A stretch of DNA of 64,000 nt from Alphaproteobacteria bacterium. GTDB lineage: Bacteria > Pseudomonadota > Alphaproteobacteria > CACZRW01. The translations under genes and the position numbers were made by a program. Numbering within the stretch: the first letter of the stretch is position 1; every line of letters starts with the position of its first letter. Location: contig JAFWAG010000001.1 in NCBI GenBank assembly GCA_017507765.1, positions 7,013 to 71,012 on the forward strand. The letters run 5' to 3'. The notes below the pieces were generated by a model that was not told the origin of the DNA, ran no database searches, and saw nothing but the letters and a program-made list of their open reading frames with translations. Of the stretch, positions 1 through 64,000 are shown one piece after another.

Positions 1-368
1 ATAACCGTAGGAATACCACCCATAGTTCCGTGAGCTACAATCATTGCATCTTTGCGACCGGTCTTTTTCCGGTATTCTTTTAAACGGTCAGAATATTTCT
101 TCATGTCCGCAAAGTTTAACGGGTCATCACGGACTTCCGGAAGCTCTATGGCGGTGTAACCGATATCAAATAATAAATCCAGACGCTCCTGTGCCGTCAT
201 GCGGAAATGGTGCGAGCATTTGGGACAGATATGAAGATTCTGTTCCAACTCTTTATGAAAAATCATGTCTCCGCAAACCGGACATTTGGTCCAAAAGTTA
301 TCTGGAACTTCTCTGGGCTTTACCAGATTCCTTATTTTCGGACGAACGTAATTCGTTAGCCAACTCAT
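1..368 (-). CDS. accD: acetyl-CoA carboxylase carboxyltransferase beta subunit, N-terminal part (3' end lies beyond the window edge)
   Basis: Absent from the ORF track because it runs off the edge. My translation of the minus strand from the ATG at 368-366 reads MSWLTNYVRPKIRNLVKPREVPDNFWTKCPVCGDMIFHKELEQNLHICPKCSHHFRMTAQERLDLLFD... It has the CxxC...CxxC zinc ribbon and flanks typical of AccD and stays open to position 1. Confidence 0.85.
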   Translation of the reverse strand, partial: MSWLTNYVRPKIRNLVKPREVPDNFWTKCPVCGDMIFHKELEQNLHICPKCSHHFRMTAQERLDLLFDIGYTAIELPEVRDDPLNFADMKKYSDRLKEYRKKTGRKDAMIVAHGTMGGIPTV

Positions 369-412
369 GAGTGTTTCTTTATCCTATTCAAGAAATAAAT
401 AGCTTTAAATGC

Positions 413-676
413 TTACTTAAGCTGTTTTTCCAGCGCCTGAATCTGCTTGTTTTTTCGATATCTGTCAAGCCGAATGCCAAAATCGGCAATCCAAACAAAC
501 AAGCCACCGCAAATAAAAGAAAAAACCGCCGTGATTAAAACAAGTACATATAACGGCATTTCGGCAGTAAATGCAAACGGCCATAAGGAAACTTCCACCG
601 GCGCATGATTAGATGCGGCAAAAACCGTAAGACAGAAAATAAAAAATATGCCGATAACGACCGAAAACTTTTTCAT
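413..676 (-). CDS. small inner-membrane protein, LapA/DUF1049-like
   Basis: 87 aa with two hydrophobic helices and a basic C-terminal tail. It lies directly downstream of ihfB, a common alphaproteobacterial arrangement. Confidence 0.6.
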   Translation of the reverse strand: MKKFSVVIGIFFIFCLTVFAASNHAPVEVSLWPFAFTAEMPLYVLVLITAVFSFICGGLFVWIADFGIRLDRYRKNKQIQALEKQLK

Positions 677-683
677 CAGGAAA

Positions 684-974
684 TTAAGCTTTCTTGCTTT
701 CGTTTAAGCGAGCTTTCAAACGCTTTCCGGCTTTAAAGAACGGAATGGTCTTCGGTTCTACGCTTACCGTTTTACCGGTGCGGGGATTGCGGCCGATGCG
801 GGCATCACGATGACGAACGGAAAATGCGCCAAAGCCACGGAGTTCTACTCTGCCACCTTCCTGCAAAGCCGTAGCAATCTCATTAAAAACTGTGTTTACC
901 AGACGTTCGGCGTCCGAAGTCAAAAGATGCGGATTAAGAGCAACTATCCGAGCGACAAGTTCTGATTTGGTCAT
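684..974 (-). CDS. ihfB: integration host factor beta subunit
   Basis: 96 aa. MTKSELV...[43 protein letters not shown] is the HU/IHF fold signature with an IHF-beta-type N-terminus. Confidence 0.9.
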
Positions 975-1201
975 TTTAAAACCCCTTTATTTAAACAAAA
1001 TTGTTCGCGTATCATGCCCTAAAGCCTTCGGATAGTCAACAAACCATAGATAGCAAAAAGGTATATATCTTTAATTTCCTATGTCTTTTTGGGCTTTTTC
1101 CCGTATGAAAAGTTTGCAAAAAGGAAACTCTTTTTCTTGATTATTTAAGCTTTAACGTGTACTTTGCAGATACTTTTTTTGTCTTAAGGAGCCCAAGAAA
1201 T

Positions 1202-3427
1202 ATGGCTAAAGCCGAATCCGAACCGCAGATATTTGATGCAAAGCTGGCAGATGCTTTGAGCGAGCGTTATCTTGCCTATGCTATGTCAACAATTGTTTCC
1301 CGTTCTTTGCCCGATGTCAGAGACGGTTTAAAGCCTGTGCATCGGCGTTTGTTGTTTGCCATGCGGGAATTAGGGCTTAATCCTGCGTCCGGATTTAAGA
1401 AATGCGCCCGTGTTGTCGGCGATGTTATCGGTAAGTATCACCCGCACGGAGATGTTGCGGTTTATGACACTATGGTTCGTTTGGCTCAGGACTTTGCCGT
1501 TCGCTATCCTTTGGTCGAAGGACAAGGAAACTTCGGCAATGTGGACGGAGACCGTGCAGCCGCAATGCGTTATACCGAAGCAAGACTTACCGCTGCCGCA
1601 ACTGCTTTGATGGACGGACTTGACGATGACGCCGTAGACTTTCGTCCGACTTATTCCGGCGATGAAGACGAGCCGGTCGTTATGCCGGCGGCTTTCCCTA
1701 ACCTTCTTGCCAACGGTACTTCCGGTATCGCCGTGGGTATGGCAACAAATATTCCTCCGCACAATCTGGAAGAGCTGTGCAACGGTTTGCAACACCTGAT
1801 TAAGCATCCGGAAGCGGAAGTTAAAGACTTGGTTGAAATTATTCCGGCTCCGGATTTTCCGACCGGCGGCGTAATTATCGAAAGCAAAGCCAATCTTTTA
1901 AAAGCCTATGAAACCGGACGAGGTTCCATTCGTCTGCGCGCAAAGTGGGAGAAGGAAGAGCTTTCTCACGGGCAGTATCAAATAATCGTAACCGAGATTC
2001 CTTATCAGGTTCCCAAATCAGATTTAATTGCCAAAATTGCAAAGCTTTTACTTGATAAAAAGCTGCCTTTGATTACGGATATCCGTGATGAATCCGACGA
2101 AAATGTCCGCATCGTTATCGAGCCGAAGTCTCGGTCGGTTGAAGCTGAGCAGCTTATGGAGCATTTATTCCGCCAAACCGAATTGCAGATAAACTTTTCT
2201 TTGAACATGAATGTTCTGGACGCAAACGGCGTTCCAAAGGTGATGAGTCTGAAAGAAGTTTTGGTGGCGTTTTTGGAACATCGCCAAGATGTCTTAATCC
2301 GGCGTTCTAACTTCCGCAAAGATAAAATCGAACACCGTATGGAAGTTTTGGACGGTTTCTTGGTCGCTTATTTAAACCTTGACCGTGTAATTGAAATAAT
2401 CCGCAACGAAGATGAGCCGAAGCCGATTTTAATGGCAGAGTTTAAAATATCGGAAGTGCAAGCCGAAGCGATTTTAAATATGCGCTTGCGTTCACTGCGC
2501 AAACTGGAAGAAACCCAGATTAAAACCGAACATGATAAATTGGCCGAAGAGCTGCAAGGATTAAAAGAATTATTGGCTGACGAAAAATTACGGTGGAAAG
2601 CAATTTCGGCAGAGCTTACCGAAATAAAACAAAAGTTCGGAAGTAAAACCGTTGTCGGCAAACGCCGCTCGGAAATTGCCGAAGCTCCGACAACCGTAAT
2701 CGTACCGATAGATGTAATGGTGGAAAAAGAACCTATCACCATTTTATTATCCGAAAAAGGTTGGATAAGAGCGATTAAAGGTCATGATGCGGCACAGGAA
2801 GATTATAAGTTTAAAGACGGCGATTCCTTACGTTTAGACTTAAAAGCCTATACAACAGACCGGATTTTATTCTTTGCCGAAAACGGCCGCTTCTATACCG
2901 TTACCGGAGATAAGTTCCCAAGAGGCAGAGGCTTTGGCGAGCCGGTGCGCTTATTCATGGATTTACCGGAAGATGCCGATATTCTGCAAATGATGGTGTA
3001 TGTTCCGGGACAAAAGCTTTTGGTTGCTTCCGCCGCCGGCAGAGGGTTTATTGTTAATGAAGACGAAGCGGTGGCGCAAACCCGTACAGGTAAAATTATC
3101 TTAAATCTGGCGGATAAAGATGTCGGAAGATTTTGTCTGCCGGTAGTCGGCGATACCGTGGCAATCATAGGACAAAACCGCCGTATGCTGATGTTTAAAA
3201 TATCGGAAATACCGGAAATGGCTCGGGGACGAGGGGTTATTTTACAGCGTTACCAAGGCTCTAAGACTTCGGATATAAAGATATTTAACGAAGCAGACGG
3301 CCTTGCTTATCCTTCATCGGGAGGAACCCGAGTCGAAAGGAATCTTATCGGCTGGTTGGGAAGAAGAGCCGCCGTAGGAAAGCTTCCTCCGGTCGGTTTC
3401 CCTCGGACAAATAAGTTCAGTAAATAA
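1202..3427 (+). CDS. parC: DNA topoisomerase IV subunit A
   Basis: [40 protein letters not shown], the active-site region AAMRYTE, and a total of about 740 aa without a GyrA box. ATG 1202 is preferred over the track's GTG 1157 because AGGAG lies at 1187-1191. Confidence 0.85.
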
Positions 3428-3450
3428 AAGCCGTAATTTAAAGCCGAAGC

Positions 3451-5076
3451 TTAACCCAAAGAGGCTTTCACAAAAGCCGAGAAAAGCGGGTGGGCAGCAA
3501 AGGGCTGAGATTTAAACTCCGGATGGAACTGGACACCGATAAAGAACGGGTGATCCTTAACTTCAATAATCTCCGGCAAGATACCGTCCGGAGATTTACC
3601 GGAAATTACAATTCCTTTCGCCGCCAAATCATGTTCATAAGCGATATCCATTTCATAACGGTGGCGGTGGCGTTCGGCAATTCTGTCCTGACCATAGATG
3701 CTCCAAGCAAGCGTGTCTTTGGTTAAAACACACGGATAAGCACCTAAACGCAAAGTTCCGCCCATGTCTGCGCCTTCTTGTCTGGTTTGCAAAGAACCGT
3801 CTTTTTCCCATTCATGCATCAGAGCGATTAAAGGCGTGCAATCCTTTACAAACTCCGTAGAGTTTGCCTCTTTCACGCCCAAGACATTACGGACAACTTC
3901 AATTGCCGCAACCTGCATATCAAGGCAGATGCCAAGATAAGGAATCTTATGTTCACGAGCATAGCGGGCGGCAACAATTTTGCCCTCAACTCCACGATAA
4001 CCGAAACCTCCGGGAACCAATATGCCGTCCAGTCCGGATAAAATACCCGCAACTTCTTCGGGATTTTTGTCTTCCAAAGTTTCCGAGTCTACCCATTTAA
4101 GCTTTACCTTGGAATGGTTGGCAAGTCCGGCATGAAACAAAGCTTCGTTAAGCGATTTATAAGCATCTTGCAAGCCGCAGTATTTACCGACTATGCCAAT
4201 GGTTACTTCTTTTTCCCATTCTGACATAATCTTTGTAATTTCATGCCAGCGGCTTAAATCCGGCTCTTTGGCTTCTTCCAACATACCGAAATGATGCAAA
4301 ACCCTAACGTCTAAGCCTTCTTTATGGTAAGAAAGCGGAATCTTGTAAATATTATCCAAATCCAAAGCAACGATGACGTCTTCGGGAACTAAGTTACAAA
4401 ACAGAGCAAGCTTTTTCCGTTCGGAATCAGTCATCGGAATAGAAGAACGGCACATTAAAATGTCTGCCTGAATGCCCGCTTCCAAAAGCGTTTTTACCGA
4501 ATGTTGGCTCGGTTTGGTTTTAAGCTCTCCTGCCGTCTTAATATACGGCAAAAGCGTAAGATGAATGAATAAGGCATTTTCTCTGCCGACATCGTTGGCA
4601 AACTGTCTTATCGCTTCCAAAAAGATTAAGCCTTCAATATCGCCGACCGTACCGCCGATTTCACAAATGATAAAATCTTCATCGGTAATGTCCGAAGCAA
4701 TAAAAGCCTTTATTTCGTCCGTAATATGGGGAATCGATTGAACCGTAGCGCCAAGATAATCTCCATGTCGCTCTTTGGTCAAAACGTTAAAATAAATCTT
4801 GCCGCCGGAAATGCTGTCCGTTTTGTGCGGAGGAACGCCAAGAAAACGCTCATAATGCCCTAAATCCAAATCCGTTTCCGCCCCGTCATCGGTAACGAAA
4901 ACTTCGCCATGCTGATGCGGAGACATTGTACCGGGGTCTATATTCAAATACGGGTCAAGTTTGCGAATACGGACTTTGTAACCTCTGGCCTGAAGAAGCG
5001 CACCAATGGACGCCGAAGCGATTCCTTTTCCCAAAGAAGACACAACTCCGCCCGTTACAAAGATATATTTTGGCAT
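3451..5076 (-). CDS. pyrG: CTP synthase
   Basis: 541 aa. [20 protein letters not shown]-terminus and a C-terminal glutamine amidotransferase domain (GICLDMQ, HRHRYE). Confidence 0.95.
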
Positions 5077-5176
5077 TTATTTTCCCATTCACTTGATTGG
5101 TTATTGAATGGAACTTGTTTGTATAACAAGGAAGGGATTTTTACAAGATTTAATTACTGGTAAACTGCATTTTCTG

Positions 5177-7918
5177 TTAATGAGCCAAAGCCCAATTTTC
5201 CCCTATTCCGACTTCGGCTATTAAGGGAACGCTTAAAGATACCGTTTTTTCCATTATTTCTTTGACTAAAGTGGCGGTTTTTTCTGCCTCTTCTTTGGGA
5301 ACTTCCAAAATAAGTTCGTCGTGAACCTGCAAAAGCATAGAGGCTTTGCAAGCGGACGAAGAAAGAGCTTTTGCCACTTCAAGCATGGCTTTTTTCAAAA
5401 TATCGGCGGCACTTCCCTGAATAGGAGCGTTAATCGCCGCCCGTTCCGAAAAACCTCTGCGGGCGGGATTTTTATCCGTAATCCCGTCAACATAACAGCG
5501 GCGGCCGAAAAGCGTGGTTACATAACCTTGGCGCCGAGCCTCCTCTATGGTCTTTTCCATATATGCTTTGATTTCCGGATACTTGGCAAAATATGCATCA
5601 ATGTAGGAAGCGGCTTCGGTACGGGAAATCTCTAATTGTCTGGCAAGTCCAAAGGCGGATATACCATAAATTATGCCAAAGTTTATTGCTTTGGCTCGGC
5701 GGCGCATCATCGGGTCCATACCTTCCAACGGAATACCAAAAACCTGAGACGCCGTACTGGCATGAATATCTACGCCGTCCGCAAACGCTTGTTTTAACGC
5801 TTTGACATCGGCAATATCAGCCATAAGACGCAATTCAACCTGTGAATAATCCGCAGAGACTAAAAGCTTACCCTTTTCCGCCACAAACGCTTTGCGAATC
5901 AAGCGGCCTTCTTCCGTGCGTACCGGAATATTCTGTAAATTAGGGTCGTTGGAAGACAAACGCCCCGTGGAGGTTACCGTCTGAGAAAATGTCGTATGTA
6001 CTCTGGAAGTCTTTGGGTTTACCTGCTCCAATAAAGCATCTGAATAAGTGCTTTTAAGCTTGGCAAGCTGACGATACTCTAAAATCAGTTTTGCCAAAGC
6101 AACTTCTTGTTCAGCAAGCTTATCCAGAACTTCCGCATCGGTTGACCATGCTCCGGTGGCAGAGCTTTTGGTTCCACCCTCAAGCCCCATTTTTTCAAAT
6201 AAAATCCGCCCAAGCTGAGCCGGAGAATTAACGTTAAACTCCTCCCCTGCTTCACGGTAAATATCGGCAGATAAAATCGCCATACGTTTGGTGAAATCTT
6301 CGCTGAGACGCTTTAACTCTACGGTATCAACGCAAACGCCTTTTTCTTCCATGGCGAATAAAACCGTAAGCAACGGAAGGTCTAAATATTCATAAATACC
6401 GTACATATTTTCGGCGGTTAACTGCTTGCGGAAAAATGTAAACAAACGCAATGTTATGTCCGCATCTTCCGCCGCATAATCAAGAGCTTTGCTTAACTCG
6501 ACTTTATCAAAAGTGATTTTGTTTTTACCCGTACCGCATACATCGGTATATTTTATCGTATCGTAATCAAGATAAGTTTTGGCAAGCTCGTCCATGCCGT
6601 GTCCATGCCTTGCGCCGTTTAAAACATAAGACATAAGCATACTGTCGTCGACGGGCGACATGATGAAATCCGAACCAAGCTCTTTGGCAAAAACGTGCAT
6701 ATCAAACTTTAAGTTATGGCCGACTTTTAAAACCGTTTTATCGGCAAACAAAGATGCAAGCAGAGCCAAAGCTTCTTTGACCGGTATCTGTTTTAAATTG
6801 CTTTGTACCGGAGTGCCAAACAAATCCGTCTGAACATTCCCGTCAACATGGCGAAGGGGAATATAGCAAGCTTTGCCGGGGGCTATTGCCAAAGAAACGC
6901 CCACCAAATCCGCCCGAAAAGGATTAAGACCGGTGGTTTCCGTATCAACGGCAACAATCTTTGCCGTGCGGGCTTTGTCCAGCCAAGATTTAAGCTTTGT
7001 CGTATCATCAACCAGTTCGTAATCCTTTGCCACAGAGACAAGAGGTATTGCTTGAGCCCGTTTATCACACCAGCTTTCAAGTCCGGCAATCAGACTGTTA
7101 AAGCCGTTTTCGGCAACAAAAGCTTTTATCTTTGGGCATTCCGGTTCTTTTACCGCTAAATCCTGCAATGGCAATGGTAAGGGAGCGTCTTCGGCAAGGG
7201 TGATTAACGTCTTGGAAAGTCTTGCCATGTCGGCTTCGGAACGCAAGGTTTCCCTGCGCTTTTGCTGCTTTATCTTATCCGTATTGGCAAGCAGATTTTC
7301 CAAAGTTCCGTATTCCAAAATCAGTTCGGCTGCCGTCTTTGGTCCTATGCCGGAAACTCCGGGAACATTGTCCGAAGCGTCCCCGATTAAAGACATAACG
7401 TCCAAAACTTTTTCCGAGGTTACGCCAAACTTTGCCTTTATTTCTTCTTCGCCGATAATTTTCTGCTTCATCGGGTCGTAAAGGTTGATACCTTTTGCAA
7501 CCAACTGCATCATATCTTTGTCCGAAGAAACAACCGTTACTTCCATATTTTCGCTAAGAGCTTTTTTCGCATAGGCGGAAATTAAGTCGTCGGCTTCATA
7601 GCCTTCAAGCTCTATGGCAGGAACGTTAAAAACTTTTACCGCTTCCCGAATAAGCGGGAATTGAGGAATTAACTCCGGCGGAGTTTCCTTTCGTGTGCCT
7701 TTGTAATCAGGATAAATATCGTTACGGAAGTTCTTGCGAGCCGCATCAAAAATCACCGCACAATAATCCGCACGGCAATCTCTTAACAGCCGCATAAGCA
7801 TTTTGGTAAAGCCGAAAACCGCGCCAACCGGAGTTCCACTGCCGTTGGTCATGGGAGGAAGCGCATAAAACGCGCGGAAAATGTATCCTGAACCATCGAC
7901 CAAAAGCAGTTTTTTCAT
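5177..7918 (-). CDS. polA: DNA polymerase I
   Basis: 913 aa with a 5'-3' exonuclease N-terminus (LLLVDGSGYIFRAFYA), a 3'-5' exonuclease domain (VAVDTETTGL) and a PolA palm (DYSQVELR, QVHDELI). Confidence 0.95.
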   Translation of the reverse strand: MKKLLLVDGSGYIFRAFYALPPMTNGSGTPVGAVFGFTKMLMRLLRDCRADYCAVIFDAARKNFRNDIYPDYKGTRKETPPELIPQFPLIREAVKVFNVPAIELEGYEADDLISAYAKKALSENMEVTVVSSDKDMMQLVAKGINLYDPMKQKIIGEEEIKAKFGVTSEKVLDVMSLIGDASDNVPGVSGIGPKTAAELILEYGTLENLLANTDKIKQQKRRETLRSEADMARLSKTLITLAEDAPLPLPLQDLAVKEPECPKIKAFVAENGFNSLIAGLESWCDKRAQAIPLVSVAKDYELVDDTTKLKSWLDKARTAKIVAVDTETTGLNPFRADLVGVSLAIAPGKACYIPLRHVDGNVQTDLFGTPVQSNLKQIPVKEALALLASLFADKTVLKVGHNLKFDMHVFAKELGSDFIMSPVDDSMLMSYVLNGARHGHGMDELAKTYLDYDTIKYTDVCGTGKNKITFDKVELSKALDYAAEDADITLRLFTFFRKQLTAENMYGIYEYLDLPLLTVLFAMEEKGVCVDTVELKRLSEDFTKRMAILSADIYREAGEEFNVNSPAQLGRILFEKMGLEGGTKSSATGAWSTDAEVLDKLAEQEVALAKLILEYRQLAKLKSTYSDALLEQVNPKTSRVHTTFSQTVTSTGRLSSNDPNLQNIPVRTEEGRLIRKAFVAEKGKLLVSADYSQVELRLMADIADVKALKQAFADGVDIHASTASQVFGIPLEGMDPMMRRRAKAINFGIIYGISAFGLARQLEISRTEAASYIDAYFAKYPEIKAYMEKTIEEARRQGYVTTLFGRRCYVDGITDKNPARRGFSERAAINAPIQGSAADILKKAMLEVAKALSSSACKASMLLQVHDELILEVPKEEAEKTATLVKEIMEKTVSLSVPLIAEVGIGENWALAH

Positions 7919-7923
7919 GGCGA

Positions 7924-10284
7924 TTAACTCCTTAATTCAGCTCCGGTAGCGGCTTTGACCGCATTAACAATCCGAGCAGAAATGTCTTCGATTTCGGCAT
8001 CGGTAAGGGTCTTTTCTTGCGGCTGAATAGTTACTTCTATGGCCAAAGATTTCTTGCCTTCGCCTAAGCGTTCGCCTTCGTAAAGGTCAAAAACCTGCAC
8101 ATCGGCAATCAAGTTTTTATCCACGTTCTTTGCCGTTTTAAGCACTTTTTCCGCATCTATGCCGGTATCCATGATAAAAGCAAAATCACGGGAAAGCGGT
8201 TGGAATGCAGACATAAGCACCGTTTTCTGGTTCTTGTTTTTAAGTTCTTTGGCGGGAACTTTATCAAGGAAGACTTCCGCCGCAACTACTCTTTCCTTTA
8301 CGTCCATCGCTTTTAAGACGTTCGGGTGAAGCTCGCCAAAATACGCCAGAACATTCTTGCCAAGACATAAAGCCCCTGAGCGTCCCGGGTGGTAATAAGA
8401 CGGCGCAGTGCGGAAAACCTGAAGTCCGGAAATCGGAGCGTCAATGGCAGCCAAAGCGGCGATAGCATCTTCTTTTACATCAAAGACATCAGCTTCCCGT
8501 TCGGCATCAAGCCAATGGCGACTGTGATTTTTACCCATGCGGACAATGCTTGCCATAGCTTCCTGTTCACCAGGTTTTGCGCCGGTGAACTGAGGTCCGA
8601 CTTCAAATAATGCCGTATTAGGATAACCTCTGTCCGCATTACGCTTTGCCGCATCAATAAGGTTCGGAAGCAAACTGGGACGCATTTCGTCCAAATCCGA
8701 AGCTATCGGATTGCCGAGCATAACGCCTTTGCTGCCGAAAAGCTTTGCCTTTTCCGAAGACATAAACGACCAAGTTATGGCTTGGAAGCCCCCTCTTTCC
8801 GCCAAAGCCCGACGGGCAGATATTTCCTTTTTCTGCCGTGGAGTAAGCAATACCTTTGGCATTTCCCCGCTTATCATAGAAAGGGCGGGAAGCTTGTCAT
8901 AACCGTAAATACGCATGACTTCTTCCACCAAGTCGGCTTCGCCTTCAATATCCGGACGCCAAGACGACGGAGTTACTTTATCGCCGTTTACGGTAAAGCC
9001 CAAAGCCGTTAAAATCTTTTCCGCTTCGGCTTTGGAAACGTCAACGCCGCAAAGCTCGTTTACTCTTTGCGGACGGAAAGTTATTTCCCGCTGCCAGTGC
9101 GGTTCTTTGCCGGCAATTACGATTTCCGATGCTTCGCCGCCGCAAAGTTCCAAAATAAGACGGGTGGCTATTTCATTATCAGGAACGGCAGAGGCCGCAT
9201 CTACACCTCTTTCAAAGCGGGTGCGCGAGTCGGACTCTATGTTTAAAGCTCGTCCGGTGGCAGCAATGTTCATGGGTTCAAACCAAGCGGATTCCAAAAA
9301 TACGTCCGTAGTATCATCGCTGACACCGGATTTCTCTCCGCCCATGATACCCGCCAAAGATAAAACTTCTTCGGCATCGGCAATAACCGTCATATCCGCA
9401 GTTAACGTATGTTCCTTTTCATCAAGGGTGATAAGCTTTTCCCCTTCTTTCGCATAACGGACTTCGATATCACCTTTGATTTTCGTCGCATCAAAAACGT
9501 GCAACGGACGGCAACGACCGATATTTAAGTAGTTGGTAACGTCAACCAACGCAGAAATAGGACGAAGCCCAACGGCATTCAACCTATCCTGAAGCCATTG
9601 CGGACTGGCGCAATTTTTGACACCTCGGATATAACGACCGGTAAAAATCGCACAGCCGGACGGCGAAAGATTAACCTTTATCGGGCTTAGGAACGAACCT
9701 TTTACCGGAGTAGCGGCGGTATCTTTAAAAGTACCGATACCGGCAGCGGAAAGGTCTCTGGCAACGCCCAACACGCCAAAACAATCAGGACGGTTCGGCG
9801 TAACGTTAATATCAATCAGAGGGTCTTCGCCCAAAACTTTTGCAAACGATGTTCCAAGCGGAGCGTCCGTTTCCAAATCCAAAATGCCGTTATGGTCTTC
9901 GCCAAGCTTTAATTCACGAGCCGAACACATCATGCCAAAGCTTTCAACTCCACGGATTTTGCCGACTTTTAAAGTCTCTCCGGAAATCGGAACAATGACC
10001 CCGGGTCTTGCCAAAACGCCTTTTAACCCGACATGAACATTCGGTGCGCCGCAGACAATCTGCAATACTTCCGTACCGGTATCCACTTTTAATATATGCA
10101 GCTTATCTGCGTTCGGGTGGTCGTTAACTTCTTTAATCTCGGCAATTATAAAGTCTTTTAAAGCGGCAGCAGGGTTTGATACTTCCTCTACCTCCAGACC
10201 TATGTCCGTAAGCTTTGCCGTGATTTCGTCCAAAGTGGCTTCGGTATCTATGTATTCTTTAAGCCAGTTAAGGGTTAATTTCAT
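7924..10284 (-). CDS. pheT: phenylalanine--tRNA ligase beta subunit
   Basis: 786 aa. [15 protein letters not shown]-terminus, tRNA-binding, B3/4 and B5 domains, overlapping pheS by 4 nt. Confidence 0.95.
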
Positions 10285-11381
10285 CTTTTTATTCCTCCGT
10301 TAAGGCTTAAACCAATATTCATCGCCGGGATATCAAGCGGAATAAAGCCATAATGCTTTAACCTGCGGATATCGCCTTCAAAGAAAGTGCGCAAGTCCGG
10401 AATACCGTATTTAAGCATAGCCATGCGGTCAATGCCAAAACCAAACGCAAAGCCTTGGTATTCATCAGGATTTATGCCCGAAGCCTTTAAAACATTCGGG
10501 TGAACCATGCCGCAACCCAAAACTTCCATCCAGCCCTTACCTTTGGCGATTTTGAACTCTCCGTTTTCACGCGAGCAACCGATATCCATTTCCGCAGACG
10601 GCTCCGTAAACGGGAAAAATGACGGACGGAAACGAACCGGAACATCATCGACTTCAAAAAACGCCTTAAATACATCAATAAGGCAGCCTTTTAAATGTCC
10701 CATGTTGGTCGATTTATCAATAACCAAGCCTTCTATCTGATGAAACATCGGAGTATGCGTCATATCATAATCACAGCGATATGTTCTGCCGGGAGCAACA
10801 ATACGTATCGGAAGGTCTTGGCTTTCCATAGTGCGAACCTGTACCGGAGACGTATGCGTGCGCAAGATGTCTCCGCCGCCGTCTTTCATAAAGAAAGTGG
10901 CCTGCATCTGACGAGCCGGATGCGATTTCGGGAAGTTTAAAGCTTCAAAATTATGCCAATCATCTTCTATATCCGGTCCTTCTGCAAGCTTGAAGCCCAT
11001 TTGGCTGAAAATTGCTAAAAGCTCTTCCGTAACCTGACTGACGGGGTGAATACGTCCCTGCACAAACGGACGAGGAGGCAATGTTACATCAATAGTTTCG
11101 TTTTTAAGGCGTTCGTTAATTGCTTCGGCTTCCAAAAAACTTTTTCTTTCGGTAAAAGCGGCAGTTATTTCTTCTTTTAAAACGTTAAGTTCCTGCCCAA
11201 AAGACTTTCTTTCCTCCGGCGACATTGCGCCAAGGCTTTTCATAAGCTCGGTCAAACGGCCTTTTTTGCCTAAAACGGCAACTCTTAATTCTTCAAGTTC
11301 CGCAAGGGTCGCTGCTTTGGTAAGCGAAGGCAGCACCTCTTCACGAATAGTAGTTAAATCCGACATTGGTATTTTTCCCAT
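10281..11381 (-). CDS. pheS: phenylalanine--tRNA ligase alpha subunit
   Basis: 366 aa with class II aaRS motifs ([30 protein letters not shown]). The true start may be the second ATG (MSDLTT, 11366). Confidence 0.95.
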
Positions 11382-11505
11382 TAAAAAACATTCAAGCCGG
11401 TTATGATAAAGCTCTTTTTTTTCTATTCAAGAGTTCGTTAACAAAATAGTCATCTTTTATTGCTTTAATCCATCTCAAGAAGTATTTTTTCAAGTATGAG
11501 GATAG

Positions 11506-12591
<1,086 letters not shown>

Positions 12592-12593
12592 GC

Positions 12594-13289
12594 ATGAATC
12601 CGGAATCCTTATTCAGTAAAAAGTTAAGTATCGGCAAGCCTCATGAAACCAAGAAAAATCAAGGATTGAGCCGAGCTTGGATACGCTGTCCGTCCGGAAG
12701 ACGGGTGGATTTATTGGAACCTTCCCCTTTGGATATTGAAATATCCGATATTGCTTTATCGCTTTCCCGTATCAGCCGGTGGGCAGGTATGACCGCTACG
12801 CCTTATGGTTTTTCCGTAGCACAACACTGTGTACTGGTGGTGAAAATTATGGAATGGATGATTGATAATACTCCTTCCTATCGCACTATGGTGCGCAAAA
12901 GCGGGCTATCCAAAAAACACTGGCTGTTGGCAGGACTTTGCCATGATGCGGCAGAGGCCTACTTAGGCGGCGACCTTTGCGGTCCGGCAAAAGCTGCGAT
13001 GAAAGATAATGCCTATAAAAACATGGAAGAAGCCCTGCAAACCGCTATTTATATCCGCTTGGGGCTTCCGGCGGAACTGCCCGAAGATTTACGCAAAATC
13101 GTAAAATATGCCGATCGGGCAAGCGCTTATGCCGAGGCGGTACTTATCGTCGGTTTTTCGCCCGAAGAGGCAGAACCTTTGTTCGGAATTACAACTCCTT
13201 TGAACGATCACGCTTTCTTGGACACTATGTCCGGCGAAGAAGCTATGCGTTCTTACCTTTCCCTATACAAAAGACTAAAACTCGTTTAA
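12594..13289 (+). CDS. HD-superfamily phosphohydrolase (YfbR-like)
   Basis: 231 aa. SVAQHCV ... GLCHDAAEAYLGGDL ... YADRASAY matches the H...HD...D pattern. The gene starts 3 nt after the ccrM stop. Confidence 0.6.
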   Translation: MNPESLFSKKLSIGKPHETKKNQGLSRAWIRCPSGRRVDLLEPSPLDIEISDIALSLSRISRWAGMTATPYGFSVAQHCVLVVKIMEWMIDNTPSYRTMVRKSGLSKKHWLLAGLCHDAAEAYLGGDLCGPAKAAMKDNAYKNMEEALQTAIYIRLGLPAELPEDLRKIVKYADRASAYAEAVLIVGFSPEEAEPLFGITTPLNDHAFLDTMSGEEAMRSYLSLYKRLKLV

Positions 13290-13324
13290 ATTATCCCGTA
13301 AATAATCAGAGGATATTTAAACCT

Positions 13325-14320
13325 ATGCACAAAGATTCGGAAAAATCCCAAGAAGACGTATTTGCTTCCATAGATCTGGGAACCAATAATTGCCGACTGA
13401 TGATTGCTAAACCGGCAGGAAACGGCTTTACAATTATTGATTCTTTTTCCCGAATAACCAGACTGGGCGAAGGTATGGTTTCGGATAACCGATTATCAGA
13501 AAAAGCAATCGAGCGAACTTTGGAAGTATTACAAAAATGCGCCCTTAAAATCCAAAAGCACGGTGTCTCTAAATCTCGCTATATAGCTACCGAAGCTTGC
13601 CGCAGAGCAACAAACGGAGAGGACTTTATCAAACGTGTACAGCGAGAAGTCGGGCTGGATTTTGAAATAATCTCCCCTGCCGAAGAATCAAAACTTTCCA
13701 TAAGCGGCTGTATACCTTTGGTAAGGGCAAACGTGAAAAACCTTTTGGTGTTTGATATCGGCGGAGGCTCTTCGGAAGTATCCATATCCAAAATAACCCC
13801 CGAGGGAAATATAATTTTGGAAGGAACGACATCTATTCCTATGGGCGTGTTAACCGTATCCGAAGGATTTACCGGCAACGATATATCCGGAAGAGCAAGG
13901 GATACAATTACGACTAAAGTAAACTCCGCATTGCAGCTTTTTGATGAAGAATACAATATTTCCAACCGACTTGCGGAAGGAAATGTTCAGATGATAGGAA
14001 CCTCCGGTACGGTTACAAGTCTTGGAGCTTTTCATTTAAACCTTATCCGCTATAACCGTAGTGCGGTTGACGGATTGGTGATGACTTATAAAGAAGTCGA
14101 AGATGCCAAAAATAAACTGGAAAAAATGACTAATCTGGAACGGATTGCTCACCCTTGTATCGGACCGCAAAGGGCTGATCTGACTTTGGCAGGCTGTGCA
14201 ATTTTACAGGCTATCTATGAATACTGGAAGCTTGATGAAATTACCGTCGCCGACCGAGGTTTAAGAGAGGGTATCCTTGTCGATTTAATGCGCAAAAATA
14301 AAGGTAAAAATAAAGAATGA
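13325..14320 (+). CDS. Ppx/GppA-family phosphatase (exopolyphosphatase-like)
   Basis: 331 aa. ASIDLGTNNCRLMIA and VFDIGGGSSEV are ASKHA-fold phosphate motifs typical of Ppx/GppA. Confidence 0.8.
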   Translation: MHKDSEKSQEDVFASIDLGTNNCRLMIAKPAGNGFTIIDSFSRITRLGEGMVSDNRLSEKAIERTLEVLQKCALKIQKHGVSKSRYIATEACRRATNGEDFIKRVQREVGLDFEIISPAEESKLSISGCIPLVRANVKNLLVFDIGGGSSEVSISKITPEGNIILEGTTSIPMGVLTVSEGFTGNDISGRARDTITTKVNSALQLFDEEYNISNRLAEGNVQMIGTSGTVTSLGAFHLNLIRYNRSAVDGLVMTYKEVEDAKNKLEKMTNLERIAHPCIGPQRADLTLAGCAILQAIYEYWKLDEITVADRGLREGILVDLMRKNKGKNKE

Positions 14321-15003
14321 AACAAAATCTTGTTACCGGCTCTCGGGTAAAGAAAACTCGGGTAAAAACCGCAAAAGGAAGAATTGCAAGCTCTACACGC
14401 TGGCTTCAGCGGCAGATAAACGACCCTTTTGTATTGGAAGCAAAAAAATTAGGCTATCGAGCGCGCTCGGCTTTTAAAATTATCGAACTTAACGAGCAGT
14501 TCCACTTGTTTAAACCGGGGAAAAAAGTCGTGGATTTAGGGGCTGCTCCCGGAGGTTGGACACAGGTCATCATTGATTTGGTAAGCTCAAAAGCCGAAAA
14601 CCCAAGTGTCGTGGCTTTGGATATTCTGCCTATGGAGCCTTTGCCCGGCGCAAAAATTATTACCATGGACTTTATGGCGGAAGATGCTCCAAAGCTATTA
14701 AAAGAAGCCGCCGGAGGTCCCGTGGACGCCGTGGTAAGCGATATGGCGGCAAACACAACCGGAAACCACGAAGTCGACCATTTGCGAATTATGGCGTTGG
14801 TGGAGGAAGCTTATAACTTTGCCGTTGAAATCTTAAATGAAGGCGGTGCTTTTGTTGCCAAAGTTTTCCAAGGCGGAACAGAGCAAAACCTTTTGGCTCG
14901 CATCAAAAAAGACTTCAAAGAGGTAAAACACGCAAAGCCTGCCGCCAGCAGAAAAGAATCATCAGAGTTTTATATTGTTGCCAAAGGCTTTCGGAAAAAA
15001 TGA
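14317..15003 (+). CDS. rlmE: 23S rRNA (uridine-2'-O)-methyltransferase RlmE/FtsJ
   Basis: 228 aa. RWLQRQINDPFV, YRARSAFKIIELNEQF and VVDLGAAPGGWTQV. Confidence 0.9.
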   Translation: MKQNLVTGSRVKKTRVKTAKGRIASSTRWLQRQINDPFVLEAKKLGYRARSAFKIIELNEQFHLFKPGKKVVDLGAAPGGWTQVIIDLVSSKAENPSVVALDILPMEPLPGAKIITMDFMAEDAPKLLKEAAGGPVDAVVSDMAANTTGNHEVDHLRIMALVEEAYNFAVEILNEGGAFVAKVFQGGTEQNLLARIKKDFKEVKHAKPAASRKESSEFYIVAKGFRKK

Positions 15004-16181
15004 GACCGGAAGCAAGAATCCAAACCGCCGGAGAGATATTTGCTCTGGCTTTTAACCAAAATCTGCCCGCTGACCGTATCATAACCGCAGAAATTAAAAA
15101 ACGCCGCTATATAGGTTCTTCCGACCGGCGGGAAATTACGGCGATGATTTGGAAGGCTTTCCGGAATATCGCCAAAATATCTTTTTCCTTAAAGGCGAAA
15201 AATCTTCCCCTTACCGCCGAAAATATTTTTACTGAATCAATGTATCATTTTGCCGATGATGATTTTCCCGAGTCGGTAAAACTTGAATGTCCGGAGTGGC
15301 TCTGGGACGATTTAAAAGCAAAGTCTGATGACTTGAAAGCTATGCAAAATGAGGCTTTTACCGACTTGCGAGTCAATATCACAAAAACAAATTGTGATAT
15401 TGTTACAAATATGTTCGCAAACGAAGGAATACAGGCGAATCAATGTAACTTTTCCCCCGTGGGAATCCGACTTTTAAAACGCTGCAATCTGCAAGCTTGC
15501 ACTGCGTACAAAACCGGCTTGGTCGAAGTACAGGACGAAGGCTCGCAAATCATATCCCTTATGATTGGAGCCAAGCCAAAAGATAAAATTGTCGATTTGT
15601 GCGCCGGCGGAGGCGGAAAAACTCTGGCGATGTATGACTTAAGCTACAAAAAAGCGGATATAACCGCTTGTGATATTGCTTATGCACGCTTAAAACAGCT
15701 GCAAACCAGAGCCAAACGAGCCGGATTTACCGGAATTAACACTCATGTTTTAACCAACGACTATGAACCTTGGCTGTCTTTAAATGCCGGAACTTTTGAT
15801 TTGGTGGTTATTGATGCTCCGTGTTCGGGAACGGGAACGTGGAGACGAGCCCCAGATGCCAAATGGCGGTTAACCAAAAAGCAAACCGATTTTTACGAAC
15901 AAACCCAACAAGAGATTTTAACCAGAGGGGCAAAATTAGTGAAAAAAGGCGGAAGGCTCGTTTATATTACCTGTTCTTTGCGAGAAGCGGAAAATGAAAA
16001 GCAATTTACAGATTTTCTGCAAAAGCATGATGCCTTTAAACCGGTTTTAAATCTTGGCAATCGCTTTAAAGAATTAACAGGAAAAGACTTTGCCGGATAT
16101 GAAGGCGAAGGCTTTTTATATCTTTCCCCTGCCCGCCTTGCCACAGACGGTTTTTTCTTTGCCGAAGCGGTATATTCATAG
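15000..16181 (+). CDS. RsmB/NOP2/Sun-family RNA cytosine-C5 methyltransferase
   Basis: 393 aa. VQDEGSQ, VDLCAGGGGKT, IDAPCSGTGTWRRAPD and YITCSL catalytic-cysteine motifs. Confidence 0.75.
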   Translation: MRPEARIQTAGEIFALAFNQNLPADRIITAEIKKRRYIGSSDRREITAMIWKAFRNIAKISFSLKAKNLPLTAENIFTESMYHFADDDFPESVKLECPEWLWDDLKAKSDDLKAMQNEAFTDLRVNITKTNCDIVTNMFANEGIQANQCNFSPVGIRLLKRCNLQACTAYKTGLVEVQDEGSQIISLMIGAKPKDKIVDLCAGGGGKTLAMYDLSYKKADITACDIAYARLKQLQTRAKRAGFTGINTHVLTNDYEPWLSLNAGTFDLVVIDAPCSGTGTWRRAPDAKWRLTKKQTDFYEQTQQEILTRGAKLVKKGGRLVYITCSLREAENEKQFTDFLQKHDAFKPVLNLGNRFKELTGKDFAGYEGEGFLYLSPARLATDGFFFAEAVYS

Positions 16182-16268
16182 GGTTAGGTAATATCTTTTC
16201 TCTTGTATATTTTCGGAAAAAAGGCTTTTATATCCGTCTTACAGTTTTATTTCTAAGGAGAAAAAAAA

Positions 16269-16844
16269 ATGCCAGAATTAAAAGGTTCAGAAACAGAAAA
16301 AAATATTCTGAAAGCTTTTGCCGGCGAGTCGCAGGCTCGTAACCGTTATACTTATTTTGCCAGTGTGGCAAAAAAAGAAGGCTATGAACAAATCGCTGCG
16401 GTTTTCACAACTACCGCTGATCAGGAAAAAGAACACGCCAAACGCTTGTTCAAGCTTTTGGAAGGCGGCGAAGTAGAAATTACCGCTTCTTTCCCTGCCG
16501 GAAAAATCGGTACAACCTTGGAAAACCTTGGTGAAGCAGCAGCCGGTGAAAATTATGAACACACCGATATGTATCCTTCCTTTGCCGAAGTTGCAGAGAA
16601 AGAAGGCTTTACCGATATCGCCAATATCTTCCGCAATATCGCAGTTGCCGAAAAAGCTCACGAAGACAGATACCTTGCCTTAGCCGCTAATATCGAAGGC
16701 GGGCGTGTATTTAAACGTGACGGAAAAGTATGGTGGCAGTGCCGTAACTGCGGATTTACCGTTGAAGCTTCACAAGCTCCGGAAAAATGTCCTGCTTGTG
16801 CGCACCCGCAGGCTTATTTCGAACTGCAAGCCAAAAACTGGTAA
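16269..16844 (+). CDS. rbr: rubrerythrin
   Basis: 191 aa with a ferritin-like diiron domain ([31 protein letters not shown]) and a C-terminal rubredoxin-like CRNCG...CPACAHP. Confidence 0.9.
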
Positions 16845-16860
16845 TTTCCAGATTTTCTTA

Positions 16861-16899
16861 AAGACCTTCCGAAGCGTTTTAACCTTTGGAAGGTTTTTG
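16861..16899 (+). terminator. rho-independent terminator after rubrerythrin
   Basis: ACCTTCC (16864-16870) pairs with GGAAGGT (16888-16894) and is followed by TTTTT. Confidence 0.6.
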
Positions 16900-16917
16900 T
16901 ATGCTCCCTCTTAACTA

Positions 16918-16946
16918 TTGACAAATTATTAGACAGCGTGTATTAT
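16918..16946 (+). promoter_or_regulatory. near-consensus sigma-70 promoter
   Basis: TTGACA (16918-16923), a 17-nt spacer, then TATTAT (16941-16946). AAGGAGG follows and sits 7 nt before the ATG at 16976. Confidence 0.6.
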
Positions 16947-16975
16947 GGTAAGTAACTCTGAAAAGGAGGTGCGAA

Positions 16976-17212
16976 ATGTTAGATAGTATTATGGAGAAAA
17001 ATCCTACAGCAGAAGTTTGCGGCGTTATTGCTGCTGCCTTACTGGTTAAAACCATAACCGTAGAGGCTTTGGAGTTTGCTGCTTTTTCGCTTTCTCCGCA
17101 AATGACCCTGCTTGCCGGAGGCGTAACTTTACTGGGAGTTATTGCCGCCAGTAAGATTAAAGACAGATTAGCGGCGTTGAAATGTGCGCCGGAGAAAGTA
17201 CTTTCTCGGTAA
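16976..17212 (+). CDS. small hydrophobic protein (78 aa), unknown function
   Basis: Strong SD (AAAAGGAGGTG), a consensus promoter upstream and two Ala/Leu/Gly-rich hydrophobic segments. I recognise no family. Confidence 0.45.
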   Translation: MLDSIMEKNPTAEVCGVIAAALLVKTITVEALEFAAFSLSPQMTLLAGGVTLLGVIAASKIKDRLAALKCAPEKVLSR

Positions 17213-17239
17213 ACTGGCACAAAGGAAAAGGCTAACGTT

Positions 17240-18301
17240 ATGGCGGTATCTGAACAAATCAAAAAGAAAGCTGAGTATGATGCCGCTATTGCTTTGAACG
17301 GTTGGCTGAGAATATTCGCCTCTAATTCGGGGAATCCTATCCACGGTAATAACCAAGCCATTGCTAAAAGGCAGCTTATGCGCCTTGATGCTTTTTTGGG
17401 GGCTTATGCAAGGCCATATCATATCAAAGATTGGCAACTGCGAATGGAAAGAAGAAAAGCTTTTATGGCTCAGACTATTACAATGGGCGGGAAAAGCTTA
17501 AATCCTTTTGAATATGCTTTGAAATATGCTCCCAAAGATACGGTTCCTTTAATTCTTGACCGTTTCACCGATGACTATACTTATGTATGCACAAGTACGG
17601 TAGCTCAGAAAATGGCAAAAAATCCCGAACTTAAACAATTGATGTTAAGCAGGATTGCCACCAATTTTTATTTTAAGGGGCAAAGTATTTCCGAATGGTA
17701 TAATCAGGAACGCTTGGCAAAAATTATCAGCCACTTTCCGGAAATAATCCATAAGCCCATGCCAAACCGAAACGAACAAAACTTTGGTTCGTATCTGTTA
17801 AGTATAAAAACTTGCGACCCGTTTGTATTCTTTAACGAAGCAATTAAAAAAAGCCGTATTACTCCGGTTCGGTTCTTGGAATTCGTAGCGGAAAACAATC
17901 CCGAATATATGGCAAAAGCCGTGGAAAACACCGCTTCCCGCTATAAAGTCAAAGCCAAACAACAAGAACAGATAGACTTTTTAAGTAATTTAGCAACAGT
18001 TTATCCTCATTTCACTTATGACATTGTTACGTCTTTTATGAAGACTTCTTCTTATCCGGCAAAAGAAACTTTCCCCGAAGAAGTATTGCTTAAATCTTCC
18101 GAATTAATCGAAAACAGCGGAGTGGAAAGCTTTTTGCAATCCGCCTATGCCTATACCGATACCAGAGGAGCTACGGAAAAAGAAAAGCTGCTTCAACGGA
18201 CTTATGCTACAGTTTTAGACGGCAACGAAGGAAAGGGTTATGAAAAACTGATGCGGCTTTCCCTTATCGCCAATTATTCCAGTCCCAAACGGGCGTTTTA
18301 A
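17240..18301 (+). CDS. hypothetical protein (353 aa), predicted all-helical, no recognisable motif
   Basis: Long clean ORF 27 nt after the small ORF, with no signal peptide or TM segment. I cannot assign it to any family. Confidence 0.6.
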   Translation: MAVSEQIKKKAEYDAAIALNGWLRIFASNSGNPIHGNNQAIAKRQLMRLDAFLGAYARPYHIKDWQLRMERRKAFMAQTITMGGKSLNPFEYALKYAPKDTVPLILDRFTDDYTYVCTSTVAQKMAKNPELKQLMLSRIATNFYFKGQSISEWYNQERLAKIISHFPEIIHKPMPNRNEQNFGSYLLSIKTCDPFVFFNEAIKKSRITPVRFLEFVAENNPEYMAKAVENTASRYKVKAKQQEQIDFLSNLATVYPHFTYDIVTSFMKTSSYPAKETFPEEVLLKSSELIENSGVESFLQSAYAYTDTRGATEKEKLLQRTYATVLDGNEGKGYEKLMRLSLIANYSSPKRAF

Positions 18302-18793
18302 TCAGCCGCCCTTACTGCGGTTAAGTAAAAGCCGTTGTTTATCACGGTTCCAATCTCTGTCTTTTTCGGTCTGACGTTTATCAAAGTTTTTCTTACCCGT
18401 TGCCAAAGCAATTTCAAGCTTGGCAATTCCTCGGTCATTAAAATACAAAGATACTGGCACTATCGTATAGCCTTTTTTGGCGACTGCGCCCAACAGCTTT
18501 TCCAATTGCTTTTTATGCAAAAGCAAACGGCGGGGGCGAGTCGGCTTATGCTGAAAAAAGCTGCTGCCGGAATATTCCTGAATATTGGCGTTAACCAGAA
18601 AAAGACCGCCGTCTTCCGCCGAAACATAAGCTTCGGTAATGCTGGCATGACCTTCCCGTAATGACTTTACTTCCGAGCCAAGCAAAGCCAAACCGGCTTC
18701 AAACTTTTCTTCCAAAAAGAAGTTAAAGCTCGCTTTTTTGTTGCGGGCAACTGTTCCGGTCGTGATTAACGATTTACGTTTTTTATCAGCCAA
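18302..18793 (-). CDS. smpB: SsrA-binding protein
   Basis: 163 aa. ARNKKASFNFFLEEKFEAGLALLGSEVKSLREG and the C-terminal basic tail. Confidence 0.95.
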   Translation of the reverse strand: MADKKRKSLITTGTVARNKKASFNFFLEEKFEAGLALLGSEVKSLREGHASITEAYVSAEDGGLFLVNANIQEYSGSSFFQHKPTRPRRLLLHKKQLEKLLGAVAKKGYTIVPVSLYFNDRGIAKLEIALATGKKNFDKRQTEKDRDWNRDKQRLLLNRSKGG

Positions 18794-19664
18794 GCAAACC
18801 TACCTTTTCCAATGCGGATTTTACTTCCTGTTTGGATTTTTCACTGATTTCCCATAAAGGCTGACGCATCTGCGCCGAACACAAGCCAAGCAGGCTTAAC
18901 GCATATTTTGCCGGTCCGGGATTGGTTTCCGTAAACATGGCAACGTGTAAAGGCATAAGCTTGTCCCGAAGTTCGGATACTTTGGCAAAATCACCGCTCT
19001 GCCAAGCTTTGTGCAAATCCGCACACATACGAGGAGCAACGTTGGAAGTTACCGATACACAGCCGTCTCCGCCTTGGGCAAGGAATGCAACTACCGTTGC
19101 GTCTTCACCGGAAAGCTGGCAAAAATCTTTTTTGGCAACCGCTAAACGAGTCTTTACCGGACGGGACAAATCATTCGTTGCATCTTTTATGCCGACTATT
19201 CTTGGCAATTCGGCTAAACGAGAGACGGTATCAATACTGATATCAATGCCAGTACGACCAGGAACCGTGTACATAATTATCGGCAGGTTTACCGCATCGT
19301 GAACCGCTTGGTAATGATGGAACAAAGCTTCCTGAGGAGGCTTGTTATAATAAGGCGTAACAAGCATTAAACCGTCTACGCCAAGCTTAGATATCTCCTT
19401 TGCCATATGCACAGACTTTTCCGTGCTGTTCGACCCTGCTCCTGCCAAAACCGGAATGCGGCCACGGACAGTTTCAACACACAGTTTTACCGTGTCCAAA
19501 TGTTCGGCTTCGGATAAAGTCGGAGTTTCACCCGTTGTGCCGCAGACAACCAATCCGTCGGTTCCGGCTTCTATCTGACGCTCGACTAAGCTTCGGAAGG
19601 CTTCTTTATCTATCCCCCCGTCGCAAAAAGGCGTTATCAAAGCCGTAAAAGAACCCTTAAACAT
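18786..19664 (-). CDS. dapA: 4-hydroxy-tetrahydrodipicolinate synthase
   Basis: 292 aa. FKGSFTALITPF, VVCGTTGE and YNKP, with the Schiff-base lysine context IVGIKDAT. Confidence 0.95.
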   Translation of the reverse strand: MFKGSFTALITPFCDGGIDKEAFRSLVERQIEAGTDGLVVCGTTGETPTLSEAEHLDTVKLCVETVRGRIPVLAGAGSNSTEKSVHMAKEISKLGVDGLMLVTPYYNKPPQEALFHHYQAVHDAVNLPIIMYTVPGRTGIDISIDTVSRLAELPRIVGIKDATNDLSRPVKTRLAVAKKDFCQLSGEDATVVAFLAQGGDGCVSVTSNVAPRMCADLHKAWQSGDFAKVSELRDKLMPLHVAMFTETNPGPAKYALSLLGLCSAQMRQPLWEISEKSKQEVKSALEKVGLLG

Positions 19665-19754
19665 TTAATCCCCCGTTAATGAACTTTAAATCTTGTTGCG
19701 CTTAGAATAGTCTCTTTACTTGCTATTACAATAATATTTTACATAAAAGATAAG

Positions 19755-21716
19755 ATGAAAAAACGCTTCGGAACGCTTTTGGGATTATTTATGCTTACTG
19801 CTTTTGCGGCTAAAGCCGAATATATCCTGCCCGAAGAAGCAGACGTATATCGGCAAGCAATTCAAGATACAGCCGAGCAAAAGTGGGATTTTCCCAAAAT
19901 CATTGAAGGAAACGGCGTCAATACCGTTTTAAATAAATACCTTTTGTGGCAAAGAATGCTCTGCCCTTCGGCAAAGGCTTCTTTTTACGAATTGACAGAG
20001 TTTATCAAAGATAATCCGTCGTGGCCGCAATTACAGCTTATCAGCAAAAATGCCGAGACCGCTATTAACCAAGACGTTGATACAGATGATATCCGCCTAT
20101 GGTTTAAAATGTATCCTCCGCTGACTACGAACGGAATGATTACCTATGCCAAGATTTTAAAAGCCGACGGGAAAGAACAGGAATATCGAGACTTAATCCG
20201 TAAAACTTGGCTGGAAAGCGATTTTTCTTTTTCCGAAGAAAAGGCTTTCTTACAAAAATATAAAAAGATTCTGCGCAATAAAGACCATGCCAAACGCTTT
20301 AACCGGCTTTTATGGAACCGGAGATTGGTGCAAGCCAAAAGTGTTTTAAAGCTGCTAAAAGGTGAAGAAAGAAAACTTGCCGAAGCCCGCTATGCTTTAG
20401 CAACCAAAAACAAACCATCGAAAGCTTTGGCTGCTCTTCCCCCAAAACTACAGGTATCTCCGGAAGTTTTGTATGAAAGGGTAAGGTATCGGCGAGGACA
20501 AAACGATTATTCCGGAATGATAAAACTGATAAAAAAGCCCTCCTTCGGCAAAGGCGGATACGAAGCAAAATGGTGGAATGAAATGTATCGGGCAACCTTA
20601 TACCTTTTGGATAAAGGCAAGTATACCGAAGCTTATCGTTTGGTTGCCCACCACCCTTTTCCCAAAGGCTCGACTTCTTATCCCCAAGCAGAATGGATAA
20701 GCGGTTGGATTGCTTTACGCTTTAACAAAAAACCGGATACCGCTTTGAAACATTTTACGGCTTTGCAAAAAAATGTCTCTAAGCCGATAAGCAAAGCTAA
20801 AGCTTTATACTGGCTCGGCCGTACTTATGAAGCGAAGAAAATGCCGGAAGAAGCAAAGAAATATTATCGTAAGGCGGCGGCTTTTATTACTTCTTTTTAC
20901 GGTCAGCTGGCGGCGGAAAAAGTAAATCCAAAGATATTGCCGCCGTTGCCAAACCCGCCAAAAGTTTCACCGGAACAGCAAGAAAGCTTGCAAAACAATG
21001 AACTTATCCAAACCTTAACAAGTCTGGAAAATATTACCTCTGTACCGGAAAGCAAAACTTTGGCTATCCGCACTTTTTATACCCTCAAAACTGCCGGAGA
21101 AGTAAAAGAGTTGGCGAAAACTCTGGATAATCTTAACCGGCCGGATATTATTGTGCCGATTGCCAGAGCCGCACGGCAGAAAAATATGGAAATAGGCAGC
21201 ATAGGATATCCTCGGATAAATATTCCCGAACACGAAGAAGTGGAAGAAGCTTTGGTGCTTGCCATAATCCGCCAAGAAAGCAGCTTTAATCCCAAAGCCG
21301 TCAGTCCGGTCGGTGCGCATGGAATGATGCAAATAATGCCTTCCTTAGCCCAGAAAATCAGCGGAGACACTAAATACGCCTTTAAGAAAGAACGACTGCT
21401 TACCGATAAGGATTATAATATCAAGCTTGGTATCAAGCATCTGGAACAACTTTTGAAAACTTATAAGGGATATTATATTCCGGTTATTGCTGCCTATAAT
21501 GCCGGAGAGCCTGCCGTCAACCGTTGGCGGAAACTGCGGGGAGATATATGGCAAAGCGATGATGACGATAAAATCATCGACTGGATAGAGTTTATTCCGT
21601 ATGAGGAAACCCGCAATTATGTCCAGCGAGTTTTGGAAAACCTTTATATGTATCGCCGGTTAATAAAAAAACAATCGCCGATAGGAAAATGGGATAATCA
21701 TAAGGCTGAAAGCTAA
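19755..21716 (+). CDS. slt: soluble lytic murein transglycosylase (Slt70-like)
   Basis: 653 aa with a signal peptide, a long helical superhelix domain and a C-terminal SLT domain (AIIRQESSFNPKAVSPVGAHGMMQIM, AAYNAG). Confidence 0.85.
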   Translation: MKKRFGTLLGLFMLTAFAAKAEYILPEEADVYRQAIQDTAEQKWDFPKIIEGNGVNTVLNKYLLWQRMLCPSAKASFYELTEFIKDNPSWPQLQLISKNAETAINQDVDTDDIRLWFKMYPPLTTNGMITYAKILKADGKEQEYRDLIRKTWLESDFSFSEEKAFLQKYKKILRNKDHAKRFNRLLWNRRLVQAKSVLKLLKGEERKLAEARYALATKNKPSKALAALPPKLQVSPEVLYERVRYRRGQNDYSGMIKLIKKPSFGKGGYEAKWWNEMYRATLYLLDKGKYTEAYRLVAHHPFPKGSTSYPQAEWISGWIALRFNKKPDTALKHFTALQKNVSKPISKAKALYWLGRTYEAKKMPEEAKKYYRKAAAFITSFYGQLAAEKVNPKILPPLPNPPKVSPEQQESLQNNELIQTLTSLENITSVPESKTLAIRTFYTLKTAGEVKELAKTLDNLNRPDIIVPIARAARQKNMEIGSIGYPRINIPEHEEVEEALVLAIIRQESSFNPKAVSPVGAHGMMQIMPSLAQKISGDTKYAFKKERLLTDKDYNIKLGIKHLEQLLKTYKGYYIPVIAAYNAGEPAVNRWRKLRGDIWQSDDDDKIIDWIEFIPYEETRNYVQRVLENLYMYRRLIKKQSPIGKWDNHKAES

Positions 21717-21730
21717 GCTTATGCTTATAC

Positions 21731-23026
21731 CTATACGCCAAGAACCCGCTTGAAAACGGCGTCAATGTTCCTGATATAATAAGCAGGATTAAAAAGCTCG
21801 GCTATCTCATCTGGGCTTAGAATATCCGTTACCTGAGTATCTTGGAGCAAGATGTCTTGGAAGTTGCCTTCTCCGTGCCAGACTTTCATGGCGGCACCCT
21901 GCACAAGCTTATACGCATTGTCTCTGAGCATTCCTTTATCCACCAAAGCAAGCAAAACTCTTTGCGAATAAACCAGACCCTTTTGCAGATTGATGTTGGC
22001 AAGCATACGCTCTTTATTAACTTGCATACCGTTTAAAACTTCCGCTAAACGATTAAGGGCAAAATCAAGCGTAATCGTAGCGTCAGGAGCAATTACTCTT
22101 TCCACCGAAGAATGGGAAATATCCCGCTCATGCCACAAAACAACGTCCTCCAAAGCAGGAGTTACCGCCGAACGAACCAAACGGGCAAGACCGGTAAGGT
22201 TTTCACATAAAACCGGATTGCTTTTATGCGGCATGGCCGAAGAACCTTTTTGTCCGACATGGAAAAACTCGGAAGCTTCGCCGACTTCCGTCCGTTGCAA
22301 GTGGCGGATTTCCGTTGCCAGTCTTTCTATGGAGCTGGCAATTACGCCCAAAGTCGCAAAGAACATAGCATGACGGTCGCGAGGGATAACTTGGGTGGAA
22401 ACAGGTTCGGGTAACAAGCCCATTTTATCCGCTACATACTGTTCTATAAACGGTTCAAGGTTGGCAAAATTGCCGACTGCGCCGGAAATGGCGCAAACAG
22501 ATACTTCTTCCTGTGCTTTGCGCATACGTTCAAAATTGCGGGCAAACTCTGTGTAATAGCCAAGAAGCTTAAAACCGAAAGTAGTCGGCTCGGCGTGCAT
22601 TCCGTGCGTGCGCCCCATACATAAAACGTCCTTATATTCAATCGCTTTATGGCGCAACGTTTCCATAACTTTTAAAATATCGGCGGTTAAAATATCTCCG
22701 GCAGCTTTTAACTGGGCGCAAAGAGCCGTATCCAAAACGTCGGTGGAAGTCATGCCTTGATGAAGATAACGGCTCGCATCGCCGATATTCTCGCTTACGT
22801 TGGAAAGAAAGGCGATAAACTGATGACGGGTTTGATTTTCAATCTCCTCAATCCTTTCCAAAGAAAACTTCCCTTTTTCCCAGATTTCTTTGGCGGCGGC
22901 TTTGGGAATAACACCCCTTTCGGCCAAGGCGTCGCAAGTATGCGCTTCGATTTCAAAACAAAGGCGGAAAAAGTTTTCCATGCTCCATAACGAAACCATT
23001 TCCGGACGTGAATAACGGGTAATCAT
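21731..23026 (-). CDS. purB: adenylosuccinate lyase
   Basis: 431 aa. MITRYSRPEM, the fumarate-lyase signature GSSAMPHKSNP, and TSTDV. Confidence 0.95.
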   Translation of the reverse strand: MITRYSRPEMVSLWSMENFFRLCFEIEAHTCDALAERGVIPKAAAKEIWEKGKFSLERIEEIENQTRHQFIAFLSNVSENIGDASRYLHQGMTSTDVLDTALCAQLKAAGDILTADILKVMETLRHKAIEYKDVLCMGRTHGMHAEPTTFGFKLLGYYTEFARNFERMRKAQEEVSVCAISGAVGNFANLEPFIEQYVADKMGLLPEPVSTQVIPRDRHAMFFATLGVIASSIERLATEIRHLQRTEVGEASEFFHVGQKGSSAMPHKSNPVLCENLTGLARLVRSAVTPALEDVVLWHERDISHSSVERVIAPDATITLDFALNRLAEVLNGMQVNKERMLANINLQKGLVYSQRVLLALVDKGMLRDNAYKLVQGAAMKVWHGEGNFQDILLQDTQVTDILSPDEIAELFNPAYYIRNIDAVFKRVLGV

Positions 23027-23721
23027 CAGTTGTCCTCCGACAGAGTTTGTTTCAAAAATGCGGTTGCCGCCAGTATCGTATCATAATCTATGGTATGTCC
23101 CATTTCCGGAACGGCTTTAACCGTCAAAGGAACACCGGCTTCTTCCAAAGCTTTTACCGTACTTAGGAAACTGTGGCGAGGTAATACTTCATCTTCCAAG
23201 CCATAAGTAAATAAGACCGGAGGCTTGGAACGAAGCTCATCGGCAAGAGGAAGCTCGGTCATAGTTGAAAAGCCTATAATTCCGGCCAGACTTTCCGAAC
23301 GCATAAGTCCGGCGTATAAAGCAAGTATGCCGCCTTGGGAAAAGCCGCCAAGAACAACATCGCTCGCAGAAAGTCCGGTATCCGCAATGATTTTATCCGT
23401 TAATTCATTTATGTATAACGCCGCTTTATGAATATCCGGTCGCATCAATTCCGTAATTTCTTGCAATTTTTCCGGTGTAGATATGGTGATTTCTTCCAAA
23501 TGCTCCAAAGGAAACCACTGCCTGCCAATAGAATAACACGGAACCGGACTGGGCGCATCGGGACAATAAAAAGCAACTTCGGGAAGCTTGGGCGCAAAGT
23601 AATTGACCAATCCCATCATGTCGTCCGAGTCGGCGCCAAAACCATGAAGCAAAATAACGGCTTTACTTACTTTTTCCGGAACGTAAGAATTAGATATCAG
23701 CAAATCTTCTTTTGAAAGCAT
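23026..23721 (-). CDS. alpha/beta hydrolase, phospholipase/carboxylesterase family
   Basis: 231 aa. LLHGFGADSDD, the nucleophile elbow GFSQGG, and a C-terminal His (MGHTI). Confidence 0.75.
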   Translation of the reverse strand: MLSKEDLLISNSYVPEKVSKAVILLHGFGADSDDMMGLVNYFAPKLPEVAFYCPDAPSPVPCYSIGRQWFPLEHLEEITISTPEKLQEITELMRPDIHKAALYINELTDKIIADTGLSASDVVLGGFSQGGILALYAGLMRSESLAGIIGFSTMTELPLADELRSKPPVLFTYGLEDEVLPRHSFLSTVKALEEAGVPLTVKAVPEMGHTIDYDTILAATAFLKQTLSEDN

Positions 23722-23736
23722 GAAAGTTTCCTTGGC

Positions 23737-25107
23737 TTAGATTTTTATTTTGAAAAAAGCAGGAGTGTAATCACCAAAAGCGCTTTCCTGCTTCTTTGGT
23801 GATTTATCTTTTGCCTTTTTTGAGGCTTTATCCGCTTTTGAGGCAATATCCTTTTTCGGCTTTGGGGCTTCCGCCAGCTTTATTTTTGCCGCAGGAGGCT
23901 TCCTTTTATTCGGATTTTGATGCGGAAGCTTGTATTTATTTTTCCGGCTTTCGGCTCGTCTTGGCGCAAAGTCTTCCGGAAAACCAAAATCCATGGATAA
24001 AGGTATCGACTTTTTCAAAAGCTCCTCTATTGCGTCCAAAACTTTAAAATCAATGTCGGTTACCAGCGTAAAGGCTTTTCCTTCTTTGCCGGCTCTGCCC
24101 GTGCGGCCGATACGGTGAACGTAATCTTCGGACTTAAACGGAGCATCATAATTAAAAACATGAGAAACATCAGGTAAGTCAAGCCCTCTGGCCGCAACGT
24201 CGGAACAAACCAAAAGCTTTACATCACCTTTTTTAAAAGCCTCAATGGTATCGGAACGAGCATACTGCGACATATCGCCATGCAAAGCCGCCGCCGGCAA
24301 TTTATACTTTTTCAAAATGTTAAACAGGGTTTCCACATCTTTTTTCTTGTTACAGAAAATCATTGCGTTCTGTACGTCTTCTTTATCCAACAGCTCTTTC
24401 AAAATATGACGTTTTTCCGATGCTTCGTGTGTATAAATAAGTGTATGCTTTATCGTCGAAGCCGCCGAAGACGGAGGATTAACAAAAATCTCTTTGGGAA
24501 AGGTCATGAATTGTTCGGCAAGGTCTTTGATTTCTCTATCCATAGTAGCAGAAAACAAAAGTGTCTGGTGCCGGCACTTTATCCAAGAAATAATTTTCTT
24601 TACGTCCGGAATAAATCCCATATCCAACATACGGTCGGCTTCATCAATCACCAAAACCTTTATATCGTTCATGATAACCAAGCCACGTTCAAATAAATCC
24701 ATCATACGGCCGGGAGTGGCAATTAAAACGTCTACGCCATGATTTAAAAGTCTTTTTTGTTCGGGCAGAGATTCTCCGCCAATCAGCAAAGCCATACTTA
24801 ATTTATGATACTTGCCGTATTTTACAAAGTTTTCCCCTATTTGGGCGGCAAGTTCTCTGGTCGGAGCCAGAATCAAAGAGCGAGGCATACGGGCTTTGGC
24901 TCTGCCTGAAGCTAAAATATCAATCATGGGTAGAGTAAAACCGGCGGTCTTTCCGGTACCCGTTTGAGCAATACCGACAACGTCTCTTCCTTCTAAAATC
25001 GGGGGGATAGCTTGCTTTTGAATTGATGTCGGTTCCGTATAGCCAACTTCTGCAACCGCTTTTAAAGTTACATCGCTTAGTCCTAAAGTTGTAAAAGTCA
25101 TATACAT
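23737..25107 (-). CDS. rhlE: DEAD-box ATP-dependent RNA helicase (RhlE-like)
   Basis: 456 aa. Q-motif (PTSIQ), AQTGTGKT, DEAD, SAT, HRIGRTGRAG, and a basic Lys-rich C-terminal tail. Confidence 0.9.
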   Translation of the reverse strand: MYMTFTTLGLSDVTLKAVAEVGYTEPTSIQKQAIPPILEGRDVVGIAQTGTGKTAGFTLPMIDILASGRAKARMPRSLILAPTRELAAQIGENFVKYGKYHKLSMALLIGGESLPEQKRLLNHGVDVLIATPGRMMDLFERGLVIMNDIKVLVIDEADRMLDMGFIPDVKKIISWIKCRHQTLLFSATMDREIKDLAEQFMTFPKEIFVNPPSSAASTIKHTLIYTHEASEKRHILKELLDKEDVQNAMIFCNKKKDVETLFNILKKYKLPAAALHGDMSQYARSDTIEAFKKGDVKLLVCSDVAARGLDLPDVSHVFNYDAPFKSEDYVHRIGRTGRAGKEGKAFTLVTDIDFKVLDAIEELLKKSIPLSMDFGFPEDFAPRRAESRKNKYKLPHQNPNKRKPPAAKIKLAEAPKPKKDIASKADKASKKAKDKSPKKQESAFGDYTPAFFKIKI

Positions 25108-25176
25108 TTCCTTATAATTTTTATATTATTCTTCTTTCTTAACCCAAAATCGTACTCTAGGAAAGGGATTTAGTGC

Positions 25177-25731
25177 ATGTTGGTTAATTATTTAGATTCT
25201 CTCCTTTTGGTGTTAGATGTTCAGGAACGCTTGTTGGCAACCGTATTTTCGCCAAGAACCGTCATTGAAAATAATAAACGTCTGTTAAAAAGTTCGCTTA
25301 AGTTTAACGTACCGGTAATTTTTGCAGAGCAAACTCCGGATTCTTTGGCTTCTACCTTGAACGAAATTAAAGAAATGGTTCCTGAGGCAAAGATTTTCCC
25401 CAAAAAGCATTTTTCGGCTTGGAAAAATGAAACCATCAAAAAAGAGATAAAATCCCTTAACAAAAAACAAATTATTATAACCGGACTGGAAGCGCATATA
25501 TGCGTTTTACAAACGGCTTTTGATTTAAAAGAAGCCGGATATGACGTGTTCGTAGTGGCAAATGCAATATCTTCGGCTTTTGATTATGATTATCAGGAAG
25601 CAATTAACCGAATGAGAGCTTCCAGTATAAATATTGTTACTTCCGAAATGGTCAGATGTGAATGGCTTGCCGGTTCGCAAACCGAAGACTTTAAAGATTT
25701 GCGATTGGAGTTGTTTAAACGAACTGTTTAA
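25177..25731 (+). CDS. isochorismatase-family hydrolase
   Basis: 184 aa. LLVLDVQERL and ITGLEAHICVLQTAFDL (catalytic Cys context). Confidence 0.7.
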   Translation: MLVNYLDSLLLVLDVQERLLATVFSPRTVIENNKRLLKSSLKFNVPVIFAEQTPDSLASTLNEIKEMVPEAKIFPKKHFSAWKNETIKKEIKSLNKKQIIITGLEAHICVLQTAFDLKEAGYDVFVVANAISSAFDYDYQEAINRMRASSINIVTSEMVRCEWLAGSQTEDFKDLRLELFKRTV

Positions 25732-25775
25732 GCTATTTTACGGTATATAAAGCCTTTATAACCGGAGACAATGCG

Positions 25776-26189
25776 ATGAAAAAAGCAATCTTTTTGATGG
25801 CGGTATGGACGGCATTTATTCCTTTGTCCGCAAAAGCAGCATCGGATTTGCCGCAAACCGAAGCGCAAATAATGGGAACTTTAGCCGGAGCCGCTTGGGC
25901 GTGTGGGGCGGATAAGTCTTTGCGGGATTTTGAATTGATTGCCGGAAATATACTTTTAAATAAAGCCCAGACAAAAACCGGTCAGCAACTCGCAATTGAC
26001 CAATATGCCCAAGCAAAGCTGAATGGTTACCGTACGCAAAAAAGATTTCCAAAACTAAGCTGCGATTTGGTGTTAGAGCGTTTTGCCAATCAAGATATTT
26101 TCAAGTCTACCGTCATGTCGGACGGAAGCGTAAAAATGCCGGACGGAACATGGCTTTACCCGCCGGATAAAGACAGCGGACTTTATTAG
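25776..26189 (+). CDS. secreted hypothetical protein
   Basis: 137 aa with a signal peptide MKKAIFLMAVWTAFIPLSAKA/AS and two Cys. I recognise no family. Confidence 0.55.
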   Translation: MKKAIFLMAVWTAFIPLSAKAASDLPQTEAQIMGTLAGAAWACGADKSLRDFELIAGNILLNKAQTKTGQQLAIDQYAQAKLNGYRTQKRFPKLSCDLVLERFANQDIFKSTVMSDGSVKMPDGTWLYPPDKDSGLY

Positions 26190-26240
26190 CTTTATAATTT
26201 ATTTACTTAAAGCAACGGAACGGAGCTAGATGCTCAGCCT

Positions 26241-26450
26241 TTATTCCTCTTCTTTGGTCGGAAGTTTTTCCGGGTCAACCGGTTCGGCAGGAATATTATA
26301 AACTCCCGTAAACCAACGGTTTAAATCTATATCCGCACAACGTTTGGAACAAAAGGGTTTGTACCTTTGTACGGCTTCACAACCGCATATCGGACATTTA
26401 TGTCCGGCAACGGGAATGTCTATGACGCTTTCTTCTGTTGTTTCCGACAT
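26241..26450 (-). CDS. yacG: DNA gyrase inhibitor YacG (zinc ribbon)
   Basis: 69 aa. CPICGCEAVQRYKPFCSKRCADIDLNRW matches the YacG C4 zinc-finger signature. Confidence 0.8.
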   Translation of the reverse strand: MSETTEESVIDIPVAGHKCPICGCEAVQRYKPFCSKRCADIDLNRWFTGVYNIPAEPVDPEKLPTKEEE

Positions 26451-26455
26451 ATCCT

Positions 26456-27841
26456 TTAATCCATAAAAGAAATCGTACCTTGAAGGGACGTATCGGCAAT
26501 AATATTCAGACTACCACCTAATTTTTGGTTAACTTCGGACGTAAAGGCGGAAAGTTTTCCTTGCAAGATGTTTAAAACTTCCGGCGGAACTTTTAAAGCA
26601 ATCTCGCTTTTACCGGAACGAGAGCGGCGCATAGCTCCTCTGAGGGCAGATAAAGCCAAAGTTTCCGGCCGTATTTCAAAACCATGGCAAGCAGAAGGAC
26701 GGCAATAAACATCAAGCAGGCTTTGCGTGCGGCGTTCACGAATAATCTCTGCATGGCCAAGAGGAGAAACACCAACTAAGAACGCCGGCAAAGAATCCTT
26801 TGCCAAACCTTCTCTTAAGATGCCAATCATCTGCGGAGAAAGCTTGTGTTTCCAATTAGAAATAAAATCAACAACAATTTGACCGGATAAATTACGCAAA
26901 CGAATCTGCCGGATTATTTCTTCGGCCGCAGTCCGGTTAATCTGTTCAAAAGAATCCGAACTGCCGGCACTGTCAACATCTATCGCCCAGAATGCTTCTG
27001 CCGGTTGGATAATTATCCGAACGCCGGAAGGCAAAACAACAACCGGATTTAAGGCTTCATCAATCGCTTCGTCCAGTTCATAGGCTGTAAACAAATCTTC
27101 TTTTTCATTATAAACCGTAACTTCCGGCACTTTATCTTTGAGCTCCGAAGTTAAAAAGGTGCGGATTTTGTTTGCTTCGCCAGCATCGTCGCAGACTATT
27201 TCCTTTAACGTGTTATGATAGGAAATCAGCATTTCCGGCAAGAAATCATAAGGTTCCAACAAAATACCCGGTTCTTTGCTTTGGGCAAAATCTTCCAAAA
27301 GTTTACGACGGCGTTCTTTTAATTCCTCTAACTCCCGCAGAAGGCTGCCGTCATCTGCGTGTTCGGCTCCGGCACGGACAATGACCGATTCCTTGCCCTT
27401 TAAAAGCGGAGATAAAAGCGTCCAGATATTTTGCTTACGTTCACTGTCTGCCAACCTTTTGGAAAAAACTATCGGCTCAGATAACTGGGTATAGACCAGA
27501 TAAACTCCGGCAAACGTAATATTTGCAGTTAATTTGATGTCTTTGTAGCTATGCGCTTCTTTGGCGACTTCGACTAAAACCGTGTCGCCTTCAACATATT
27601 TCTGGCTGCCTTTGCGTACCGGAAGAAAACCCGTAACGCCTTCCCCGATATCAACAAAAAAGGCTTTGCCGCCAAGAGCCTTGGAAGTTATCCGTCCACG
27701 ACAAACCGTACCGGTCGCATAAGAACGTATGCGGTCAATATAAAACTCGTCCGCCCGAGAACCGGATAACAAAGCTATCCTTCTTTCACCGGGAGAAACA
27801 CTATAAATAATCCGGTCAGGTCCGAGAACTTGCGCTTCCAT
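26456..27841 (-). CDS. ribonuclease E/G-family protein (RNase G-like)
   Basis: 461 aa with an S1-like N-terminal region, the catalytic-site contexts FWAIDVDSAGS and GQIVVDFI, and the maf-rng-yacG neighbourhood. Confidence 0.8.
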   Translation of the reverse strand: MEAQVLGPDRIIYSVSPGERRIALLSGSRADEFYIDRIRSYATGTVCRGRITSKALGGKAFFVDIGEGVTGFLPVRKGSQKYVEGDTVLVEVAKEAHSYKDIKLTANITFAGVYLVYTQLSEPIVFSKRLADSERKQNIWTLLSPLLKGKESVIVRAGAEHADDGSLLRELEELKERRRKLLEDFAQSKEPGILLEPYDFLPEMLISYHNTLKEIVCDDAGEANKIRTFLTSELKDKVPEVTVYNEKEDLFTAYELDEAIDEALNPVVVLPSGVRIIIQPAEAFWAIDVDSAGSSDSFEQINRTAAEEIIRQIRLRNLSGQIVVDFISNWKHKLSPQMIGILREGLAKDSLPAFLVGVSPLGHAEIIRERRTQSLLDVYCRPSACHGFEIRPETLALSALRGAMRRSRSGKSEIALKVPPEVLNILQGKLSAFTSEVNQKLGGSLNIIADTSLQGTISFMD

Positions 27842-28406
27842 CGTTTACTCCATTCAATAATCTTGCGGTTTCAAACAAGGGAAGACCGACTACGTTGGAG
27901 TATGAACCGCCTATATAACTGACAAACGTAGAGGCAAAACCTTGTATTGCATAGCTTCCAGCCTTATCTTCCCATTCCCGTGAATCAAGATAACTTTTGA
28001 TTTCTTCTTCGGTAAGCCGCTTAAACTTTACCGTAGTTTCAACGTATTTAAGCCCTTTGCCTCCGCTTGGAGTCAAGAAGCAAACACCACCCAAAACTTT
28101 ATGACGGCGGCCGGATAAAAGGCGAAGGTTCGCTTCTGCCTGCTCCGGTTTCATGGTTTTGGGAAGTAAACGGGCGCCACAAGCAACTGCGGTATCAGCA
28201 GCCAAAACATTGGCGGAAGGATTGGCTTCGGCAACTTTCATTGCTTTGGTATATGCCATACGCATAACATATTGCCGCAAAGGTTCCCGAGCATGAATTG
28301 TCTCGTCAATATCGGCAGGAATAACTTGCTGTGGAATAGCTCCGATTTGGGCAAGAAGCTCTAATCTGCGCGGAGAGGCTGATGCCAATATAAAATCCTT
28401 AAACAC
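27816..28406 (-). CDS. maf: Maf-like nucleoside triphosphate pyrophosphatase
   Basis: 196 aa. ILASASPRRLELL, AGSYAIQG and VVGLPL. Confidence 0.9.
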   Translation of the reverse strand: MFKDFILASASPRRLELLAQIGAIPQQVIPADIDETIHAREPLRQYVMRMAYTKAMKVAEANPSANVLAADTAVACGARLLPKTMKPEQAEANLRLLSGRRHKVLGGVCFLTPSGGKGLKYVETTVKFKRLTEEEIKSYLDSREWEDKAGSYAIQGFASTFVSYIGGSYSNVVGLPLFETARLLNGVNDGSASSRT

Positions 28407-28444
28407 AAAAAATATCCTCTGCCCAAACTGTTTTTCAGTTACGT

Positions 28445-28873
28445 TTATGCCTGTTCGACAATCTCGTCATTATATGTTTTTTCCATGCGTTCATGGCGTT
28501 CCTGAGCTTCAATGCTCAAGGTCGCTATCGGACGGGCGATAAGACGTTCAACCCCAATCGGGTCGCCGGTTTCTTCGCAATAGCCGTAAGTGCCGTCTTC
28601 AATGCGATATAACGCAGAATTGATTTTGGAAATAAGTTTGCGGGCGCGGTCTCTGGTTCTTAGTTCCAAAGCTTTGTCCGCTTCTGCAGAAGCTCTGTCC
28701 GCAACGTCAGCCGCAGCAAGTCCGCCCTCTTTCAAATTGTCTATGGTATCTTCGGTTTCTTTTAAAAGCTGTTCCCGCCATTCAAGCAAACGACGGCGAA
28801 AATATTCTTTCTGCATTTCATTCATAAACGGCTCGTCTTTGGACGGCCGGTAATCAGCAGGTAAATCAACCAT
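28445..28873 (-). CDS. dksA: RNA polymerase-binding transcription factor DksA
   Basis: 142 aa with a coiled-coil DxxDxA tip (DVADRASAEAD) and YGYCEETGDPIGVERLIARPIATLSIEAQERHE (the Cys-poor alphaproteobacterial type). Confidence 0.9.
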   Translation of the reverse strand: MVDLPADYRPSKDEPFMNEMQKEYFRRRLLEWREQLLKETEDTIDNLKEGGLAAADVADRASAEADKALELRTRDRARKLISKINSALYRIEDGTYGYCEETGDPIGVERLIARPIATLSIEAQERHERMEKTYNDEIVEQA

Positions 28874-28949
28874 TGCATCTATCCCCTTTAGATTGCGTTA
28901 ACCCCAAGGGTTGCTTGATACTTCATATTAAAAGAAATGTCAAACTAAA

Positions 28950-29384
28950 CTACGGATATAGTTTGGCAAGCTCTACTTCCACCCGCAATTCGATTTCCGA
29001 AATGATTTCTTCCAAGCGTTCCGGTACACCGCTTTCTTTACGAGTTCGCACCATTTGCGCCAATTCTATCAATCTTTGTTTGGAAATGGCTCCGGATAAC
29101 AGCTCGCGACGGATTTCTTCCAATCGGTCCAGAAGGTTATTGCCACGGTCTATGGCTTTACGCTTCTTTGCTTCCTGCTCCGTCGCATCGCCCACGTCCT
29201 GAATCATGAAAACCGAGTCAACTGCACCGACCGCAGATGGAGAAGATATTCCGGAAGCTTCATCAGCACCGCTTATCGTATCGGCAAGAACTGAAGCAAA
29301 CTCTGTCCCCTTGCCGGCAGAAACCGAAGAACTTTTACGCGCTTGGGATACGCCTTTGGAAGCCCCGCTTTCACTTACTTTCAT
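28950..29384 (-). CDS. fliX: flagellar assembly regulator FliX
   Basis: 144 aa. MKVS... N-terminus, Ser/Ala-rich linker, and a C-terminal LLDRLEEIRRELLSG...EIELRVEVELAKL. It is divergent from flgI exactly as in Caulobacter. Confidence 0.75.
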   Translation of the reverse strand: MKVSESGASKGVSQARKSSSVSAGKGTEFASVLADTISGADEASGISSPSAVGAVDSVFMIQDVGDATEQEAKKRKAIDRGNNLLDRLEEIRRELLSGAISKQRLIELAQMVRTRKESGVPERLEEIISEIELRVEVELAKLYP

Positions 29385-29529
29385 TGCCGCCGCCTTTCTT
29401 TATCAAAACAATACATACATGAGTATAAAGTCTTATGACCGCTTTGCAAAGACGGCAAATATTTCCCACTTACTTTTACTGCCACCATACGAAAGAGCGA
29501 AAATATTTTTCTCTGCCAAAAGCAAAGTT

Positions 29530-29545
29530 TGGCACGATTTTCGCA
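29530..29545 (+). promoter_or_regulatory. sigma-54 (-24/-12) promoter of the flgI operon
   Basis: TGGCACGATTTTCGCA has GG-N10-GC spacing. The -12 GC lies 40 nt upstream of the flgI ATG. Confidence 0.65.
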
Positions 29546-29583
29546 TAAAGAAGGGAAGAGTTTAGCTTTTTTAAGGTGTTGTT

Positions 29584-30708
29584 ATGAAATATTTACCGTT
29601 AAAAACCTTCTTTGCCGCTGTGAGCATTGCGTTTTTGCCTTGGTTTGCTTGGCAGGCGGAAGCTAACTCCCGCATTAAAGATATCGCTGATTTTGAAGGC
29701 GTAAGGGAGAATATGCTGGTTGGATACGGCTTGGTAGTGGGATTAAACGGTACCGGCGACAACCTTTCTTCAATTTCTTTTACCCAAGAAACCGTTGTCA
29801 GTATGTTGGAACGCTTAGGTGTAAACTCTCGTGACGGAAAACTTAAAACCAAAAACATTGCGGCAGTGGCAGTAACAGCCTCTTTGCCGCCGTTTTCCCG
29901 TCAAGGGAGCAGAATTGACGTGTCGGTAAGCGCTTTGGGTGATGCAAAAAGCCTGATGGGCGGAACGTTAATGGTTACCCCGTTGGTCGGTGCGGACGGT
30001 GAAGTTTATGCCGTAGCCCAAGGTCAGCTGGCAGTGGGCGGTTTTGTTGCCGAAGGGGATAACCAAGTGGTAACCCGAGGCGTTCCTACCAGTGCGAAAA
30101 TCGCAAACGGAGCAATTATTGAAAGAGAAATACCTTTTTCCATTAACAACTTGGAAAACATCAAAATATCCTTACGCAATCCGGACTTTACCACGGCAAA
30201 GCGTATGGCTAATGCCATTAACTCTTTCCTTGGCACGGTGTATGCCGCTCCGCTTGACAATGCGACGGTGAACTTGCAGATACCTCCGCAATACCGCAAT
30301 AAAATCGTGGATTTATTAACCGGAATAGAACAGCTGCGCATACAGCCTGACCAACCGGCAAAAGTCATTATTGACGAACAATCGGGAATAATCGTCATCG
30401 GCGATAATGTAAAAATCAATAAAGTAGCCGTGGCTCAGGGTAATTTAAGCATTTACATAACGGAAACGCCGATGGTTTCTCAGCCGCTTCCTTTCGCCGA
30501 AGTCGGAGAAACTATTGTTACCAATATGACGAATATTGATGTCGTAGAAGCAGGAACGAAAAAAGTCGACGTTCTGGATACGGGAATAACTTTAAAAGAA
30601 TTAGTGGACGGTCTTAATTCTCTGGGCGTGGGACCAAGAGACATTATAAGCATTCTGCAGGCAATTAAAGCCTCCGGAGCTTTGCAGGCCGATATAGAGG
30701 TGATGTGA
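29584..30708 (+). CDS. flgI: flagellar P-ring protein FlgI
   Basis: 374 aa with a signal peptide, then RIKDIADFEGVRENMLVGYGLVVGLNGTGD and the C-terminal ALQADIEVM. Confidence 0.95.
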   Translation: MKYLPLKTFFAAVSIAFLPWFAWQAEANSRIKDIADFEGVRENMLVGYGLVVGLNGTGDNLSSISFTQETVVSMLERLGVNSRDGKLKTKNIAAVAVTASLPPFSRQGSRIDVSVSALGDAKSLMGGTLMVTPLVGADGEVYAVAQGQLAVGGFVAEGDNQVVTRGVPTSAKIANGAIIEREIPFSINNLENIKISLRNPDFTTAKRMANAINSFLGTVYAAPLDNATVNLQIPPQYRNKIVDLLTGIEQLRIQPDQPAKVIIDEQSGIIVIGDNVKINKVAVAQGNLSIYITETPMVSQPLPFAEVGETIVTNMTNIDVVEAGTKKVDVLDTGITLKELVDGLNSLGVGPRDIISILQAIKASGALQADIEVM

Positions 30709-31040
30709 TGATAAATCCTATGCTTTCCGGAAGTGAAATACTGGCTTCGGCTCGGGCTACAAATACCCCTTCACCTTCTGCGGACTGGCAAAAGGCAAGA
30801 AAGACTGCCGATGACTTTGAAGCCTTCTTTCTGACCCAGACTTTGGAACAAATGTTTTCCGGCTTGGAAACCGACGGAATGTTCGGTGGCGGAGATGCAG
30901 AAAAAATCTGGCGTTCTTTCCTTTTGGACGAATACGGAAAACAAATGGTCAAAGCCGGAGGTATCGGAATGGCAGATGAAGTAATGAACTATATGCTGAA
31001 AATGCAGGAAGAAAATCAGCCTCAAGCAGGAGGAAAATAA
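30705..31040 (+). CDS. rod-binding protein (FlgJ N-terminal domain only; CheL-like)
   Basis: 111 aa. ADDFEAFFLTQTLEQMF is the rod-binding motif. There is no muramidase domain, and the gene overlaps flgI by 4 nt. Confidence 0.75.
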   Translation: MMINPMLSGSEILASARATNTPSPSADWQKARKTADDFEAFFLTQTLEQMFSGLETDGMFGGGDAEKIWRSFLLDEYGKQMVKAGGIGMADEVMNYMLKMQEENQPQAGGK

Positions 31041-31041
31041 A

Positions 31042-31506
31042 ATGAATAATGAAACCATAACCTTAGACGCAGAAAGAAGAGAATACAAAATCCAAACCGT
31101 GCTTGATATCGTCGCACAGCTTTCCGATTTGTTGGATACGGAAAACAACGGTCTTAAAACCCACGACTTTGGATTGGTTAAAGAAATGATGGGGCAGAAA
31201 ACAGCCTTGGCTCATTCTTATAACGATGTTTGCCAGCTGTTTAAACAGCACCCGGAAATCTTGCAAGAAGCAGATGCCGAACGCGGCGGCCTTATCAAAG
31301 AATCTTTGATGAGCCTGCAAGAAAAAATGAACCTTAATGCAAGCTTATTAAAAGCAAACATGGACGCAAACAACAAACTTATTCAACTGATTATCGATTC
31401 AACCAAAACGCATCGAGCAGAACAAAACAGCGTGTATGACGCCGCAGGAACTTTGAATGATGCTTCCGGTAAAAGTTCGGCAATCAGCTTTAACAAAGTA
31501 CTTTAA
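31042..31506 (+). CDS. FlgN-like flagellar chaperone candidate (FlbY position of the Caulobacter flgI operon)
   Basis: 154 aa, helical. LSDLLDTENNGLKTHDF...KTAL resembles the FlgN family. The position upstream of flgK/flgL supports the call. Confidence 0.45.
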   Translation: MNNETITLDAERREYKIQTVLDIVAQLSDLLDTENNGLKTHDFGLVKEMMGQKTALAHSYNDVCQLFKQHPEILQEADAERGGLIKESLMSLQEKMNLNASLLKANMDANNKLIQLIIDSTKTHRAEQNSVYDAAGTLNDASGKSSAISFNKVL

Positions 31507-31520
31507 GAAGGAGAGGAAAA

Positions 31521-33689
31521 ATGCCTATAACCTCTGCTATGAACAGCGCTATATCCGGATTACATACTTCGCAGGCAGCGATAGATGTAATTTCTCAGAA
31601 CATATCTAATGTAAACACTCAGGGATATACCAAAAAAGTATACCAACAAAGCAGTGTGGTTCTGAACGGTGCCGGAATGGGTGCCAAAGAAGAGCTTTAT
31701 ACTCGTAATGTCGATGAAGGGCTGATTAAAGATTTACGCCAAAATGCTGCTCTTTTAAGCAATCTGATGATTAAAGATGACTTTATGTCTCGGGTTGAAA
31801 CTCTGTTCGGCGAACCGGGAAGTTCGGCGGACTTGAGTAACGAGTTCAACAGCATTGTACAGGCTTTTGAAAACCTTGCTTCCAATCCGGCGGATTTGGT
31901 ATCGCAAAGCAATACGATAAACACTATTTCTTCGGCTTTAAGCCGTATCAATAATTTGGGCAGCCAACTGCAAAGCATGCGGCAGGAAGCAGATAAGCAA
32001 CTGACAACTTTATGCAACGAAGTAAATGATATTTTAAGCCAAATCGACAGTCTGAACGATAATATTGTCCGGACGCAAACTCTTGGCAATCAAAGCACCG
32101 CAGACTATGAAGACCAAATGGATCAGCTGATGCTGCGCTTGTCCGAGATTATGGACGTTCAATACTTTAAACGCAGTTCCGGTGAAATCGTAATTACGAC
32201 GTCTTCGGGTGATACGCTTTTGGATAATGATCCTCAGTTTCTGAACCATACAAACATTACGACGAGCCAAGCGTGGACAACGTATTCCGGCGGCAATATC
32301 GGCGGTATTTATTTAAATGGCAAAGATATAACCTCTAGCTTGAAAACCGGAGAAATGAGCGCCCTTGTAGAATTGCGCGATTCTATTCTGCCGGAAATGC
32401 AGGCTTCGCTTGACGAAATGTCCAGCACCTTTGCCGAACAGATGAATATCCTGCAAAACCGCAGTACCAGTTTTCCTGATATGCAAAGCTCTTTTACCGG
32501 AGACCGCACCTTTATCGCATCGGACACCCAAACAATTTCTATATCCGACGGCGATGTGAAAATAGCTTTGTTCGACAGCGATGGAAAACAAGCTTTCACC
32601 ACTTCACTGGTTGATGACCTTGGCTTTACTTCCGGAACTATTGATGACTTGGCAAGCACTTTGGAAAACTGGCTGAGAACAGACCCTAATGGTCCGTTGC
32701 TCGCCCATGCAAAAGTAGAAGTCAATTCGGAAGGAAAGTTCACCATTGACCTTGGAACTTCAACATACGGCTTGGGAATTATTGATGAAGCATCTTCCAC
32801 CCCCGGAAGCACACAGCAAGATGTTACAATATCTTTTGATGCAAACGGAGACGGTGTAAACGACAGTACGCATCAGGGATTTTCCTATTTCCTTGGCTTG
32901 AATAACCTGATAACCACCAATACTGATAACTGGTGTTATGACAGCAAGATTATGTCGGCAAAAAGCAAGCCACAGATTCAAAGGCAGGCAACAATATCTT
33001 TTTCCATGGCCGGAGATATGGATATGGCTACGGTAGATATTCTGCCCGGTGATACTTTAGCAAAAATCGCCGAACGAATTAACTCTACCGAAGCACTTAA
33101 AGGGGTTGTAAAAGCAACCTTGGTACAGGAAGGTTCCGGATATCGCCTGCGGATTGAAAACACCTCCGGCGAACATATGGAGATAACCGAAAAAACCAAC
33201 ACCGGATTGCTTAGCCAGCTGGGATTGGAAGCGTCTAAAGCCGGAACGGCAGAACAAATTGAATTAAACAGCTTTATCAAAGAAAATCCTTCCGCCCTTG
33301 GCAAAGGTATGATGCAGTTTGATGCGTATTCGGGAGAATACTTCCTGTCCGCTTCGGATAACTCCATTGCTTCGCAGTTTACTTCTATGCTGACAGAGGC
33401 GCAAAGTTTCAGCGAAGCAGGCTTTATGTCTTCCGGTTCGGCAACATTTGCCCAATATGCCGCAAGCTTTGTTTCTCAGGTGGCAAACGATACCGCCGCC
33501 AATAATTCAAAAATGATTTATCAAGACGAGCTTACGTCTACAATATCTTATAAATCAGCAGAAATCAGCAGCGTTAATCTTGATGAAGAGCTGGCGACCC
33601 TGACCATATATGAAAGAAGCTATGCCGCCGCCGCAAAAGTAATCTCGACAACGATTGAAATGCTTGATGATTTGTTTGCGGCCGTTTAA
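31521..33689 (+). CDS. flgK: flagellar hook-associated protein 1 FlgK
   Basis: 722 aa. N-terminal SAMNSAISGLHTSQAAIDVISQNISNVNTQGYTKK and C-terminal VNLDEELATLTIYERSYAAAAKVIST. Confidence 0.9.
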   Translation: MPITSAMNSAISGLHTSQAAIDVISQNISNVNTQGYTKKVYQQSSVVLNGAGMGAKEELYTRNVDEGLIKDLRQNAALLSNLMIKDDFMSRVETLFGEPGSSADLSNEFNSIVQAFENLASNPADLVSQSNTINTISSALSRINNLGSQLQSMRQEADKQLTTLCNEVNDILSQIDSLNDNIVRTQTLGNQSTADYEDQMDQLMLRLSEIMDVQYFKRSSGEIVITTSSGDTLLDNDPQFLNHTNITTSQAWTTYSGGNIGGIYLNGKDITSSLKTGEMSALVELRDSILPEMQASLDEMSSTFAEQMNILQNRSTSFPDMQSSFTGDRTFIASDTQTISISDGDVKIALFDSDGKQAFTTSLVDDLGFTSGTIDDLASTLENWLRTDPNGPLLAHAKVEVNSEGKFTIDLGTSTYGLGIIDEASSTPGSTQQDVTISFDANGDGVNDSTHQGFSYFLGLNNLITTNTDNWCYDSKIMSAKSKPQIQRQATISFSMAGDMDMATVDILPGDTLAKIAERINSTEALKGVVKATLVQEGSGYRLRIENTSGEHMEITEKTNTGLLSQLGLEASKAGTAEQIELNSFIKENPSALGKGMMQFDAYSGEYFLSASDNSIASQFTSMLTEAQSFSEAGFMSSGSATFAQYAASFVSQVANDTAANNSKMIYQDELTSTISYKSAEISSVNLDEELATLTIYERSYAAAAKVISTTIEMLDDLFAAV

Positions 33690-33714
33690 CGGTGCGTAAA
33701 AAGGAGGCTATAAA

Positions 33715-35553
33715 ATGTCCAGAGTTCCCACGTTAGCATCTAATCAGTCTTTTGTAACCCGTATGTTACAACAGCAGACTTCTTTGTATAAAGCTCAGTA
33801 CAGTGCGACAACGTATAAAAAGTCCCAAAACTATAGCGGTATCGCCAGTGATTCATATCGCCTGTTAAACTTAAAAAGCGAAAAGGCGACTTTGGAAGCT
33901 CAGGTTTCTTGTAACCAATCGCTAAGCACCAGAATTCAGACTATGTCTAATTCCATAGATGCCGTCAAAAGCGCAATTACATCTTTTCGAAGCACTTTAA
34001 GAGACTTTTCCGCCAATGACTTGTCGGCTTATGTAAGCGGAAATATGGATGCCGACAAACAAAACGAAATCGATAAAGTGCAACAGCTTGCTTTCGATAC
34101 CATGAAGCAAATTGAATATTATCTGAACACCAAAATTGATGACCGTTATTTGTTCGGAGGAGGAAGCGTATATGAGTCTCCGGTAACCATTCCTTTCGGC
34201 ACTTTGGAAGAGTTCCAAGAATATTATGACGGACAGATGGTTACTTATGCCGAGTCTCGTTCTTCCAACTTGGTAACATATCAAACATCGCCAAACAAAA
34301 CCGGCGGCGTATCTTTGCAAAAGCTGATGACTACCGTGGAAGGAACGGCGGCAGGTACAATGACTATCGCCGATGGGAACTCTTTGATTGCCGGAAATGC
34401 CGGAACTTTCTCTGACTTAGAGGTCGGAATGGAAGTTACGGTTAAGGGTATCGACGGAACTGATTTTGTATCAAAGGTTAAATCCATATCAGCTGACGGT
34501 TCGGTAATCGTATTTGAAGACGACTTGCCGGCTACGGCGACGGTTCCCGCTGATTTAGCAGATTTACAGATTGTTCAAGACCAAAAACTCGGCACCATTT
34601 CCAGTGTCAATACCGACGGTTTCATTGTGGATAATATCCAAGGTTCGGATACTTCCACCGGAGACTTTGCCTTTGATGCGACAAGAAACCAAATGAGCGT
34701 GCCGATAAACGGTGCTTTTTCCAAGCTTACAGCCGGTTCGACAATACTTATCACCGGAACGGGAGCAAATGACGGTATCAAATATGTCGAAAGCGTATCG
34801 GCAGACGGAAGAACCGTTACTTTTTCCGATGAAACTCCGGTTGTAAATGACCCGACTTATGTCGCAACTTCAAATGTAAACATCGGGATTTCTTTTCCAG
34901 TCGGTTCGACTATCAATATGGAAAATGTTAACCCGAGTTATGACGGGCCTTATACCATTGTCGGAATCAGTGATGACGGACAGTCGCTTATCGTCAGAAC
35001 CGATAAGTTTCCGGATACGGAAGTAACTTTTGATGACCCTGCGACTTTGCATAAGCAGTCTATCGGCTCTACGTCCTATTACGGCGGAGATTCCTTGAAA
35101 ATCCAGTATAGAGTTGACAGCAACACATCTATTGATATGGGAATTAATGCCGAAGACCCTGCTTTTGAAAAAGCTTTACGGGCGTTGGGAATGATTGCCC
35201 AAGGAAATATGATAGACGAAGAAGGCGTGGATTTGACCCGAGTATATAATCGGGTTACCGAAGCTTTGAACTTACTTGATTCTGCTTTGGAAAACGTCAA
35301 TATGGAGGGAGAAAGCTCCAGCAATATCGCTTTGCTTGAAAACCGCTTGGCAAACAATCTGATTATGTCGGACAATGCTTTGACTAACCAACAGAAAACC
35401 ATTGACCTTTTAACCACAAATATCAGCAATATTGAAGACGTTGATCCTTTGGAAGCGGCTTTGGAGTTAACTGCTGCCAGTGATGCATTGGAAGCTTCGT
35501 ATAGCATCTTGGCAAGCGTAAGCCAGCTATCTTTGCTGAACTACCTTAAATAA
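33715..35553 (+). CDS. flgL: flagellar hook-associated protein 3 FlgL (enlarged)
   Basis: 612 aa with flagellin-like N-terminal (MSRVPTLASNQSFV...) and C-terminal (DPLEAALELTAASDALEASYSILASVSQLSLLNYL) helices. It sits directly after flgK. Confidence 0.8.
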   Translation: MSRVPTLASNQSFVTRMLQQQTSLYKAQYSATTYKKSQNYSGIASDSYRLLNLKSEKATLEAQVSCNQSLSTRIQTMSNSIDAVKSAITSFRSTLRDFSANDLSAYVSGNMDADKQNEIDKVQQLAFDTMKQIEYYLNTKIDDRYLFGGGSVYESPVTIPFGTLEEFQEYYDGQMVTYAESRSSNLVTYQTSPNKTGGVSLQKLMTTVEGTAAGTMTIADGNSLIAGNAGTFSDLEVGMEVTVKGIDGTDFVSKVKSISADGSVIVFEDDLPATATVPADLADLQIVQDQKLGTISSVNTDGFIVDNIQGSDTSTGDFAFDATRNQMSVPINGAFSKLTAGSTILITGTGANDGIKYVESVSADGRTVTFSDETPVVNDPTYVATSNVNIGISFPVGSTINMENVNPSYDGPYTIVGISDDGQSLIVRTDKFPDTEVTFDDPATLHKQSIGSTSYYGGDSLKIQYRVDSNTSIDMGINAEDPAFEKALRALGMIAQGNMIDEEGVDLTRVYNRVTEALNLLDSALENVNMEGESSSNIALLENRLANNLIMSDNALTNQQKTIDLLTTNISNIEDVDPLEAALELTAASDALEASYSILASVSQLSLLNYLK

Positions 35554-35556
35554 AAA

Positions 35557-35590
35557 CTTCCCCGTCAAACAGAAAGTTTAGACGGGGAAA
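35557..35590. terminator. bidirectional hairpin terminator between flgL and the convergent SBP gene
   Basis: TTCCCCGTC (35558-35566) pairs with GACGGGGAA (35581-35589), with inner AAAC/GTTT pairing. There is a T-run on the minus-strand side. Confidence 0.7.
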
Positions 35591-35596
35591 AGTATC

Positions 35597-36559
35597 TTAT
35601 TTTTCCGGATTAGTTACTTGGTTATCCTTTGGTTCCGCTTCCGGCTCTGCTTCTTTGGGCGGAACGTAGAGGGGAATCTCAAGCTTTGGTTCGTCTTGGT
35701 TCGCCTCGGCAAGCTCTTTGTAAACCTTGGCAAGCATTTCGCCTAAGAACGCTTGGTCCTGACTTAAAGCTTTGGCTTTTTCTTTGAACTCATCAAGATA
35801 AACTGAACAGTTTCTGCTTTGAGTCATTAAAAGGAAAAAGCGAGGATACCGAAGAGGTGTCTGCGAAAAATATAAATCTTCCTTTATCTTATACTTATTG
35901 CTGTCGGCAGTCGCCGTATAAAGCCCAATCAAAGCAACATCAGCTTTGCCGGAAAGTAAATCTTGAAACAATGTCTTGGTATCAGGAACCGTACTTAAAG
36001 AAGAACCTGTCGGAAGCGTATATTTAAAAAGTTCGTCAACATTGTCTCTTTTAAGCGAAACTATCTTCATATCCCGAAGCTGATTTATGTCGGTAATAAC
36101 CCTTCCCTTGCCTTTGGCAAAAACGGCAACTATCGGATTGCCCATGTAAGAAGGATATAAAAAGCCTTTACTTAGGCTCTTATTATTTACATAGGCTGTA
36201 CCAACGGCAATATCCGCCTTTTCGGCAAGGACAAGGCTGTGCAGTTCTTCTTGCGAGTCTACGGCAATAATCCGGATTCTTTTTATCGACGTACCTTCAA
36301 TAAGCTTCATGACAAATTCAAAATCAAGACCATGTAGCTGATTCCTGATTTCTCCGTCTTTGTCTCTGCGCTTGGTTATCCAAGAAAACGGCACGTTGTC
36401 CTTTAATGCCGCAATTTGAAAGGTAAAATTACCCTGACCGCATTGGTCTCTTTTCATACGCAAAGCTTTTTCTTCGTCCTTGGCAAATGCCGGTAAAGAA
36501 AAGGCAAAAATAAACAGAAAAACTATCGGAAAAAATATAGAAAAAGGCAATTTATTCAT
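35597..36559 (-). CDS. periplasmic solute-binding protein, family 3 (amino-acid ABC-type SBP-like)
   Basis: 320 aa with a signal peptide, the periodic features of an SBP_bac_3-like fold (ADIAVG, KADVALIG) and a Pro/Glu-rich C-terminal tail. No permease or ATPase gene is adjacent. Confidence 0.65.
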   Translation of the reverse strand: MNKLPFSIFFPIVFLFIFAFSLPAFAKDEEKALRMKRDQCGQGNFTFQIAALKDNVPFSWITKRRDKDGEIRNQLHGLDFEFVMKLIEGTSIKRIRIIAVDSQEELHSLVLAEKADIAVGTAYVNNKSLSKGFLYPSYMGNPIVAVFAKGKGRVITDINQLRDMKIVSLKRDNVDELFKYTLPTGSSLSTVPDTKTLFQDLLSGKADVALIGLYTATADSNKYKIKEDLYFSQTPLRYPRFFLLMTQSRNCSVYLDEFKEKAKALSQDQAFLGEMLAKVYKELAEANQDEPKLEIPLYVPPKEAEPEAEPKDNQVTNPEK

Positions 36560-36660
36560 TTAAAGCACCTTATTTTTGGTGTATCATTAACTATATGTTA
36601 GTTTACCAAAGTTACATTTTTTGAAAAGCAACTATTTTAAAAAACTAAAAGGACTATGCC

Positions 36661-37104
36661 ATGAATGACAATCTTTATAAGAAAGCCGGCGGAACCATAC
36701 TTTCTCAAAGAGAATTGGAAGCTCAGGCGTTAGTTCACATGGCAGCCAAAATAAATGCAATTAAAGAAAATTGGGACGAAAAGAAAGACACCTTGGAAGA
36801 TGTCTTAAATATGAACCGCAAACTGTGGATTATATTCGCTTCCAATTTGGCAGAGCCTGACAATCCTTTGCCGTTAGACTTGAAAAAGAATGTCGGAGCT
36901 TTGGCTTTGTTTATTTTTAAGCATACTTTGAACGTAATTTCCGAACCAAGGCCAGAAGCTCTTGATACCCTGATAAATATCAATATGCAGCTGGCTAAAG
37001 GCTTGGCAACCAAGGTTCCTGACGCTGACGCCGATGCCGAGGCTAAAGAAACTCAAGCTCCGGTCGCTCCTCAAAATATGAAGCCTATGGACATATCTTT
37101 ATAA
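36661..37104 (+). CDS. flaF: flagellar biosynthesis regulator FlaF
   Basis: 147 aa. SQRELEAQALVHMAAKI, MNRKLWIIFASNLAEPDNPLP and FIFKHT are collinear with the FlaF family. Confidence 0.8.
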   Translation: MNDNLYKKAGGTILSQRELEAQALVHMAAKINAIKENWDEKKDTLEDVLNMNRKLWIIFASNLAEPDNPLPLDLKKNVGALALFIFKHTLNVISEPRPEALDTLININMQLAKGLATKVPDADADAEAKETQAPVAPQNMKPMDISL

Positions 37105-37150
37105 GCTTATATCTATATTTTTTAGCTTTTCTGATTCTTTTTATCAAGTT

Positions 37151-37166
37151 TGGCACGTTACTTGCT
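37151..37166 (+). promoter_or_regulatory. sigma-54 (-24/-12) promoter of fliK-flgD-flgE
   Basis: TGGCACGTTACTTGCT is a full match to TGGCACG-N4-TTGCW. The -12 GC lies 40 nt upstream of the fliK ATG. Confidence 0.75.
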
Positions 37167-37204
37167 TCTATGGTAACAGGTAATTTGATGAACAGGATAA
37201 AAAG

Positions 37205-39136
37205 ATGGAAATTAACAATATACTGTCAGGAAATGCTTATGATGCTACTTCTCCGGCAAACGCCGGAAAAACCGAGCTTAAAGCGGCTGATGCTTTTATG
37301 TCCTTATTGAATAATGTGGATATAAAAGGCGCAGATTTCCAATATTCTTTTACTAATATCTTAGACAACCTTACTCCGGTAAGAGAAAAAGCTCCGGAGC
37401 CAGAGGCAAAAAATACCGACCTGCCGGCAAAGCCGAAAGCAAATAAAAAAGCTAAGGCCGAACCGGAACCTAAAGATAACGCTTATGCCGAAAATGCGGC
37501 TCAACCCCAGACGGAAAGCGTAAAGAAAGAAAGTAAAGCAGAAGTTTCCTATACCGCTGCTCCTTCCGAAAACAACTCTGATTATACCCCAACCCCAAAT
37601 GAAACAGAAGTTGGCAAGCCTACCCCAAAATCGCTTCAAACCCCTGAAGCCGGCTTACAAAAGGAAGGAGCAACGGTCCCCTCTTTAAACGCCAAAGACT
37701 TAGAGCTTGATGCCAATGCGGCAAAAAATGCCTCCTTGCAGAACGAAGGGGAAGTATTGGCAGCGAATCAGCCGGAAAACACCAAAGCAATCCTTGAAGA
37801 TGATGTCCAAGTAAAAGCAGAGGTTAAACCGGTTACAACCTCTCCTTTGCTGGAAAAAGAAAAGATTGTTTCGACAGATATGCCGGAAAAGCCAATTGTC
37901 TTATCGGAAGATATAGTTAAGACTTTGCCGGAAACTGCCGATGCGCAAGAAACTTATTTCCCAGAATCGGAAATAAAGGTGGATGCGAATACTCAAGACA
38001 AAACGCTTTTAAACTCCGACAGAATGCCGGAGACCACCTCTTTAAATGTTAAAGCCGAAGAAACTTCGGAACCGGTGGTGGCAAAATCTATTCTGGACAC
38101 TCAAAAGCAACGGCTTGCTTCGCTTATCGGTAAAGATGAAGCAGCTAAGACAGAGGTTAAAGTACAAGTAACTCAAGAAGCCCTTCCAGAACAAAAAACC
38201 GAAACAATCGTGAAAGAAGCGGTTTTGGAAGCTCCGGAAGCCGATACGGTAAAAGTAAATGCGGAAACGTCAGTCCCCGTTAAAAAGGCGGAAGCAGATA
38301 CAAAAGAATATACTTTTGAACGGACGGAAGGTGAAGGTGAAGCTGAAGCGGAAATGCCTTTGCTGAAAACCGAAACGAAAAATACCGCAAAGCCTGTTAA
38401 TTCTACTCTTAACGAAGGACAGTTTTTAAAAGAACAAAATAACCTGAATACGGTTAAGACAACTTCTTTGCTTTCTTCGGGGGCAGAAAATCAGGCTACT
38501 TCTGCGGTGCAAAACTTTACCTCTCAGCTTAAAGCCGGAGCGGTTAAAGCTGAAGCCGTAAACGGTATTGATGCTCAAACGGCAACAAATGCAAAGGCAA
38601 CACCTATGCAGGCAGCCGCTATCGCTGAGAAAGCCGATACTTTAGCAAAGACTGTGAATGCTCAGAAAACGGCTCAGCTTCCAAAGCAGGTACGCCAGAA
38701 TATTATCGACCAGATTAAGGTTGATATAACCAAAGCCGCAAATAAAGAAAACGGCCTTGATAAAATTAAAATCAACCTGAAGCCAAGAGAACTCGGCTCG
38801 ATTGAAGTTAAAATGGAAGTCGGCAATAACGGCCATTTGAAAACTTCCATTACCGCAACCAGACCGGAAACTCTTGATGCTTTGCAAAGAGATGTCAGAG
38901 TTTTGGAACGTGCCTTGGCTGATGCAGGATTTGATATCAAAGATAACTCTTTAAGCTTCCAGCTGAGAGGTGAAAATCAACAGCAGGGACAGCAGCAATT
39001 CGCCGATGATAATCGTCAGGGAACTTTCGCAAATACGGAAGAAAACTTAATCCAAGATAACGAGCCGGAATTGTTTGCCGAAGATGTTATCCGTGAAGAT
39101 GAAAACGGTCTTTATGCCGTTAATATAAAGGTATAG
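37205..39136 (+). CDS. fliK: flagellar hook-length control protein FliK
   Basis: 643 aa with a long Pro/Glu/Lys/Thr-rich ruler region and a C-terminal Flg_hook-type domain (IKINLKPRELGSIEVKMEVGNNGHLKTSITATRPETLDALQRDVRVLERALADAGF). Confidence 0.8.
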   Translation: MEINNILSGNAYDATSPANAGKTELKAADAFMSLLNNVDIKGADFQYSFTNILDNLTPVREKAPEPEAKNTDLPAKPKANKKAKAEPEPKDNAYAENAAQPQTESVKKESKAEVSYTAAPSENNSDYTPTPNETEVGKPTPKSLQTPEAGLQKEGATVPSLNAKDLELDANAAKNASLQNEGEVLAANQPENTKAILEDDVQVKAEVKPVTTSPLLEKEKIVSTDMPEKPIVLSEDIVKTLPETADAQETYFPESEIKVDANTQDKTLLNSDRMPETTSLNVKAEETSEPVVAKSILDTQKQRLASLIGKDEAAKTEVKVQVTQEALPEQKTETIVKEAVLEAPEADTVKVNAETSVPVKKAEADTKEYTFERTEGEGEAEAEMPLLKTETKNTAKPVNSTLNEGQFLKEQNNLNTVKTTSLLSSGAENQATSAVQNFTSQLKAGAVKAEAVNGIDAQTATNAKATPMQAAAIAEKADTLAKTVNAQKTAQLPKQVRQNIIDQIKVDITKAANKENGLDKIKINLKPRELGSIEVKMEVGNNGHLKTSITATRPETLDALQRDVRVLERALADAGFDIKDNSLSFQLRGENQQQGQQQFADDNRQGTFANTEENLIQDNEPELFAEDVIREDENGLYAVNIKV

Positions 39137-39146
39137 GGAGGAGAAA

Positions 39147-39845
39147 ATGAGCGTATACGGAACTGCTTCCACAACTGATGCCGTAACTGTTGCCGCAAGT
39201 ACAAGCGGGAGCCAAACTTCTGCTCAACAGTTAGCATCAAATATGGATACATTCTTAACTTTGCTTGTTGCTCAGCTTAAGAACCAAGATCCTTTAAGCC
39301 CTATGGACTCTGCCGAGTTCACAAACCAACTCGTCCAGTATTCCGAAGTGGAACAAAGCATTACCATGAACAGCAATTTGGAAAAGCTTATCAGCCTTAC
39401 AAATCAGAATACGGCTACGCAAGCTTTGGGATACATGGGTCAAACCGTACAGGCAGATACTTCCTATGTTCCTTTGCAGGAAGGAAAAGCAAAGTTTAAC
39501 TATATTCTGGAAAGCGATGCTCAGACTTGTATGGTTACAATAGCAGATTCAAGCGGAGCGGTCGTTGCAGCCATACCAGCCGAAAAAACCGCCGGAAAAC
39601 ATACCATGGAATGGGACGGAACCGACACAAACGGCAACAAACTTGATGATGGTTCATACAAAATCTCGATAACAGCCTTGTCTGGAGGCGAAACTGTTAA
39701 CTCAACCGTTACCGTATTCGGAAGAGTTACCGGAATTGCCAATGACGGTGAGAGTATCGCTATCGGAATGGGTGATGTAGTTATTGATATGTCCCAGATT
39801 TTAGCAGTTCACGAAACCGTAAAGAAAACCGAAGAAGTAGGTTAG
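39147..39845 (+). CDS. flgD: flagellar hook capping protein FlgD
   Basis: 232 aa. FLTLLVAQLKNQDPLSPMDSAEFTNQLVQYSEVEQ and a C-terminal FlgD Ig-like region. Confidence 0.9.
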   Translation: MSVYGTASTTDAVTVAASTSGSQTSAQQLASNMDTFLTLLVAQLKNQDPLSPMDSAEFTNQLVQYSEVEQSITMNSNLEKLISLTNQNTATQALGYMGQTVQADTSYVPLQEGKAKFNYILESDAQTCMVTIADSSGAVVAAIPAEKTAGKHTMEWDGTDTNGNKLDDGSYKISITALSGGETVNSTVTVFGRVTGIANDGESIAIGMGDVVIDMSQILAVHETVKKTEEVG

Positions 39846-39901
39846 AAATTAAAAAGGCTTGTTCATAAGAATTATGAAACAGCCAAATAAAGGAGGAAAA
39901 A

Positions 39902-42433
39902 ATGAGTTTATATGGTGCATTATATTCGGGAGTTTCAGGATTGGCAGCCCAATCCAGCGCCATGGGGGCGATTTCCGACAACATAAGCAATATCAACACT
40001 ATTGGTTATAAAGGTACCAATAACGCCTTTCAGACTTTGGTTACCAGCCAAACGTCCAAAACCCAGTATTCGGCAGGCGGGGTACAGCATCGTCCTTCGG
40101 CGGCAATTAATGCTCAAGGCTTGTTGTCTTCTTCCTCGTCTTCGACGGATATGGGTATATCCGGAGATGGATATTTTGTGGTTAACCAAAGTGCTAACCC
40201 GGGGAATAACGACATGTGGGCTTATACCCGCGCGGGTTCCTTTGATACCGACGAAAACGGATATTTGAAAAATACCGGCGGATTTTATATGCAAGCATGG
40301 CCGTTAATGGCTTGGGACGGCAATCCTAATGCCGCCACCGTAAAAATCGGCGATGTAACGTATATGAAAGCATATAAAGATGATGCCGGAAATACAGTTT
40401 ATGTAAACGATAATATTATTGATAACAAAAACTTAAAGCCGGTTAATCTTAATACGCTTGGTGGAACGGCTTCTCCGACTATGAACATCAGTTTCGGAGC
40501 GAACCTTCCTTCGTCGGCAGAAATAGGTGATAATCAAAATATTGCCGTATTGATTTATGACTCCCTTGGCAACTCCCACAACATGAACTTCCTTTATGAA
40601 AAAGAAAGTTCTAACTCTTGGGGCGTAGATTTATTGATTCCTGACGGAGCGGCTACGGTAAAAACTTACACCACCAAAGGAGAAGTTTACTCTGCCCGTG
40701 GACAATTAGAGTTTACAGATGTTCCGGCAAACCACAGCATCATTAAGGTTACCAACGGAACCGGAGATGCGGCAAAAACTTATGTATTTGAGTTCTCTAC
40801 CAATGGTACGAATACTTATATTCCGGCCACAGGAGAAGAATTAGTTACCGTAGATATTTCTCCGGCTTCTATCGGTGGTATTCCGGATGTTTTAACTAAA
40901 CTCCAAGAAGCGATGAGCGCAACAATTCCTTGCGGCGACCGCTTCACCGTGGACGATACAACATTAAACATTGAACAATCAAATGCCGGTTCAACCTTGT
41001 CTTTCGACGTCAGCAAGACTTTGGCTGTACGGCAAAAATCTGCTAATGTTGACCCTGTTACAGGTATTCCTTCCGGTACTTTTGAAGTTCCTGAAATTGA
41101 CTGGGGAATTAAAAATGCCGGTCGTATCGACTTCGTAAGTGAAGATGTTAACGATTACCTGAACAAAACTCTGACTATCGATAACAAACTTTATTGCTTT
41201 AACAATACCGGAGACAATACCGTATCAGGTGCAGTAGTTAATATTGATATTACCGACCTGATTAGCGGCGGAACCGTCGACCGTACTAAATTGGTGGAGC
41301 GTTTGGTTTCAAAGCTTAATCTGAACGCTACGGAACCGGAACGCTTTGTGGCAAGCGGAATATCTTTGGAGTTTTCGCAAAGCAATAACGGCCAAACGAT
41401 GACGATAAATGCAACCAACTCATCATCTTTGACCTTTACAAATGCGACCATTTCCGATTACTTCGGCACAACGGTAACTTTGGCTGGCGTTACTTATACC
41501 CTTAAAAACGGTGCGGCAACTGCAGCCCATGAAGTGGATATAAGCGCGGCAACTACGCCAGAACAGGTTGTAAACCTTTTGTACGGCACCATGAAAAACG
41601 AAGGAGCAGATTTTGAACAGTTCCAAATTAACGGAGCCAGCATTATCTCTTCTGCCAGCAACATGGCGGCTGCGACAGGCGGAGCAAATATGACCAAAAC
41701 GGACTATACCGGTATTACCAATGTAACCGGACAGTTTAAACCTTACGGTGATATTTCTCCGATAAACATTGCTTCCGGAGCGACTGATGCCTCTCCTATC
41801 GTGGTAAAGAATGTCTTCTATTACGACGGCAACCCAGAAGGCGAAAGCGGTGCTAAAGCTGCGGCAATCCGTTTTAATCCAGACGGTACTCCGCAAAGCA
41901 ATCTTATCGACAAAATCGGTGTTGAATGGGCAAACGGTGCTTTGGATCAAGATGGTTCCAGCGAAAGATCCAATTTGATAAACTTAGCCACCGGAAGTCT
42001 TAATACTGCGGACGGACTTACTCACCTTGCCGGTTCTTTTGAGTCTAACTATGTTAGCCAAGACGGTGCTAAATACGGAAGTTATGCCGGTGTTACCGTG
42101 GGTGAAGACGGGGTCGTTACCGCGTTGTTTGATAACGGTGAAACCAAAGCAATTGCTATCGTTCCTTTGGCAACCTTTACCAATCCTAACGGAATGTCTT
42201 CTTTGACAGGAAACTCTTGGATTGCTACGGATGCTTCGGGTGCTCCGACTTTAAGAACTCCGGGCGAAGGCGGTTCCGGTGAACTTTCCTCTTATGCTCT
42301 GGAAAGTTCTACCGTAGACTTGGCAACCGAGTTCACAAACATGATTACCACTCAGAGGGCTTACTCCGCAGCGGCAAAAATTATTACCACTGCAGATACC
42401 ATGCTTGATGAACTTATCAACATTAAACGATAA
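39902..42433 (+). CDS. flgE: flagellar hook protein FlgE (enlarged, 843 aa)
   Basis: N-terminal MSLYGALYSGVSGLAAQSSAMGAISDNISNINTIGYK and C-terminal VDLATEFTNMITTQRAYSAAAKIITTADTMLDELINI. The central insert is about 450 aa. Confidence 0.9.
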   Translation: MSLYGALYSGVSGLAAQSSAMGAISDNISNINTIGYKGTNNAFQTLVTSQTSKTQYSAGGVQHRPSAAINAQGLLSSSSSSTDMGISGDGYFVVNQSANPGNNDMWAYTRAGSFDTDENGYLKNTGGFYMQAWPLMAWDGNPNAATVKIGDVTYMKAYKDDAGNTVYVNDNIIDNKNLKPVNLNTLGGTASPTMNISFGANLPSSAEIGDNQNIAVLIYDSLGNSHNMNFLYEKESSNSWGVDLLIPDGAATVKTYTTKGEVYSARGQLEFTDVPANHSIIKVTNGTGDAAKTYVFEFSTNGTNTYIPATGEELVTVDISPASIGGIPDVLTKLQEAMSATIPCGDRFTVDDTTLNIEQSNAGSTLSFDVSKTLAVRQKSANVDPVTGIPSGTFEVPEIDWGIKNAGRIDFVSEDVNDYLNKTLTIDNKLYCFNNTGDNTVSGAVVNIDITDLISGGTVDRTKLVERLVSKLNLNATEPERFVASGISLEFSQSNNGQTMTINATNSSSLTFTNATISDYFGTTVTLAGVTYTLKNGAATAAHEVDISAATTPEQVVNLLYGTMKNEGADFEQFQINGASIISSASNMAAATGGANMTKTDYTGITNVTGQFKPYGDISPINIASGATDASPIVVKNVFYYDGNPEGESGAKAAAIRFNPDGTPQSNLIDKIGVEWANGALDQDGSSERSNLINLATGSLNTADGLTHLAGSFESNYVSQDGAKYGSYAGVTVGEDGVVTALFDNGETKAIAIVPLATFTNPNGMSSLTGNSWIATDASGAPTLRTPGEGGSGELSSYALESSTVDLATEFTNMITTQRAYSAAAKIITTADTMLDELINIKR

Positions 42434-42452
42434 TTGTTATATTGTAACACTA

Positions 42453-42483
42453 AAAACGGTGTCGGCGTCGGCACCGTTTTTTG
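42453..42483 (+). terminator. rho-independent terminator after flgE
   Basis: AAAACGGTGTCG (42453-42464) pairs with CGGCACCGTTTT (42469-42480) around a GCGT loop, then runs into a T-tract. Confidence 0.85.
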
Positions 42484-42520
42484 TATATTTTGCGCCTTTA
42501 AAAATTAAAAGGTCTAAATA

Positions 42521-42565
42521 TGCGACTCTAAGGACTCATTTGTGCGACTCGGAAAGTCGCACAAA
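42521..42565 (+). promoter_or_regulatory. cluster of three GACTC (GANTC) sites plus a perfect palindrome upstream of fliF
   Basis: GACTC at 42524-42528, 42533-42537 and 42546-42550. The palindrome is TTTGTGCGACT-CGGAA-AGTCGCACAAA at 42539-42565. Confidence 0.5.
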
Positions 42566-42696
42566 TCCTAGGCTTTAAAAAAAAATTAAAAAAAAGGAAA
42601 TTTTTGCCTATCTTTAACTAATTTTTTATTCTAAGTTACATAAAATCTTGATGGGGTTTTGTCAAAACAGCACTTAACGTTAATAAGGGGTTAAAC

Positions 42697-44316
42697 GTGA
42701 GTTCTTTTATAAATAGTATGCGTGGATTAGGTACCGGAAAACTTGCTTCGATGGCCGGTGTCGCTCTGCTTTTAATGGGGATTTTAATTTATATGTCGGT
42801 GCGGCTTGGAGGAACTAATATGGTTCCCTTGTATTCGGATTTAGAGCCGGCAGATGCGAAAAACGTTATAACCCGCCTTGATGAACAAAGAGTACTTTAC
42901 GAAGTTCGGAATAACGGTTCGGAAATCTTGGTTCCTGCCGATGCGGCTATGAAACTGAAAGTGGAAACTTCCGACCTTCTGGACGGAGGAGAAAACTCCG
43001 GATACGGCATTTTTGATAATGCCGATGCTTTGGGTTCTACCAGCTTTGTGCAAAATGTAAATCTGGTTCGGGCTATGGAAGGCGAATTGGCAAGAACTAT
43101 CCGCGGATTGGATAACATTCGTGCCGCTAGAGTGCATTTGGTGCTTCCGAAAAGAGAACTCTTTTCCCGAGATGAACAAAAACCTTCGGCTTCGGTAGTC
43201 GTGAAAATGCGCAGAGGAACTCTGTCCCAGAAACAAGTTATGGCTATTCAAAAACTGGTATCCGCCGCAGTGCCTAAGCTTGACCCGAAGAATGTGGCAA
43301 TTACCGATACCAAAGGCACTTTGCTTTCTCCAGAAACTGGTGATGATATATCCTTTACCGCAAGCAGGAACGAAGAAATCCGCAGAGCGCAGGAAAAGCG
43401 TTTGATGAATGCTATCCAGTACCTTTTGGAACGCTCTTTGGGTCCCGGTAAGGTACGTGCCGAAGTAACTTTGGAAATGGACTTTGATCAGGTCGTAACG
43501 AATAAAGAACTCTATGATCCAGAAACTCAGGTTGTCCGTTCGCAAACTACCATAGAAGAAACCGCCCGTTCCGATGACAAAGAATCTCAGCCGGTAACCG
43601 CCAGTCAGAATATTCCCGATGCGAATATGTCTTCGGCCGCACAACAGCAAACATCTGCTTCAAACCGTACCGAAGAAACCGTTAACTATGAAATATCCAA
43701 AGAAATCATCAATCAGGTACGTAATTCTGGCATAATCAAGAAAATGTCCGTAGCCGTAATCGTGGACGGGACATATTCCTTGGACGATGAAGGCAAAAAG
43801 CTTTATCAGCCAAGAAATGAAAAGGAAATGGAACAGATTGCGTCTTTGGTTCGCTCTGCTGTCGGTTATGATGCAAACCGTGGAGATCAGGTCGAAGTCG
43901 TAAATATGCGCTTTACCGAAATCGACGATATCGTTACCGAAGAAGAAAAACCGTTCTTCATGGGCTTGAGCAAGAGCGAAGTTATCGGGCTTATGGAAAG
44001 CTTGGGCGTGGCGATTGTGGCAATCTTGGTAATCCTTTTGGTTGTCCGTCCCTTGGTCAGCAAAGCCTTTGAAACCGGTAATATGGTTTCTGCCAGAGAT
44101 GCTTTGATGACCGGCGATACGGCAAACCTTATCGAAGCCGCAGGCGGAATGCTTCCCGGTATAGGCGAAGAAATGCAGCTTGACGATTTGATTGATATTG
44201 CTAAAGTCGAAGGTCAGGTGAAAGTTTCTTCCTTGAAGAAGATAAGCGAAATCGTGGATAAACATCCGGAAGAAGCTTTGAATATTATTCGTTCCTGGTT
44301 ATATCGTGGAAACTAA
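42697..44316 (+). CDS. fliF: flagellar MS-ring protein FliF
   Basis: 539 aa with a GTG start and AAGGGG SD, an N-terminal TM, the YscJ/FliF ring-building region (VRAARVHLVLPKRELFSR) and a C-terminal TM plus FliG-binding tail. Confidence 0.9.
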   Translation: MSSFINSMRGLGTGKLASMAGVALLLMGILIYMSVRLGGTNMVPLYSDLEPADAKNVITRLDEQRVLYEVRNNGSEILVPADAAMKLKVETSDLLDGGENSGYGIFDNADALGSTSFVQNVNLVRAMEGELARTIRGLDNIRAARVHLVLPKRELFSRDEQKPSASVVVKMRRGTLSQKQVMAIQKLVSAAVPKLDPKNVAITDTKGTLLSPETGDDISFTASRNEEIRRAQEKRLMNAIQYLLERSLGPGKVRAEVTLEMDFDQVVTNKELYDPETQVVRSQTTIEETARSDDKESQPVTASQNIPDANMSSAAQQQTSASNRTEETVNYEISKEIINQVRNSGIIKKMSVAVIVDGTYSLDDEGKKLYQPRNEKEMEQIASLVRSAVGYDANRGDQVEVVNMRFTEIDDIVTEEEKPFFMGLSKSEVIGLMESLGVAIVAILVILLVVRPLVSKAFETGNMVSARDALMTGDTANLIEAAGGMLPGIGEEMQLDDLIDIAKVEGQVKVSSLKKISEIVDKHPEEALNIIRSWLYRGN

Positions 44317-44329
44317 GGATTAAACAAAT

Positions 44330-45358
44330 ATGGCAAGCAACACCCCACTTCCAGATGACGTAAATGCTCTTTCCGGCCCGCAGAAAGCCGCAATAATGAT
44401 GCTTTCTTTGGGGGACGAACAGGCAACAAAGCTGTTTGCAATGATGGCTGATGATGAAATTCGGGAAATATCTACGATTATGGCAGGTCTTGGAACGGTA
44501 AACTCAGCTACCGTAGAGGCTTTGTTTGTCGAGTTTGCAAATGCTATGTCAAGCCTTGGAAATCTGGTTGGTACTTATGAAAATACGGAAAGGCTCTTGT
44601 TAAAAAGCTTATCCAAAGACCGTGTACAATTCATTATGGAGGAAATGCGGGGACCTGCCGGACGTACCATGTGGGATAAGCTTGGCAACGTTAATGAACA
44701 GGTTTTGGCTAACTACCTTAAAAACGAATATCCTCAAACCGTGGCGGTGGTTTTATCAAAAATTAAATCAACCCACGCTTCAAATGTTTTGGCTTTATTG
44801 CCGGAAAGCTTTGCCATGGAAGTTATCATGCGTATGCTGCGTATGGAATCCATTCAAAAAGAAATCTTGGACGGTGTTGAACAAACCTTAAGAACCGAGT
44901 TCATGAGCAACTTGGCGAAAAGCGCACGCAGAGATTCTCATGAACTGGTTGCCGAAATCTTTAATAACCTTGACCGGAATACGGAAAATCGCTTCATGTC
45001 CGCTTTGGAAGAGCGTAATCGTGAAGCTGCCGACCGCATTAAATCTCTTATGTTTACCTTTGAAGACCTTAGCAGAATTGATTCCCAAGGTATTCAGGTT
45101 ATTCTGCGCAATGCCGAAAAAGACAAGCTGGCTCTTGCCCTCAAAGGCGCTTCGGAAACTGTCCGAGAACTTATGTTCAAGAATATGTCCGAACGTGCAG
45201 GAAAAATGCTCCGAGAAGATATGGAAGCTATGGGTGCCGTTCGTTTGCGTGATGTTGATGAGGCTCAGGCCGCAATTGTTACTATGGCTAAGGAATTGGC
45301 TAACAGCGGAGAAATCTTTATTTCCGAAGGTAAAGATAAAGATGAACTGATTTACTAG
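44330..45358 (+). CDS. fliG: flagellar motor switch protein FliG
   Basis: 342 aa. [31 protein letters not shown], and the C-terminal torque helix region MFTFEDL...LREDME. Confidence 0.95.
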
Positions 45359-45372
45359 GCAGACGGCAAAAA

Positions 45373-46209
45373 ATGGGCAAAGAAATTAAATTTATGTTTG
45401 ACCGGCGCTTTGATTTGCCCAGCGGAAGTTTATCTTCTAATGTCTCGGAAGTCCTTACTTCGGTCATCGACGAAATGGTAAAGCCGGAAAATAATCTGGA
45501 ATCGTCTCAAATCGGAAACGATGAAACCACAGGAATTGCGCAGGAAGAATTGCCTCCCGAACCAACCTTTACGGTGGAAGAAACCGAAGCTTTGAAAAAA
45601 GAAAGCTTTAATATCGGTCTTGCCAAAGGCTTGGAACAAGCAAAACAGGAAAAAGAAGAACTTATTTTCCAAACCGCAGAAAATATCGCTTCCGCAATTA
45701 TGGAGATACAAAACCGCCAGTCCGAGTTTGAACAAAAACAAGAAGCTGACTTTATCAATCTGGCTTTGACCGTATGTGAAAAAATCCTGCCGGAAATTAT
45801 TAAAAAGCAAGGGGTGGAAGAAGTAAAAGCTTTGCTTGAAAAATCCCTCCCCGCAGTCAGCGAAGAAAAGAAACTTATTATAAAAGTATCGCCGGATAAT
45901 CAAAAGACGATAAGTCAATATCTGACCAAAAGCGAATTGTTAAAAGATAAAGAAAACAGCTATACCGTAACGGGTGATGAAACTTTACAAAACGCCGACT
46001 GCATAATCAGCTGGAAAAACGGAAGTGTTGAAAGAAAAACAGCAGAAACTTTCCATACCATAAAAGATATGGTAAATAATTATACCAAAGATGCTTCTTT
46101 GGCGGACGATGAACCGGAAAATGAACCGTTAGAGCCGGAAATTACGCCAGAGGAAACTGTGATAGATGAGGGAGATGAAAATGACGGACAGCAAAAATCT
46201 GAATCTTGA
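45373..46209 (+). CDS. FliH-like flagellar export apparatus protein (FlbE position)
   Basis: 278 aa with a central coiled region (AKGLEQAKQEKEEL), then LALTVCEKILPEII...LIIKVSPDN, resembling FliH. The C-terminus is acidic. The position between fliG and fliN supports the call. Confidence 0.55.
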   Translation: MGKEIKFMFDRRFDLPSGSLSSNVSEVLTSVIDEMVKPENNLESSQIGNDETTGIAQEELPPEPTFTVEETEALKKESFNIGLAKGLEQAKQEKEELIFQTAENIASAIMEIQNRQSEFEQKQEADFINLALTVCEKILPEIIKKQGVEEVKALLEKSLPAVSEEKKLIIKVSPDNQKTISQYLTKSELLKDKENSYTVTGDETLQNADCIISWKNGSVERKTAETFHTIKDMVNNYTKDASLADDEPENEPLEPEITPEETVIDEGDENDGQQKSES

Positions 46210-46537
46210 TGAGCTTGATGAAAAACAGCCTATGCCGGAAGTGCCGTCTCCTATCTCTGTGGACTCTGCTCCGTCTGAAAAGTTGCAATCCGTTACCGAA
46301 TTGGAAGCGGTTTATGATATTCCCGTACAGGTTTCTGCCGTTTTAGGAAAAACCAGAATGCCGGTAAATCAGTTGTTGAAACTGGGGCGGGGAGCGATTG
46401 TCGAACTGGATAGAAAAGTCGGTGAAGCAATTGATATTTACGTCAATGACCGTTTGGTAGCCCGTGGAGAAGTCGTTATCGTGGACGATAAACTGGGTAT
46501 TACCATGACAGAAATAATTAAGTCAGATAAAGGATAA
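46181..46537 (+). CDS. fliN: flagellar motor switch protein FliN
   Basis: SpoA domain: IPVQVSAVLGKTRMPVNQLLKLGRGAIVELDRKVGEAIDIYVNDRLVARGEVVIVDDKLGITMTEI. ATG 46181 is preferred (GGAG 6 nt upstream). The track ORF starts at 46166. Confidence 0.9.
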   Translation: MTDSKNLNLDELDEKQPMPEVPSPISVDSAPSEKLQSVTELEAVYDIPVQVSAVLGKTRMPVNQLLKLGRGAIVELDRKVGEAIDIYVNDRLVARGEVVIVDDKLGITMTEIIKSDKG

Positions 46538-46548
46538 AAACAGATATT

Positions 46549-47343
46549 ATGAGATTAAAATACCGAGGAAATCTTGATATTGCTACAGTGTTTGGAATAG
46601 GCGGTGCTTTGTTCCTGATTGCTCTTGCCTTGGTGTTGGGCGGAGATATCAAAGGATTTTTCAACCTTCCTTCGGTTTTAATCGTACTTGGCGGAACTTT
46701 CTGTGCAACCATGGCCTGCTTTTCCATTCCCGATATGGCGAAAAGCGGAAAAATCATTATGAAATCCTTTTTGCGGCCACGGAATAACCCTTTGCACGTT
46801 GCCGTAACCATTTTGGAAACCGCCGAAACTTTACGAGGAGCAACCCTTTTAAAAATCCAAGGGGAAGTATTGGAAAGCTTGCGCCGCTATCCTTTGTTTT
46901 ACGAAGGTATGAGCTGTTTGTTGGACGGCTTTTCCCCAAAAGAAACAATTGATATTCTTACCCAAAAAATGACGGCAACCACTGAACGGCACAAGAAAAC
47001 TACCGGTATTCTACGCAAAGCCGCCGAAATTGCGCCGGCAATGGGGCTTATCGGTACGCTTATCGGCTTAATTCAGATGCTCGGCAATCTTGATGACCCT
47101 GCGAAAATCGGACCGGGAATGGCGGTGGCGCTGATTACAACTTTTTACGGGGCAATACTAGCGTATGTTATTTTAAGCCCCTTGGCCGCCAAAATGGAAA
47201 GAAATGCCCAAGACGAATTGTTGATTAACCAACTGTGCCTTTTGGGAACTTCATCTATTGCCAGACAGGATAATCCTCGGCGGACAGAAATGATATTGAA
47301 CAGTATTCTGCCTCCGTCTAAGCGGATAAACTATTTTGATTAA
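46549..47343 (+). CDS. motA: flagellar stator protein MotA/PomA family
   Basis: 264 aa with four TM segments and the conserved C-terminal core APAMGLIGTLIGLIQML...GPGMAVALITTFYGAILAY. Confidence 0.8.
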   Translation: MRLKYRGNLDIATVFGIGGALFLIALALVLGGDIKGFFNLPSVLIVLGGTFCATMACFSIPDMAKSGKIIMKSFLRPRNNPLHVAVTILETAETLRGATLLKIQGEVLESLRRYPLFYEGMSCLLDGFSPKETIDILTQKMTATTERHKKTTGILRKAAEIAPAMGLIGTLIGLIQMLGNLDDPAKIGPGMAVALITTFYGAILAYVILSPLAAKMERNAQDELLINQLCLLGTSSIARQDNPRRTEMILNSILPPSKRINYFD

Positions 47344-47352
47344 GGGGCTGAT

Positions 47353-48729
47353 ATGCGTATTCTTATAATCGGAAACTTAGGAGGACAAATCGGAGCGGCA
47401 AGCCAAATTGCTATCCAGCGAGGCGCCGAAGTAGTACACGTTCACGATATTGCTCCTGCCTTAGAAATACTCCGCTCCGGTCAAGGCGCCGACTTAGTTA
47501 TGGTTGATGTGGTACTGGATATCAAGGTTTTAGTCGAAAGCTTGGCTACGGAACGTATTTCCGTTCCGGTGGTTGCTTGCGGAATTGCCGCCGATGCTAA
47601 AGCTGCCGTACGAGCGATTAAAGCCGGAGCCAAAGAATATATCCCTTTGCCGCCTGATGCAGAGTTAATCGGCGCAGTTTTAACCGCTGTGTCGATGGAA
47701 AAGCATTCTTTAATTTATAAAGATAAGGCAACCGAAGCTATGGTAAAAATGGCAGAGCAGATAGCTCCTTCCGTTGCAAACGTCCTTATCACCGGTGAAT
47801 CGGGAACCGGTAAAGAAGTAATTGCCCGTTTCCTTCATACCAAAAGCAAACGAGCAAACAACCGCTTTATTGCCGTAAACTGTGCGGCAATTCCGGATAA
47901 CCTTTTGGAATCAGAACTGTTCGGTTATGAAAAAGGTGCGTTTACCGGCGCAGTTGCCCGCCGGATAGGTAAGTTTGAAGAAGCGTCGGGGGGAACTTTG
48001 CTGCTTGATGAAATAAGCGAAATGGATATCCGCCTGCAAGCAAAACTTTTACGAGCCATTCAAGAAAAGGAAATTGACCGTATCGGCGGAAAAACTCCCG
48101 TAAGCGTTGATGTCAGAGTTTTAGCCACCTCTAACCGCAATCTTTCCGAAGAAGTTAAGAACGGTAATTTCCGTGAGGATTTATACTTCCGCTTGAATGT
48201 TATCAATTTGGCGATACCTCCTTTGCGGGAACGGCCGGAAGATATTATTCCGCTGGCAGAGTTCTTTATAAACAAATATTCCGAAATGAACGAAATACCG
48301 GAAAAGCCTTTGTCCGAAGCGGCGAAAAATATGCTGATTGCGTATCGATGGCCGGGGAATGTGCGGGAATTGGAAAACACAATGCACCGTGCCGTACTGT
48401 TATCTGCGGGAAGCGAAATTGCTCCGGAAGCCATAATTCTGACCGAAAGCCCAAGCAGTGTTGCGGCGGCAATTCCGGCAGCTCCGGCGGCTTTAACACC
48501 TCAAGCGGGTTCGGCAACTCCTGCCCAAGATGCACCGGCTCAGCCCTATACTGTTGGACAGACGGTTTCCGATGTAGAGAAAAACTTGATTATCGATACG
48601 TTAAAACATACTCTCGGCAATCGAACTCATGCGGCGAATATCTTGGGAATATCCATAAGAACTTTGCGCAACAAGCTTAAACAATACGCAGATGAGGGAA
48701 ATGAAATCCCTCCTCCGGCCGGAGAATAA
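47353..48729 (+). CDS. flbD: sigma-54-dependent flagellar transcriptional activator FlbD
   Basis: 458 aa with a divergent receiver (GAKEYIPLPPDAELIGAVL, as I recall for Caulobacter FlbD), an AAA+ core (GESGTGKE, GAFTGA, ESELFGYEKGAFTG) and a C-terminal HTH. Confidence 0.9.
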   Translation: MRILIIGNLGGQIGAASQIAIQRGAEVVHVHDIAPALEILRSGQGADLVMVDVVLDIKVLVESLATERISVPVVACGIAADAKAAVRAIKAGAKEYIPLPPDAELIGAVLTAVSMEKHSLIYKDKATEAMVKMAEQIAPSVANVLITGESGTGKEVIARFLHTKSKRANNRFIAVNCAAIPDNLLESELFGYEKGAFTGAVARRIGKFEEASGGTLLLDEISEMDIRLQAKLLRAIQEKEIDRIGGKTPVSVDVRVLATSNRNLSEEVKNGNFREDLYFRLNVINLAIPPLRERPEDIIPLAEFFINKYSEMNEIPEKPLSEAAKNMLIAYRWPGNVRELENTMHRAVLLSAGSEIAPEAIILTESPSSVAAAIPAAPAALTPQAGSATPAQDAPAQPYTVGQTVSDVEKNLIIDTLKHTLGNRTHAANILGISIRTLRNKLKQYADEGNEIPPPAGE

Positions 48730-48743
48730 TCAGGTAAAGAAAA

Positions 48744-50867
48744 ATGGCAGAGCAAGAACAAACGGGGACAACAGGAGGCGGACTTTTCTCCCTTCAAGGA
48801 GTTAAAGGAACTCTGCGCCTCTTAGTTAACCGTCCGGACTTGGCAATGGCTATCGGTATTGTGTTAATTCTGGTGCTGTTGATTATACCAATTCCGCCGG
48901 CTATGCTCGACTTAAGCCTTGCCCTTTCCATTACCATATCGGTTCTGGTTTTGATGACCTCTATCTTTATTGTAAAGCCGCTGGAGTTTACTTCTTTCCC
49001 GATGATTTTGCTGATTGCAACAATCTATCGACTGTCATTAAACCTTGCTTCAACCCGTTTGATTTTATCCAGAGGTCAATACGGCCCTGATGCCGCCGGC
49101 CATGTTATTGAGGCTTTCGGTTCTTTCATCATGGGCGGAAGCTTTATCATAGGCGTTATCGTGTTTGCAATTTTAGTAATTGTAAACTTCATGGTTATTA
49201 CCAAAGGTTCCGGACGTATCGCCGAAGTCGCCGCCCGTTTTGCTTTGGACGCTATGCCTGGTAAACAAATGGCTATAGACGCCGACCTTTCTTCCGGCTT
49301 GATTGATGAAAAAGAAGCCCGTAAACGCCGCGATGAACTGGCGCAAGAAAGCAGCTTTTACGGAGCTATGGACGGTGCTTCCAAATTCGTCCGAGGGGAC
49401 GCAATTGCCTGTATTATCATAACCTCGATTAACATTGTGGCAGGTATCGCCATAGGCATGATGCAACACGGGATGTCTTTTACCAAAGCCGCCGATGTTT
49501 ATATGCGCTTGACCGTCGGTGACGGCTTGGTTGCTCAGGTACCGGCTTTGGTTATTTCGGTTTCCGCCGGTATCATGGTTTCCAAAGCCGGTGTTACCGT
49601 GGCAACGGAAAAAGCTTTGTTCGGACAGCTTTCCAATTATCCGAAAGCTTTGGGTATGAGTGCCTTTCTGTCGTTATGCTTGGCACTGGCTCCCGGAACT
49701 CCGGCGTTGCCGTTTATAACTTTGGCTTTGATTTCCGGCTTTACCGCTTTCTTTTTAAACAAACAGAAAAAACTGGCAAAAGAGCAGGAAGTCGAATTGC
49801 AAAAATTGGCAGAAGCTCCGCCGGAAATAAAGGAAGAACCTATTTCTACGGCCTTGCGGATTGATTTAATCCGCTTGGAACTCGGCTATAGTCTACTTAC
49901 CCTTATCAACGAAAATAATAACCGCAAACTGACCGACCAGATTAAAGCGTTGCGGCGAGCCTTGGCTATGGATATGGGATTTGTTATGCCGTCGGTGCGT
50001 ATTCAGGATAAGATGCAACTGCCCCCGACCGAATATGTCGTATATATCAAAGAGGTAGAAGCCGGCAGAGGTGAACTCCGTCCGGGAATGTTGCTTGCTA
50101 TGGACCCAAGAGGCGAAGAAATATCCTTACCGGGAGAGAAAACGCATGAACCGACTTTCGGATTGCCGGCAACTTGGATAGATGCTTCCAACCGTGAAGA
50201 AGCTATGTTCCGTGGATATACCGTCGTTGAGCCTTCGACAATTATTACCACCCATATAACCGAGCTTGTAAAAGCAAATATGTCAGAGCTGTTATCTTAT
50301 ACCGAAACTCAAAAGCTTTTGGACGAGCTGGATAAAGATGAACAGAAACTGGTTTCCGAGCTTATTCCGAATAAGATTACTATCGGCGGTGTACAAAGAG
50401 TCTTGCAAAACTTGTTGCAAGAACGGGTATCCGTTCGTGATTTGCCGACAATATTGGAAGGCATATCCGAAGCCGTAAACATTACCCATAGCATTACTTT
50501 GATTACCGAACACGTCAGAACCAGATTGGCTCGGCAAATATCAAATGCTAATACCAATGATGACGGAGTGATTATTCTGGTTACTCTTTCTCCGGAATGG
50601 GAGCAAGCTTTTGCCGAAGCTTTGACCGGTAACGGGGAAGATAAGATTTTATCTATGCCACCTTCCCGACTGCAACAATTTATCAGCAGTGTCCGCAAAG
50701 AGTTTGAAGAGTTCGCTATGCAGGGAATAACTCCGGTACTCTTGACCAGTCCGATGATAAGGCCTTATGTTCGTTCTATCATTGACAGATTCCGTCCGGT
50801 TACCGTGGTGCTGTCCCAAAATGAAATCTATCCACGGGCAAAAATTAAAACCGTAGGACAGCTGTAA
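48744..50867 (+). CDS. flhA: flagellar export apparatus protein FlhA
   Basis: 707 aa with an N-terminal 8-TM domain (FPMILLIATIYRLSLNLASTRLIL, FVRGDAIA) and a cytoplasmic C-terminal domain. Confidence 0.95.
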   Translation: MAEQEQTGTTGGGLFSLQGVKGTLRLLVNRPDLAMAIGIVLILVLLIIPIPPAMLDLSLALSITISVLVLMTSIFIVKPLEFTSFPMILLIATIYRLSLNLASTRLILSRGQYGPDAAGHVIEAFGSFIMGGSFIIGVIVFAILVIVNFMVITKGSGRIAEVAARFALDAMPGKQMAIDADLSSGLIDEKEARKRRDELAQESSFYGAMDGASKFVRGDAIACIIITSINIVAGIAIGMMQHGMSFTKAADVYMRLTVGDGLVAQVPALVISVSAGIMVSKAGVTVATEKALFGQLSNYPKALGMSAFLSLCLALAPGTPALPFITLALISGFTAFFLNKQKKLAKEQEVELQKLAEAPPEIKEEPISTALRIDLIRLELGYSLLTLINENNNRKLTDQIKALRRALAMDMGFVMPSVRIQDKMQLPPTEYVVYIKEVEAGRGELRPGMLLAMDPRGEEISLPGEKTHEPTFGLPATWIDASNREEAMFRGYTVVEPSTIITTHITELVKANMSELLSYTETQKLLDELDKDEQKLVSELIPNKITIGGVQRVLQNLLQERVSVRDLPTILEGISEAVNITHSITLITEHVRTRLARQISNANTNDDGVIILVTLSPEWEQAFAEALTGNGEDKILSMPPSRLQQFISSVRKEFEEFAMQGITPVLLTSPMIRPYVRSIIDRFRPVTVVLSQNEIYPRAKIKTVGQL

Positions 50868-50892
50868 AAATAATTAAAGGAGACTTTTACTG

Positions 50893-51870
50893 ATGCGCAT
50901 TAAAACTTTTTCCGCTCCCGACATGACCGAGGCTATGGCTCGGATACGCGCGGATTTAGGGGATAACGCCATCATTGTATCTTCGCAAAAAATAAACGGT
51001 GGGATAAGAGTTACCGCCGCAATAGAAGAAACCGAAGCCGAAAACGAACCGCCAAATAACAATCAGGGGAAAGATTCTTTGCCTAAGGCTCCCGTGCTTG
51101 ACTTGGCGCCGATAAAAGAAGCCCTAACCTATCACAAAGTTCCCGATGTGTTGGCGCAAAGAATTATCCTGATGGCAACGGAAGAAGTCCACCAAACCGC
51201 TTTAAAGGCTTTGGAATATGCTTTGGCAAAGTCATTTTTGTTTTCTCGGCTGCCGGATAATAAGCTGCCGAAAGTATTTATGCTGTTAGGTTCTTACGGG
51301 ACAGGAAAAACCATGGCAGCGGCAAAAATGGCGGCAAAAGCCAAAATGGCGGGCTTTACCCCCGGACTTATTACAACGGATTTTGCCAAACCGGCGGCGA
51401 TTGACGAACTTTCCGGTATTGCCAAAATCCTTGGGGCGGGATTTAGAAAAGCAAAAGATGCTTTGACTTTGGCGGATAAAATCGCCGAGCTGAAAGAATC
51501 CTGCGACTTTATTTACATAGATACTCCAGGAGTAAATCCTTTAAGCAAAGATTCTCTGGCGACTTTAACCGGTTTTGCCGGATTGCCCGAAATAACCAAA
51601 ATATTGACCGTGCCGGCAGGAATTGACGTAAACGATGCGGCGGAAATGGCTAATGCTTTTGCGACTTATACTCCGGCGGAATATATCCTGCCCACCAAAG
51701 TTGATGCGGCAAGACGGCTTGGTTCAATTCTGGTAAGTGCAGATATCGCCGATTTAAAGTTCTTTGAACTGTCTTTGAGTGCGAGTCTGGTTCGCTCGCT
51801 TGGCCCATTAAATGCTTTATCTCTGGCTCGGCTTATGCTGCCGGAGGAATATAACGCCCGCGAAGAGTAA
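50893..51870 (+). CDS. flhF: flagellar biosynthesis GTPase FlhF
   Basis: 325 aa. MRIKTFSAPDMTEAMARIRADLGDNAIIVS N-terminus and SRP-type NG domain motifs GSYGTGKT, DTPG and TKVD. Confidence 0.8.
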   Translation: MRIKTFSAPDMTEAMARIRADLGDNAIIVSSQKINGGIRVTAAIEETEAENEPPNNNQGKDSLPKAPVLDLAPIKEALTYHKVPDVLAQRIILMATEEVHQTALKALEYALAKSFLFSRLPDNKLPKVFMLLGSYGTGKTMAAAKMAAKAKMAGFTPGLITTDFAKPAAIDELSGIAKILGAGFRKAKDALTLADKIAELKESCDFIYIDTPGVNPLSKDSLATLTGFAGLPEITKILTVPAGIDVNDAAEMANAFATYTPAEYILPTKVDAARRLGSILVSADIADLKFFELSLSASLVRSLGPLNALSLARLMLPEEYNAREE

Positions 51871-51874
51871 TCTT

Positions 51875-52570
51875 ATGGCAGAAACGGCAAACTTAACCGC
51901 CATAGTATCCGGAAATGAAACCATAGGGAAAACTCGGATTGCAGTGGGACTGGCGGAAAGTTTTGCGGCTGCCGGAGAAAAAGTGCTTTTACTGGATACG
52001 GATATAGGATTTGGAAAACTTTCCGAATACTTAAAAGTAACCCCTGATGTCGACCTTTATGATGTATTGTACAACAGGGCGACATTAAATCAAGCAATCA
52101 TATTTTCTCCGGAAGGCGGGTTTGACGTTATCATCGGTTCCGGTAACAGTAAATGTAACATAGCCGCAATTCCGGAAAGCAATTTCTTTACCCTTAGGAA
52201 CGATATCCTATTACTGGCAGGAAATTATGACCGGGTAATAATCGATATGCCGACCGGAGAAAGCAAAAGCAATTTTTTATTACTGGACGCTTCGAAACAA
52301 ATTGTGCTGATTGCAAACGACCATGCGCCATCTATACGGGGAGCGTATGCCTTTATGGTCAGCATGGCAGAAAGAAAAATCTTGGCTAATATGGCGATTG
52401 CGGTAAATCTGGCTGCCACGGAAAAAGACGGAGAAACGGTATATCTTACCTTGCAAAAAGCCGCCAAAGCTTTTATTGGCAAAACACCGAAGTGGCTTGG
52501 AAACGTACGTAAAGACAACCTTGACGATATTTTATCTTTGGCAAAGGAGCTTGGCAAATGGACCTTGTAA
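51875..52570 (+). CDS. flhG: MinD/ParA-type flagellar number regulator FlhG (FleN) with a degenerate Walker A
   Basis: It sits directly after flhF. It carries the MinD-fold motifs LLLDTDIG and VIIDMPTG plus a C-terminal amphipathic helix. The P-loop reads SGNETIGKT instead of SGKGGVGKT. ATG 51875 is chosen over the track start 51812, which lies inside flhF. Confidence 0.75.
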   Translation: MAETANLTAIVSGNETIGKTRIAVGLAESFAAAGEKVLLLDTDIGFGKLSEYLKVTPDVDLYDVLYNRATLNQAIIFSPEGGFDVIIGSGNSKCNIAAIPESNFFTLRNDILLLAGNYDRVIIDMPTGESKSNFLLLDASKQIVLIANDHAPSIRGAYAFMVSMAERKILANMAIAVNLAATEKDGETVYLTLQKAAKAFIGKTPKWLGNVRKDNLDDILSLAKELGKWTL

Positions 52571-54540
52571 CACCTGTACCTTCGGCACCAGTTCCGCAAA
52601 GCTCCGGCGGAAGCGGGAATGCTTTGAATGCTTCGGTGCTTAACCCGTCAAAAGAGCTTGAAGCTTTAACACCGGAAAGCATCGTGAAAGGTGTCATTAC
52701 CGCTGTTGATAAAGTAAAAGGAAGTGTATCCGTTTACGGGCAGACGCCGGAAGAAAAACCTTTCAATATGGAAATTAAAATGCCTCTGATACCTGTAGAA
52801 GGAAGCGAGGTTAATATTAAAATCCTGCCCATAAGTCAAAGAACGCCGGAAAATCCTTTTCCTATAAAACTGGTTATAAATCCCAAAGCTTCTCCGCTTG
52901 CCACTCCTTTGCAGAATAGTGAATCAATGTTACAAAAAGGAATCTTGCCGGAAGCACAAAATGCCGGAAATAAGCCGATAGGGCAGCTTTCAACCCCTTC
53001 TTCCAATAGTGAATCAATATCACAACAAAGCGTTCCTGCGGATATAAAAAATGCGGCGGATAAAACTTTATCCTCGGCAAAAGCCGTTGATAACGCTTCT
53101 TTTTCCATAAAAAGTAATATTATAACAGCAGAGATATTATATACGGCGAAAAACATACCGGATATTAAGCTTATGCCTTCGCTTCAGCCGCAAAATATAA
53201 AGCCGGAAATGCAAACCGTTTTAAAAGCCGATGCATCATGGCAGGAGAATCCTCTGCCTATGGATATGGTGAAGCAAGGAACTTCTTTAAGTGTGAAAAT
53301 CGTTCAGGTGGAAGTTCCGGCAGGGAAACTTCCGGCGGGAAGTATTGCTTTGTCCGCAAGCCAACCGGCAAACGCAGGACAAGCAACGAGTCTTGGCCAA
53401 ACGCCAACAACGCAAGTAATGGGGGAAAACTTACCAAGCCGCCCGTATGAACAATTTTATCCTATGCCAAATCAGCCGGCACAAACGACGCAGACACAGC
53501 CCTTGTCCTCTTCCCCGCTTCCGAGTCAACCGATACAAACTCAAGCGCCTTTACCTACGGCTCAGCCTTCCTTGCCGAATGAAACGCAAGGACAGCCTGT
53601 GCAGACAATTCCGCCTCAGGGAAGCTCTGGGAATACTACCATATCCTCACCGAATACTAACTTTACGATAAGCGGAGAAGTCGTAAGCAAGCCTGCAGTA
53701 CCGCATACCGTTGTCGCGAATCAGGAAATGACCCTGTCTTTAAATATTAAAACCGAGTTTCCGACCGGAAGTTTAATAAAAATGGACGTTGTATCCTTAA
53801 CTCTGCCGGAAATAAATCCGAAGATGCCGGTATTAAATACGGTTAAAGCTGCTCCGCCGGACTTTACAGAGCTTAATACCGCCCTTAAAGAGCTTACCGT
53901 CAGCAATCCCAAAGCGGCGGCAGAGATGCTGGCAAAGATACCCCAACCGAATGAAAAGCTTGCCCAGAACCTCTTTAACTTTGTGCAGGCGGCTAAGTCC
54001 GGAGACGTTGGCCAATGGTTAGGAGCCGCAACCGTAAAAGCTTTGGAAGATACCGGCGATAACGGGCGAAAAATTACCGGAAAAATATCGGCAGATATGC
54101 TGGCAACATCACGAATAGCAACAGAAGCTTTGGGTGAATGGCGGACTTTAAATATTCCATTCTTGAACGGGCAAACCGTTCAGCCGGTTGCTTTGTTTGT
54201 AAAGCATCTTAACAATGAGGAGCAAGGACAGGAAACCACCCAAGGCAGCAAAAAATCTGCTTCGGTGCGCTTTTTATTTGAACTGGAGCTGTCAGAGCTT
54301 GGGCGGACGCAGATTGACGGCTTGACTTATCCAAAGGAAAAAGAGCTTGATTTGATTATCCGTAATGAAAAAGCTCTGCCGGAAGAAGCTCCCATCGCTA
54401 TGCGGGGAATATATGCCGAAGCTTTGGAGGCCGTGGGATATAAAGGCACCCTAACCTTACTTAAAACAAGTGATTTTATCGAAATAGCCGCGGCGGAAAA
54501 TGCCGAAGCATTCATTCCTAATTCAGATATTTGGGCATAA
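52558..54540 (+). CDS. Pro/Gln/Ser-rich protein with a FliK-like (Flg_hook-like) C-terminal domain
   Basis: 660 aa, overlapping flhG by 13 nt, with a low-complexity PQ-rich middle. The C-terminal RFLFELELSELGRTQIDGLTYPKEKELDLIIRNEKALPEE...YAEALEAVGY resembles the FliK C-terminal domain pattern. Confidence 0.5.
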   Translation: MDLVTPVPSAPVPQSSGGSGNALNASVLNPSKELEALTPESIVKGVITAVDKVKGSVSVYGQTPEEKPFNMEIKMPLIPVEGSEVNIKILPISQRTPENPFPIKLVINPKASPLATPLQNSESMLQKGILPEAQNAGNKPIGQLSTPSSNSESISQQSVPADIKNAADKTLSSAKAVDNASFSIKSNIITAEILYTAKNIPDIKLMPSLQPQNIKPEMQTVLKADASWQENPLPMDMVKQGTSLSVKIVQVEVPAGKLPAGSIALSASQPANAGQATSLGQTPTTQVMGENLPSRPYEQFYPMPNQPAQTTQTQPLSSSPLPSQPIQTQAPLPTAQPSLPNETQGQPVQTIPPQGSSGNTTISSPNTNFTISGEVVSKPAVPHTVVANQEMTLSLNIKTEFPTGSLIKMDVVSLTLPEINPKMPVLNTVKAAPPDFTELNTALKELTVSNPKAAAEMLAKIPQPNEKLAQNLFNFVQAAKSGDVGQWLGAATVKALEDTGDNGRKITGKISADMLATSRIATEALGEWRTLNIPFLNGQTVQPVALFVKHLNNEEQGQETTQGSKKSASVRFLFELELSELGRTQIDGLTYPKEKELDLIIRNEKALPEEAPIAMRGIYAEALEAVGYKGTLTLLKTSDFIEIAAAENAEAFIPNSDIWA

Positions 54541-54547
54541 AAAGGAA

Positions 54548-55399
54548 CTAAGCCGCAAGCTCGTTTAAAGCCGCTTGTTTCATATGCTCTATATCCGGTT
54601 CTTTATCCGTCCAGATGTTGAAAGATTTTGCCGCCTGCCGCACGAGCATATCAAGACCGTTCTGGGTCTTTAAGCCGATTTTCTTGGCATTACGCAAAAG
54701 CTCTGTTTCCGTCGGGTTGTAAATAACATCATAAACAACAGCATCAGGCGGAAGCTTTTTTAAATCCTTGTTGTTTAAAAGGCTGGCGCAATGCGGATAA
54801 TCCTTTAACCCAACCGGAGAAGCGTTAACCAAGATACAAACATCTGCCAATCTGTCCGTATCTTTATACGAACACAATTGCAGTTCGACATGATTAAACC
54901 GAGCCTCCATTAACATAAATAAGCCGGAAGCTTTTTGAGTATCCCGAGAATAAACGTCAATCTTGCTTATGCCCATTTTGATTAAAGCAAGGCAAATTGC
55001 CCTTGCGGCTCCGCCCGTTCCCAAAACCGCCGCCTTTTTCCCGCAAACATCGCAAGGAAGCGCAGAAGCAAAGCCATGCACGTCCGTGTTATAGCCTACC
55101 ATAACACCTTTTTTCAGGATTTTTACCGTGCTGACTGCGCCGGAATAGGTAACCAATTCTTTTACTTCCGGAAGCATATAGGTGATATTTACCCGATACG
55201 GAAGCGAAACATTAAAACCGCAATAGCCTTCTTGGCATAAAGTTTCCAAAGTGCGGTCAAAATCTGCCGGAGGAGTGGAAATAAGGTTATATTCACCTTG
55301 CAAGCCAACACTTTCCAAAGCCGCCTTGTGAATACAGGGCGACAGAGAATAAGACACAGGAAAACCTATCAAACCAAATCTGTAGTGCTTAGTTCGCAA
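54548..55399 (-). CDS. aroE: shikimate dehydrogenase
   Basis: 283 aa with a TTG start and GGAG SD. FGLIGFPVSYSLSPCIHKAAL, GFNVSLPYR, GYNTDVHG and GTGGAARA. Confidence 0.9.
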   Translation of the reverse strand: MRTKHYRFGLIGFPVSYSLSPCIHKAALESVGLQGEYNLISTPPADFDRTLETLCQEGYCGFNVSLPYRVNITYMLPEVKELVTYSGAVSTVKILKKGVMVGYNTDVHGFASALPCDVCGKKAAVLGTGGAARAICLALIKMGISKIDVYSRDTQKASGLFMLMEARFNHVELQLCSYKDTDRLADVCILVNASPVGLKDYPHCASLLNNKDLKKLPPDAVVYDVIYNPTETELLRNAKKIGLKTQNGLDMLVRQAAKSFNIWTDKEPDIEHMKQAALNELAA

Positions 55400-55510
55400 C
55401 CGGAAACTCCTATTAAATTATCCGGCTTAGAGTAGAACGTTTTTTCGCATTCTTACAACTGTTATTTGCTTTATGAATACTTTTTTGCGAAATGCCTGCG
55501 CATAGGTATA

Positions 55511-55540
55511 AAAAAACCCACCGCTATGGGTGGGATTTTT
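55511..55540 (-). terminator. hairpin terminator downstream of tRNA-Asn (bidirectional in form)
   Basis: CCCACC (55517-55522) pairs with GGTGGG (55529-55534). It is flanked by A6 on the left (a T-run on the minus strand) and T5 on the right. Confidence 0.75.
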
Positions 55541-55549
55541 AAATGTAAA

Positions 55550-55624
55550 TGGCTCCGACGGTAGGATTCGAACCTACGACCAGCCGGTTAACAGCCGGCT
55601 GCTCTACCACTGAGCTACGTCGGA
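55550..55624 (-). tRNA. tRNA-Asn (anticodon GTT)
   Basis: The reverse complement folds as TCCGACG-TA-GCTC-AGTGGTA-GAGC-A-GCCGG-CTGTTAA-CCGGC-TGGTC-GTAGG-TTCGAAT-CCTAC-CGTCGGA-G-CCA. It is 75 nt with an encoded CCA. Confidence 0.95.
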
Positions 55625-55646
55625 ACATTAGAAAATGTTCCTTCCG

Positions 55647-55721
55647 TGGAGGCCGAGGCCGGAATCGAACCGACATAAAAGGATTTGCAGTCCTCTGCAT
55701 GAGCCATTCTGCCACTCGGCC
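55647..55721 (-). tRNA. tRNA-Cys (anticodon GCA)
   Basis: The reverse complement is GGCCGAG-TG-GCA...TGC-A-GAGGA-CTGCAAA-TCCTT-TTAT-GTCGG-TTCGATT-CCGGC-CTCGGCC-T-CCA. It is 75 nt with an encoded CCA. Confidence 0.95.
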
Positions 55722-55879
55722 GACCTCAGAGCTCTGTTACCGATACAAAATCAGTAACGGAAGAAGCAACTTTATATACGCCCTTTTTGCTTAGGTCAAG
55801 AGAGAAAAATATTCTCTGGTGGATTTTTTTAAAAAAAGTTACATTGAAAACATATTATGTCAGGAAAAAGGATATAAAA

Positions 55880-56521
55880 ATGGATTTTTCCACCTCTGCT
55901 CGCCAAAATATGGTTGAAAATCAGCTTAAACCGCAAGGAATTATGAATGCGGCACTTTTGGAGGCTATGACAAACACTCCCAGAGAGGACTTCGTTCCCG
56001 AAGAATATGCGGATACGGCTTACAGTGATTTTGATATTCCTCTTACTGATACACGCTTTTTATTCCGCCCCGCAGAAGTCGCAAGATTTATTGCCGCCGC
56101 AGAGCTACAGCCTGATGACTTTGTCGCCGATATAGGCTGCAAGCTTGGCTATATAACTTTTATAACCGCTAAAATGGTAAAAGCCGTGGTCGGCATTGAA
56201 AGCGATAAAGCTTTGGCGGACAAAGCCGAAAACGCACTTTTGGAAGTCGACAATGCGGCAATCATTAACACCGATATGCATAAAGGAATGCCAAAGCAAG
56301 CACCTTTTGATGTGATATTTTTGGAAGAAATCCAAACCTCGGCTATGGCACCGAAACATTTTATTTCTCAGCTTGCGGATAACGGAAGACTGGTTTTCAT
56401 AACCGGAAAGGCGCCGATTTTAACCGTTCGGCTACTGATAAAAAAAAGGGAAGAAGTGTTTGAAAAAACGGCGTATCAATTCCTTTTAAACCCAGAAGCC
56501 CAAATTGCCCAAAGGGTTTAG
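55880..56521 (+). CDS. protein-L-isoaspartate O-methyltransferase-family protein (Pcm-like)
   Basis: MVENQLKPQGIMNAALLEAMTNTPREDFVPEEY and the SAM-binding DIGCKLGYITF. ATG 55880 (AGGAAAAAGGA upstream) is preferred over the track start 55787, which begins within 70 nt of the tRNA-Cys gene. Confidence 0.75.
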   Translation: MDFSTSARQNMVENQLKPQGIMNAALLEAMTNTPREDFVPEEYADTAYSDFDIPLTDTRFLFRPAEVARFIAAAELQPDDFVADIGCKLGYITFITAKMVKAVVGIESDKALADKAENALLEVDNAAIINTDMHKGMPKQAPFDVIFLEEIQTSAMAPKHFISQLADNGRLVFITGKAPILTVRLLIKKREEVFEKTAYQFLLNPEAQIAQRV

Positions 56522-56624
56522 GAAATACTTTACTGTTTGCCGTGATTAAAATATACTTTGAACGGTTATTTAAATGCAGGAGATTCGATAATGCATATGT
56601 TTCCTAAGAAAATGAAAGTCTCTA

Positions 56625-56632
56625 CCCCCCCC
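56625..56632 (+). repeat. homopolymeric C8 tract at the frame junction of the surface-protein gene
   Basis: Counted directly: tctaCCCCCCCCgtt. It separates the SD/ATG frame (56591) from the long ORF frame. Confidence 0.9.
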
Positions 56633-56681
56633 GTTAGAAAATAGCGTCCAATCCGGAAGTATCACCGTTGAAGTTATTATT

Positions 56682-58829
56682 ATGTTAGGGTTAATAGCTA
56701 CCCTGACACCGATACTTTATAAACACGTTGCCGACCGTCGGGAAGATATCGACAATATCAATGAAGCAAACACTCTGCTGTTAATTAAGAATGCTACCAA
56801 GGATTATATCGAGGCGAACAAAGATGTTTTATCCGTCGGTACTACCCTTCTTGAACCGGTTGATGTCGGAGTTGATATAGACGGTTACAAAATAGGTATA
56901 AAAAAGGATTCTGATGGCAACATAAATGCGATGATAGCCGCTTCTGACGGAAGCAATGATATGAAGGCTGCGAAGGTGGCGTCTTTGCTTGGGGTGTCGG
57001 CGGGGATTTATTCGGCGCAAGATGCTACCAGAGCTTGGGGTATTAACGGAGTCTGGGCAGAGAATGTAAGTAATTACGGTTTTACTTCTTTACCCGCAGG
57101 AATACCGGTGGTTACCACTACTTATGACGAAGAAGATAGCCTTGATATGGAGAAAATCTTTACGGCTATTGAAGAACACTCTTTTGAAAAGCTTACCGCC
57201 AAGGAGCTCTGCCTTGATAATGATGAACTGCCGGAAGAAGAACGCTGTATCACCAAATGGAAAGAGGAAACCTGTCCGGAATTAGTTGAGTTTTGCAATA
57301 ACGGGATAAAATGCCATGATGCATATTCCAAACGATGCAACCTGACCTGTAATGATATTTTGATAGGTTATCGGGCGGAAGGAATGACGCCTCAATCAAA
57401 TTATGATTTTCGTTTAACGGGAAGTAATTCAAACGGCGAAGCCAACAAAACCAAATGCTATTTCACTTCGACCACCGGATATAATGCGATAGAGATTATC
57501 GAAGCCTGTAACGGCGGTAATACGGAAGCTTGCAGTTTAGCAAATACCTATAGCCTTAACACCTCTTGTCAGAAGATTATAGATGCCTATAAAACGTTAA
57601 ACCAAACTCCGAGCAACGGTACATTTAAGCTTGGAGCAGCGGGAACGTCCACAGCCTGTTGGTTCAAAGACACCACAGGTTATTCAACCAAAGAAGTAAT
57701 TGAAAAATGTAATGCGGGAACAACGATTGCCTGCCAGATGGGAAGTGAGAATAAGTTAAACCGTACCTGTGCGGAATTGCAAACAGCGATGAAAAGTTAT
57801 GGAGCTATTCCGGCAAACGGCTCGTTCAAACTGACGCTGACCAGTACTACGGGTTCATCATATACTTGCGATATGAGCCAAACTCCGGCCTTAACGGAAT
57901 ACTTTTATAAAAACACGGCAGGGACATATACATTCAGTCTTTTAAGTAAAAAGATACAGTACAAGTTTGAAGTTTGCGGAGCTTCAAATTACGGTGGCAG
58001 AACACACGGAGGATATTCTTGGGGAAAGAAAATCCACAATTCCGCCCAAAGTTTTTTTGTGATTGTTGGTGGAATAGGAGGTGTCGGCACTTATGGTGCC
58101 TCTAGTTCCGGCGGAGGAACGGAGATACGTTTTGGAACATCTTCATGGGTTGATAAACACCGGATTTTAGTCGGCGGAGGAAGTAGCGGATATAATGCAA
58201 GTGCTACTCCTGGAGCTGGAGGAGGAGGCAACAATTGCGGCGGAGGCGGAGCAATGGGAGGTTGTAAAGGTGTTGGCGGCAGAGGATATGGAAATCCCAA
58301 CACTCCTGGAACTATCGGTCATGGAGGAGCTTCCGGCTTGTCTTGGTATGCAGGAACAGGAGGTAATGGAGGTGGCTACGGCGGCGGTGGTGGTGGAGGC
58401 GGCGACTGGGCTGGCTATGGCGGAGGCGGCGGAGGTGGCTTCGGCGGTGGAGGTCAAGGTGGCTCCTATGGTTGGGGTGCCGGTGCGAGCGGTACGGCAA
58501 CAAACGGTGGTGGTGGCACGACCGGATATAACGGAGGTTACGGTCAGGCAGATGGTGACGGAGGTTTTGGCGGTGGCGGCGGCTCAGACTGGGGAAGCGG
58601 AGGGGGCGGCTACGGCGGAGGTGGCGGCGGTGGCAGAGCCTCAGACGGAACCGCTGACCTCTCTGGCGGCGGGGGCGGCGGGCGAGTCTGTCTGGCGACT
58701 ATGCCGGCAGGGTGGCCGGCTTGTGACCCTGCGGTATGGGTGTTTGACGAAGGCTCCGGCGAAACCGGCAGTGATAAATGTCCCGGCACAGGTTGGGTAA
58801 AAATATCCGTGATAGAAATAAAGGAATAA
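56682..58829 (+). CDS. pilin-like-anchored cysteine-repeat / polyglycine-domain surface protein (longest intact ORF; the coding frame is open from 56616 and probably initiates at 56591 via the C-tract)
   Basis: 715-aa ORF. The upstream in-frame sequence encodes QSG/SITVEVIIMLGLIA (prepilin-like G-1/E+5). Three Cys-containing repeats follow, then a glycine-rich domain (GTYTFS...EVCGA...GGY...VIVGGIGG...GGGTEIRFG...RILVGGGSSG) and about 170 residues of polyglycine blocks. Confidence 0.7.
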   Translation: MLGLIATLTPILYKHVADRREDIDNINEANTLLLIKNATKDYIEANKDVLSVGTTLLEPVDVGVDIDGYKIGIKKDSDGNINAMIAASDGSNDMKAAKVASLLGVSAGIYSAQDATRAWGINGVWAENVSNYGFTSLPAGIPVVTTTYDEEDSLDMEKIFTAIEEHSFEKLTAKELCLDNDELPEEERCITKWKEETCPELVEFCNNGIKCHDAYSKRCNLTCNDILIGYRAEGMTPQSNYDFRLTGSNSNGEANKTKCYFTSTTGYNAIEIIEACNGGNTEACSLANTYSLNTSCQKIIDAYKTLNQTPSNGTFKLGAAGTSTACWFKDTTGYSTKEVIEKCNAGTTIACQMGSENKLNRTCAELQTAMKSYGAIPANGSFKLTLTSTTGSSYTCDMSQTPALTEYFYKNTAGTYTFSLLSKKIQYKFEVCGASNYGGRTHGGYSWGKKIHNSAQSFFVIVGGIGGVGTYGASSSGGGTEIRFGTSSWVDKHRILVGGGSSGYNASATPGAGGGGNNCGGGGAMGGCKGVGGRGYGNPNTPGTIGHGGASGLSWYAGTGGNGGGYGGGGGGGGDWAGYGGGGGGGFGGGGQGGSYGWGAGASGTATNGGGGTTGYNGGYGQADGDGGFGGGGGSDWGSGGGGYGGGGGGGRASDGTADLSGGGGGGRVCLATMPAGWPACDPAVWVFDEGSGETGSDKCPGTGWVKISVIEIKE
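57339..57875 (+). repeat. three tandem divergent coding repeats (about 72, 68 and 37 aa) with conserved cysteines
   Basis: TCNDILIGYRAEGMTPQSNYDFRL...CYFTSTTGYNAIEIIEACNGGNTEAC / SCQKIIDAYKTLNQTPSNGTFKL...CWFKDTTGYSTKEVIEKCNAGTTIAC / TCAELQTAMKSYGAIPANGSFKL...YTC. Confidence 0.8.
58170..58685 (+). repeat. low-complexity GGN-codon block (polyglycine runs punctuated by Y/W/F/D/S)
   Basis: Encodes GGGYGGGGGGGGDWAGYGGGGGGGFGGGGQGGSYGWG...GGFGGGGGSDWGSGGGGYGGGGGGG. It is visibly G+C-rich relative to its surroundings. Confidence 0.9.
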
Positions 58830-58847
58830 CGAAATACGACTTTATAA

Positions 58848-60413
58848 TTATAAGTAAGCTTGGCTTTCGTAATTATCCAGTAAATCGTTTTCTATCAAAA
58901 GCGTATCACCGGCGATAAGATTCTTATCCAACCAAGCGAAAGCTTCGGTGCGGGTGGGAAGCTCGATAAGTTCGGCATCTTTGGGAGCGTTATCCCGAAA
59001 GGCTTTAATAAAAGCCTGCATACGCTCTGGTACTATTATCAGAGCGATGTCCGCAACTTTGGCCGCTTTCTTGCCAAGTTCGGAATGCAATTCATCATGC
59101 AATGCACCCATTTCTATCATGCCGGGAGTCATAAGAATTGTCCTGTCCTGCCGAAGATTACCAAGAAGCTCTATCGCCGAACGGAAACCGTCAACATTGG
59201 AATTATACGCATCGTCAATTATGGTGATGTTGCCCGTTTGTCTTTTGACTTCCAAACGATGCTCTATCTGCGGCAAAGAACGAATACGTGCCGCAATCGT
59301 ATTCATCGGCACGCCAAGCTTAAGCGCCATAACTACCGCTAAGGCAATGTTTGCTATGTGATGCTTGCCAAACAACGGAACTTCCAAACGGCTTTTCTGA
59401 CCTTCGGCAACAAAGGTAAAGCTTAAACCTTCGGCGGTCTGTTCCGCACTTTCGCAATAATAATCTTCCCCTTCGCCGACAATGACGGCCGACGGAGCTT
59501 TACTTAAAAACTCAGGTGCTATCTGCGCCTTATTTAAAACCAGAATGCCGCCCTTTTCTTCCACGGCTTCGGCAAGCTCGAACTTTGCCTTGGCAACATT
59601 GCCAACCGTTTTAAAACGGGCATAATGCGCACTGCCTACGGCGGTGATAATCCCGTCATCAGGGTGGACCAAATCACAAAGCCGACGAATGGAACCGGGG
59701 TAATATGCGCCCATTTCAACAATGAAAAACTTATGCTCCGGACGTAAATCCCGATTGATAATCCGGCAAACACCCATAAGCGTATTGACACTGCCGGGGG
59801 TAAATAAAACCGGAGCGCCCGCAGATAAAATGTGCGCTAAAATATGCTTGGTCGATGTCTTGCCATAAGAACCCGTAATGCCGATAATCCGTGCCGAAGA
59901 TGCGGAAAGCTTTTTCTTTGCCGATTTTATAAAGCCTTTGCGGTAATACGCTTCCAAAGGAAATAATAAAATATTTGCCAGAATCAACACCAAAGGAAGG
60001 AAGAAAATAATTCCCGCAGACGTAAATATAAAGAAAGAAGGAACTATAACCCAACTTAAGTAAAATAATCCGGCAGTTAAAATAATACTTACGCTATAGA
60101 TTCTTTTGGCTCGATTAGTTACCGCCAATTTTTTCTTTGCGCTTTGCATTACTTTGATTTCCCGCCACGCAAACCCAACGAATAAAGCTAAGGAAAGCAA
60201 AGCCGCCCACGGAAAATAAACCGCACCTATGCCAATTATAACCAACGGGAGAACCAACTTTTTATCCAAAAGGCGGGCTTTGAGACAAACCGTTTTGGCA
60301 TAGGAAGATGCTTCGTATTCGTCCTGTTGAAACAGCCACAGTAAAAAACGCAGACGAAAGCCGCAGAAAACAAACGCTGACAACAAAACCGCAAGCATCA
60401 GTTCAAAAGGCAT
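58848..60413 (-). CDS. membrane-anchored Mur ligase-family protein (MurF-like catalytic region)
   Basis: 521 aa. The N-terminal ~165 aa contain about four hydrophobic helices. These are followed by ARIIGITGSYGKTSTKHIL (the Mur ligase P-loop), IVEMGA, and the C-terminal ILMTPGMIEMGALHDELH resembling MurF. Confidence 0.75.
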   Translation of the reverse strand: MPFELMLAVLLSAFVFCGFRLRFLLWLFQQDEYEASSYAKTVCLKARLLDKKLVLPLVIIGIGAVYFPWAALLSLALFVGFAWREIKVMQSAKKKLAVTNRAKRIYSVSIILTAGLFYLSWVIVPSFFIFTSAGIIFFLPLVLILANILLFPLEAYYRKGFIKSAKKKLSASSARIIGITGSYGKTSTKHILAHILSAGAPVLFTPGSVNTLMGVCRIINRDLRPEHKFFIVEMGAYYPGSIRRLCDLVHPDDGIITAVGSAHYARFKTVGNVAKAKFELAEAVEEKGGILVLNKAQIAPEFLSKAPSAVIVGEGEDYYCESAEQTAEGLSFTFVAEGQKSRLEVPLFGKHHIANIALAVVMALKLGVPMNTIAARIRSLPQIEHRLEVKRQTGNITIIDDAYNSNVDGFRSAIELLGNLRQDRTILMTPGMIEMGALHDELHSELGKKAAKVADIALIIVPERMQAFIKAFRDNAPKDAELIELPTRTEAFAWLDKNLIAGDTLLIENDLLDNYESQAYL

Positions 60414-61165
60414 TATTTTATCTCCGCTAAAAAGTTTTCAATTTGATTTTCGACCAAAGGTGCGCCGGAAGCAAGAACCGTATAATGGTCATGCATAGGA
60501 AGTTCGCTATATTTGGCATCGGGCATAAGCTCTTGGAAACGTTTGCCTAAATAAGACGGAGTTGCCGTATCTTCGGCTCCGTAAAGCAATAAAACCGGAC
60601 AAGAAACCTGCATCGCCTTTAAAGAAAGGTCTTTATTCACGGATTTAACCAATATCTGCCGCATTATCGGCGAAGCGTTACGGTAATCCGCACTGCCAAG
60701 TTTAAGACTACGGATAACCGGAAGCGATTTTATTTGCGGAAATCTGCGGATAAGGCGGGAAAGCCTCTTCATAAAGAAAGCTTTTATCTTAAAGCCAAGA
60801 CTGCGCTTTACTTTCAGTCCGGGGGAAGCAATCAAAACCATAGCCTTGATGCTGTGCGGGTATTTTGCCGCCGCTTCAATGGCAACCCTGCCCCCGAAAG
60901 AATGCGTGATTAAAACCGTATCTTTGGGCGGAAGCGAAGAAATAAAATCTTGAAGCAAGTCCGCATAATCTTCGGTATCCAAAGGCTTGTCCGGCTCGGG
61001 AGATTCTCCGAACCCCGGCAAATCAATTAAATAGTTTTCCGCCGAGTCTTGGAAATACTCCGCCAAAGGAAGCAAAGCCTTATGACTATGCCCCCAACCG
61101 TGTAGCCAAATTAGCCGGAGCGGAAGATTGTCAGAAGCAGACTTTAGCTTTAGCGTAAACATCAC
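60413..61165 (-). CDS. alpha/beta-fold hydrolase
   Basis: 250 aa. LIWLHGWGHS, DLPGFGES, the nucleophile elbow THSFGG, and a C-terminal His (HDHY). Its stop overlaps the start of the MurF-like gene. Confidence 0.75.
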   Translation of the reverse strand: MMFTLKLKSASDNLPLRLIWLHGWGHSHKALLPLAEYFQDSAENYLIDLPGFGESPEPDKPLDTEDYADLLQDFISSLPPKDTVLITHSFGGRVAIEAAAKYPHSIKAMVLIASPGLKVKRSLGFKIKAFFMKRLSRLIRRFPQIKSLPVIRSLKLGSADYRNASPIMRQILVKSVNKDLSLKAMQVSCPVLLLYGAEDTATPSYLGKRFQELMPDAKYSELPMHDHYTVLASGAPLVENQIENFLAEIK

Positions 61166-62388
61166 TTGTCTTCAAAAATCCGATTGTCTTTTAACGTACC
61201 GTAAGCAAGCGACTTTTTGCCTGCTTCGGCAAACGCTTCTTCGATAATGGCAGTTAAAAGCTTGGTAAAGTTTACTTTAGGTTCGGCATTTTCCCATAAA
61301 TAAAACGCAAACGAACCAGGGATGGGATTTACTTCCCCAAGCCATAATTCTCCGGTCTTGGTGTTGCAAAGGAAATCTATTCTGGGGGCGCCGTTGCCGT
61401 CCATAGCCACGAACAATGTCTTTGCCCAAGAAAGTATTTTTTCCCGCTGTTCCTTGGTAAGTTCTTTCGGATTATATTCTCGGCTTAAACTAACCAAACC
61501 GCGAATATCGGCATTGCCGGACTTTGCACCCTTTACGCCCTTTCCTTTGCCGCCGGCTTTATACTTGTCCGCAAAGTCTAAGATAGCATTTTTCTTTGCC
61601 GGACGCTCGATAGCAGAACAGGAAGGCTCGCCGAAAATGCGGGTAACCGAAACGTTATACTCCTCAAGATTTTCTACAAATGGCTCAACAATAGCCTGAT
61701 TGTCCAAAGCAAAAACTTTGATAACCGCAGAATCAAGTTCTTCTTTGGTCGTTACTTTGCTGACCGCAATGCTGCTGCCAAGATGCAACGGCTTTACACA
61801 AAGCGGGAACGGAAGGTTTACGTCCTTGGTAATATCCTTTACGTCAAAGAACGCTTTGTTTTCCGGACGGTTTAAAACGACTTCCGGTAAAACCGGTATG
61901 CCAAGAGTGCGGCAGAGTTGCTTGGTCGTAACCTTGTTCATAAAAACATTCGCCGCAAGCATACGGCAGCCGGTATAGGGAATGCCCGCACTTTCCATTA
62001 AACCTTGGAAAGCCCCCGTTTCACCAAAATCACCATGAAACGCAAGAAATGCCGCATCAAAATATATCGGCTTTTTTGCGGCAAAAATGCCACCGGAAAC
62101 CGGCTGTAAATAACCGACGCCGTCGCCAAGGCAGAACTTTACTTTGGTAATGTCTTTCGGCTGTTTTACCGCCAAAGGATAGTTATCCTGATTCAAAAGA
62201 CCGTTGCCGGTCCACCAATTGCGGTTCAAATCAATATAAACCGGAAAAACTTCAAACTTGCTCTGGTCAATAACCTTTATCGCCTGTAATCCGGTCAAAA
62301 TGCTGATATCATGTTCGAAAGATTGTTCGCCAAAAAATACCGCAATTTTCTTTCTTGCCATTACCATAAAACTCCCTAATGTATACAA
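61162..62388 (-). CDS. D-alanine--D-alanine ligase-family ATP-grasp enzyme (long form with a Lys/Gly-rich insertion)
   Basis: 408 aa. KKIAVFFGEQSFEHDISILTG, HGDFGETGAFQGLMESAGIPYTG, NKVTTKQL, RIDFL...GEVNPIPG. The likely start is at Met10 (62361). It overlaps the hydrolase gene by 4 nt. Confidence 0.8.
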   Translation of the reverse strand: MYTLGSFMVMARKKIAVFFGEQSFEHDISILTGLQAIKVIDQSKFEVFPVYIDLNRNWWTGNGLLNQDNYPLAVKQPKDITKVKFCLGDGVGYLQPVSGGIFAAKKPIYFDAAFLAFHGDFGETGAFQGLMESAGIPYTGCRMLAANVFMNKVTTKQLCRTLGIPVLPEVVLNRPENKAFFDVKDITKDVNLPFPLCVKPLHLGSSIAVSKVTTKEELDSAVIKVFALDNQAIVEPFVENLEEYNVSVTRIFGEPSCSAIERPAKKNAILDFADKYKAGGKGKGVKGAKSGNADIRGLVSLSREYNPKELTKEQREKILSWAKTLFVAMDGNGAPRIDFLCNTKTGELWLGEVNPIPGSFAFYLWENAEPKVNFTKLLTAIIEEAFAEAGKKSLAYGTLKDNRIFEDK

Positions 62389-62430
62389 AACTTTGCGATT
62401 ATATATTTTGTATGGCTAAAGGGAAGAAGT

Positions 62431-63627
62431 TTGTTAACAAAAAAAAGAAATAACCTGATAATCCGGAATATCAAACTCTATCCTTGGCACTATTTATTTC
62501 GCGGCTGTATTCCGTCTACGCCTATAGCTATTTTATACTTTGCCGAGGTTACTAATTCTTATGCGGCGGCAACAAGTATTTTTGCTTTGCACTTTATCGC
62601 TATTGCCTTGTTTGAAATACCGTGCGGAGTTTTTTCTGACCAATACTTGGGAAGAAAACGGACTATTATTGCCGCTAATCTTACCAGACTGGCGGCTTTT
62701 ATTATTTTTCCTTTGGCAGCAATTACCGGAGGATACCAACTTTTACTTATCGGTGCTTTGATGATGGGGCTTTCCGATGCTTTGTTCAGCGGAACCGAAG
62801 AAAGCCTTCTATACGAAAGCGTTTCCGAAGCAAAAAAGGAAAAAATCTTTCATGAAATATTCGGACGCTGCCGCTCGATAATGCAATTGGGAATGGTTAT
62901 CGGAACGTTGTTGGGCTTTGGCTTTGCTTACATATTTTCTTTGCTGACCGCAATGTGGATAACGATATTCTTCGGAATAGCCGGACTGGTTGTTGACCTT
63001 TTTCTGATGAAGCCCAAAAGCAATGTCTTGGACCGGACGGCGATGCATCTGCAAATAAAGCAAGCTTTTGCTTTGATGAAAAGTAATCGCCTGATTAAAG
63101 ATATCGCTACCGCTCGCCTGTTAAACTATAGCGCAGGCGAAGTTTTATACCGCTTTGAAGTCGCTTTCTTTTATACTTTGGTGCCGCTGTGGGCTATCGG
63201 TATCGCCCGCATAGAACGCCAAGCCTTGGGGATTATAAGTTTCTGGTTCTCCGGCTCTTTAATCAGCAAGTTCAGCTTCCGCAAAGTTCTGCCGTGGTCG
63301 GCAGCCGGAGATATTGCTTCCCGCTTTACCGGACTGTGCTTAAACAATGTTTTGACACCTTTTTTGCTGCCGCTGAGCAATTTATTCCTTGGCACAGAAA
63401 TGACGGCTTCGGATACCTTGCTTCAAAGAGAGTTTAAAGATTCCCTGCGGGCAACGGTATTATCGCTGATTTCTTTAGGGGTGAATATCATAAGCGCTCT
63501 CTTATATCTGTTTGTCGGCTTCCTTGCCGATTTAACCAACCCTTTAACCGCAATGTTTTTTGCGCTAGGATTCAAAGCTCTGGCAGTTCCTTTGTATTTC
63601 CGGATTGCTTCGTGGTTAAGGGTGTAG
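62431..63627 (+). CDS. MFS-type transporter
   Basis: 398 aa, about 10-12 hydrophobic helices, GVFSDQYLGRKRTII (MFS loop 2-3 motif), TTG start with an AAGGGAAG SD. Confidence 0.7.
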   Translation: MLTKKRNNLIIRNIKLYPWHYLFRGCIPSTPIAILYFAEVTNSYAAATSIFALHFIAIALFEIPCGVFSDQYLGRKRTIIAANLTRLAAFIIFPLAAITGGYQLLLIGALMMGLSDALFSGTEESLLYESVSEAKKEKIFHEIFGRCRSIMQLGMVIGTLLGFGFAYIFSLLTAMWITIFFGIAGLVVDLFLMKPKSNVLDRTAMHLQIKQAFALMKSNRLIKDIATARLLNYSAGEVLYRFEVAFFYTLVPLWAIGIARIERQALGIISFWFSGSLISKFSFRKVLPWSAAGDIASRFTGLCLNNVLTPFLLPLSNLFLGTEMTASDTLLQREFKDSLRATVLSLISLGVNIISALLYLFVGFLADLTNPLTAMFFALGFKALAVPLYFRIASWLRV

Positions 63628-63630
63628 CCT

Positions 63631-64000
63631 ATGTTTTATCGGATAAGAAACTTTTTGGACACGGTTATAAACTTGCTTAAATGGCCGGTGGCAATCGCTA
63701 TGGCGGCAGGGATTTTCCCGCTTATCCAAGCCTTGATGTTCTATTTTGAACGAGCAGTCGCAAACTGGAATGATATTGCGATGTTCGGGATAGGATTTGC
63801 TTTGATGGTAGCGTGCTGGATATTTCTGATACGAAGCAGAAACTCTGTTGCAGCGACGTTGGAACACGAAATAACCCATGCTCTGTTTGCTATGCTGACC
63901 TTTCACAAAGTGGTAAATATAGAGGCTTCCTTGGGAAGCGGCGGCGGAAGCATGGCTTTTAAAGGCAAAGGAAACTGGCTGATTACAATTGCACCGTACT
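63631..64000 (+). CDS. integral-membrane HExxH protein, M50B-like metalloprotease candidate (3' end beyond window)
   Basis: Not in the ORF track because it runs off the edge. My translation is MFYRIRNFLDTVINLLKWPVAIAMAAGIFPLIQ...ATLEHEITHALFAMLTFHKVVNIEASLGSGGGSMAFKGKGNWLITIAPY. The HEITH motif lies in a hydrophobic context, and the gene starts 4 nt after the MFS stop. Confidence 0.45.
   Translation, partial: MFYRIRNFLDTVINLLKWPVAIAMAAGIFPLIQALMFYFERAVANWNDIAMFGIGFALMVACWIFLIRSRNSVAATLEHEITHALFAMLTFHKVVNIEASLGSGGGSMAFKGKGNWLITIAPY

Follow-up and report, generated by a model that had tools for sequence, protein, structure and literature searches.

A run of eight C residues (C8) near the 5′ end of a large gene is most likely a homopolymeric phase-variation (contingency) switch, captured in its OFF state, that controls a large prepilin-like surface protein of a multigene family. 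We estimate the probability of this reading at roughly three in four. The tract lies at positions 56625 to 56632 of the window, i.e., the 64-kb stretch of alphaproteobacterial DNA that was analyzed in its entirety, and all the features described below are on its + strand. The same tract, composed of 8 to 10 C and mostly out of frame, is present in many sister genes, so a slipped-strand ON/OFF switch is its most likely function.

A poly-C tract separates the translation start from the body of the gene

Direct reading of the sequence revealed a Shine-Dalgarno (SD) motif, AGGAG (56578 to 56582), separated by an 8-nt spacer from an ATG at position 56591. Translation from this codon gives a short leader ORF (56591 to 56644), MHMFPKKMKVSTPPVRK, which runs through C8 and ends at a TAG codon (56642 to 56644). 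A second in-frame ATG (MKVSTPP) is found at position 56612 and is kept in all paralogues of group A, as defined below. DNA alignment of the leader regions showed that the string AAAATGAAAGTCTCTA of the leader ORF is also kept across loci.

The main frame is in +1 relative to that of the leader. It opens at 56616, after a TGA at 56613, and reads KSLPPPLENSVQSG/SITVEVIIMLGLIATLTPILY, where the slash denotes the junction between Gly(−1) (56655 to 56657) and Ser(+1) (56658), with Glu(+5) at 56670 to 56672 by translation. Its open 5′ end (56616 to 56681) codes for the end of the leader followed by LENSVQSG/SITVE and is devoid of a start, as no ATG, GTG or TTG codon was found in the main frame between 56616 and the ATG at 56682. 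The latter was selected by the gene caller as the start of a 715-codon ORF (56682 to 58829) that represents the body of the pilin-like protein, and the same call is public as P0001. This ATG is located inside a hydrophobic helix, and no GGAG-like SD motif is present 5 to 12 nt before it.

Removal of one C from C8 yielded a computed product of 745 aa, and addition of two (C10) would likewise join the leader frame and the body. The tract would thus be ON at C7 or C10 and OFF at C8 or C9. In contingency loci, a G/C homopolymer of ~7 nt or longer within the 5′ coding region sets the frame by its length, and C8 occupies such a position between ATG 56591 and the body. Our analyses confirmed the gene anatomy put forward in the original prediction, namely, that the AGGAG/ATG 56591 frame crosses C8 and ends at TAG 56642, that the long ORF in the +1 frame is open from 56616, that ATG 56682 sits in mid-helix without an SD, and that C7 or C10 fuses the two frames into a 745-codon gene.

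C8 is the longest G/C run of the window, which has just four G/C runs of at least 6. Nevertheless, a C8 by itself is not significant relative to dinucleotide shuffles of the 64 kb, which contained 1.85 C8 on average and at least one in 78 of 100 cases. The argument therefore rests on the conservation and the position of the tract, not on its rarity.

The gene behind the tract codes for a candidate prepilin-like adhesin

Class III signals are made up of a short, positively charged leader ending in Gly, with Glu at +5 and ~20 hydrophobic residues thereafter. The sequence KKMKVSTPPLENSVQSG/SITVEVIIMLGLIATLTPILY of the fused protein conforms to this pattern, and typical leaders of the family read MNRTQKG/S. 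All 22 diverse members of the family in alignment A1 have Gly(−1) and Glu(+5), and a helix followed by a beta head is predicted after them, supporting the prepilin-type motif that had been proposed from the window alone. The mature N-terminal pilin-like domain (56658 to 57140) would consist of an alpha-1 helix (residues 2 to 54) and a beta-sheet head (residues 61 to 156). AlphaFold2 modeled it as a 53-residue helix with a beta head (pLDDT of 87.9), to be compared with the pilin fold, in which an alpha-1 helix of about 50 residues packs on an antiparallel beta sheet. The best Foldseek match of this model was PilM (3eoi; probability of 0.99, E value of 4.8e-3). No significant match to a pilin was obtained with it, the TcpA filament (8uhf) having an E value of 0.72.

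Searches of Pfam and NCBIfam with the fused protein, prepilin models included, gave no match at E values up to 0.1, and the family members gave only sub-threshold matches to ComGE, Shufflon_N and PilM. Direct matches to Shufflon_N (PF04917) were found below threshold in 2 of 22 members, with a best E value of 0.023. A phmmer search retrieved P0120 (E value of 6.6e-9), a protein that scores 57.6 bits on PF04917. Using hhalign, the N-domain profile of alignment A1 was matched to P0120 over 158 columns with 97.6% probability (E value of 3.6e-12). This transitive link through P0120 suggests that the beta head is related to PilV (Shufflon_N).

The N-terminal domain is followed by a Cys-rich helical repeat region (57234 to 57797; mature residues 193 to 380), predicted by AlphaFold2 with pLDDT values of 93 to 98. 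Its cysteines are invariant (alignment A2), and it has no match in Pfam. The C-terminal beta domain and glycine-rich region (57819 to 58826) may resemble the glycine-rich (TG/GRD) domain of ALK/LTK, in which a TNF-like beta sandwich carries poly-Gly type II helices. Foldseek matches of the C terminus in the PDB included 7lrz, 7nx1 and 7lir, with E values of 6e-4 to 9e-3 and probabilities of 0.8 to 1.0 at low TM-scores (6e-4 and 0.99 to 1.0 for the leading matches, 7lrz and 7nx1 among them), and the pLDDT of the Gly-rich stretch (residues 514 to 672) was below 50. The C-terminal glycine-rich domain had no match in Pfam. Sequence searches of the PDB with the single protein or a profile returned nothing useful, and a profile search for remote annotated relatives returned only further fragments of the same family. 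No paper describing bacterial pilins with an ALK-like glycine-rich domain emerged from a search of the literature.

Tract length differs between close strains and among paralogues

The same locus as in the window was found in L005 (ENA sample ERZ27317164), with 99.57% identity over 8,148 bp. The two sequences differ by 34 substitutions and one indel, and this sole indel is within the tract, which is C8 in the window and C9 in L005. Different tract lengths in close strains with collinear flanks are expected of a contingency locus.

At least eight assemblies together contain 15 DNA-verified loci in which a homologous ′CTA-Cn′ tract occupies the same place in the leader; its length is C8, C9 or C10. 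In group A, Cn is followed by G, and C7 or C10 is ON. The tract is C8 in the window, L047 and L050, C9 in L005, L046, L048, L049 and the second gene of L054, and C10, i.e., ON, in L006. In group B, Cn is followed by ATAC, and C8 or C11 is ON; L001, L051, L052, L053 and L004 all have C9. A further case is L013, which belongs to a 45%-identical subfamily and has an out-of-frame C7 (OFF) at a comparable point of the leader; it was left out of the 11-region leader alignment described below. One of the 15 DNA-verified loci is thus ON and 14 are OFF, and protein calls give about 2 ON of 20.

The C10 locus L006 (P0011) codes for an in-frame fused leader, MLLKKMKVSTPPPLENSVQSG/SITVE, as predicted (KKMKVSTPPPLENSVQSG/SITVE). 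The protein record P0013 is likewise in frame, with STPPP. ON (L006 and P0013) and OFF (14 loci) lengths therefore coexist among homologues whose ORF is maintained, as in contingency loci. Related genomes, in which the original prediction proposed to compare the tract and the two frames, thus harbor C8, C9 and C10 at the same site, with C10 in frame.

Eighteen public family proteins, from the close subfamily, are called from an internal Met (MLGLIA.., MFGLIA.. or MVEV..), and an out-of-frame tract was found upstream in 9 of 9 of these entries whose DNA was examined. The tract is missing from other paralogues, namely L002, L003 and the first gene of L054, in which an SD precedes a short leader that is in frame (MNRTQKG/S...). 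At least 17 proteins of the family come from a single MAG. A scan of genome contigs with a single-protein query gave at least four loci, and metagenome scans matched solely a distant subfamily of ~880 aa.

Homopolymers are error prone on some sequencing platforms, and gene callers chose ATG 56682. It is nonetheless very improbable that the tract was miscounted in a gene that is really in frame, or that the true start is this internal ATG. Out-of-frame lengths recur in the window, in one MAG and in six ENA samples; the assemblies were made with different tools, judging by their styles of contig names (k141, k127, scaffold); and the same C9 is found in four independent assemblies. In addition, A7/A8 runs in ten other ORFs of the window, which is about 94% coding, leave those genes intact. 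Independent recurrence of the out-of-frame lengths and the absence of genes broken by other homopolymers led us to reject the assembly error that had initially been envisaged. The internal start was also rejected, as it lacks an SD, begins in mid-helix and would truncate Gly(−1)/Glu(+5), an invariant motif.

A 5′ cassette ending with the tract is shared by dispersed paralogues

A consensus scan identified a candidate sigma-70-like promoter, TTTACT-17-TATACT (56529 to 56557), with 9 of 12 matches. This candidate is weak on its own because shuffles yield equally many sites. Its −10 element falls within a conserved 5′ cassette, and the −10 region is kept in the paralogues L048, L049 and L054. DNA alignment showed that the cassette (56546 to 56632) encompasses the −10 region, the SD, the start codon, the leader codons and the tract, and that it is common, nearly base for base, to paralogues located elsewhere on the chromosome. 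The window, L005, L048 and L049 are identical from TTAAAATATACTTT to CTA-Cn, and L046 is identical to the window over the portion present on its contig. The cassette of L054 is near-identical, differing by a few substitutions ahead of the SD. Downstream of the shared cassette the coding sequence has diverged, with dS above 1.5. In alignment A3, which comprises 11 homologous leader regions with otherwise different promoters and start regions, ′CTA′ and eight C form invariant columns. Furthermore, in the 276 kb of DNA examined, all G/C runs of 8 or more but one are at the leader site.

ORFs behind OFF tracts are maintained

The ORFs downstream of OFF tracts remain open over about 600 to 745 codons. 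Their dN/dS ratios are 0.18 to 0.27 between paralogues and 0.03 to 0.43 between orthologues, which indicates that these ORFs are subject to purifying selection. A decaying pseudogene, killed by a frameshift and with eroding copies, would account for a start and a body that are out of frame, and one decayed remnant of the 5′ cassette was indeed found (51 codons; L047, 3568 to 3723), in which Gly(−1) and Glu(+5) are lost. Such decay is a very doubtful explanation for the family, however, given dN/dS values of 0.03 to 0.43 and ORFs of 609 to 745 codons that are open behind every OFF tract in a genome of 44% GC. Besides, the frame is always broken at the tract and nowhere else, and the SD, the ATG and the leader are kept base for base. 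The tract-only indel (C8 versus C9), the in-frame C10 homologue and the evidence for purifying selection argue for the OFF phase, one of the options of the original prediction.

Possible recoding at the tract

Programmed ribosomal frameshifting on the CCC-C Pro codons, by +1 at the C8 of the window, might also restore the frame. CCC-N has an inherent tendency toward +1 shifts, ribosomes stall at PPP motifs, and a +1 shift would restore the frame in the window, in L047 and L050, in the L001 group and in L004. However, the C9 of L005, L046, L048, L049 and L054, in identical context, needs −1 or +2, so that no single conserved shift can work for all members. A programmed site has a single conserved slippery sequence at which ribosomes shift in one direction, together with a properly spaced stimulatory element. 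Here, C8, C9 and C10 in the same context need shifts of +1, −1 and 0, respectively, and tract length is not conserved, unlike at known programmed sites. The 0-frame codon past the run is GTT or CAT, neither a stop nor a rare codon, and the sole predicted hairpin, of modest stability (z-score, −2.1), is located ~50 nt further downstream. Thus, the single +1 recoding on CCC-C that had been considered earlier fails for the C9 copies, and we regard ribosomal frameshifting as very improbable.

Transcriptional slippage is improbable as well, albeit somewhat less so. RNA polymerase would slip on the C run, such that a fixed C8 or C9 would give a minority of in-frame mRNA and steady low expression, and the ′OFF′ lengths would represent the functional, conserved state. 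Slippage adds or removes bases and could thus rescue C8 and C9 alike. Consistent with this possibility, out-of-frame lengths occur in 14 of 15 loci, and C9 is kept in two samples of P0010 and in four samples, from different strains, of one orthologue although dS reaches 0.075. Productive slippage in bacteria is nevertheless documented mainly on A or T runs, and the rC:dG hybrid is stable and slips poorly. Moreover, the in-frame C10 allele and the length difference between near-identical strains are both predicted by switching at the DNA level.

High variability of the consensus tract is not seen at every locus. As illustrated by the C9 orthologue in four samples and by the C9 of P0010 in two, consensus tracts vary less than a very fast switch would predict.

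Proposed model of phase variation

If C8 is a contingency switch, transcription and translation would begin at the conserved promoter/SD/ATG cassette, and the tract would sit among the leader codons. A tract of C7 or C10 would join the leader, M..KKMKVSTPP(P)LENSVQSG, to the body, which would then bear a class-III-type signal with Gly(−1), Glu(+5) and the hydrophobic helix. At C8 or C9, translation would end after 17 to 18 codons, and the 723-residue mature part would not be made. Slipped-strand mispairing at replication would change the tract by single C's and thereby flip the gene, the window representing the OFF state. Within the multigene family, some members carry the putative switch and others have short, tract-free leaders; a population could therefore vary the adhesin-like variants that it displays.

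Switching is presumably frequent and reversible within a population. A prepilin peptidase would process the protein, which would then be exposed on a pilus and may serve as an adhesin. No pilus machinery or prepilin peptidase was found in the 64-kb window, which contains a flagellar cluster and housekeeping genes. The ON fraction, 1 of 15, is lower than the one third expected under random lengths, which requires that OFF be favored or that C9 be a mutational optimum.

More speculatively, and with limited confidence, the tract-bearing paralogues might form a coordinated system of antigenic or adhesive variation with a cassette homogenized by gene conversion, or the conserved C9 might be read through by transcriptional slippage. 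In a coordinated system, dispersed or tandem genes of one genome would share a near-identical promoter-SD-leader-tract cassette. Their tracts would be kept at OFF lengths adjoining ON, such as C9, which is ON−1 in one lineage and ON+1 in a second. As a rule, no more than a single PilV-like tip adhesin, bearing the ALK-like glycine-rich domain, would be displayed at a time, and often none. Read-through of the conserved C9 by slippage would instead make expression graded rather than binary. If true, either a coordinated system or slippage on C runs would be a novel way for uncultured Alphaproteobacteria to regulate type IV pilin-like proteins.

Significance and comparison with known systems

The switching mechanism that we propose is already known; the family and the lineage are new. 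An uncultured alphaproteobacterial lineage, represented solely by metagenomes and MAGs, appears to use a contingency-locus strategy better known from mucosal pathogens, with a large family of pilin-like surface proteins that have frame-setting poly-C tracts in their leaders. Gene callers systematically misplace the start of these genes at an internal Met, resulting in the 18 truncated public entries. With the tract as a simple, testable marker, surface variation could also be followed at the strain level in metagenomic reads. The proteins, with a putative PilV-like head, Cys-rich repeats and a putative ALK-like glycine-rich domain, form an uncharacterized family.

The sortase-pilus genes bbr_0113 and bbr_1889 of Bifidobacterium breve UCC2003 are controlled by a G-tract replication-slippage switch; switching was measured experimentally, the reference genome is OFF and equivalent tracts are found in related strains (PMC9187656). 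The organization is similar, with a short upstream ORF preceded by a promoter and SD and containing a start and secretion signal, a G/C homopolymer, and a very large pilus-protein ORF whose annotated internal start has neither an SD nor a signal peptide. In both cases, the reference sequence is OFF. B. breve is a commensal, not a pathogen. It is Gram positive, and its pilin is sortase/LPXTG dependent with a Sec signal, whereas the alphaproteobacterial leader is of the prepilin type (class III-like). Here, in addition, many dispersed paralogues share one 5′ cassette, and switching is deduced from sequence comparisons.

In Neisseria, pilC1 and pilC2 reportedly contain poly-G in the region coding for the signal peptide, and the opa genes are said to carry CTCTT repeats in the leader. 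There too, the frame of a surface adhesin or pilus-associated protein depends on a repeat located among its leader codons. As for opa, we found a multigene family in which each copy would have an independent switch and most copies would be OFF at any time. However, these proteins belong to other families in another phylum: Opa is a beta-barrel, and PilC is of the PilY1 type and has a Sec signal. Unlike in the pilC and opa systems, the switched protein itself carries a pilin-like N terminus here.

The architecture is also reminiscent of PilV of the IncI1 (R64) type IVb thin pilus, in which a constant pilin-like N-domain is combined with alternative C-terminal adhesin parts, and PilM (3eoi), the best structural match of the N-domain, belongs to the same pil system as R64 PilV. 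In the R64 shufflon, Rci catalyzes site-specific DNA inversion within one gene, whereas here variation would involve many complete paralogues and homopolymer frame switches.

Finally, the poly-G/C contingency loci of Campylobacter and Helicobacter have intragenic tracts of 8 to 10 nt that frameshift surface-structure genes, with lengths that differ among strains (PMC8355987, PMC2823697). The alphaproteobacterial tracts resemble them in composition, in their length of 8 to 10 nt, in their proposed toggling of the frame and in varying among strains. In Campylobacterota, dozens of unrelated genes are switched in this manner, whereas here a single protein family has a homologous tract at one conserved position of the leader.

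A C8 run separates a leader from a pilin-like body

The original prediction described a leader frame and a long ORF held apart by a run of C, and direct reading of the window bore out all its sequence statements. An AGGAG motif (56578-56582) lies 8 nt 5′ of ATG 56591, whose frame reads MHMFPKKMKVSTPPVRK, passing through a run of eight C's (56625-56632) to end at TAG 56642. In the +1 frame, open from 56616 onward, the product is KSLPPPLENSVQSG/SITVEVIIMLGLIATLTPILY... (the slash, here and below, marks the predicted cleavage position). ATG 56682, from which the 715-codon ORF is read, has no SD and falls within the hydrophobic helix, and an ORF scan found no ATG, GTG or TTG upstream of it in the main frame. 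Deletion of one C gives, by translation, a 745-aa protein, hereafter the fused protein. The tract is the longest G/C run of the window. In shuffled sequence the mean number of C8 runs per 64 kb was 1.85, with at least one in 78 of 100 shuffles. A single C8 in 64 kb is unsurprising by chance, and the case must therefore rest on comparison.

N-termini of the protein family

Searches of Pfam and NCBIfam with the fused protein gave no match. A sequence search returned 72 relatives, all from MAGs or metagenomes of uncultured Alphaproteobacteria, at least 17 of them from one NCBI MAG (locus tags beginning IKD08_). The CcrM-like methyltransferase gene of the window (11509-12591) fits this alphaproteobacterial assignment. 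The N-termini of the relatives form three classes. About 30 have a short leader, e.g., MNRTQKG/SITVEAIVMLGLIA; 18, in the close subfamily, are called from an internal Met (MLGLIA.., MFGLIA.. or MVEV..), as is the window gene; and two have a leader with the proline run in frame, P0011 (MLLKKMKVSTPPPLENSVQSG/SITVE) and P0013 (MQKFSKKLKVSTPPPQQ...SSGG/IMVE). Across 22 aligned, diverse members, Gly(-1) and Glu(+5) did not vary. An exhaustive phmmer search yielded 241 cluster representatives, among them a wider superfamily of 900 to 1300 aa with leaders of the type ...QKG/S(M/L)MVEALAMLGLI..TPILYKK.

Tract length varies between homologous loci

We compared tracts in homologous DNA from other assemblies, calling a length ON if it joins the leader frame to the body and OFF if it keeps them apart. 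The same locus in ENA sample ERZ27317164 (L005, contig of 318 kb) matches window 53683-61829 at 99.57% identity, with 34 substitutions and one indel. That indel is the tract, C8 in the window and C9 in L005, both OFF. In these and related loci (group A) the tract is followed by G, and C7 or C10 would be ON. Two further loci, L047 and L050, have C8, and C9 is found in L046, in the second gene of L054 and in one gene present in two samples (L048 and L049), all OFF; L006, which corresponds to P0011, has C10 and is ON. In a second lineage, group B (MAG E30__bin2 and relatives), the tract is followed by ATAC and the ON lengths are C8 or C11. One orthologue from four independent samples (L001, L051, L052 and L053) and another paralogue (L004) have C9 and are OFF. 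Of 15 loci verified at the DNA level, a single one is ON.

Alignment of 11 leader regions showed 'CTA' plus eight C's as invariant columns, even though several paralogues have promoters and start regions of unrelated sequence. All but one of the G/C runs of at least 8 nt in 276 kb of fetched DNA are at the leader site. Paralogues without a tract (L002, L003 and the first gene of L054) combine an SD with a short leader in frame. In an approximately 880-aa subfamily (45% identity, JGI metagenomes), the leader is intact in most members. L013 of this subfamily is OFF, with C7 (129-135) at a similar leader position; out-of-frame A runs directly follow the start codon in L018 (~2440-2450) and L035, from two samples (A8 after GTG), and in L023 (~2430-2440; A7 after ATG). 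OFF states tied to homopolymers may characterize the whole family.

The OFF genes are maintained

The body behind every OFF tract is open over 609 to 745 codons in a genome of 44% GC, and the frame break is at the tract in every case. In the non-glycine-rich part, dN/dS (Nei-Gojobori) was 0.18-0.27 among OFF paralogues and 0.03-0.43 among orthologues. These observations make a pseudogene very unlikely. One true relic was found, a decayed 51-codon cassette copy just 3′ of a full family gene (L047, 3568-3723), with its own C8 (MSPKKMKLSTPPAKNSVNSE/SITVITFGLNATL...) and with Gly(-1) and Glu(+5) lost.

A miscounted tract, also proposed originally, was rejected because OFF lengths were found repeatedly, in the window, in one MAG and in six ENA samples, in assemblies whose contig names suggest different assemblers, and because ten other window ORFs with internal A7/A8 runs are intact (the window is ~94% coding).

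The +1 recoding option is disfavored. In the same sequence context C8 requires a +1 shift, C9 a -1 shift and C10 none, and no one programmed shift of the ribosome can account for the whole family. Neither a stop nor a rare codon follows the run, and the sole predicted hairpin lies ~50 nt 3′ of it (z-score -2.1). Transcriptional slippage could rescue both C8 and C9, and would suit both the scarcity of ON loci and the constancy of C9 in one orthologue across four strains despite dS of up to 0.075. However, productive slippage is known mainly from A or T runs, and switching at the DNA level predicts both the in-frame allele and the unequal tract lengths of two near-identical strains.

The finding stands. 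The tract indel between the window and L005, the in-frame C10 homologue and the maintained ORFs support the reading originally preferred, that C8 is a putative homopolymeric slipped-strand switch caught in its OFF phase.

A shared cassette on diverged bodies

The cassette comprising the -10 region, SD, ATG, leader codons and tract (56546-56632, + strand) is shared without change by the window, L005, L048 and L049 (~1376-1451 in the latter two), and by L046 over the part present on the contig (1-53); L054 has a near-identical copy (~5280-5365). These paralogues occupy different chromosomal sites, and their bodies have diverged to dS >1.5, which suggests gene conversion, a 5′ end reused as a module or a strongly constrained cassette. 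Family genes lie scattered beside housekeeping genes, some in tandem, as in L008 (genes at 2513 and 5375) and L054 (2270-5220 and 5324-5627). In L054 the tract-free copy (P0003) lies directly 3′ of an OmpR-type response regulator gene, with the C9 copy next.

No pilus machinery was found within the 64-kb window. The neighbors of the pilin-like gene are a flagellar cluster, tRNA-Asn, tRNA-Cys, pcm, a Mur ligase gene and ddl. The flagellar cluster (28950-52570) encodes FliX, FlgI, FlgK, a flagellin-like protein, FlaF, FliK, FlgD, FlgE, FliF, FliG, FliH, MotA, a sigma-54 activator, FlhA, FlhF and FlhG. At its 3′ end, overlapping the end of the flhG-like gene, a 660-aa Pro/Gln/Ser-rich ORF (52558-54540, + strand) with no Pfam match may encode an unrecognized flagellar protein. 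The Mur-ligase-family protein (58848-60413, - strand) has the middle and C-terminal domains only; Pfam gives no Mur-ligase N-terminal domain in its ~170-residue N-terminal extension, which looks hydrophobic and membrane-like by eye. Elsewhere, an intergenic A9 (16261-16269) lies upstream of a rubrerythrin gene (16269-16844), the latter suggesting an anaerobic lifestyle, and an intergenic A9 closely followed by A8 (42577-42595) lies between flgE and fliF.

Predicted structure of the mature protein

AlphaFold2, with an input alignment of 41 sequences, predicted a helix (residues 2-54 of the mature protein), a beta-sheet head (61-156), Cys-rich helical repeats (193-380; window 57234-57797; pLDDT 93-98) and a beta domain (388-505) followed by a low-confidence, GGx-rich stretch. 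The cysteines of the repeats are invariant, and no counterpart of the repeats was found in Pfam or the PDB. The C-terminal part (~388-723; window 57819-58826) has no Pfam match; Foldseek matched it to the glycine-rich (TG/GRD) domain of the animal receptor kinases ALK/LTK (E value 6e-4, probability ~1, low TM-scores).

Modeled alone, the N-terminal domain reached a pLDDT of 87.9. Its best PDB match by Foldseek was PilM (3eoi; E value 4.8e-3), from an R64-type type IVb pil system, and TcpA matched weakly. P0120, of the wider superfamily, has a significant Pfam match (57.6 bits) to Shufflon_N, which is the constant part of PilV, the minor pilin in type IVb thin pili of the R64 type. Because P0120 and the family profile can be aligned over 158 columns (97.6% probability), the N-terminal domain would, by this transitive evidence, be a PilV-like minor-pilin domain; in direct Pfam searches the fused protein had no match, and family members reached Shufflon_N only below threshold.

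Comparison with known switches

The proposed switch mechanism is of a well-known kind; new are the lineage, the uncharacterized PilV-like/ALK-GRD-like protein family and the conserved, family-wide leader-tract cassette. Neisseria pilC and opa are among the closest parallels to a poly-C switch, as are the Campylobacter and Helicobacter poly-G/C loci and the pilus G-tracts of Bifidobacterium breve. The reference genome of B. breve UCC2003 is OFF at G-tracts between a signal-peptide ORF and the pilin body, neither an SD nor a signal accompanies the annotated internal starts, and ON alleles are a minority enriched in vivo (PMC9187656). These tracts offer a published parallel for the OFF bias of the present family.

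Follow-up and report, generated by a model that had tools for sequence, protein, structure and literature searches.

The described systems that come closest to the locus reported here are the modular type IV pilins, in which, as in S. sanguinis PilB and PilC, a small pilin serves as carrier for bulky modules that are thought to be located at the tip (PMC8179133). Raynaud et al. catalogued modular pilins in a 2021 census (PMC8179133), including an uncharacterised combination of a pilin with the glycine-rich domain PF12810; Dataset S1 of the census has IPR012902-PF12810 in two proteins and IPR012902-PF12810 x3 in one. The type IVb minor pilins and tip adhesins have a comparable layout: in CofB of ETEC, repeat and beta-sandwich or lectin-type domains come after a pilin-like N-terminal domain (PMC8179133). 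V. cholerae TcpB and R64 PilV follow the same order of pilin-like, repeat and beta-sandwich/lectin-type domains. In R64 PilV the N-terminus is constant and the C-terminus is swapped by a shufflon. Switching of a pilus-associated adhesin gene through a homopolymer is known from Neisseria pilC, which is phase-variable (ON/OFF) through a tract inside its reading frame, in the 5' coding region (PMC5953494). PilC itself is not a pilin, and the pilC tracts have lengths of 9-20. The tract is said to lie within the signal-peptide-coding part of the gene, as reported by Jonsson et al. in 1991. Finally, glycine-rich domains of the type found in the human ALK/LTK receptors (extracellular TG domain, PF12810) share their fold with proteins of phages and giant viruses, e.g. 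mycobacteriophage minor tail proteins, where a receptor-binding role is probable.

We analysed a stretch of 64,000 nucleotides (the window) and a locus at its positions 56,529 to 58,829, all features of which are on the forward strand. Our preferred reading, to which we assign a probability of roughly 55%, is that the locus encodes a phase-variable modular pilin-like adhesin and belongs to a lineage-specific family from uncultured Alphaproteobacteria; surface display and adhesion of the protein are properties that we infer. Compared to the modular pilins of the census, the family is without the IPR012902/N_methyl signature, so that a signature-based census would miss it; it adds Cys-repeat stalk modules and is present in at least 15 paralogues per genome with ON/OFF switches of their own. 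Unlike the type IVb minor pilins, to which it has no sequence similarity, its genes are outside pilus operons, and in contrast to R64 PilV it varies through many separate genes and homopolymer slippage rather than DNA inversion. With respect to Neisseria pilC, the tracts of the family are shorter (7-10), and one and the same family carries the switch in many of its paralogues. The earlier note on this DNA had stated that its author knew the combination of pilin-like anchor, Cys-rich repeats and glycine-rich domain from no described system, a claim of novelty that is too strong, as IPR012902-PF12810 is listed for three proteins (PMC8179133).

The constant pilin-like module starts at Ser(+1) and covers 56658-57176, as delimited by conservation, AlphaFold models and fold match. 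It is preceded by the remainder of the leader, LENSVQSG (56634-56657), which, judged from the N-termini of the family, ends at the predicted prepilin-peptidase cleavage residue Gly(-1). This Gly is found in 181 of the 184 complete family N-termini, mostly after Lys or Arg, and Glu(+5), encoded at 56670-56672 in the window, is equally frequent (181/184). Positions +6 to +17 of the family are hydrophobic with Gly at +11, position +18 is Thr (180/184) or Ser (4/184) and position +19 is always Pro (184/184). Family leaders are variable in sequence with a median length of 11 aa; the leader in the window is short and basic and ends in SVQSG, followed by Ser. On the basis of sequence, the N-terminus has both residues that define a class III (prepilin) signal, and a charged leader with Gly(-1) and a hydrophobic stretch with Glu(+5) are both found. 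The +1 residue is Ser versus the usual Phe or Met. AlphaFold predicts an N-terminal helix of 55 residues packed on a beta-sheet (pLDDT 80-94), for which the best fold match in the PDB was the putative PilM protein 3eoi (Foldseek E 0.012, probability 0.99, TM 0.55); pilM2 is part of the operon of the R64-type pilus. Canonical pilin structures gave no significant Foldseek match (E 0.32 for S. sanguinis PilC), and a search of the PDB sequences with the profile of the N-terminal module (A1) returned nothing. The profile-HMM search for a prepilin motif proposed by the earlier note found no match either: neither N_methyl (Pfam PF07963), TadE, TIGR02532 (NCBIfam) nor the IPR012902 signature matched even at E values up to 10. 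The call of a prepilin-like N-terminus thus stands as far as the near-invariant Gly(-1) and Glu(+5) and the 55-residue helix on a beta-sheet are concerned, and fails where a match to a pilin HMM or a solved pilin was expected.

The lack of both a pilin HMM and a significant pilin fold match would suit a protein of the periplasm or envelope that is held in the inner membrane by its hydrophobic helix, as an uncleaved signal-anchor, without forming any filament. We consider this rather unlikely, although two further observations agree with it. The 22 Cys of the protein would fit an oxidising periplasm no less than the surface, and pilus machinery is absent from all neighbourhoods examined. All window ORFs of at least 150 aa were scanned with Pfam or named from the Pfam annotation of the locus L001; four of them have no Pfam match (17240-18301, 31042-31506, 35597-36559 and 52558-54540) and the remaining ones are housekeeping genes and a cluster of flagellar genes (29.5-54.5 kb). 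None of these ORFs codes for a prepilin peptidase or for a protein of pilus assembly, in agreement with what had been noted earlier. Prepilin peptidase, assembly ATPase, platform protein and secretin were found neither in the window nor in six Pfam-annotated neighbourhoods, and scanning 297 kb of sequence from these organisms for motifs revealed no pilus machinery. However, a simple anchor leaves unexplained why Gly(-1) and Glu(+5) are near-invariant beside leaders whose sequence and length vary freely, why a charged Glu is placed within a hydrophobic segment, and why a helix of 55 residues runs onto a beta-sheet. Exposed structures, moreover, are where phase variation and large repertoires of paralogues are typically found. 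The family genes stand alone among housekeeping and flagellar genes. Since flagellar genes are present in three neighbourhoods, we considered a flagellar link and put it down to coincidence, given that family and flagellar genes do not share operons and that flagellar genes are missing from other neighbourhoods.

The sole complete ORF of the locus has 715 codons (56682-58829), and its ATG at 56682 has no Shine-Dalgarno sequence comparable to the AGGAG at 56578-56582, which was read from the sequence 8 nt 5' of an ATG at 56591. The true start codon is this upstream ATG; together with the first 11 leader codons (MHMFPKKMKVS, then T) it occupies 56591-56624, out of frame with the remainder of the gene. 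The same leader, MHMFPKKMKVS, is in frame in the paralogue L024/P0011. Frame analysis places the break at a poly-C tract of eight (C8, 56625-56632), which is the only run of G or C longer than six within the 64 kb window and a candidate slipped-strand phase-variation switch. The length of the tract sets the reading frame in the 5' coding region: by frame arithmetic C8 or C9 is OFF, and C7, C10 or C13 would be ON. A tract of C7 or C10 would link the ATG at 56591 to the 715-codon ORF in a product of 745 or 746 aa, the C7 product (745 aa) starting with MHMFPKKMKVSTPPLENSVQSG up to the cleavage point and SITVEVIIMLGLIATLTPILY after it. The earlier note, which took the ATG at 56591 as the start and spoke of a 'C7 (in-frame) construct', had evidently noticed that this ATG needs another tract length to be in frame. 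The copy in the window is OFF because C8 cuts the gene body off from its ribosome-binding site and start codon; the gene is real and at present switched off. Residue numbers below refer to the 737-aa translation of window positions 56616-58826.

A sigma-70-like promoter candidate (TTTACT-17-TATACT, 56529-56557) is found upstream of the leader. Its 9 of 12 consensus matches show no enrichment over shuffled sequence, and the candidate is therefore weak on its own. It is located within a 5' cassette that is near-identical in other poly-C paralogues, and the same sequence is present upstream of the paralogue L028; the sequence of L027 starts too far downstream to reveal it. A sigma-54 promoter in the common upstream sequence was rejected by eye, with GG and GC elements at the wrong spacing.

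At the same locus of a 99.5%-identical strain the tract is C9, versus C8 in the window. Only two indels are found in the 17.3 kb compared between the strains, the poly-C tract and a 15-bp in-frame indel, so that the tract is the sole frame-changing indel in the comparison. Seven other paralogous loci from four samples/MAGs have both leader and tract: six are OFF (C8, C8, C9, C9, C9 and C9) and one, the paralogue L024, is ON with C10. A distant subgroup has C7 and is also OFF. Tract length is thus polymorphic between closely related genomes, with ON and OFF alleles both present, and from these sequences a slippery C run seems to turn copies of the family on and off. If the length changes through slipped-strand mispairing, each paralogue with a poly-C tract would switch ON and OFF independently and reversibly. 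The earlier note had described neither this family-wide, length-polymorphic tract nor the OFF frame of the window copy.

The frameshift could also be the permanent inactivation of a decaying pseudogene instead of a switch, and in favour of this neither the window copy nor that of the near-identical strain is in frame. Tracts were OFF in 9 of 10 inspected, a count that is biased because loci with N-terminally truncated gene calls were chosen. A pseudogene is nevertheless improbable. All 715 downstream codons are intact in both strains, whose 11 differing sites comprise 6 synonymous and 5 amino-acid changes only; the lesion is always in the same tract at varying lengths, and an in-frame C10 allele exists. 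Promoter candidate, ribosome-binding site and leader cassette are, in addition, conserved between paralogues. Still smaller is the chance that C8 is a sequencing or assembly error in an intact gene. Some sequencing platforms are prone to errors in homopolymers, but homologous tracts range from C7 to C10 in independent assemblies of several samples, about 24 family members have gene calls that are truncated in the same way at the N-terminus, and no further frame-changing indel is present in the 17.3 kb.

All segments of the protein that had been listed in the earlier note are present in the sequence. The N-terminal module is followed by an acidic, Cys-containing linker (ELCLDNDELPEEERC...SKRC; residues 197-241, 57204-57338), identified by sequence and composition; C199, C211 and C245 are invariant in the family alignment A2. 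Next comes a Cys-repeat module of about 70 aa in three tandem copies, the third of which is partial (residues ~239-425, 57330-57890). Repeat alignment supports them: the local score of repeat 1 versus 2 is 17 SD above shuffles and that of repeat 2 versus 3 is 8 SD above. The repeats contain 4, 4 and 2 Cys, respectively, and are modelled by AlphaFold with pLDDT above 95. Between one and five copies of the module are found across 72 family proteins.

The beta-strand core (TNF-like part) of the glycine-rich domain corresponds to 57891-58223, based on fold matches and HMM matches of paralogues. It contains the motifs YTF, GA.GG, GGGTEIRFG and RILVGGG, and the segment noticed earlier (GTYTFS..YKFEVCGA..GGGTEIRFG..RILVGGGSSG) covers residues 436-545. 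In the PDB, the top 21 fold matches were all ALK/LTK glycine-rich (GRD/TG) domains (7nx1, 7lrz, 7mzy, 7n00, 7lir and others) with E values of 5e-5 to 5e-3 and probabilities of 0.97-1.00; their TM-scores (0.2-0.28) are low owing to the incomplete model of the glycine-rich domain. The fold search thus finds a resemblance to the TNF-like beta-sandwich of the solved ALK/LTK domains. The Pfam search that had been suggested as a check gave only 6.8 bits (E 8.1) for the window module on PF12810, under the gathering cut-off of 24.5 bits. A paralogous module (P0015) that is ~37-43% identical to the window module in two alignments passes this cut-off with 27.5 bits (E 3.8e-6), and PF12810 matches 4 of 34 paralogous modules, with a best E value of 1.1e-7. 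Full-length paralogues gave no match to PF12810, possibly due to composition correction, and whole-protein scans with Pfam and NCBIfam found nothing significant. Among the PDB sequences, a single-sequence search gave no relevant match, the family profiles found no ALK/LTK chain and a narrower glycine-domain profile (A5) found nothing. The wider glycine-domain profile (A3) matched antibody scFv chains only, which are artefacts aligned via their GGGGS linkers. Taken with the 21 fold matches and the paralogous module, the identification of the glycine-rich module as an ALK/LTK-type domain, made earlier from its motifs, is supported. It is like the ALK/LTK TG domain in fold matches, motif pattern and Gly runs between beta-strands, and differs from it in a sequence under the Pfam cut-off, a long polyglycine block with pLDDT below 50, and a bacterial, pilin-linked context instead of a receptor kinase.

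The polyglycine block that follows (58224-58685) was delimited by composition and is presumed to be a polyglycine-II subdomain. The very long block reported earlier is real: it has 154 residues (537-690), 55% of which are Gly, with ten runs of G4-G8 separated by aromatic or Asp spacers. Its pLDDT is below 50 and AlphaFold predicts no lattice. The protein ends in a Cys-containing cap, also seen earlier, that precedes the stop codon (58686-58829) and is defined by AlphaFold and conservation in paralogues (L028a and L003). The cap has three Cys and two beta-strands, at residues 712-716 and 727-735, with pLDDT 70-94.

In a library of viral structures, 41 matches with E values of at most 1e-3 were obtained, most of them named glycine-rich-domain proteins, with minor tail proteins of phages among them. 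The least probable reading of all is that the protein derives from a phage, as a receptor-binding or tail-fibre-like protein or as a component of a phage-like particle. In its favour, many phage and giant-virus proteins match the model, and tail fibres likewise join an N-terminus that is constant to a C-terminus that varies. Against it, the neighbourhoods examined are all housekeeping or flagellar without phage genes, a cleavable-type hydrophobic N-terminus is foreign to tail fibres, and at least 15 scattered copies in a small genome do not fit a prophage. The viral glycine-rich-domain proteins differ from the family in having a viral genomic context and no pilin-like N-terminus.

The protein in the window has 72 close homologues, at least 15 of which are in one MAG, and the N-terminal module is found in 491 clusters. 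A scan of a genome collection found the family in one species-representative MAG only. In the MAG that has 15 or more paralogues, each about 650 aa long, the locus tags end at about IKD08_06640, from which we estimate some 1,300 genes; its copies are all annotated 'hypothetical', and the literature on PF12810 and bacterial polyglycine-II domains yielded no description of the family. The family is lineage-specific, unannotated and undescribed, and uncultured Alphaproteobacteria carry many copies of it per genome. Its members have a common layout of a constant N-terminal 'carrier' (leader, Ser-x3-Glu, hydrophobic helix and a small alpha/beta head), an acidic linker, one to five Cys-repeat 'stalk' modules of disulfide type and an exchangeable C-terminal module. 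The DNA similarity between paralogues is limited to the 5' ~600 bp, and in about 10 paralogues the glycine domain is replaced by a different C-terminal module, for which a C-type-lectin or Xlink identity was considered and dropped for insufficient support (E 0.036). The earlier note made no mention of a multigene family.

According to the modular pilin-like adhesin reading, a prepilin peptidase would cleave the protein after the Gly in the ON state, and the N-terminal helix would then insert it into a type-4-filament-like fibre, most probably at the tip, a placement modelled on other bulky modular or minor pilins. The rigid glycine domain may form a ligand-binding face, and many paralogues with different tips would provide a variable repertoire of adhesins. 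A more specific proposal, which we make tentatively, is a lineage-specific display system of the type-4-filament kind that has a non-canonical carrier (Ser at +1, no N-methyl signature) and at least 15 interchangeable tips per genome, including an ALK/LTK-type polyglycine domain, each possibly switched through slippage of a poly-C tract in its leader or through an undescribed structured 5' RNA element. If true, this would be programmed adhesin variation in a small-genome group without cultured members. At least 15 paralogues of ~650 aa in a MAG of ~1,300 genes are a large genomic investment, and surface variation of such kind would probably be central to the life of these uncultured bacteria. 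The family also offers a natural sequence set for the function of the bacterial ALK/LTK-type domain, which here occupies the position at which one would look for a receptor-binding module. Entire families of this sort escape surveys of modular pilins that depend on the N-methyl signature.

Two further observations, on gene arrangement and codon usage, speak for the modularity of the family and for a hypermutable tract, respectively. Tandem and clustered paralogues occur. The Pro codons of the leader are CCC throughout; the Gly codons of the polyglycine region are mixed (34 GGC, 29 GGA, 26 GGT and 3 GGG, i.e. GGG in 3 of 92), so that homopolymers are avoided in the DNA of the polyglycine block.

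The sole long ORF of the region encodes 715 aa at 56682..58829 on the forward strand, in a frame different from that of the ATG at 56591, which the earlier note had taken as the start. This ATG is preceded on the same strand by a Shine-Dalgarno sequence AGGAG (56578-56582) and a weak sigma-70-like site TTTACT-17-TATACT (56529-56557). What separates the two frames is a tract of eight C (56625-56632, +); no other G or C run in the 64-kb window exceeds 6 bases. With the tract as C7, the gene would encode a 745-aa protein beginning MHMFPKKMKVSTPPLENSVQSG followed by SITVEVIIMLGLIATLTPILYKHV. The features listed in the earlier note (acidic Cys segment, repeats, glycine motifs, Gly block and Cys cap) were all found where it had placed them; its observation is confirmed and its interpretation is partly supported. 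Our preferred reading, to which we assign a probability of roughly 0.55, is that of a phase-variable, modular, pilin-like adhesin with an ALK/LTK-type glycine-rich tip, whose gene is currently in the OFF frame, i.e., with the leader ATG out of frame with the ORF body.

The sister-strain contig L001, obtained from another sample, has 99.5% identity to the window over 17.3 kb with two indels only. The first, of 15 bp and in frame, lies in a 660-aa protein, and the second adds a C to the poly-C tract, giving C9. The leader ..KMKVST-Cn-..LENS..SG together with the tract recurs in other paralogues. The tract is C8 and OFF in the gene under study and in the genes of the family proteins P0006 (L007) and P0044 (L008); C9 and OFF at the same locus of the sister strain, in the gene of P0015 (L027), in both loci of P0010 (L028, L029) and in L002, which has different flanking sequence; and C7 and OFF in L012, of a distant subgroup. 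It is C10 and ON in the gene of P0011 (L024), in a sample biased to OFF alleles by the choice of loci for truncated gene calls. Leaders of several database proteins contain in-frame PPP or PPPP. The leader uses CCC for every Pro codon, whereas in the polyglycine region the 92 Gly codons are divided among GGC, GGA and GGT, GGG occurring only 3 times. Slippery DNA is thus avoided in the part where the protein needs repeats and kept in the part where a switch would act. The pattern is that expected of a homopolymer contingency locus such as the one described for Neisseria pilC (PMC5953494).

The 5' cassette of the gene (window 56521-56632, compared with L027:1-53 and L028:2180-2283) is near-identical between paralogues whose coding regions otherwise have about 50% protein identity. 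The L028 cassette covers the promoter-like site, the Shine-Dalgarno sequence, the MHMFPKKMKVST leader and the poly-C tract, and the L027 cassette is visible only from just 5' of the start codon. Such near-identity points either to gene conversion among the 5' ends or to strong selection acting on the cassette.

Paralogues that lack the poly-C tract share a conserved 5'-leader element, about 80 nt long, for which three stems are predicted, an outer stem UGGGAG...CUCCCA being placed around two hairpins. Copies were located at L001:19418-19493, L003:6814-6896, L004:9622-9710, L005:9885-9959, L027:10570-10655 (-), L028:10417-10502, L008:3814-3888, L023:4728-4814 and L013:3449-3536, with no copy in the window. 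A covariance model built from seven copies returned two further ones (E 1.4e-4 and 3.8e-3), each located 5' of a paralogue from the distant subgroup. Pairing extends to 95.4% of cells in the aligned matches, compensatory changes are seen in 13 of the 20 pairs and none of 500 shuffles is as good, the alignment having been fitted to the model, which favours structure. One copy lies 5' of an unrelated 64-aa ORF. No Rfam family reached threshold, the best being sRNA-Xcc1 with 21.9 bits against a cut-off of 53. We consider the element a candidate for a new cis-regulatory RNA that would provide a second control route for the family. Two adjacent tRNA genes (window 55553-55624 and 55650-55721, both on the reverse strand) are found some 0.9 kb 5' of the gene under study, and the same pair has the same relative position in L005 (MAG E30__bin2), which identifies the L005 family copy as the positional orthologue; it has the RNA leader and lacks the poly-C tract.

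The search of a large protein database returned 72 homologous clusters, at least 15 of them supplied by one MAG (locus tags IKD08_), and every named match is a hypothetical protein of an Alphaproteobacteria MAG. Most matches start with MNRTQKG followed by SITVEAIVMLGLIA, and about two dozen start at the internal MLGLIA methionine, as does the 715-aa call in the window. When the first 190 residues were made into a profile and compared with 1.84 billion representative proteins, 491 clusters were found at E <=1e-3, among which are proteins of about 1,000 aa starting QKG followed by SMMVEALAMLGLITMVTPILYKK; the named members of one such cluster are likewise Alphaproteobacteria MAG hypotheticals. 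DNA similarity between paralogues is limited to about 600 bp at the 5' end. The Cys module of about 70 aa is present in 1-5 copies in the 72 family proteins, and the C-terminal module is variable, being another glycine-rich module subtype in some paralogues and, in about 10, an unrelated Trp/Cys-rich module with no significant Pfam match. The window has one family copy only; in the sister strain a second paralogue lies 7.4 kb downstream of the gene, just past the window end, and one 11-kb contig has three paralogues. A distant member of about 1,040 aa (L025:9316-13123) has, 13 bp upstream, an ORF of 223 aa whose N-terminus is hydrophobic and for which there is no Pfam family; this ORF may represent a conserved partner. 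FliL and FliM adjoin this pair.

The N-terminal module, proposed in the earlier note as a pilin-like anchor, is called pilin-like here for its motif and predicted shape, which do not by themselves establish it as a type IV pilin. The residues defining a class III (prepilin) signal are nearly invariant across 184 complete family N-termini: counted from the predicted cleavage site, Gly at -1 and Glu at +5 are each found in 181, Thr at +18 in 180 (Ser in the other 4) and Pro at +19 in all 184. The leaders preceding the Gly vary freely in sequence and length (median 11 aa). Whether the whole protein or only the module is modelled, AlphaFold predicts a single continuous 55-residue helix that starts near +1 and packs on a small beta-sheet (pLDDT 80-94). 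On the other hand, pilin HMMs of Pfam and NCBIfam did not match the window protein even with permissive thresholds, and the N-terminal family profile matched no PDB sequence. Among solved structures, the best match of the module is the putative PilM protein 3eoi (E 0.012, probability 0.99, TM 0.55) and no canonical pilin is significant. The main rival to the preferred reading, in which an uncleaved inner-membrane anchor would hold a periplasmic protein, seems to us rather unlikely.

The ALK/LTK-type glycine-rich domain was upheld by fold and by paralogous modules, although the segment of the window protein itself scores only 6.8 bits on Pfam PF12810, below the cut-off of 24.5. The motifs YTF, GA.GG, GGGTEIRFG and RILVGGG are present, a 154-residue stretch is 55% Gly with ten runs of at least 4 Gly, and the C-terminal end is a cap with Cys. 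The segment can be aligned over its length with paralogous modules, 4 of 34 of which match PF12810 (best E 1.1e-7); the P0015 module scores 27.5 bits and is about 37-43% identical to the window module, depending on the alignment. Independently of the HMM result, each of the top 21 PDB fold matches of the full model is a glycine-rich/TG-domain structure from ALK or LTK (E 5e-5 to 5e-3). In a viral structure library there were 41 matches at E <=1e-3, most of them annotated as glycine-rich-domain proteins and some as phage minor tail proteins. Modelling is confident for the beta-strand core (residues 426-520) and for the C-terminal cap (712-735). Because the polyglycine block between them has pLDDT <50, a polyglycine-II lattice is something that we infer from the Gly runs and homology. 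Of the 11 substitutions that separate the gene from its 99.5%-identical counterpart, 9 lie at nt 58262-58653, inside the glycine-rich domain and for the most part where polyglycine is encoded, and 4 of these 9 change the amino acid. The G+C content of window 58224-58685 is 64%, versus 43% in the rest of the gene.

Modular pilins, in which a functional module is grafted to a pilin module, probably at the filament tip, are a well-established idea and have been catalogued in more than 1,200 cases and 264 architectures (PMC8179133). The supplementary tables of that work list IPR012902-PF12810 (two proteins), IPR012902-PF12810 x3 (one protein) and a PilY1 protein with PF12810. The pairing of pilin and glycine-rich domain, part of a combination that the earlier note did not know from any described system, thus has precedent, though characterised by nobody. 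The window protein resembles these in joining a pilin-like carrier to a PF12810-type glycine-rich module; it differs from them in the divergent carrier module, invisible to signature-based searches, the Cys-repeat stalk, the large paralogue repertoire, a candidate switch per gene and an assembly machinery so far not identifiable. Every ORF of 150 aa or more in the window was either compared with Pfam or named from the precomputed Pfam annotation of L001, and among these ORFs no prepilin peptidase or pilus assembly gene was found, as the earlier note had said. Housekeeping genes occupy window 1-28 kb and a flagellar cluster 29.5-54.5 kb (FlgI, FlgK, a flagellin-like protein, FliK, FlgD, FlgE, FliF, FliG, FliH, MotA, a sigma-54 activator, FlhA, FlhF, a MinD-like ATPase and the 660-aa protein without family). 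Past the cluster follow shikimate dehydrogenase (-), the two tRNAs, protein-isoaspartate methyltransferase and the gene under study, and 3' of it a Mur ligase, a hydrolase and D-Ala-D-Ala ligase, all convergent, then an MFS transporter. Flagellar genes flank the family gene in L007 as well as in the window. The last gene of the cluster (52558-54540) encodes the 660-aa protein, which is Pro/Gln/Ser-rich without a Pfam family and has its 15-bp indel relative to the sister strain at 53469; the FliK hook-length domain sits in a separate protein (37205-39136).

The three tandem repeats have 4, 4 and 2 Cys, with alignment scores 17 and 8 SD above shuffled controls. Each opens with a conserved Asn-x-Ser/Thr-Cys (NLTC, NTSC and NRTC at window 57336-57347, 57555-57566 and 57759-57770), which could be purely structural or a sequon of the N-glycosylation type; the family consensus shows an LNxxC motif.

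Follow-up and report, generated by a model that had tools for sequence, protein, structure and literature searches.

A Helicobacter-type MurF/esterase/Ddl module with a membrane-anchored MurF-type ligase in an alphaproteobacterial genome

Genes and features of the operon

The window, i.e. the whole stretch of 64,000 nucleotides of DNA analysed here, carries on its minus strand, at the coordinates given in the preliminary description, three consecutive genes encoding a D-alanine--D-alanine ligase (Ddl), an EstV-like alpha/beta serine hydrolase (ABH) and a membrane-anchored MurF-type ligase (TM-MurF), the features of which are collected in Table 1. The hydrolase gene is translationally coupled on both sides, as the preliminary description had reported for all three genes and as the junction sequences agree. 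The junction between the Ddl stop and the hydrolase start reads GTGATG; the 4-nt overlap at 61162-61165 given previously holds if GTG 61165 starts the hydrolase, but shrinks to 1 nt with ATG 61162, the start favoured by the orthologues. The hydrolase stop and the TM-MurF start share the sequence TAATG and overlap by 1 nt at 60413.

Table 1. Position of the genes, domains and motifs of the operon (window coordinates)
Feature	Position	Strand	Remarks
D-alanine--D-alanine ligase, 2PVP subfamily	61162..62388	-	408 aa from TTG 62388
Lys/Gly-rich Ddl insertion, ~27 aa (aa 280-306, GKGKGVKGAKSGNADIRG...)	61471..61551	-	directly after omega-loop KY
EstV-like alpha/beta serine hydrolase (ABH)	60413..61165	-	250 aa from GTG, 249 aa from ATG 61162
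Hydrolase motif HGW	61094-61102	-	catalytic motif
Hydrolase motif HSFGG with Ser89	60890-60904	-	catalytic motif
Hydrolase lid motif GSADY	60683-60697	-	GSxDY motif
Hydrolase Asp199	within 60557-60577	-	catalytic motif
Hydrolase His227	within 60482-60493	-	catalytic motif
Membrane-anchored MurF-type ligase (TM-MurF), 521 aa	58848..60413	-	top MurF match in genome
N-terminal membrane domain, aa 1-165, in place of MurF domain 1	59919..60413	-	hydropathy, AF2, conservation
Conserved loop motif FQQDEY	60315-60332	-	membrane domain
Conserved loop motif AKKKLAVTNRAKR	60102-60140	-	membrane domain
TM-MurF P-loop GITGSYGKTST	59850-59882	-	intact
Mur ligase central (ATP-binding) domain	59328..59879	-	Pfam PF08245 (Mur_ligase_M), aa 179-362, E = 1.4e-32
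MurF-type motif IDDAYNSN	59196-59219	-	just upstream of C-terminal domain
Mur ligase C-terminal domain	58893..59261	-	Pfam PF02875 (Mur_ligase_C), aa 385-507, E = 7.7e-12

The Ddl contains the Pfam domains Dala_Dala_lig_N (PF01820) and Dala_Dala_lig_C (PF07478), the latter being of the ATP-grasp type. Translation probably starts at ATG 62367 (giving 401 amino acids) instead of TTG 62388, since a GGGAG precedes this ATG and the PDB alignments begin there. With 218.8 bits against TIGR01205 the protein did not reach the curated NCBIfam cutoff (245.65 bits) because the 27-aa insertion splits the match. Matches to both models and structures break at this Lys/Gly-rich segment, and similarly split Ddl matches were found in G001, G002, G017, G043 and G045, while the module Ddls of G048 (287 bits) and G032 (256 bits) passed the cutoff. 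DdlA-type structures align with the window Ddl end to end and the Lys-Tyr pair of the omega-loop is conserved (DKYK opposite SKYK of the S. aureus Ddl). The only PDB match of the C-terminal half (E = 1.4e-8) was 2PVP, which we take to be the Ddl of H. pylori, and this match runs through subfamily motifs (e.g. NPIPGS.A.YL).

The hydrolase, which displays Pfam domains Abhydrolase_1/_6, matched best among NCBIfam families to NF058580 (EstV family lipase) over its full length; its 119.7 bits fall below the cutoff of 300 and thus mark it as a distant relative and no equivalog. BioH and small esterases are the nearest folds to its AF2 model (pLDDT 90.3). None of the 16 orthologues compared across phyla departs from the Ser-Asp-His triad or the GSxDY motif, and the enzyme appears to be catalytically intact.

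A MurF-type ligase with an N-terminal membrane domain

The last gene contains the full Mur-ligase catalytic region ascribed to it in the preliminary description, with the P-loop and the PF08245 and PF02875 domains all present. TM-MurF scored 235 bits against the MurF model TIGR01143 (positions 63-376), the next-best Mur types being MurD (74 bits) and MurC (73 bits). It missed the curated cutoff of 288.6 bits, as did the TM-type genes of all 15 carriers scored (0/15 passing). The alignment begins only at model position 63 and the MurF N-domain is therefore missing; against E. coli MurF (1GG4) the aligned region covers residues 99-388. All of the top seven PDB sequence matches and the top 10 fold matches were MurF (E = 5.5e-33 by sequence and 7e-23 by fold, ~371 aligned columns), with an AF2 model of pLDDT 89.1 and pTM 0.81.

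Canonical soluble MurF (EC 6.3.2.10; TIGR01143; PDB 1GG4, 4QF5, 4CVM and 3ZL8) shares with TM-MurF the central domain with its P-loop, the C-terminal domain and the DDAYNSN-type motif, IDDAYNSN in the window protein aligning with DDSYNAN of E. coli MurF. The canonical enzyme binds the UDP-MurNAc part of its substrate through domain 1 (model positions 1-62), whereas TM-MurF has the membrane domain of ~165 amino acids instead. The two further differ in the P-loop, which is aromatic in all 31 TM-type sequences (TGS[Y/F]GKT) but reads TGS[V/S/A/C/T]GKT in the canonical MurFs (n=20), in the score relative to the curated cutoff and in the obligate hydrolase neighbour of TM-MurF. TM-type ligases are monophyletic (99/95 support) and form a separate clade on a long stem.

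The hydropathy profile of TM-MurF shows segments at residues 5-28, 52-83 and 105-157, and the AF2 model places N-terminal helices at 3-30, 51-66, 68-91, 100-123, 125-137 and 139-171, the last TM helix continuing straight into the ligase domain. Homologues from several phyla, at 29-75% identity, align with TM-MurF from residue ~5, and nine positions of the membrane domain are invariant among 31 of them (R20, Q29, Y33, D50, K93, T99, R101, P140 and N147). Among 1.84 billion representative proteins this domain gave 80 matches, all of them either fragments or Mur ligases of ~510-560 amino acids that carry it N-terminally. The membrane region noticed earlier in place of the MurF N-domain is thus real, being conserved across phyla and adjoining a ligase that TIGR01143 matches from position 63 only.

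Other Mur-ligase-like families fitted poorly. Cyanophycin synthetase gave 28 bits (cutoff 850), with no fused ATP-grasp partner, and MurT gave 19 bits (cutoff 800), the partner here being a Ser hydrolase, not DUF1727 plus glutaminase. CapB yielded no match to TM-MurF in the family profile search. The analogy with cyanophycin synthetase and CapB drawn in the preliminary description is not supported, and the FolC and pMur families scored poorly for the ligases.

Ddl and MurF inventory, distribution and synteny

Profile searches of the genome assembly (87.8% complete) for other ddl and murF copies, a check suggested at the outset, detected no second Ddl-type gene and no second intact MurF, TM-MurF being the best MurF match. 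Because of the 87.8% completeness this absence is not absolute, although the murF slot itself was observed. The assembly encodes the rest of the pathway (ftsI, murE, mraY, ftsW, murG, murC and murD), and the murF slot of its broken dcw cluster holds, at C31:400-2733, a gene for a complete MurE (622 bits) to which the N-domain stub of a MurF is fused. This stub of ~260 amino acids lacks the C-domain and the P-loop (reading IAFFENSISEQ), unlike TM-MurF with its intact P-loop and VEMG motif; judged from its sequence, the dcw murF no longer yields an active enzyme. The MurE-fused, P-loop-less state is common to G001, G002 and G042, while the stub of G039 retains GKTS and represents an intermediate state. 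In this family the fused stub is under purifying selection (dN/dS ~0.19).

A natural MurE-MurF chimera has been described from Bordetella pertussis (PDB 8F5D; PNAS 2023, PMC10214165), in a paper that makes no mention of transmembrane MurFs or hydrolase partners. The dcw cluster of the window genome likewise fuses MurE to MurF sequence, but its MurF part is only the selected stub without P-loop or C-domain; elsewhere in the class, genomes encode full MurE-MurF fusions of ~950-990 amino acids.

TM-type ligases were found in 25 of the 401 genomes of the class. Taking a second MurF-like match at E <= 1e-12 as canonical MurF, 23 of these 25 carriers lack one, whereas 341 of the 376 non-carriers have one canonical match (Fisher p = 1.4e-19). 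The two remaining carriers (G155 and G161) retain a full canonical MurF beside the TM-type, so the two forms are not strictly redundant everywhere. Carrier genome sizes include 3.5 and 5.3 Mb.

Conservation of the module, proposed earlier as a test, was borne out across genomes: the hydrolase gene lies directly upstream of TM-MurF in 31 of 32 carriers and Ddl adjoins the pair in most. A carrier from the CPR encodes hydrolase and TM-MurF but no Ddl, and two Ddls are present in one carrier of the Micavibrio group. The gene order in a chromosome of Poribacteria is ftsI-murE-ABH-TMmurF-ddl-mraY-murD-ftsW-murG-murC, with ABH and TM-MurF in the murF slot, and mraY directly follows murE in Micavibrio-type and five other carriers. 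No mur or fts gene was found near the operon within the window, a statement limited to this genome. The placement outside a dcw context given in the preliminary description is therefore correct for the window, but not for Poribacteria and Micavibrio-type genomes, where the module lies inside the dcw cluster.

Function of the module and related systems

The trio is a Helicobacter-type MurF/esterase/Ddl module, a known but barely studied type. It has the same three-gene content as H. pylori, in which HP0738 (Ddl), HP0739 (EstV) and HP0740 (MurF) are presumably adjacent. The H. pylori murF (HP0740) measures 1485 bp (PMC6501431). The passage of PMC9448923 that cites Blair 2018 presents its product as an essential peptidoglycan enzyme carrying four TM domains at the N-terminus and counts it among the inner-membrane proteins, so that the likeness to TM-MurF in N-terminal TM helices is one of published description. 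EstV is a short-chain carboxylesterase of H. pylori according to the statement in PMC3741291 citing Ruiz 2007. The best match of the window hydrolase within the EstV family and the exclusive 2PVP match of the Ddl C-terminal half agree with this kinship. The window module differs from that of H. pylori in its only distantly EstV-related hydrolase (119.7 vs 300 bits), in the extra Lys/Gly-rich loop of its Ddl, and in lying outside the dcw cluster and coexisting with a MurE-fused MurF stub.

We consider it likely that the trio comprises the organism's sole working enzymes for the synthesis and addition of D-Ala-D-Ala, in a membrane-anchored Helicobacter-type form, and that the canonical murF has been displaced. 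Ddl would produce D-Ala-D-Ala and TM-MurF would join this dipeptide, with ATP, to the MurNAc-tripeptide precursor, acting at the inner membrane face beside MraY instead of as a free cytoplasmic enzyme; the operon would then supply the two final cytoplasmic-face steps in building the stem peptide of peptidoglycan. Here we infer the D-Ala-D-Ala-adding activity of TM-MurF and its putative physical complex with the esterase, and assume UDP-MurNAc-tripeptide to be the acceptor. Helicobacter-type MurF is probably an old, separate MurF lineage in which the UDP-binding domain 1 gave way to a conserved helical membrane domain, and which is almost always encoded right after a presumably active EstV-like serine esterase. 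In this lineage the module would have functionally displaced canonical murF, of which only the non-catalytic N-domain stub on MurE, within the broken dcw cluster, would be left. The fallback of the preliminary description, i.e. that the genes are no more than a divergent ddl/murF pair of the organism, is upheld by their sole-copy status and by their grouping with housekeeping Ddl and MurF in sequence and fold. Counting against this reading are the loss in TM-MurF of domain 1, the canonical UDP-MurNAc binder, the position of both ligases under the NCBIfam curated cutoffs (235/288.6 and 218.8/245.65), the canonical MurF kept in G155 and G161, and the CPR carrier without Ddl.

Alternatively, the exchange of the UDP-binding domain for a membrane domain might reflect a lipid-linked substrate, D-Ala-D-Ala being added to undecaprenyl-PP-MurNAc-tripeptide (lipid I/II-tripeptide) after MraY, with the esterase as a coupled membrane step. 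We regard this as unlikely. Domain 1 is entirely gone, the loops with their invariant polar/basic motifs might accommodate the head group of a pyrophosphate-lipid, the last TM helix passes directly into the ligase domain, and the carrier loci examined show murE-mraY or murE-module-mraY; however, anchoring would equally suit the channelling of UDP-MurNAc-pentapeptide to MraY, basic loops are just as expected of a plain anchor under the positive-inside rule, and the selected MurE-fused stub (dN/dS ~0.19) could supply UDP-precursor binding in trans. MurT of the lipid II amidotransferase MurT/GatD, a Mur-ligase homologue without domain 1 that acts on lipid II, offers an analogy in favour of the lipid-linked acceptor: it too may be likened to TM-MurF in having a partner with a catalytic triad encoded alongside and a membrane-bound precursor. 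TM-MurF, however, reaches only 19 bits against the MurT model, lacks DUF1727 and is paired with a Ser-Asp-His esterase, not a glutaminase, and MurT itself is not membrane-embedded. It seems distinctly unlikely that the last stem-peptide step as a whole departs from the textbook, whether through a lipid-linked acceptor or through a membrane complex with MraY and new esterase chemistry, with the MurF stub on MurE as a hand-off adaptor. The membrane domain and the nearly always linked, catalytically intact esterase could point that way. If so, the esterase step might be one of editing, de-esterification or release, and in this family the non-catalytic stub would hand off between MurE and the membrane ligase.

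The preliminary description had favoured a separate membrane-associated ligation pathway, in which a peptide would be assembled on, or joined to, another envelope component or an exported product by the membrane Mur ligase together with the ATP-grasp enzyme, the hydrolase serving for its release or trimming, apart from housekeeping peptidoglycan synthesis. The position outside a dcw context in this genome, the scores of both ligases below the curated cutoffs, the canonical MurF in two carriers and the two Ddls in one Micavibrio carrier would fit such a pathway. It is nevertheless very unlikely and largely refuted, because no other Ddl or intact MurF was found and both ligases group with housekeeping Ddl and MurF by sequence and fold, cyanophycin synthetase, MurT, FolC and pMur all scoring poorly. 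It would also leave 23 of the 25 class carriers without any MurF, although PBPs require pentapeptide donors; moreover, the carrier clusters examined retain murC/D/E, mraY, murG and ftsI, and the module fills the dcw murF slot in Poribacteria.

That TM-MurF is in reality a truncated soluble Mur ligase, extended by a wrong upstream start or a fused upstream ORF, is practically impossible despite internal ATG, GTG and TTG codons at residues 89, 96 and 141-153, given the coupling of the ligase start codon to the upstream stop, the high-confidence model of an N-domain packed on the ligase through a continuous helix, the four N-terminal TM domains reported for H. pylori MurF in the cited passage and, ruling out the wrong-start artefact that had been named as a possible refutation, the conservation data, i.e. 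invariant residues and an N-domain that aligns from residue ~5 even with homologues of 29% identity from other phyla.

Membrane-type ligase and its partners

The locus is a real and well-conserved ddl–esterase–membrane-murF module of the Helicobacter type, in which the ordinary genes have been replaced. All three minus-strand ORFs claimed in the preliminary description were found in the window, and their junctions read GTGATG and TAATG, so that the genes are indeed translationally coupled. The true Ddl start is likely the ATG at 62367. Promoter and terminator scans over the operon remained at chance level (7 found versus 6.0 expected, and 8 versus 6.0, respectively).

Location of the trio and of other features (G000 is the window's own genome; G155 and G161 are comparison genomes of the class; C numbers denote contigs)
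Feature	Location	Strand	Remarks
Ddl-like protein	window 61162-62388	minus	ORF, 408 aa
Alpha/beta hydrolase	window 60413-61165	minus	ORF, 250 aa
Mur ligase (TM-MurF)	window 58848-60413	minus	ORF, 521 aa
tRNA-Asn(GTT) and tRNA-Cys(GCA) genes	window 55550-55721	minus	
MurE-MurF stub fusion	G000 C31:400-2733	minus	778 aa; complete MurE + ~260-aa MurF stub
Canonical MurF	G155:C9:40990-42285		
TM-type MurF	G155:C19:101097-102659		
Canonical MurF	G161:C1:1731768-1733045		
TM-type MurF	G161:C1:524979-526577		

The Ddl-like protein could be aligned over its entire length with enzymes of the DdlA type. It retains the omega-loop Lys-Tyr that marks D-Ala-D-Ala ligases, and immediately after this loop it has a 27-amino-acid Lys/Gly-rich insertion; its C-terminal half matches PDB entry 2PVP only, with common motifs such as NPIPGS.A.YL. 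The best family for the hydrolase was the 'EstV family lipase' (NCBIfam NF058580; 119.7 bits over the full length, below the cutoff of 300), followed by BioH (66 bits). Its predicted fold (pLDDT 90.3) is similar to those of BioH and further small carboxylesterases, and the fold search returned only generic enzymes of this kind (BioH, aryl esterases, PlaF), from which no substrate could be inferred; a PDB sequence search gave equally generic matches. The HGW motif, the HSxG nucleophile, the Asp, the His and the lid motif GSxDY were invariant across 16 orthologues, which predicts an active enzyme.

Within the Mur ligase, Pfam recognized a Mur_ligase_M domain (amino acids 179–362) and a Mur_ligase_C domain (385–507) but no domain in residues 1–178, and the NCBIfam MurF model aligned to it only from model position 63 onwards. 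Residues 1–165 are strongly hydrophobic and form an all-helical bundle in the AlphaFold2 model (pLDDT 89.1, pTM 0.81), the last helix of which (139–171) continues into the ligase domain. The possibility that this membrane region is an artefact of a wrongly annotated start codon, raised in the preliminary description, is excluded: homologues with identities down to 29% align from about residue 5, eight polar residues (R20, Q29, Y33, D50, K93, T99, R101 and N147) are invariant in a 31-sequence alignment, in the motifs FQQ[D/E]EY and AKKKLxxTxRAKR, and among 1.84 billion representative proteins searched the domain was confined to the N-terminus of Mur ligases of ~510–560 amino acids or to fragments at contig ends. 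One protein (P0148), considered as a Rosetta-stone fusion of the hydrolase to the membrane domain, proved to be a frameshifted gene call on a high-GC contig.

A tree of the ligase parts covered 31 proteins of this membrane type (TM-type) and 20 canonical MurFs of alphaproteobacteria and was rooted on MurE. The TM-type was monophyletic (support 99/95, stem length 1.7), with members from the CPR and Poribacteria at its base and all alphaproteobacterial members in a single clade (100/99). This topology argues for an old, separate MurF lineage and not a local derivative. The P-loop (window 59850-59882, minus strand) reads TGS[Y/F]GKT in 31/31 TM-type sequences and TGS[V/S/A/C/T]GKT in 20/20 canonical MurFs, so this aromatic or small residue could serve as an annotation marker between the two lineages.

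Conservation of the module across genomes, a point raised in the preliminary description, held for the hydrolase and TM-MurF, the former lying immediately upstream in the same orientation in 24 of the 25 carriers within the class and likewise in all seven further carriers, Poribacteria and a CPR genome among them. The single exception, on a 3.9-kb contig of genome G090, has an unrelated gene upstream of TM-MurF.

Loss and probable displacement of canonical murF

The window is part of contig C21 of an assembly of 1.41 Mb (77 contigs, 87.8% complete), in which a Ddl model search found no second Ddl and the best MurF-model match was the window's own gene. The fallback of the preliminary description, a divergent ddl/murF pair, thus stands to the extent that no intact canonical ddl or murF was found elsewhere in this 87.8% complete genome; its dcw cluster does retain a MurF remnant, which is a stub only. 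This cluster is broken, with contig C31 bearing rsmH, ftsI and the 778-amino-acid fusion. The MurE part of the latter is complete (622 bits, above cutoff), and the tail matches positions 1–260 of a MurF model for alphaproteobacteria. The stub comprises the N-domain and a degenerate central domain in which IAFFENSISEQ replaces the canonical P-loop GITGSxGKTS, and since it ends after two thirds of the central domain it lacks the C-terminal domain. With the other pathway genes in place (mraY, ftsW, murG and murC on C24, murD on C59, and PBPs), the cell needs MurF activity, for which TM-MurF appears to be the only intact candidate in this genome.

The stub has remained open over 257 codons between this genome and its congener G001 (pN 0.25, pS 0.66), and its dN/dS of ~0.19 versus 0.05 for the MurE part, a qualitative comparison with dS near saturation, points to purifying selection and not simple decay. 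P-loop-less MurE-MurF fusions were also found in G001, G002 and G042, and G039, which still has SGIAGKTS together with a C-domain frame downstream, seems to represent an intermediate state. Elsewhere in the class, MurE-MurF chimeras of full length occur, and Bordetella is known to have them as well (PMC10214165); the local twist here is that MurE carries a MurF stub that is non-catalytic and under selection. A 'split MurF', in which TM-MurF would obligatorily need the MurE-fused N-domain, was rejected as a general mechanism because Poribacteria, the Micavibrio-type genomes and most other carriers have no stub.

An evenly sampled set of 401 genomes of the class was searched with the full-length TM-MurF protein (carriers: alignment from query residue ≤80, E ≤ 1e-69; second MurF-like matches counted at E ≤ 1e-12). 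The TM-type occurred in 25 genomes, 23 of which had no second MurF-like match, and 341 of the 376 non-carriers had exactly one canonical-type match, beginning at residue ~160–175 (Fisher p = 1.4e-19 for the complementarity of the two forms). The preliminary description's main reading, a separate accessory ligation pathway, would imply that most carriers have no MurF at all and is highly improbable. Carrier genomes include some of 3.5 and 5.3 Mb, so the TM-type is not limited to reduced genomes. In 15/15 carriers tested the best TIGR01143 match was the TM-type, and none of the 15 reached the cutoff. The two exceptions, G155 and G161, combine the TM-type module with a complete canonical MurF, which passes the NCBIfam cutoff (375 and 331 bits, respectively) and groups with other canonical MurFs in the tree. 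The two forms can therefore coexist and may be only partly redundant.

The sole ligase between ftsI and mraY carries the MurE signature DDNPR in the Micavibrio-type genome G045, in G044, G032, G041, G022 and G017, and on a Poribacteria chromosome, and these seven clusters are therefore without a canonical murF. The Poribacteria gene order is ftsI-murE-ABH-TMmurF-ddl-mraY-murD-ftsW-murG-murC, where ABH is the hydrolase; the hydrolase and TM-type ligase occupy the exact usual position of murF. The locus is a clear natural experiment, indicating that a membrane-embedded MurF lineage without domain 1 can fully replace canonical MurF, given the P-loop-less stub left of the latter, the almost mutually exclusive distribution of the two forms among the 401 genomes and the occupied murF slot of Poribacteria.

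Proposed function and the Helicobacter counterpart

The textbook MurF is soluble and cytoplasmic; it is also an antibiotic target. We consider it likely that here Ddl makes D-Ala-D-Ala and that the membrane-anchored MurF would attach this dipeptide to the MurNAc-tripeptide precursor on the inner side of the membrane, with the esterase in a coupled or accessory role. An acceptor that is lipid-linked instead of UDP-linked, suggested by analogy with MurT/GatD, seems rather unlikely.

We take HP0738 (ddlA; structure 2PVP), HP0739 (estV) and HP0740 (murF) to be adjacent in H. pylori; a literature search on HP0738 and HP0739 found no statement of gene order. To our knowledge, EstV has been characterized so far only as a stand-alone lipase. 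The murF gene of H. pylori (HP0740) measures 1485 bp (PMC6501431), and EstV is described, in the passage of PMC3741291 citing Ruiz et al. (2007), as a family-V carboxylesterase preferring C2–C6 esters. Our literature search found no paper on the trio as a module, on an EstV–MurF link or on displacement of canonical murF; the trio is a further member of an already known but barely studied type.

The locus sharpens the questions of how a MurF without the UDP-binding domain recognizes its acceptor and what job the linked serine esterase does, both of which extend to H. pylori and Campylobacter. Should the esterase prove essential for this step, it would offer a new target in pathogenic epsilonproteobacteria. 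The names that we suggest for annotation are ddl and murF (membrane type) instead of 'Mur ligase family protein'. A Staskawiczbacteria MAG of the CPR (L040, 5175-7512) encodes the hydrolase and TM-MurF pair with no detectable Ddl; there, the dipeptide, or whatever unit is added, must come from another enzyme.

Neighbouring genes

Divergent from the operon across a 42-bp intergenic gap lies an MFS transporter (398 amino acids, 62431-63627, plus strand), which is unlikely to belong to the module, being found beside it only in the same-genus genome G001. At the other end, a pilin-like, Cys- and glycine-rich protein of 715 amino acids (56682-58829, plus strand) converges on the murF stop with 18 bp between stops. 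Its paralogue with a near-identical N-terminus (LIASLTPVLYKHVADRRQDIDNINEANTLLL; G000 C31:1-400) lies directly downstream of the murE-murF stub fusion, where mraY would normally come.

Further away on the plus strand, a gene at 55787-56521 resembles protein-L-isoaspartate O-methyltransferases (Pfam PCMT, 94.6 bits); its NCBIfam score of 120.6 bits stays under the equivalog cutoff of 188. An 81-amino-acid ORF at 55549-55794 (plus strand) was discarded as a mere antisense translation of the two tRNA genes. The plus-strand region 51812-54540 encodes a MinD/ParA-like ATPase (252 amino acids) followed by a Pro/Gln/Ser-rich protein of 660 amino acids, possibly, as judged by eye, a flagellar FlhG and a hook-length-control-like protein.
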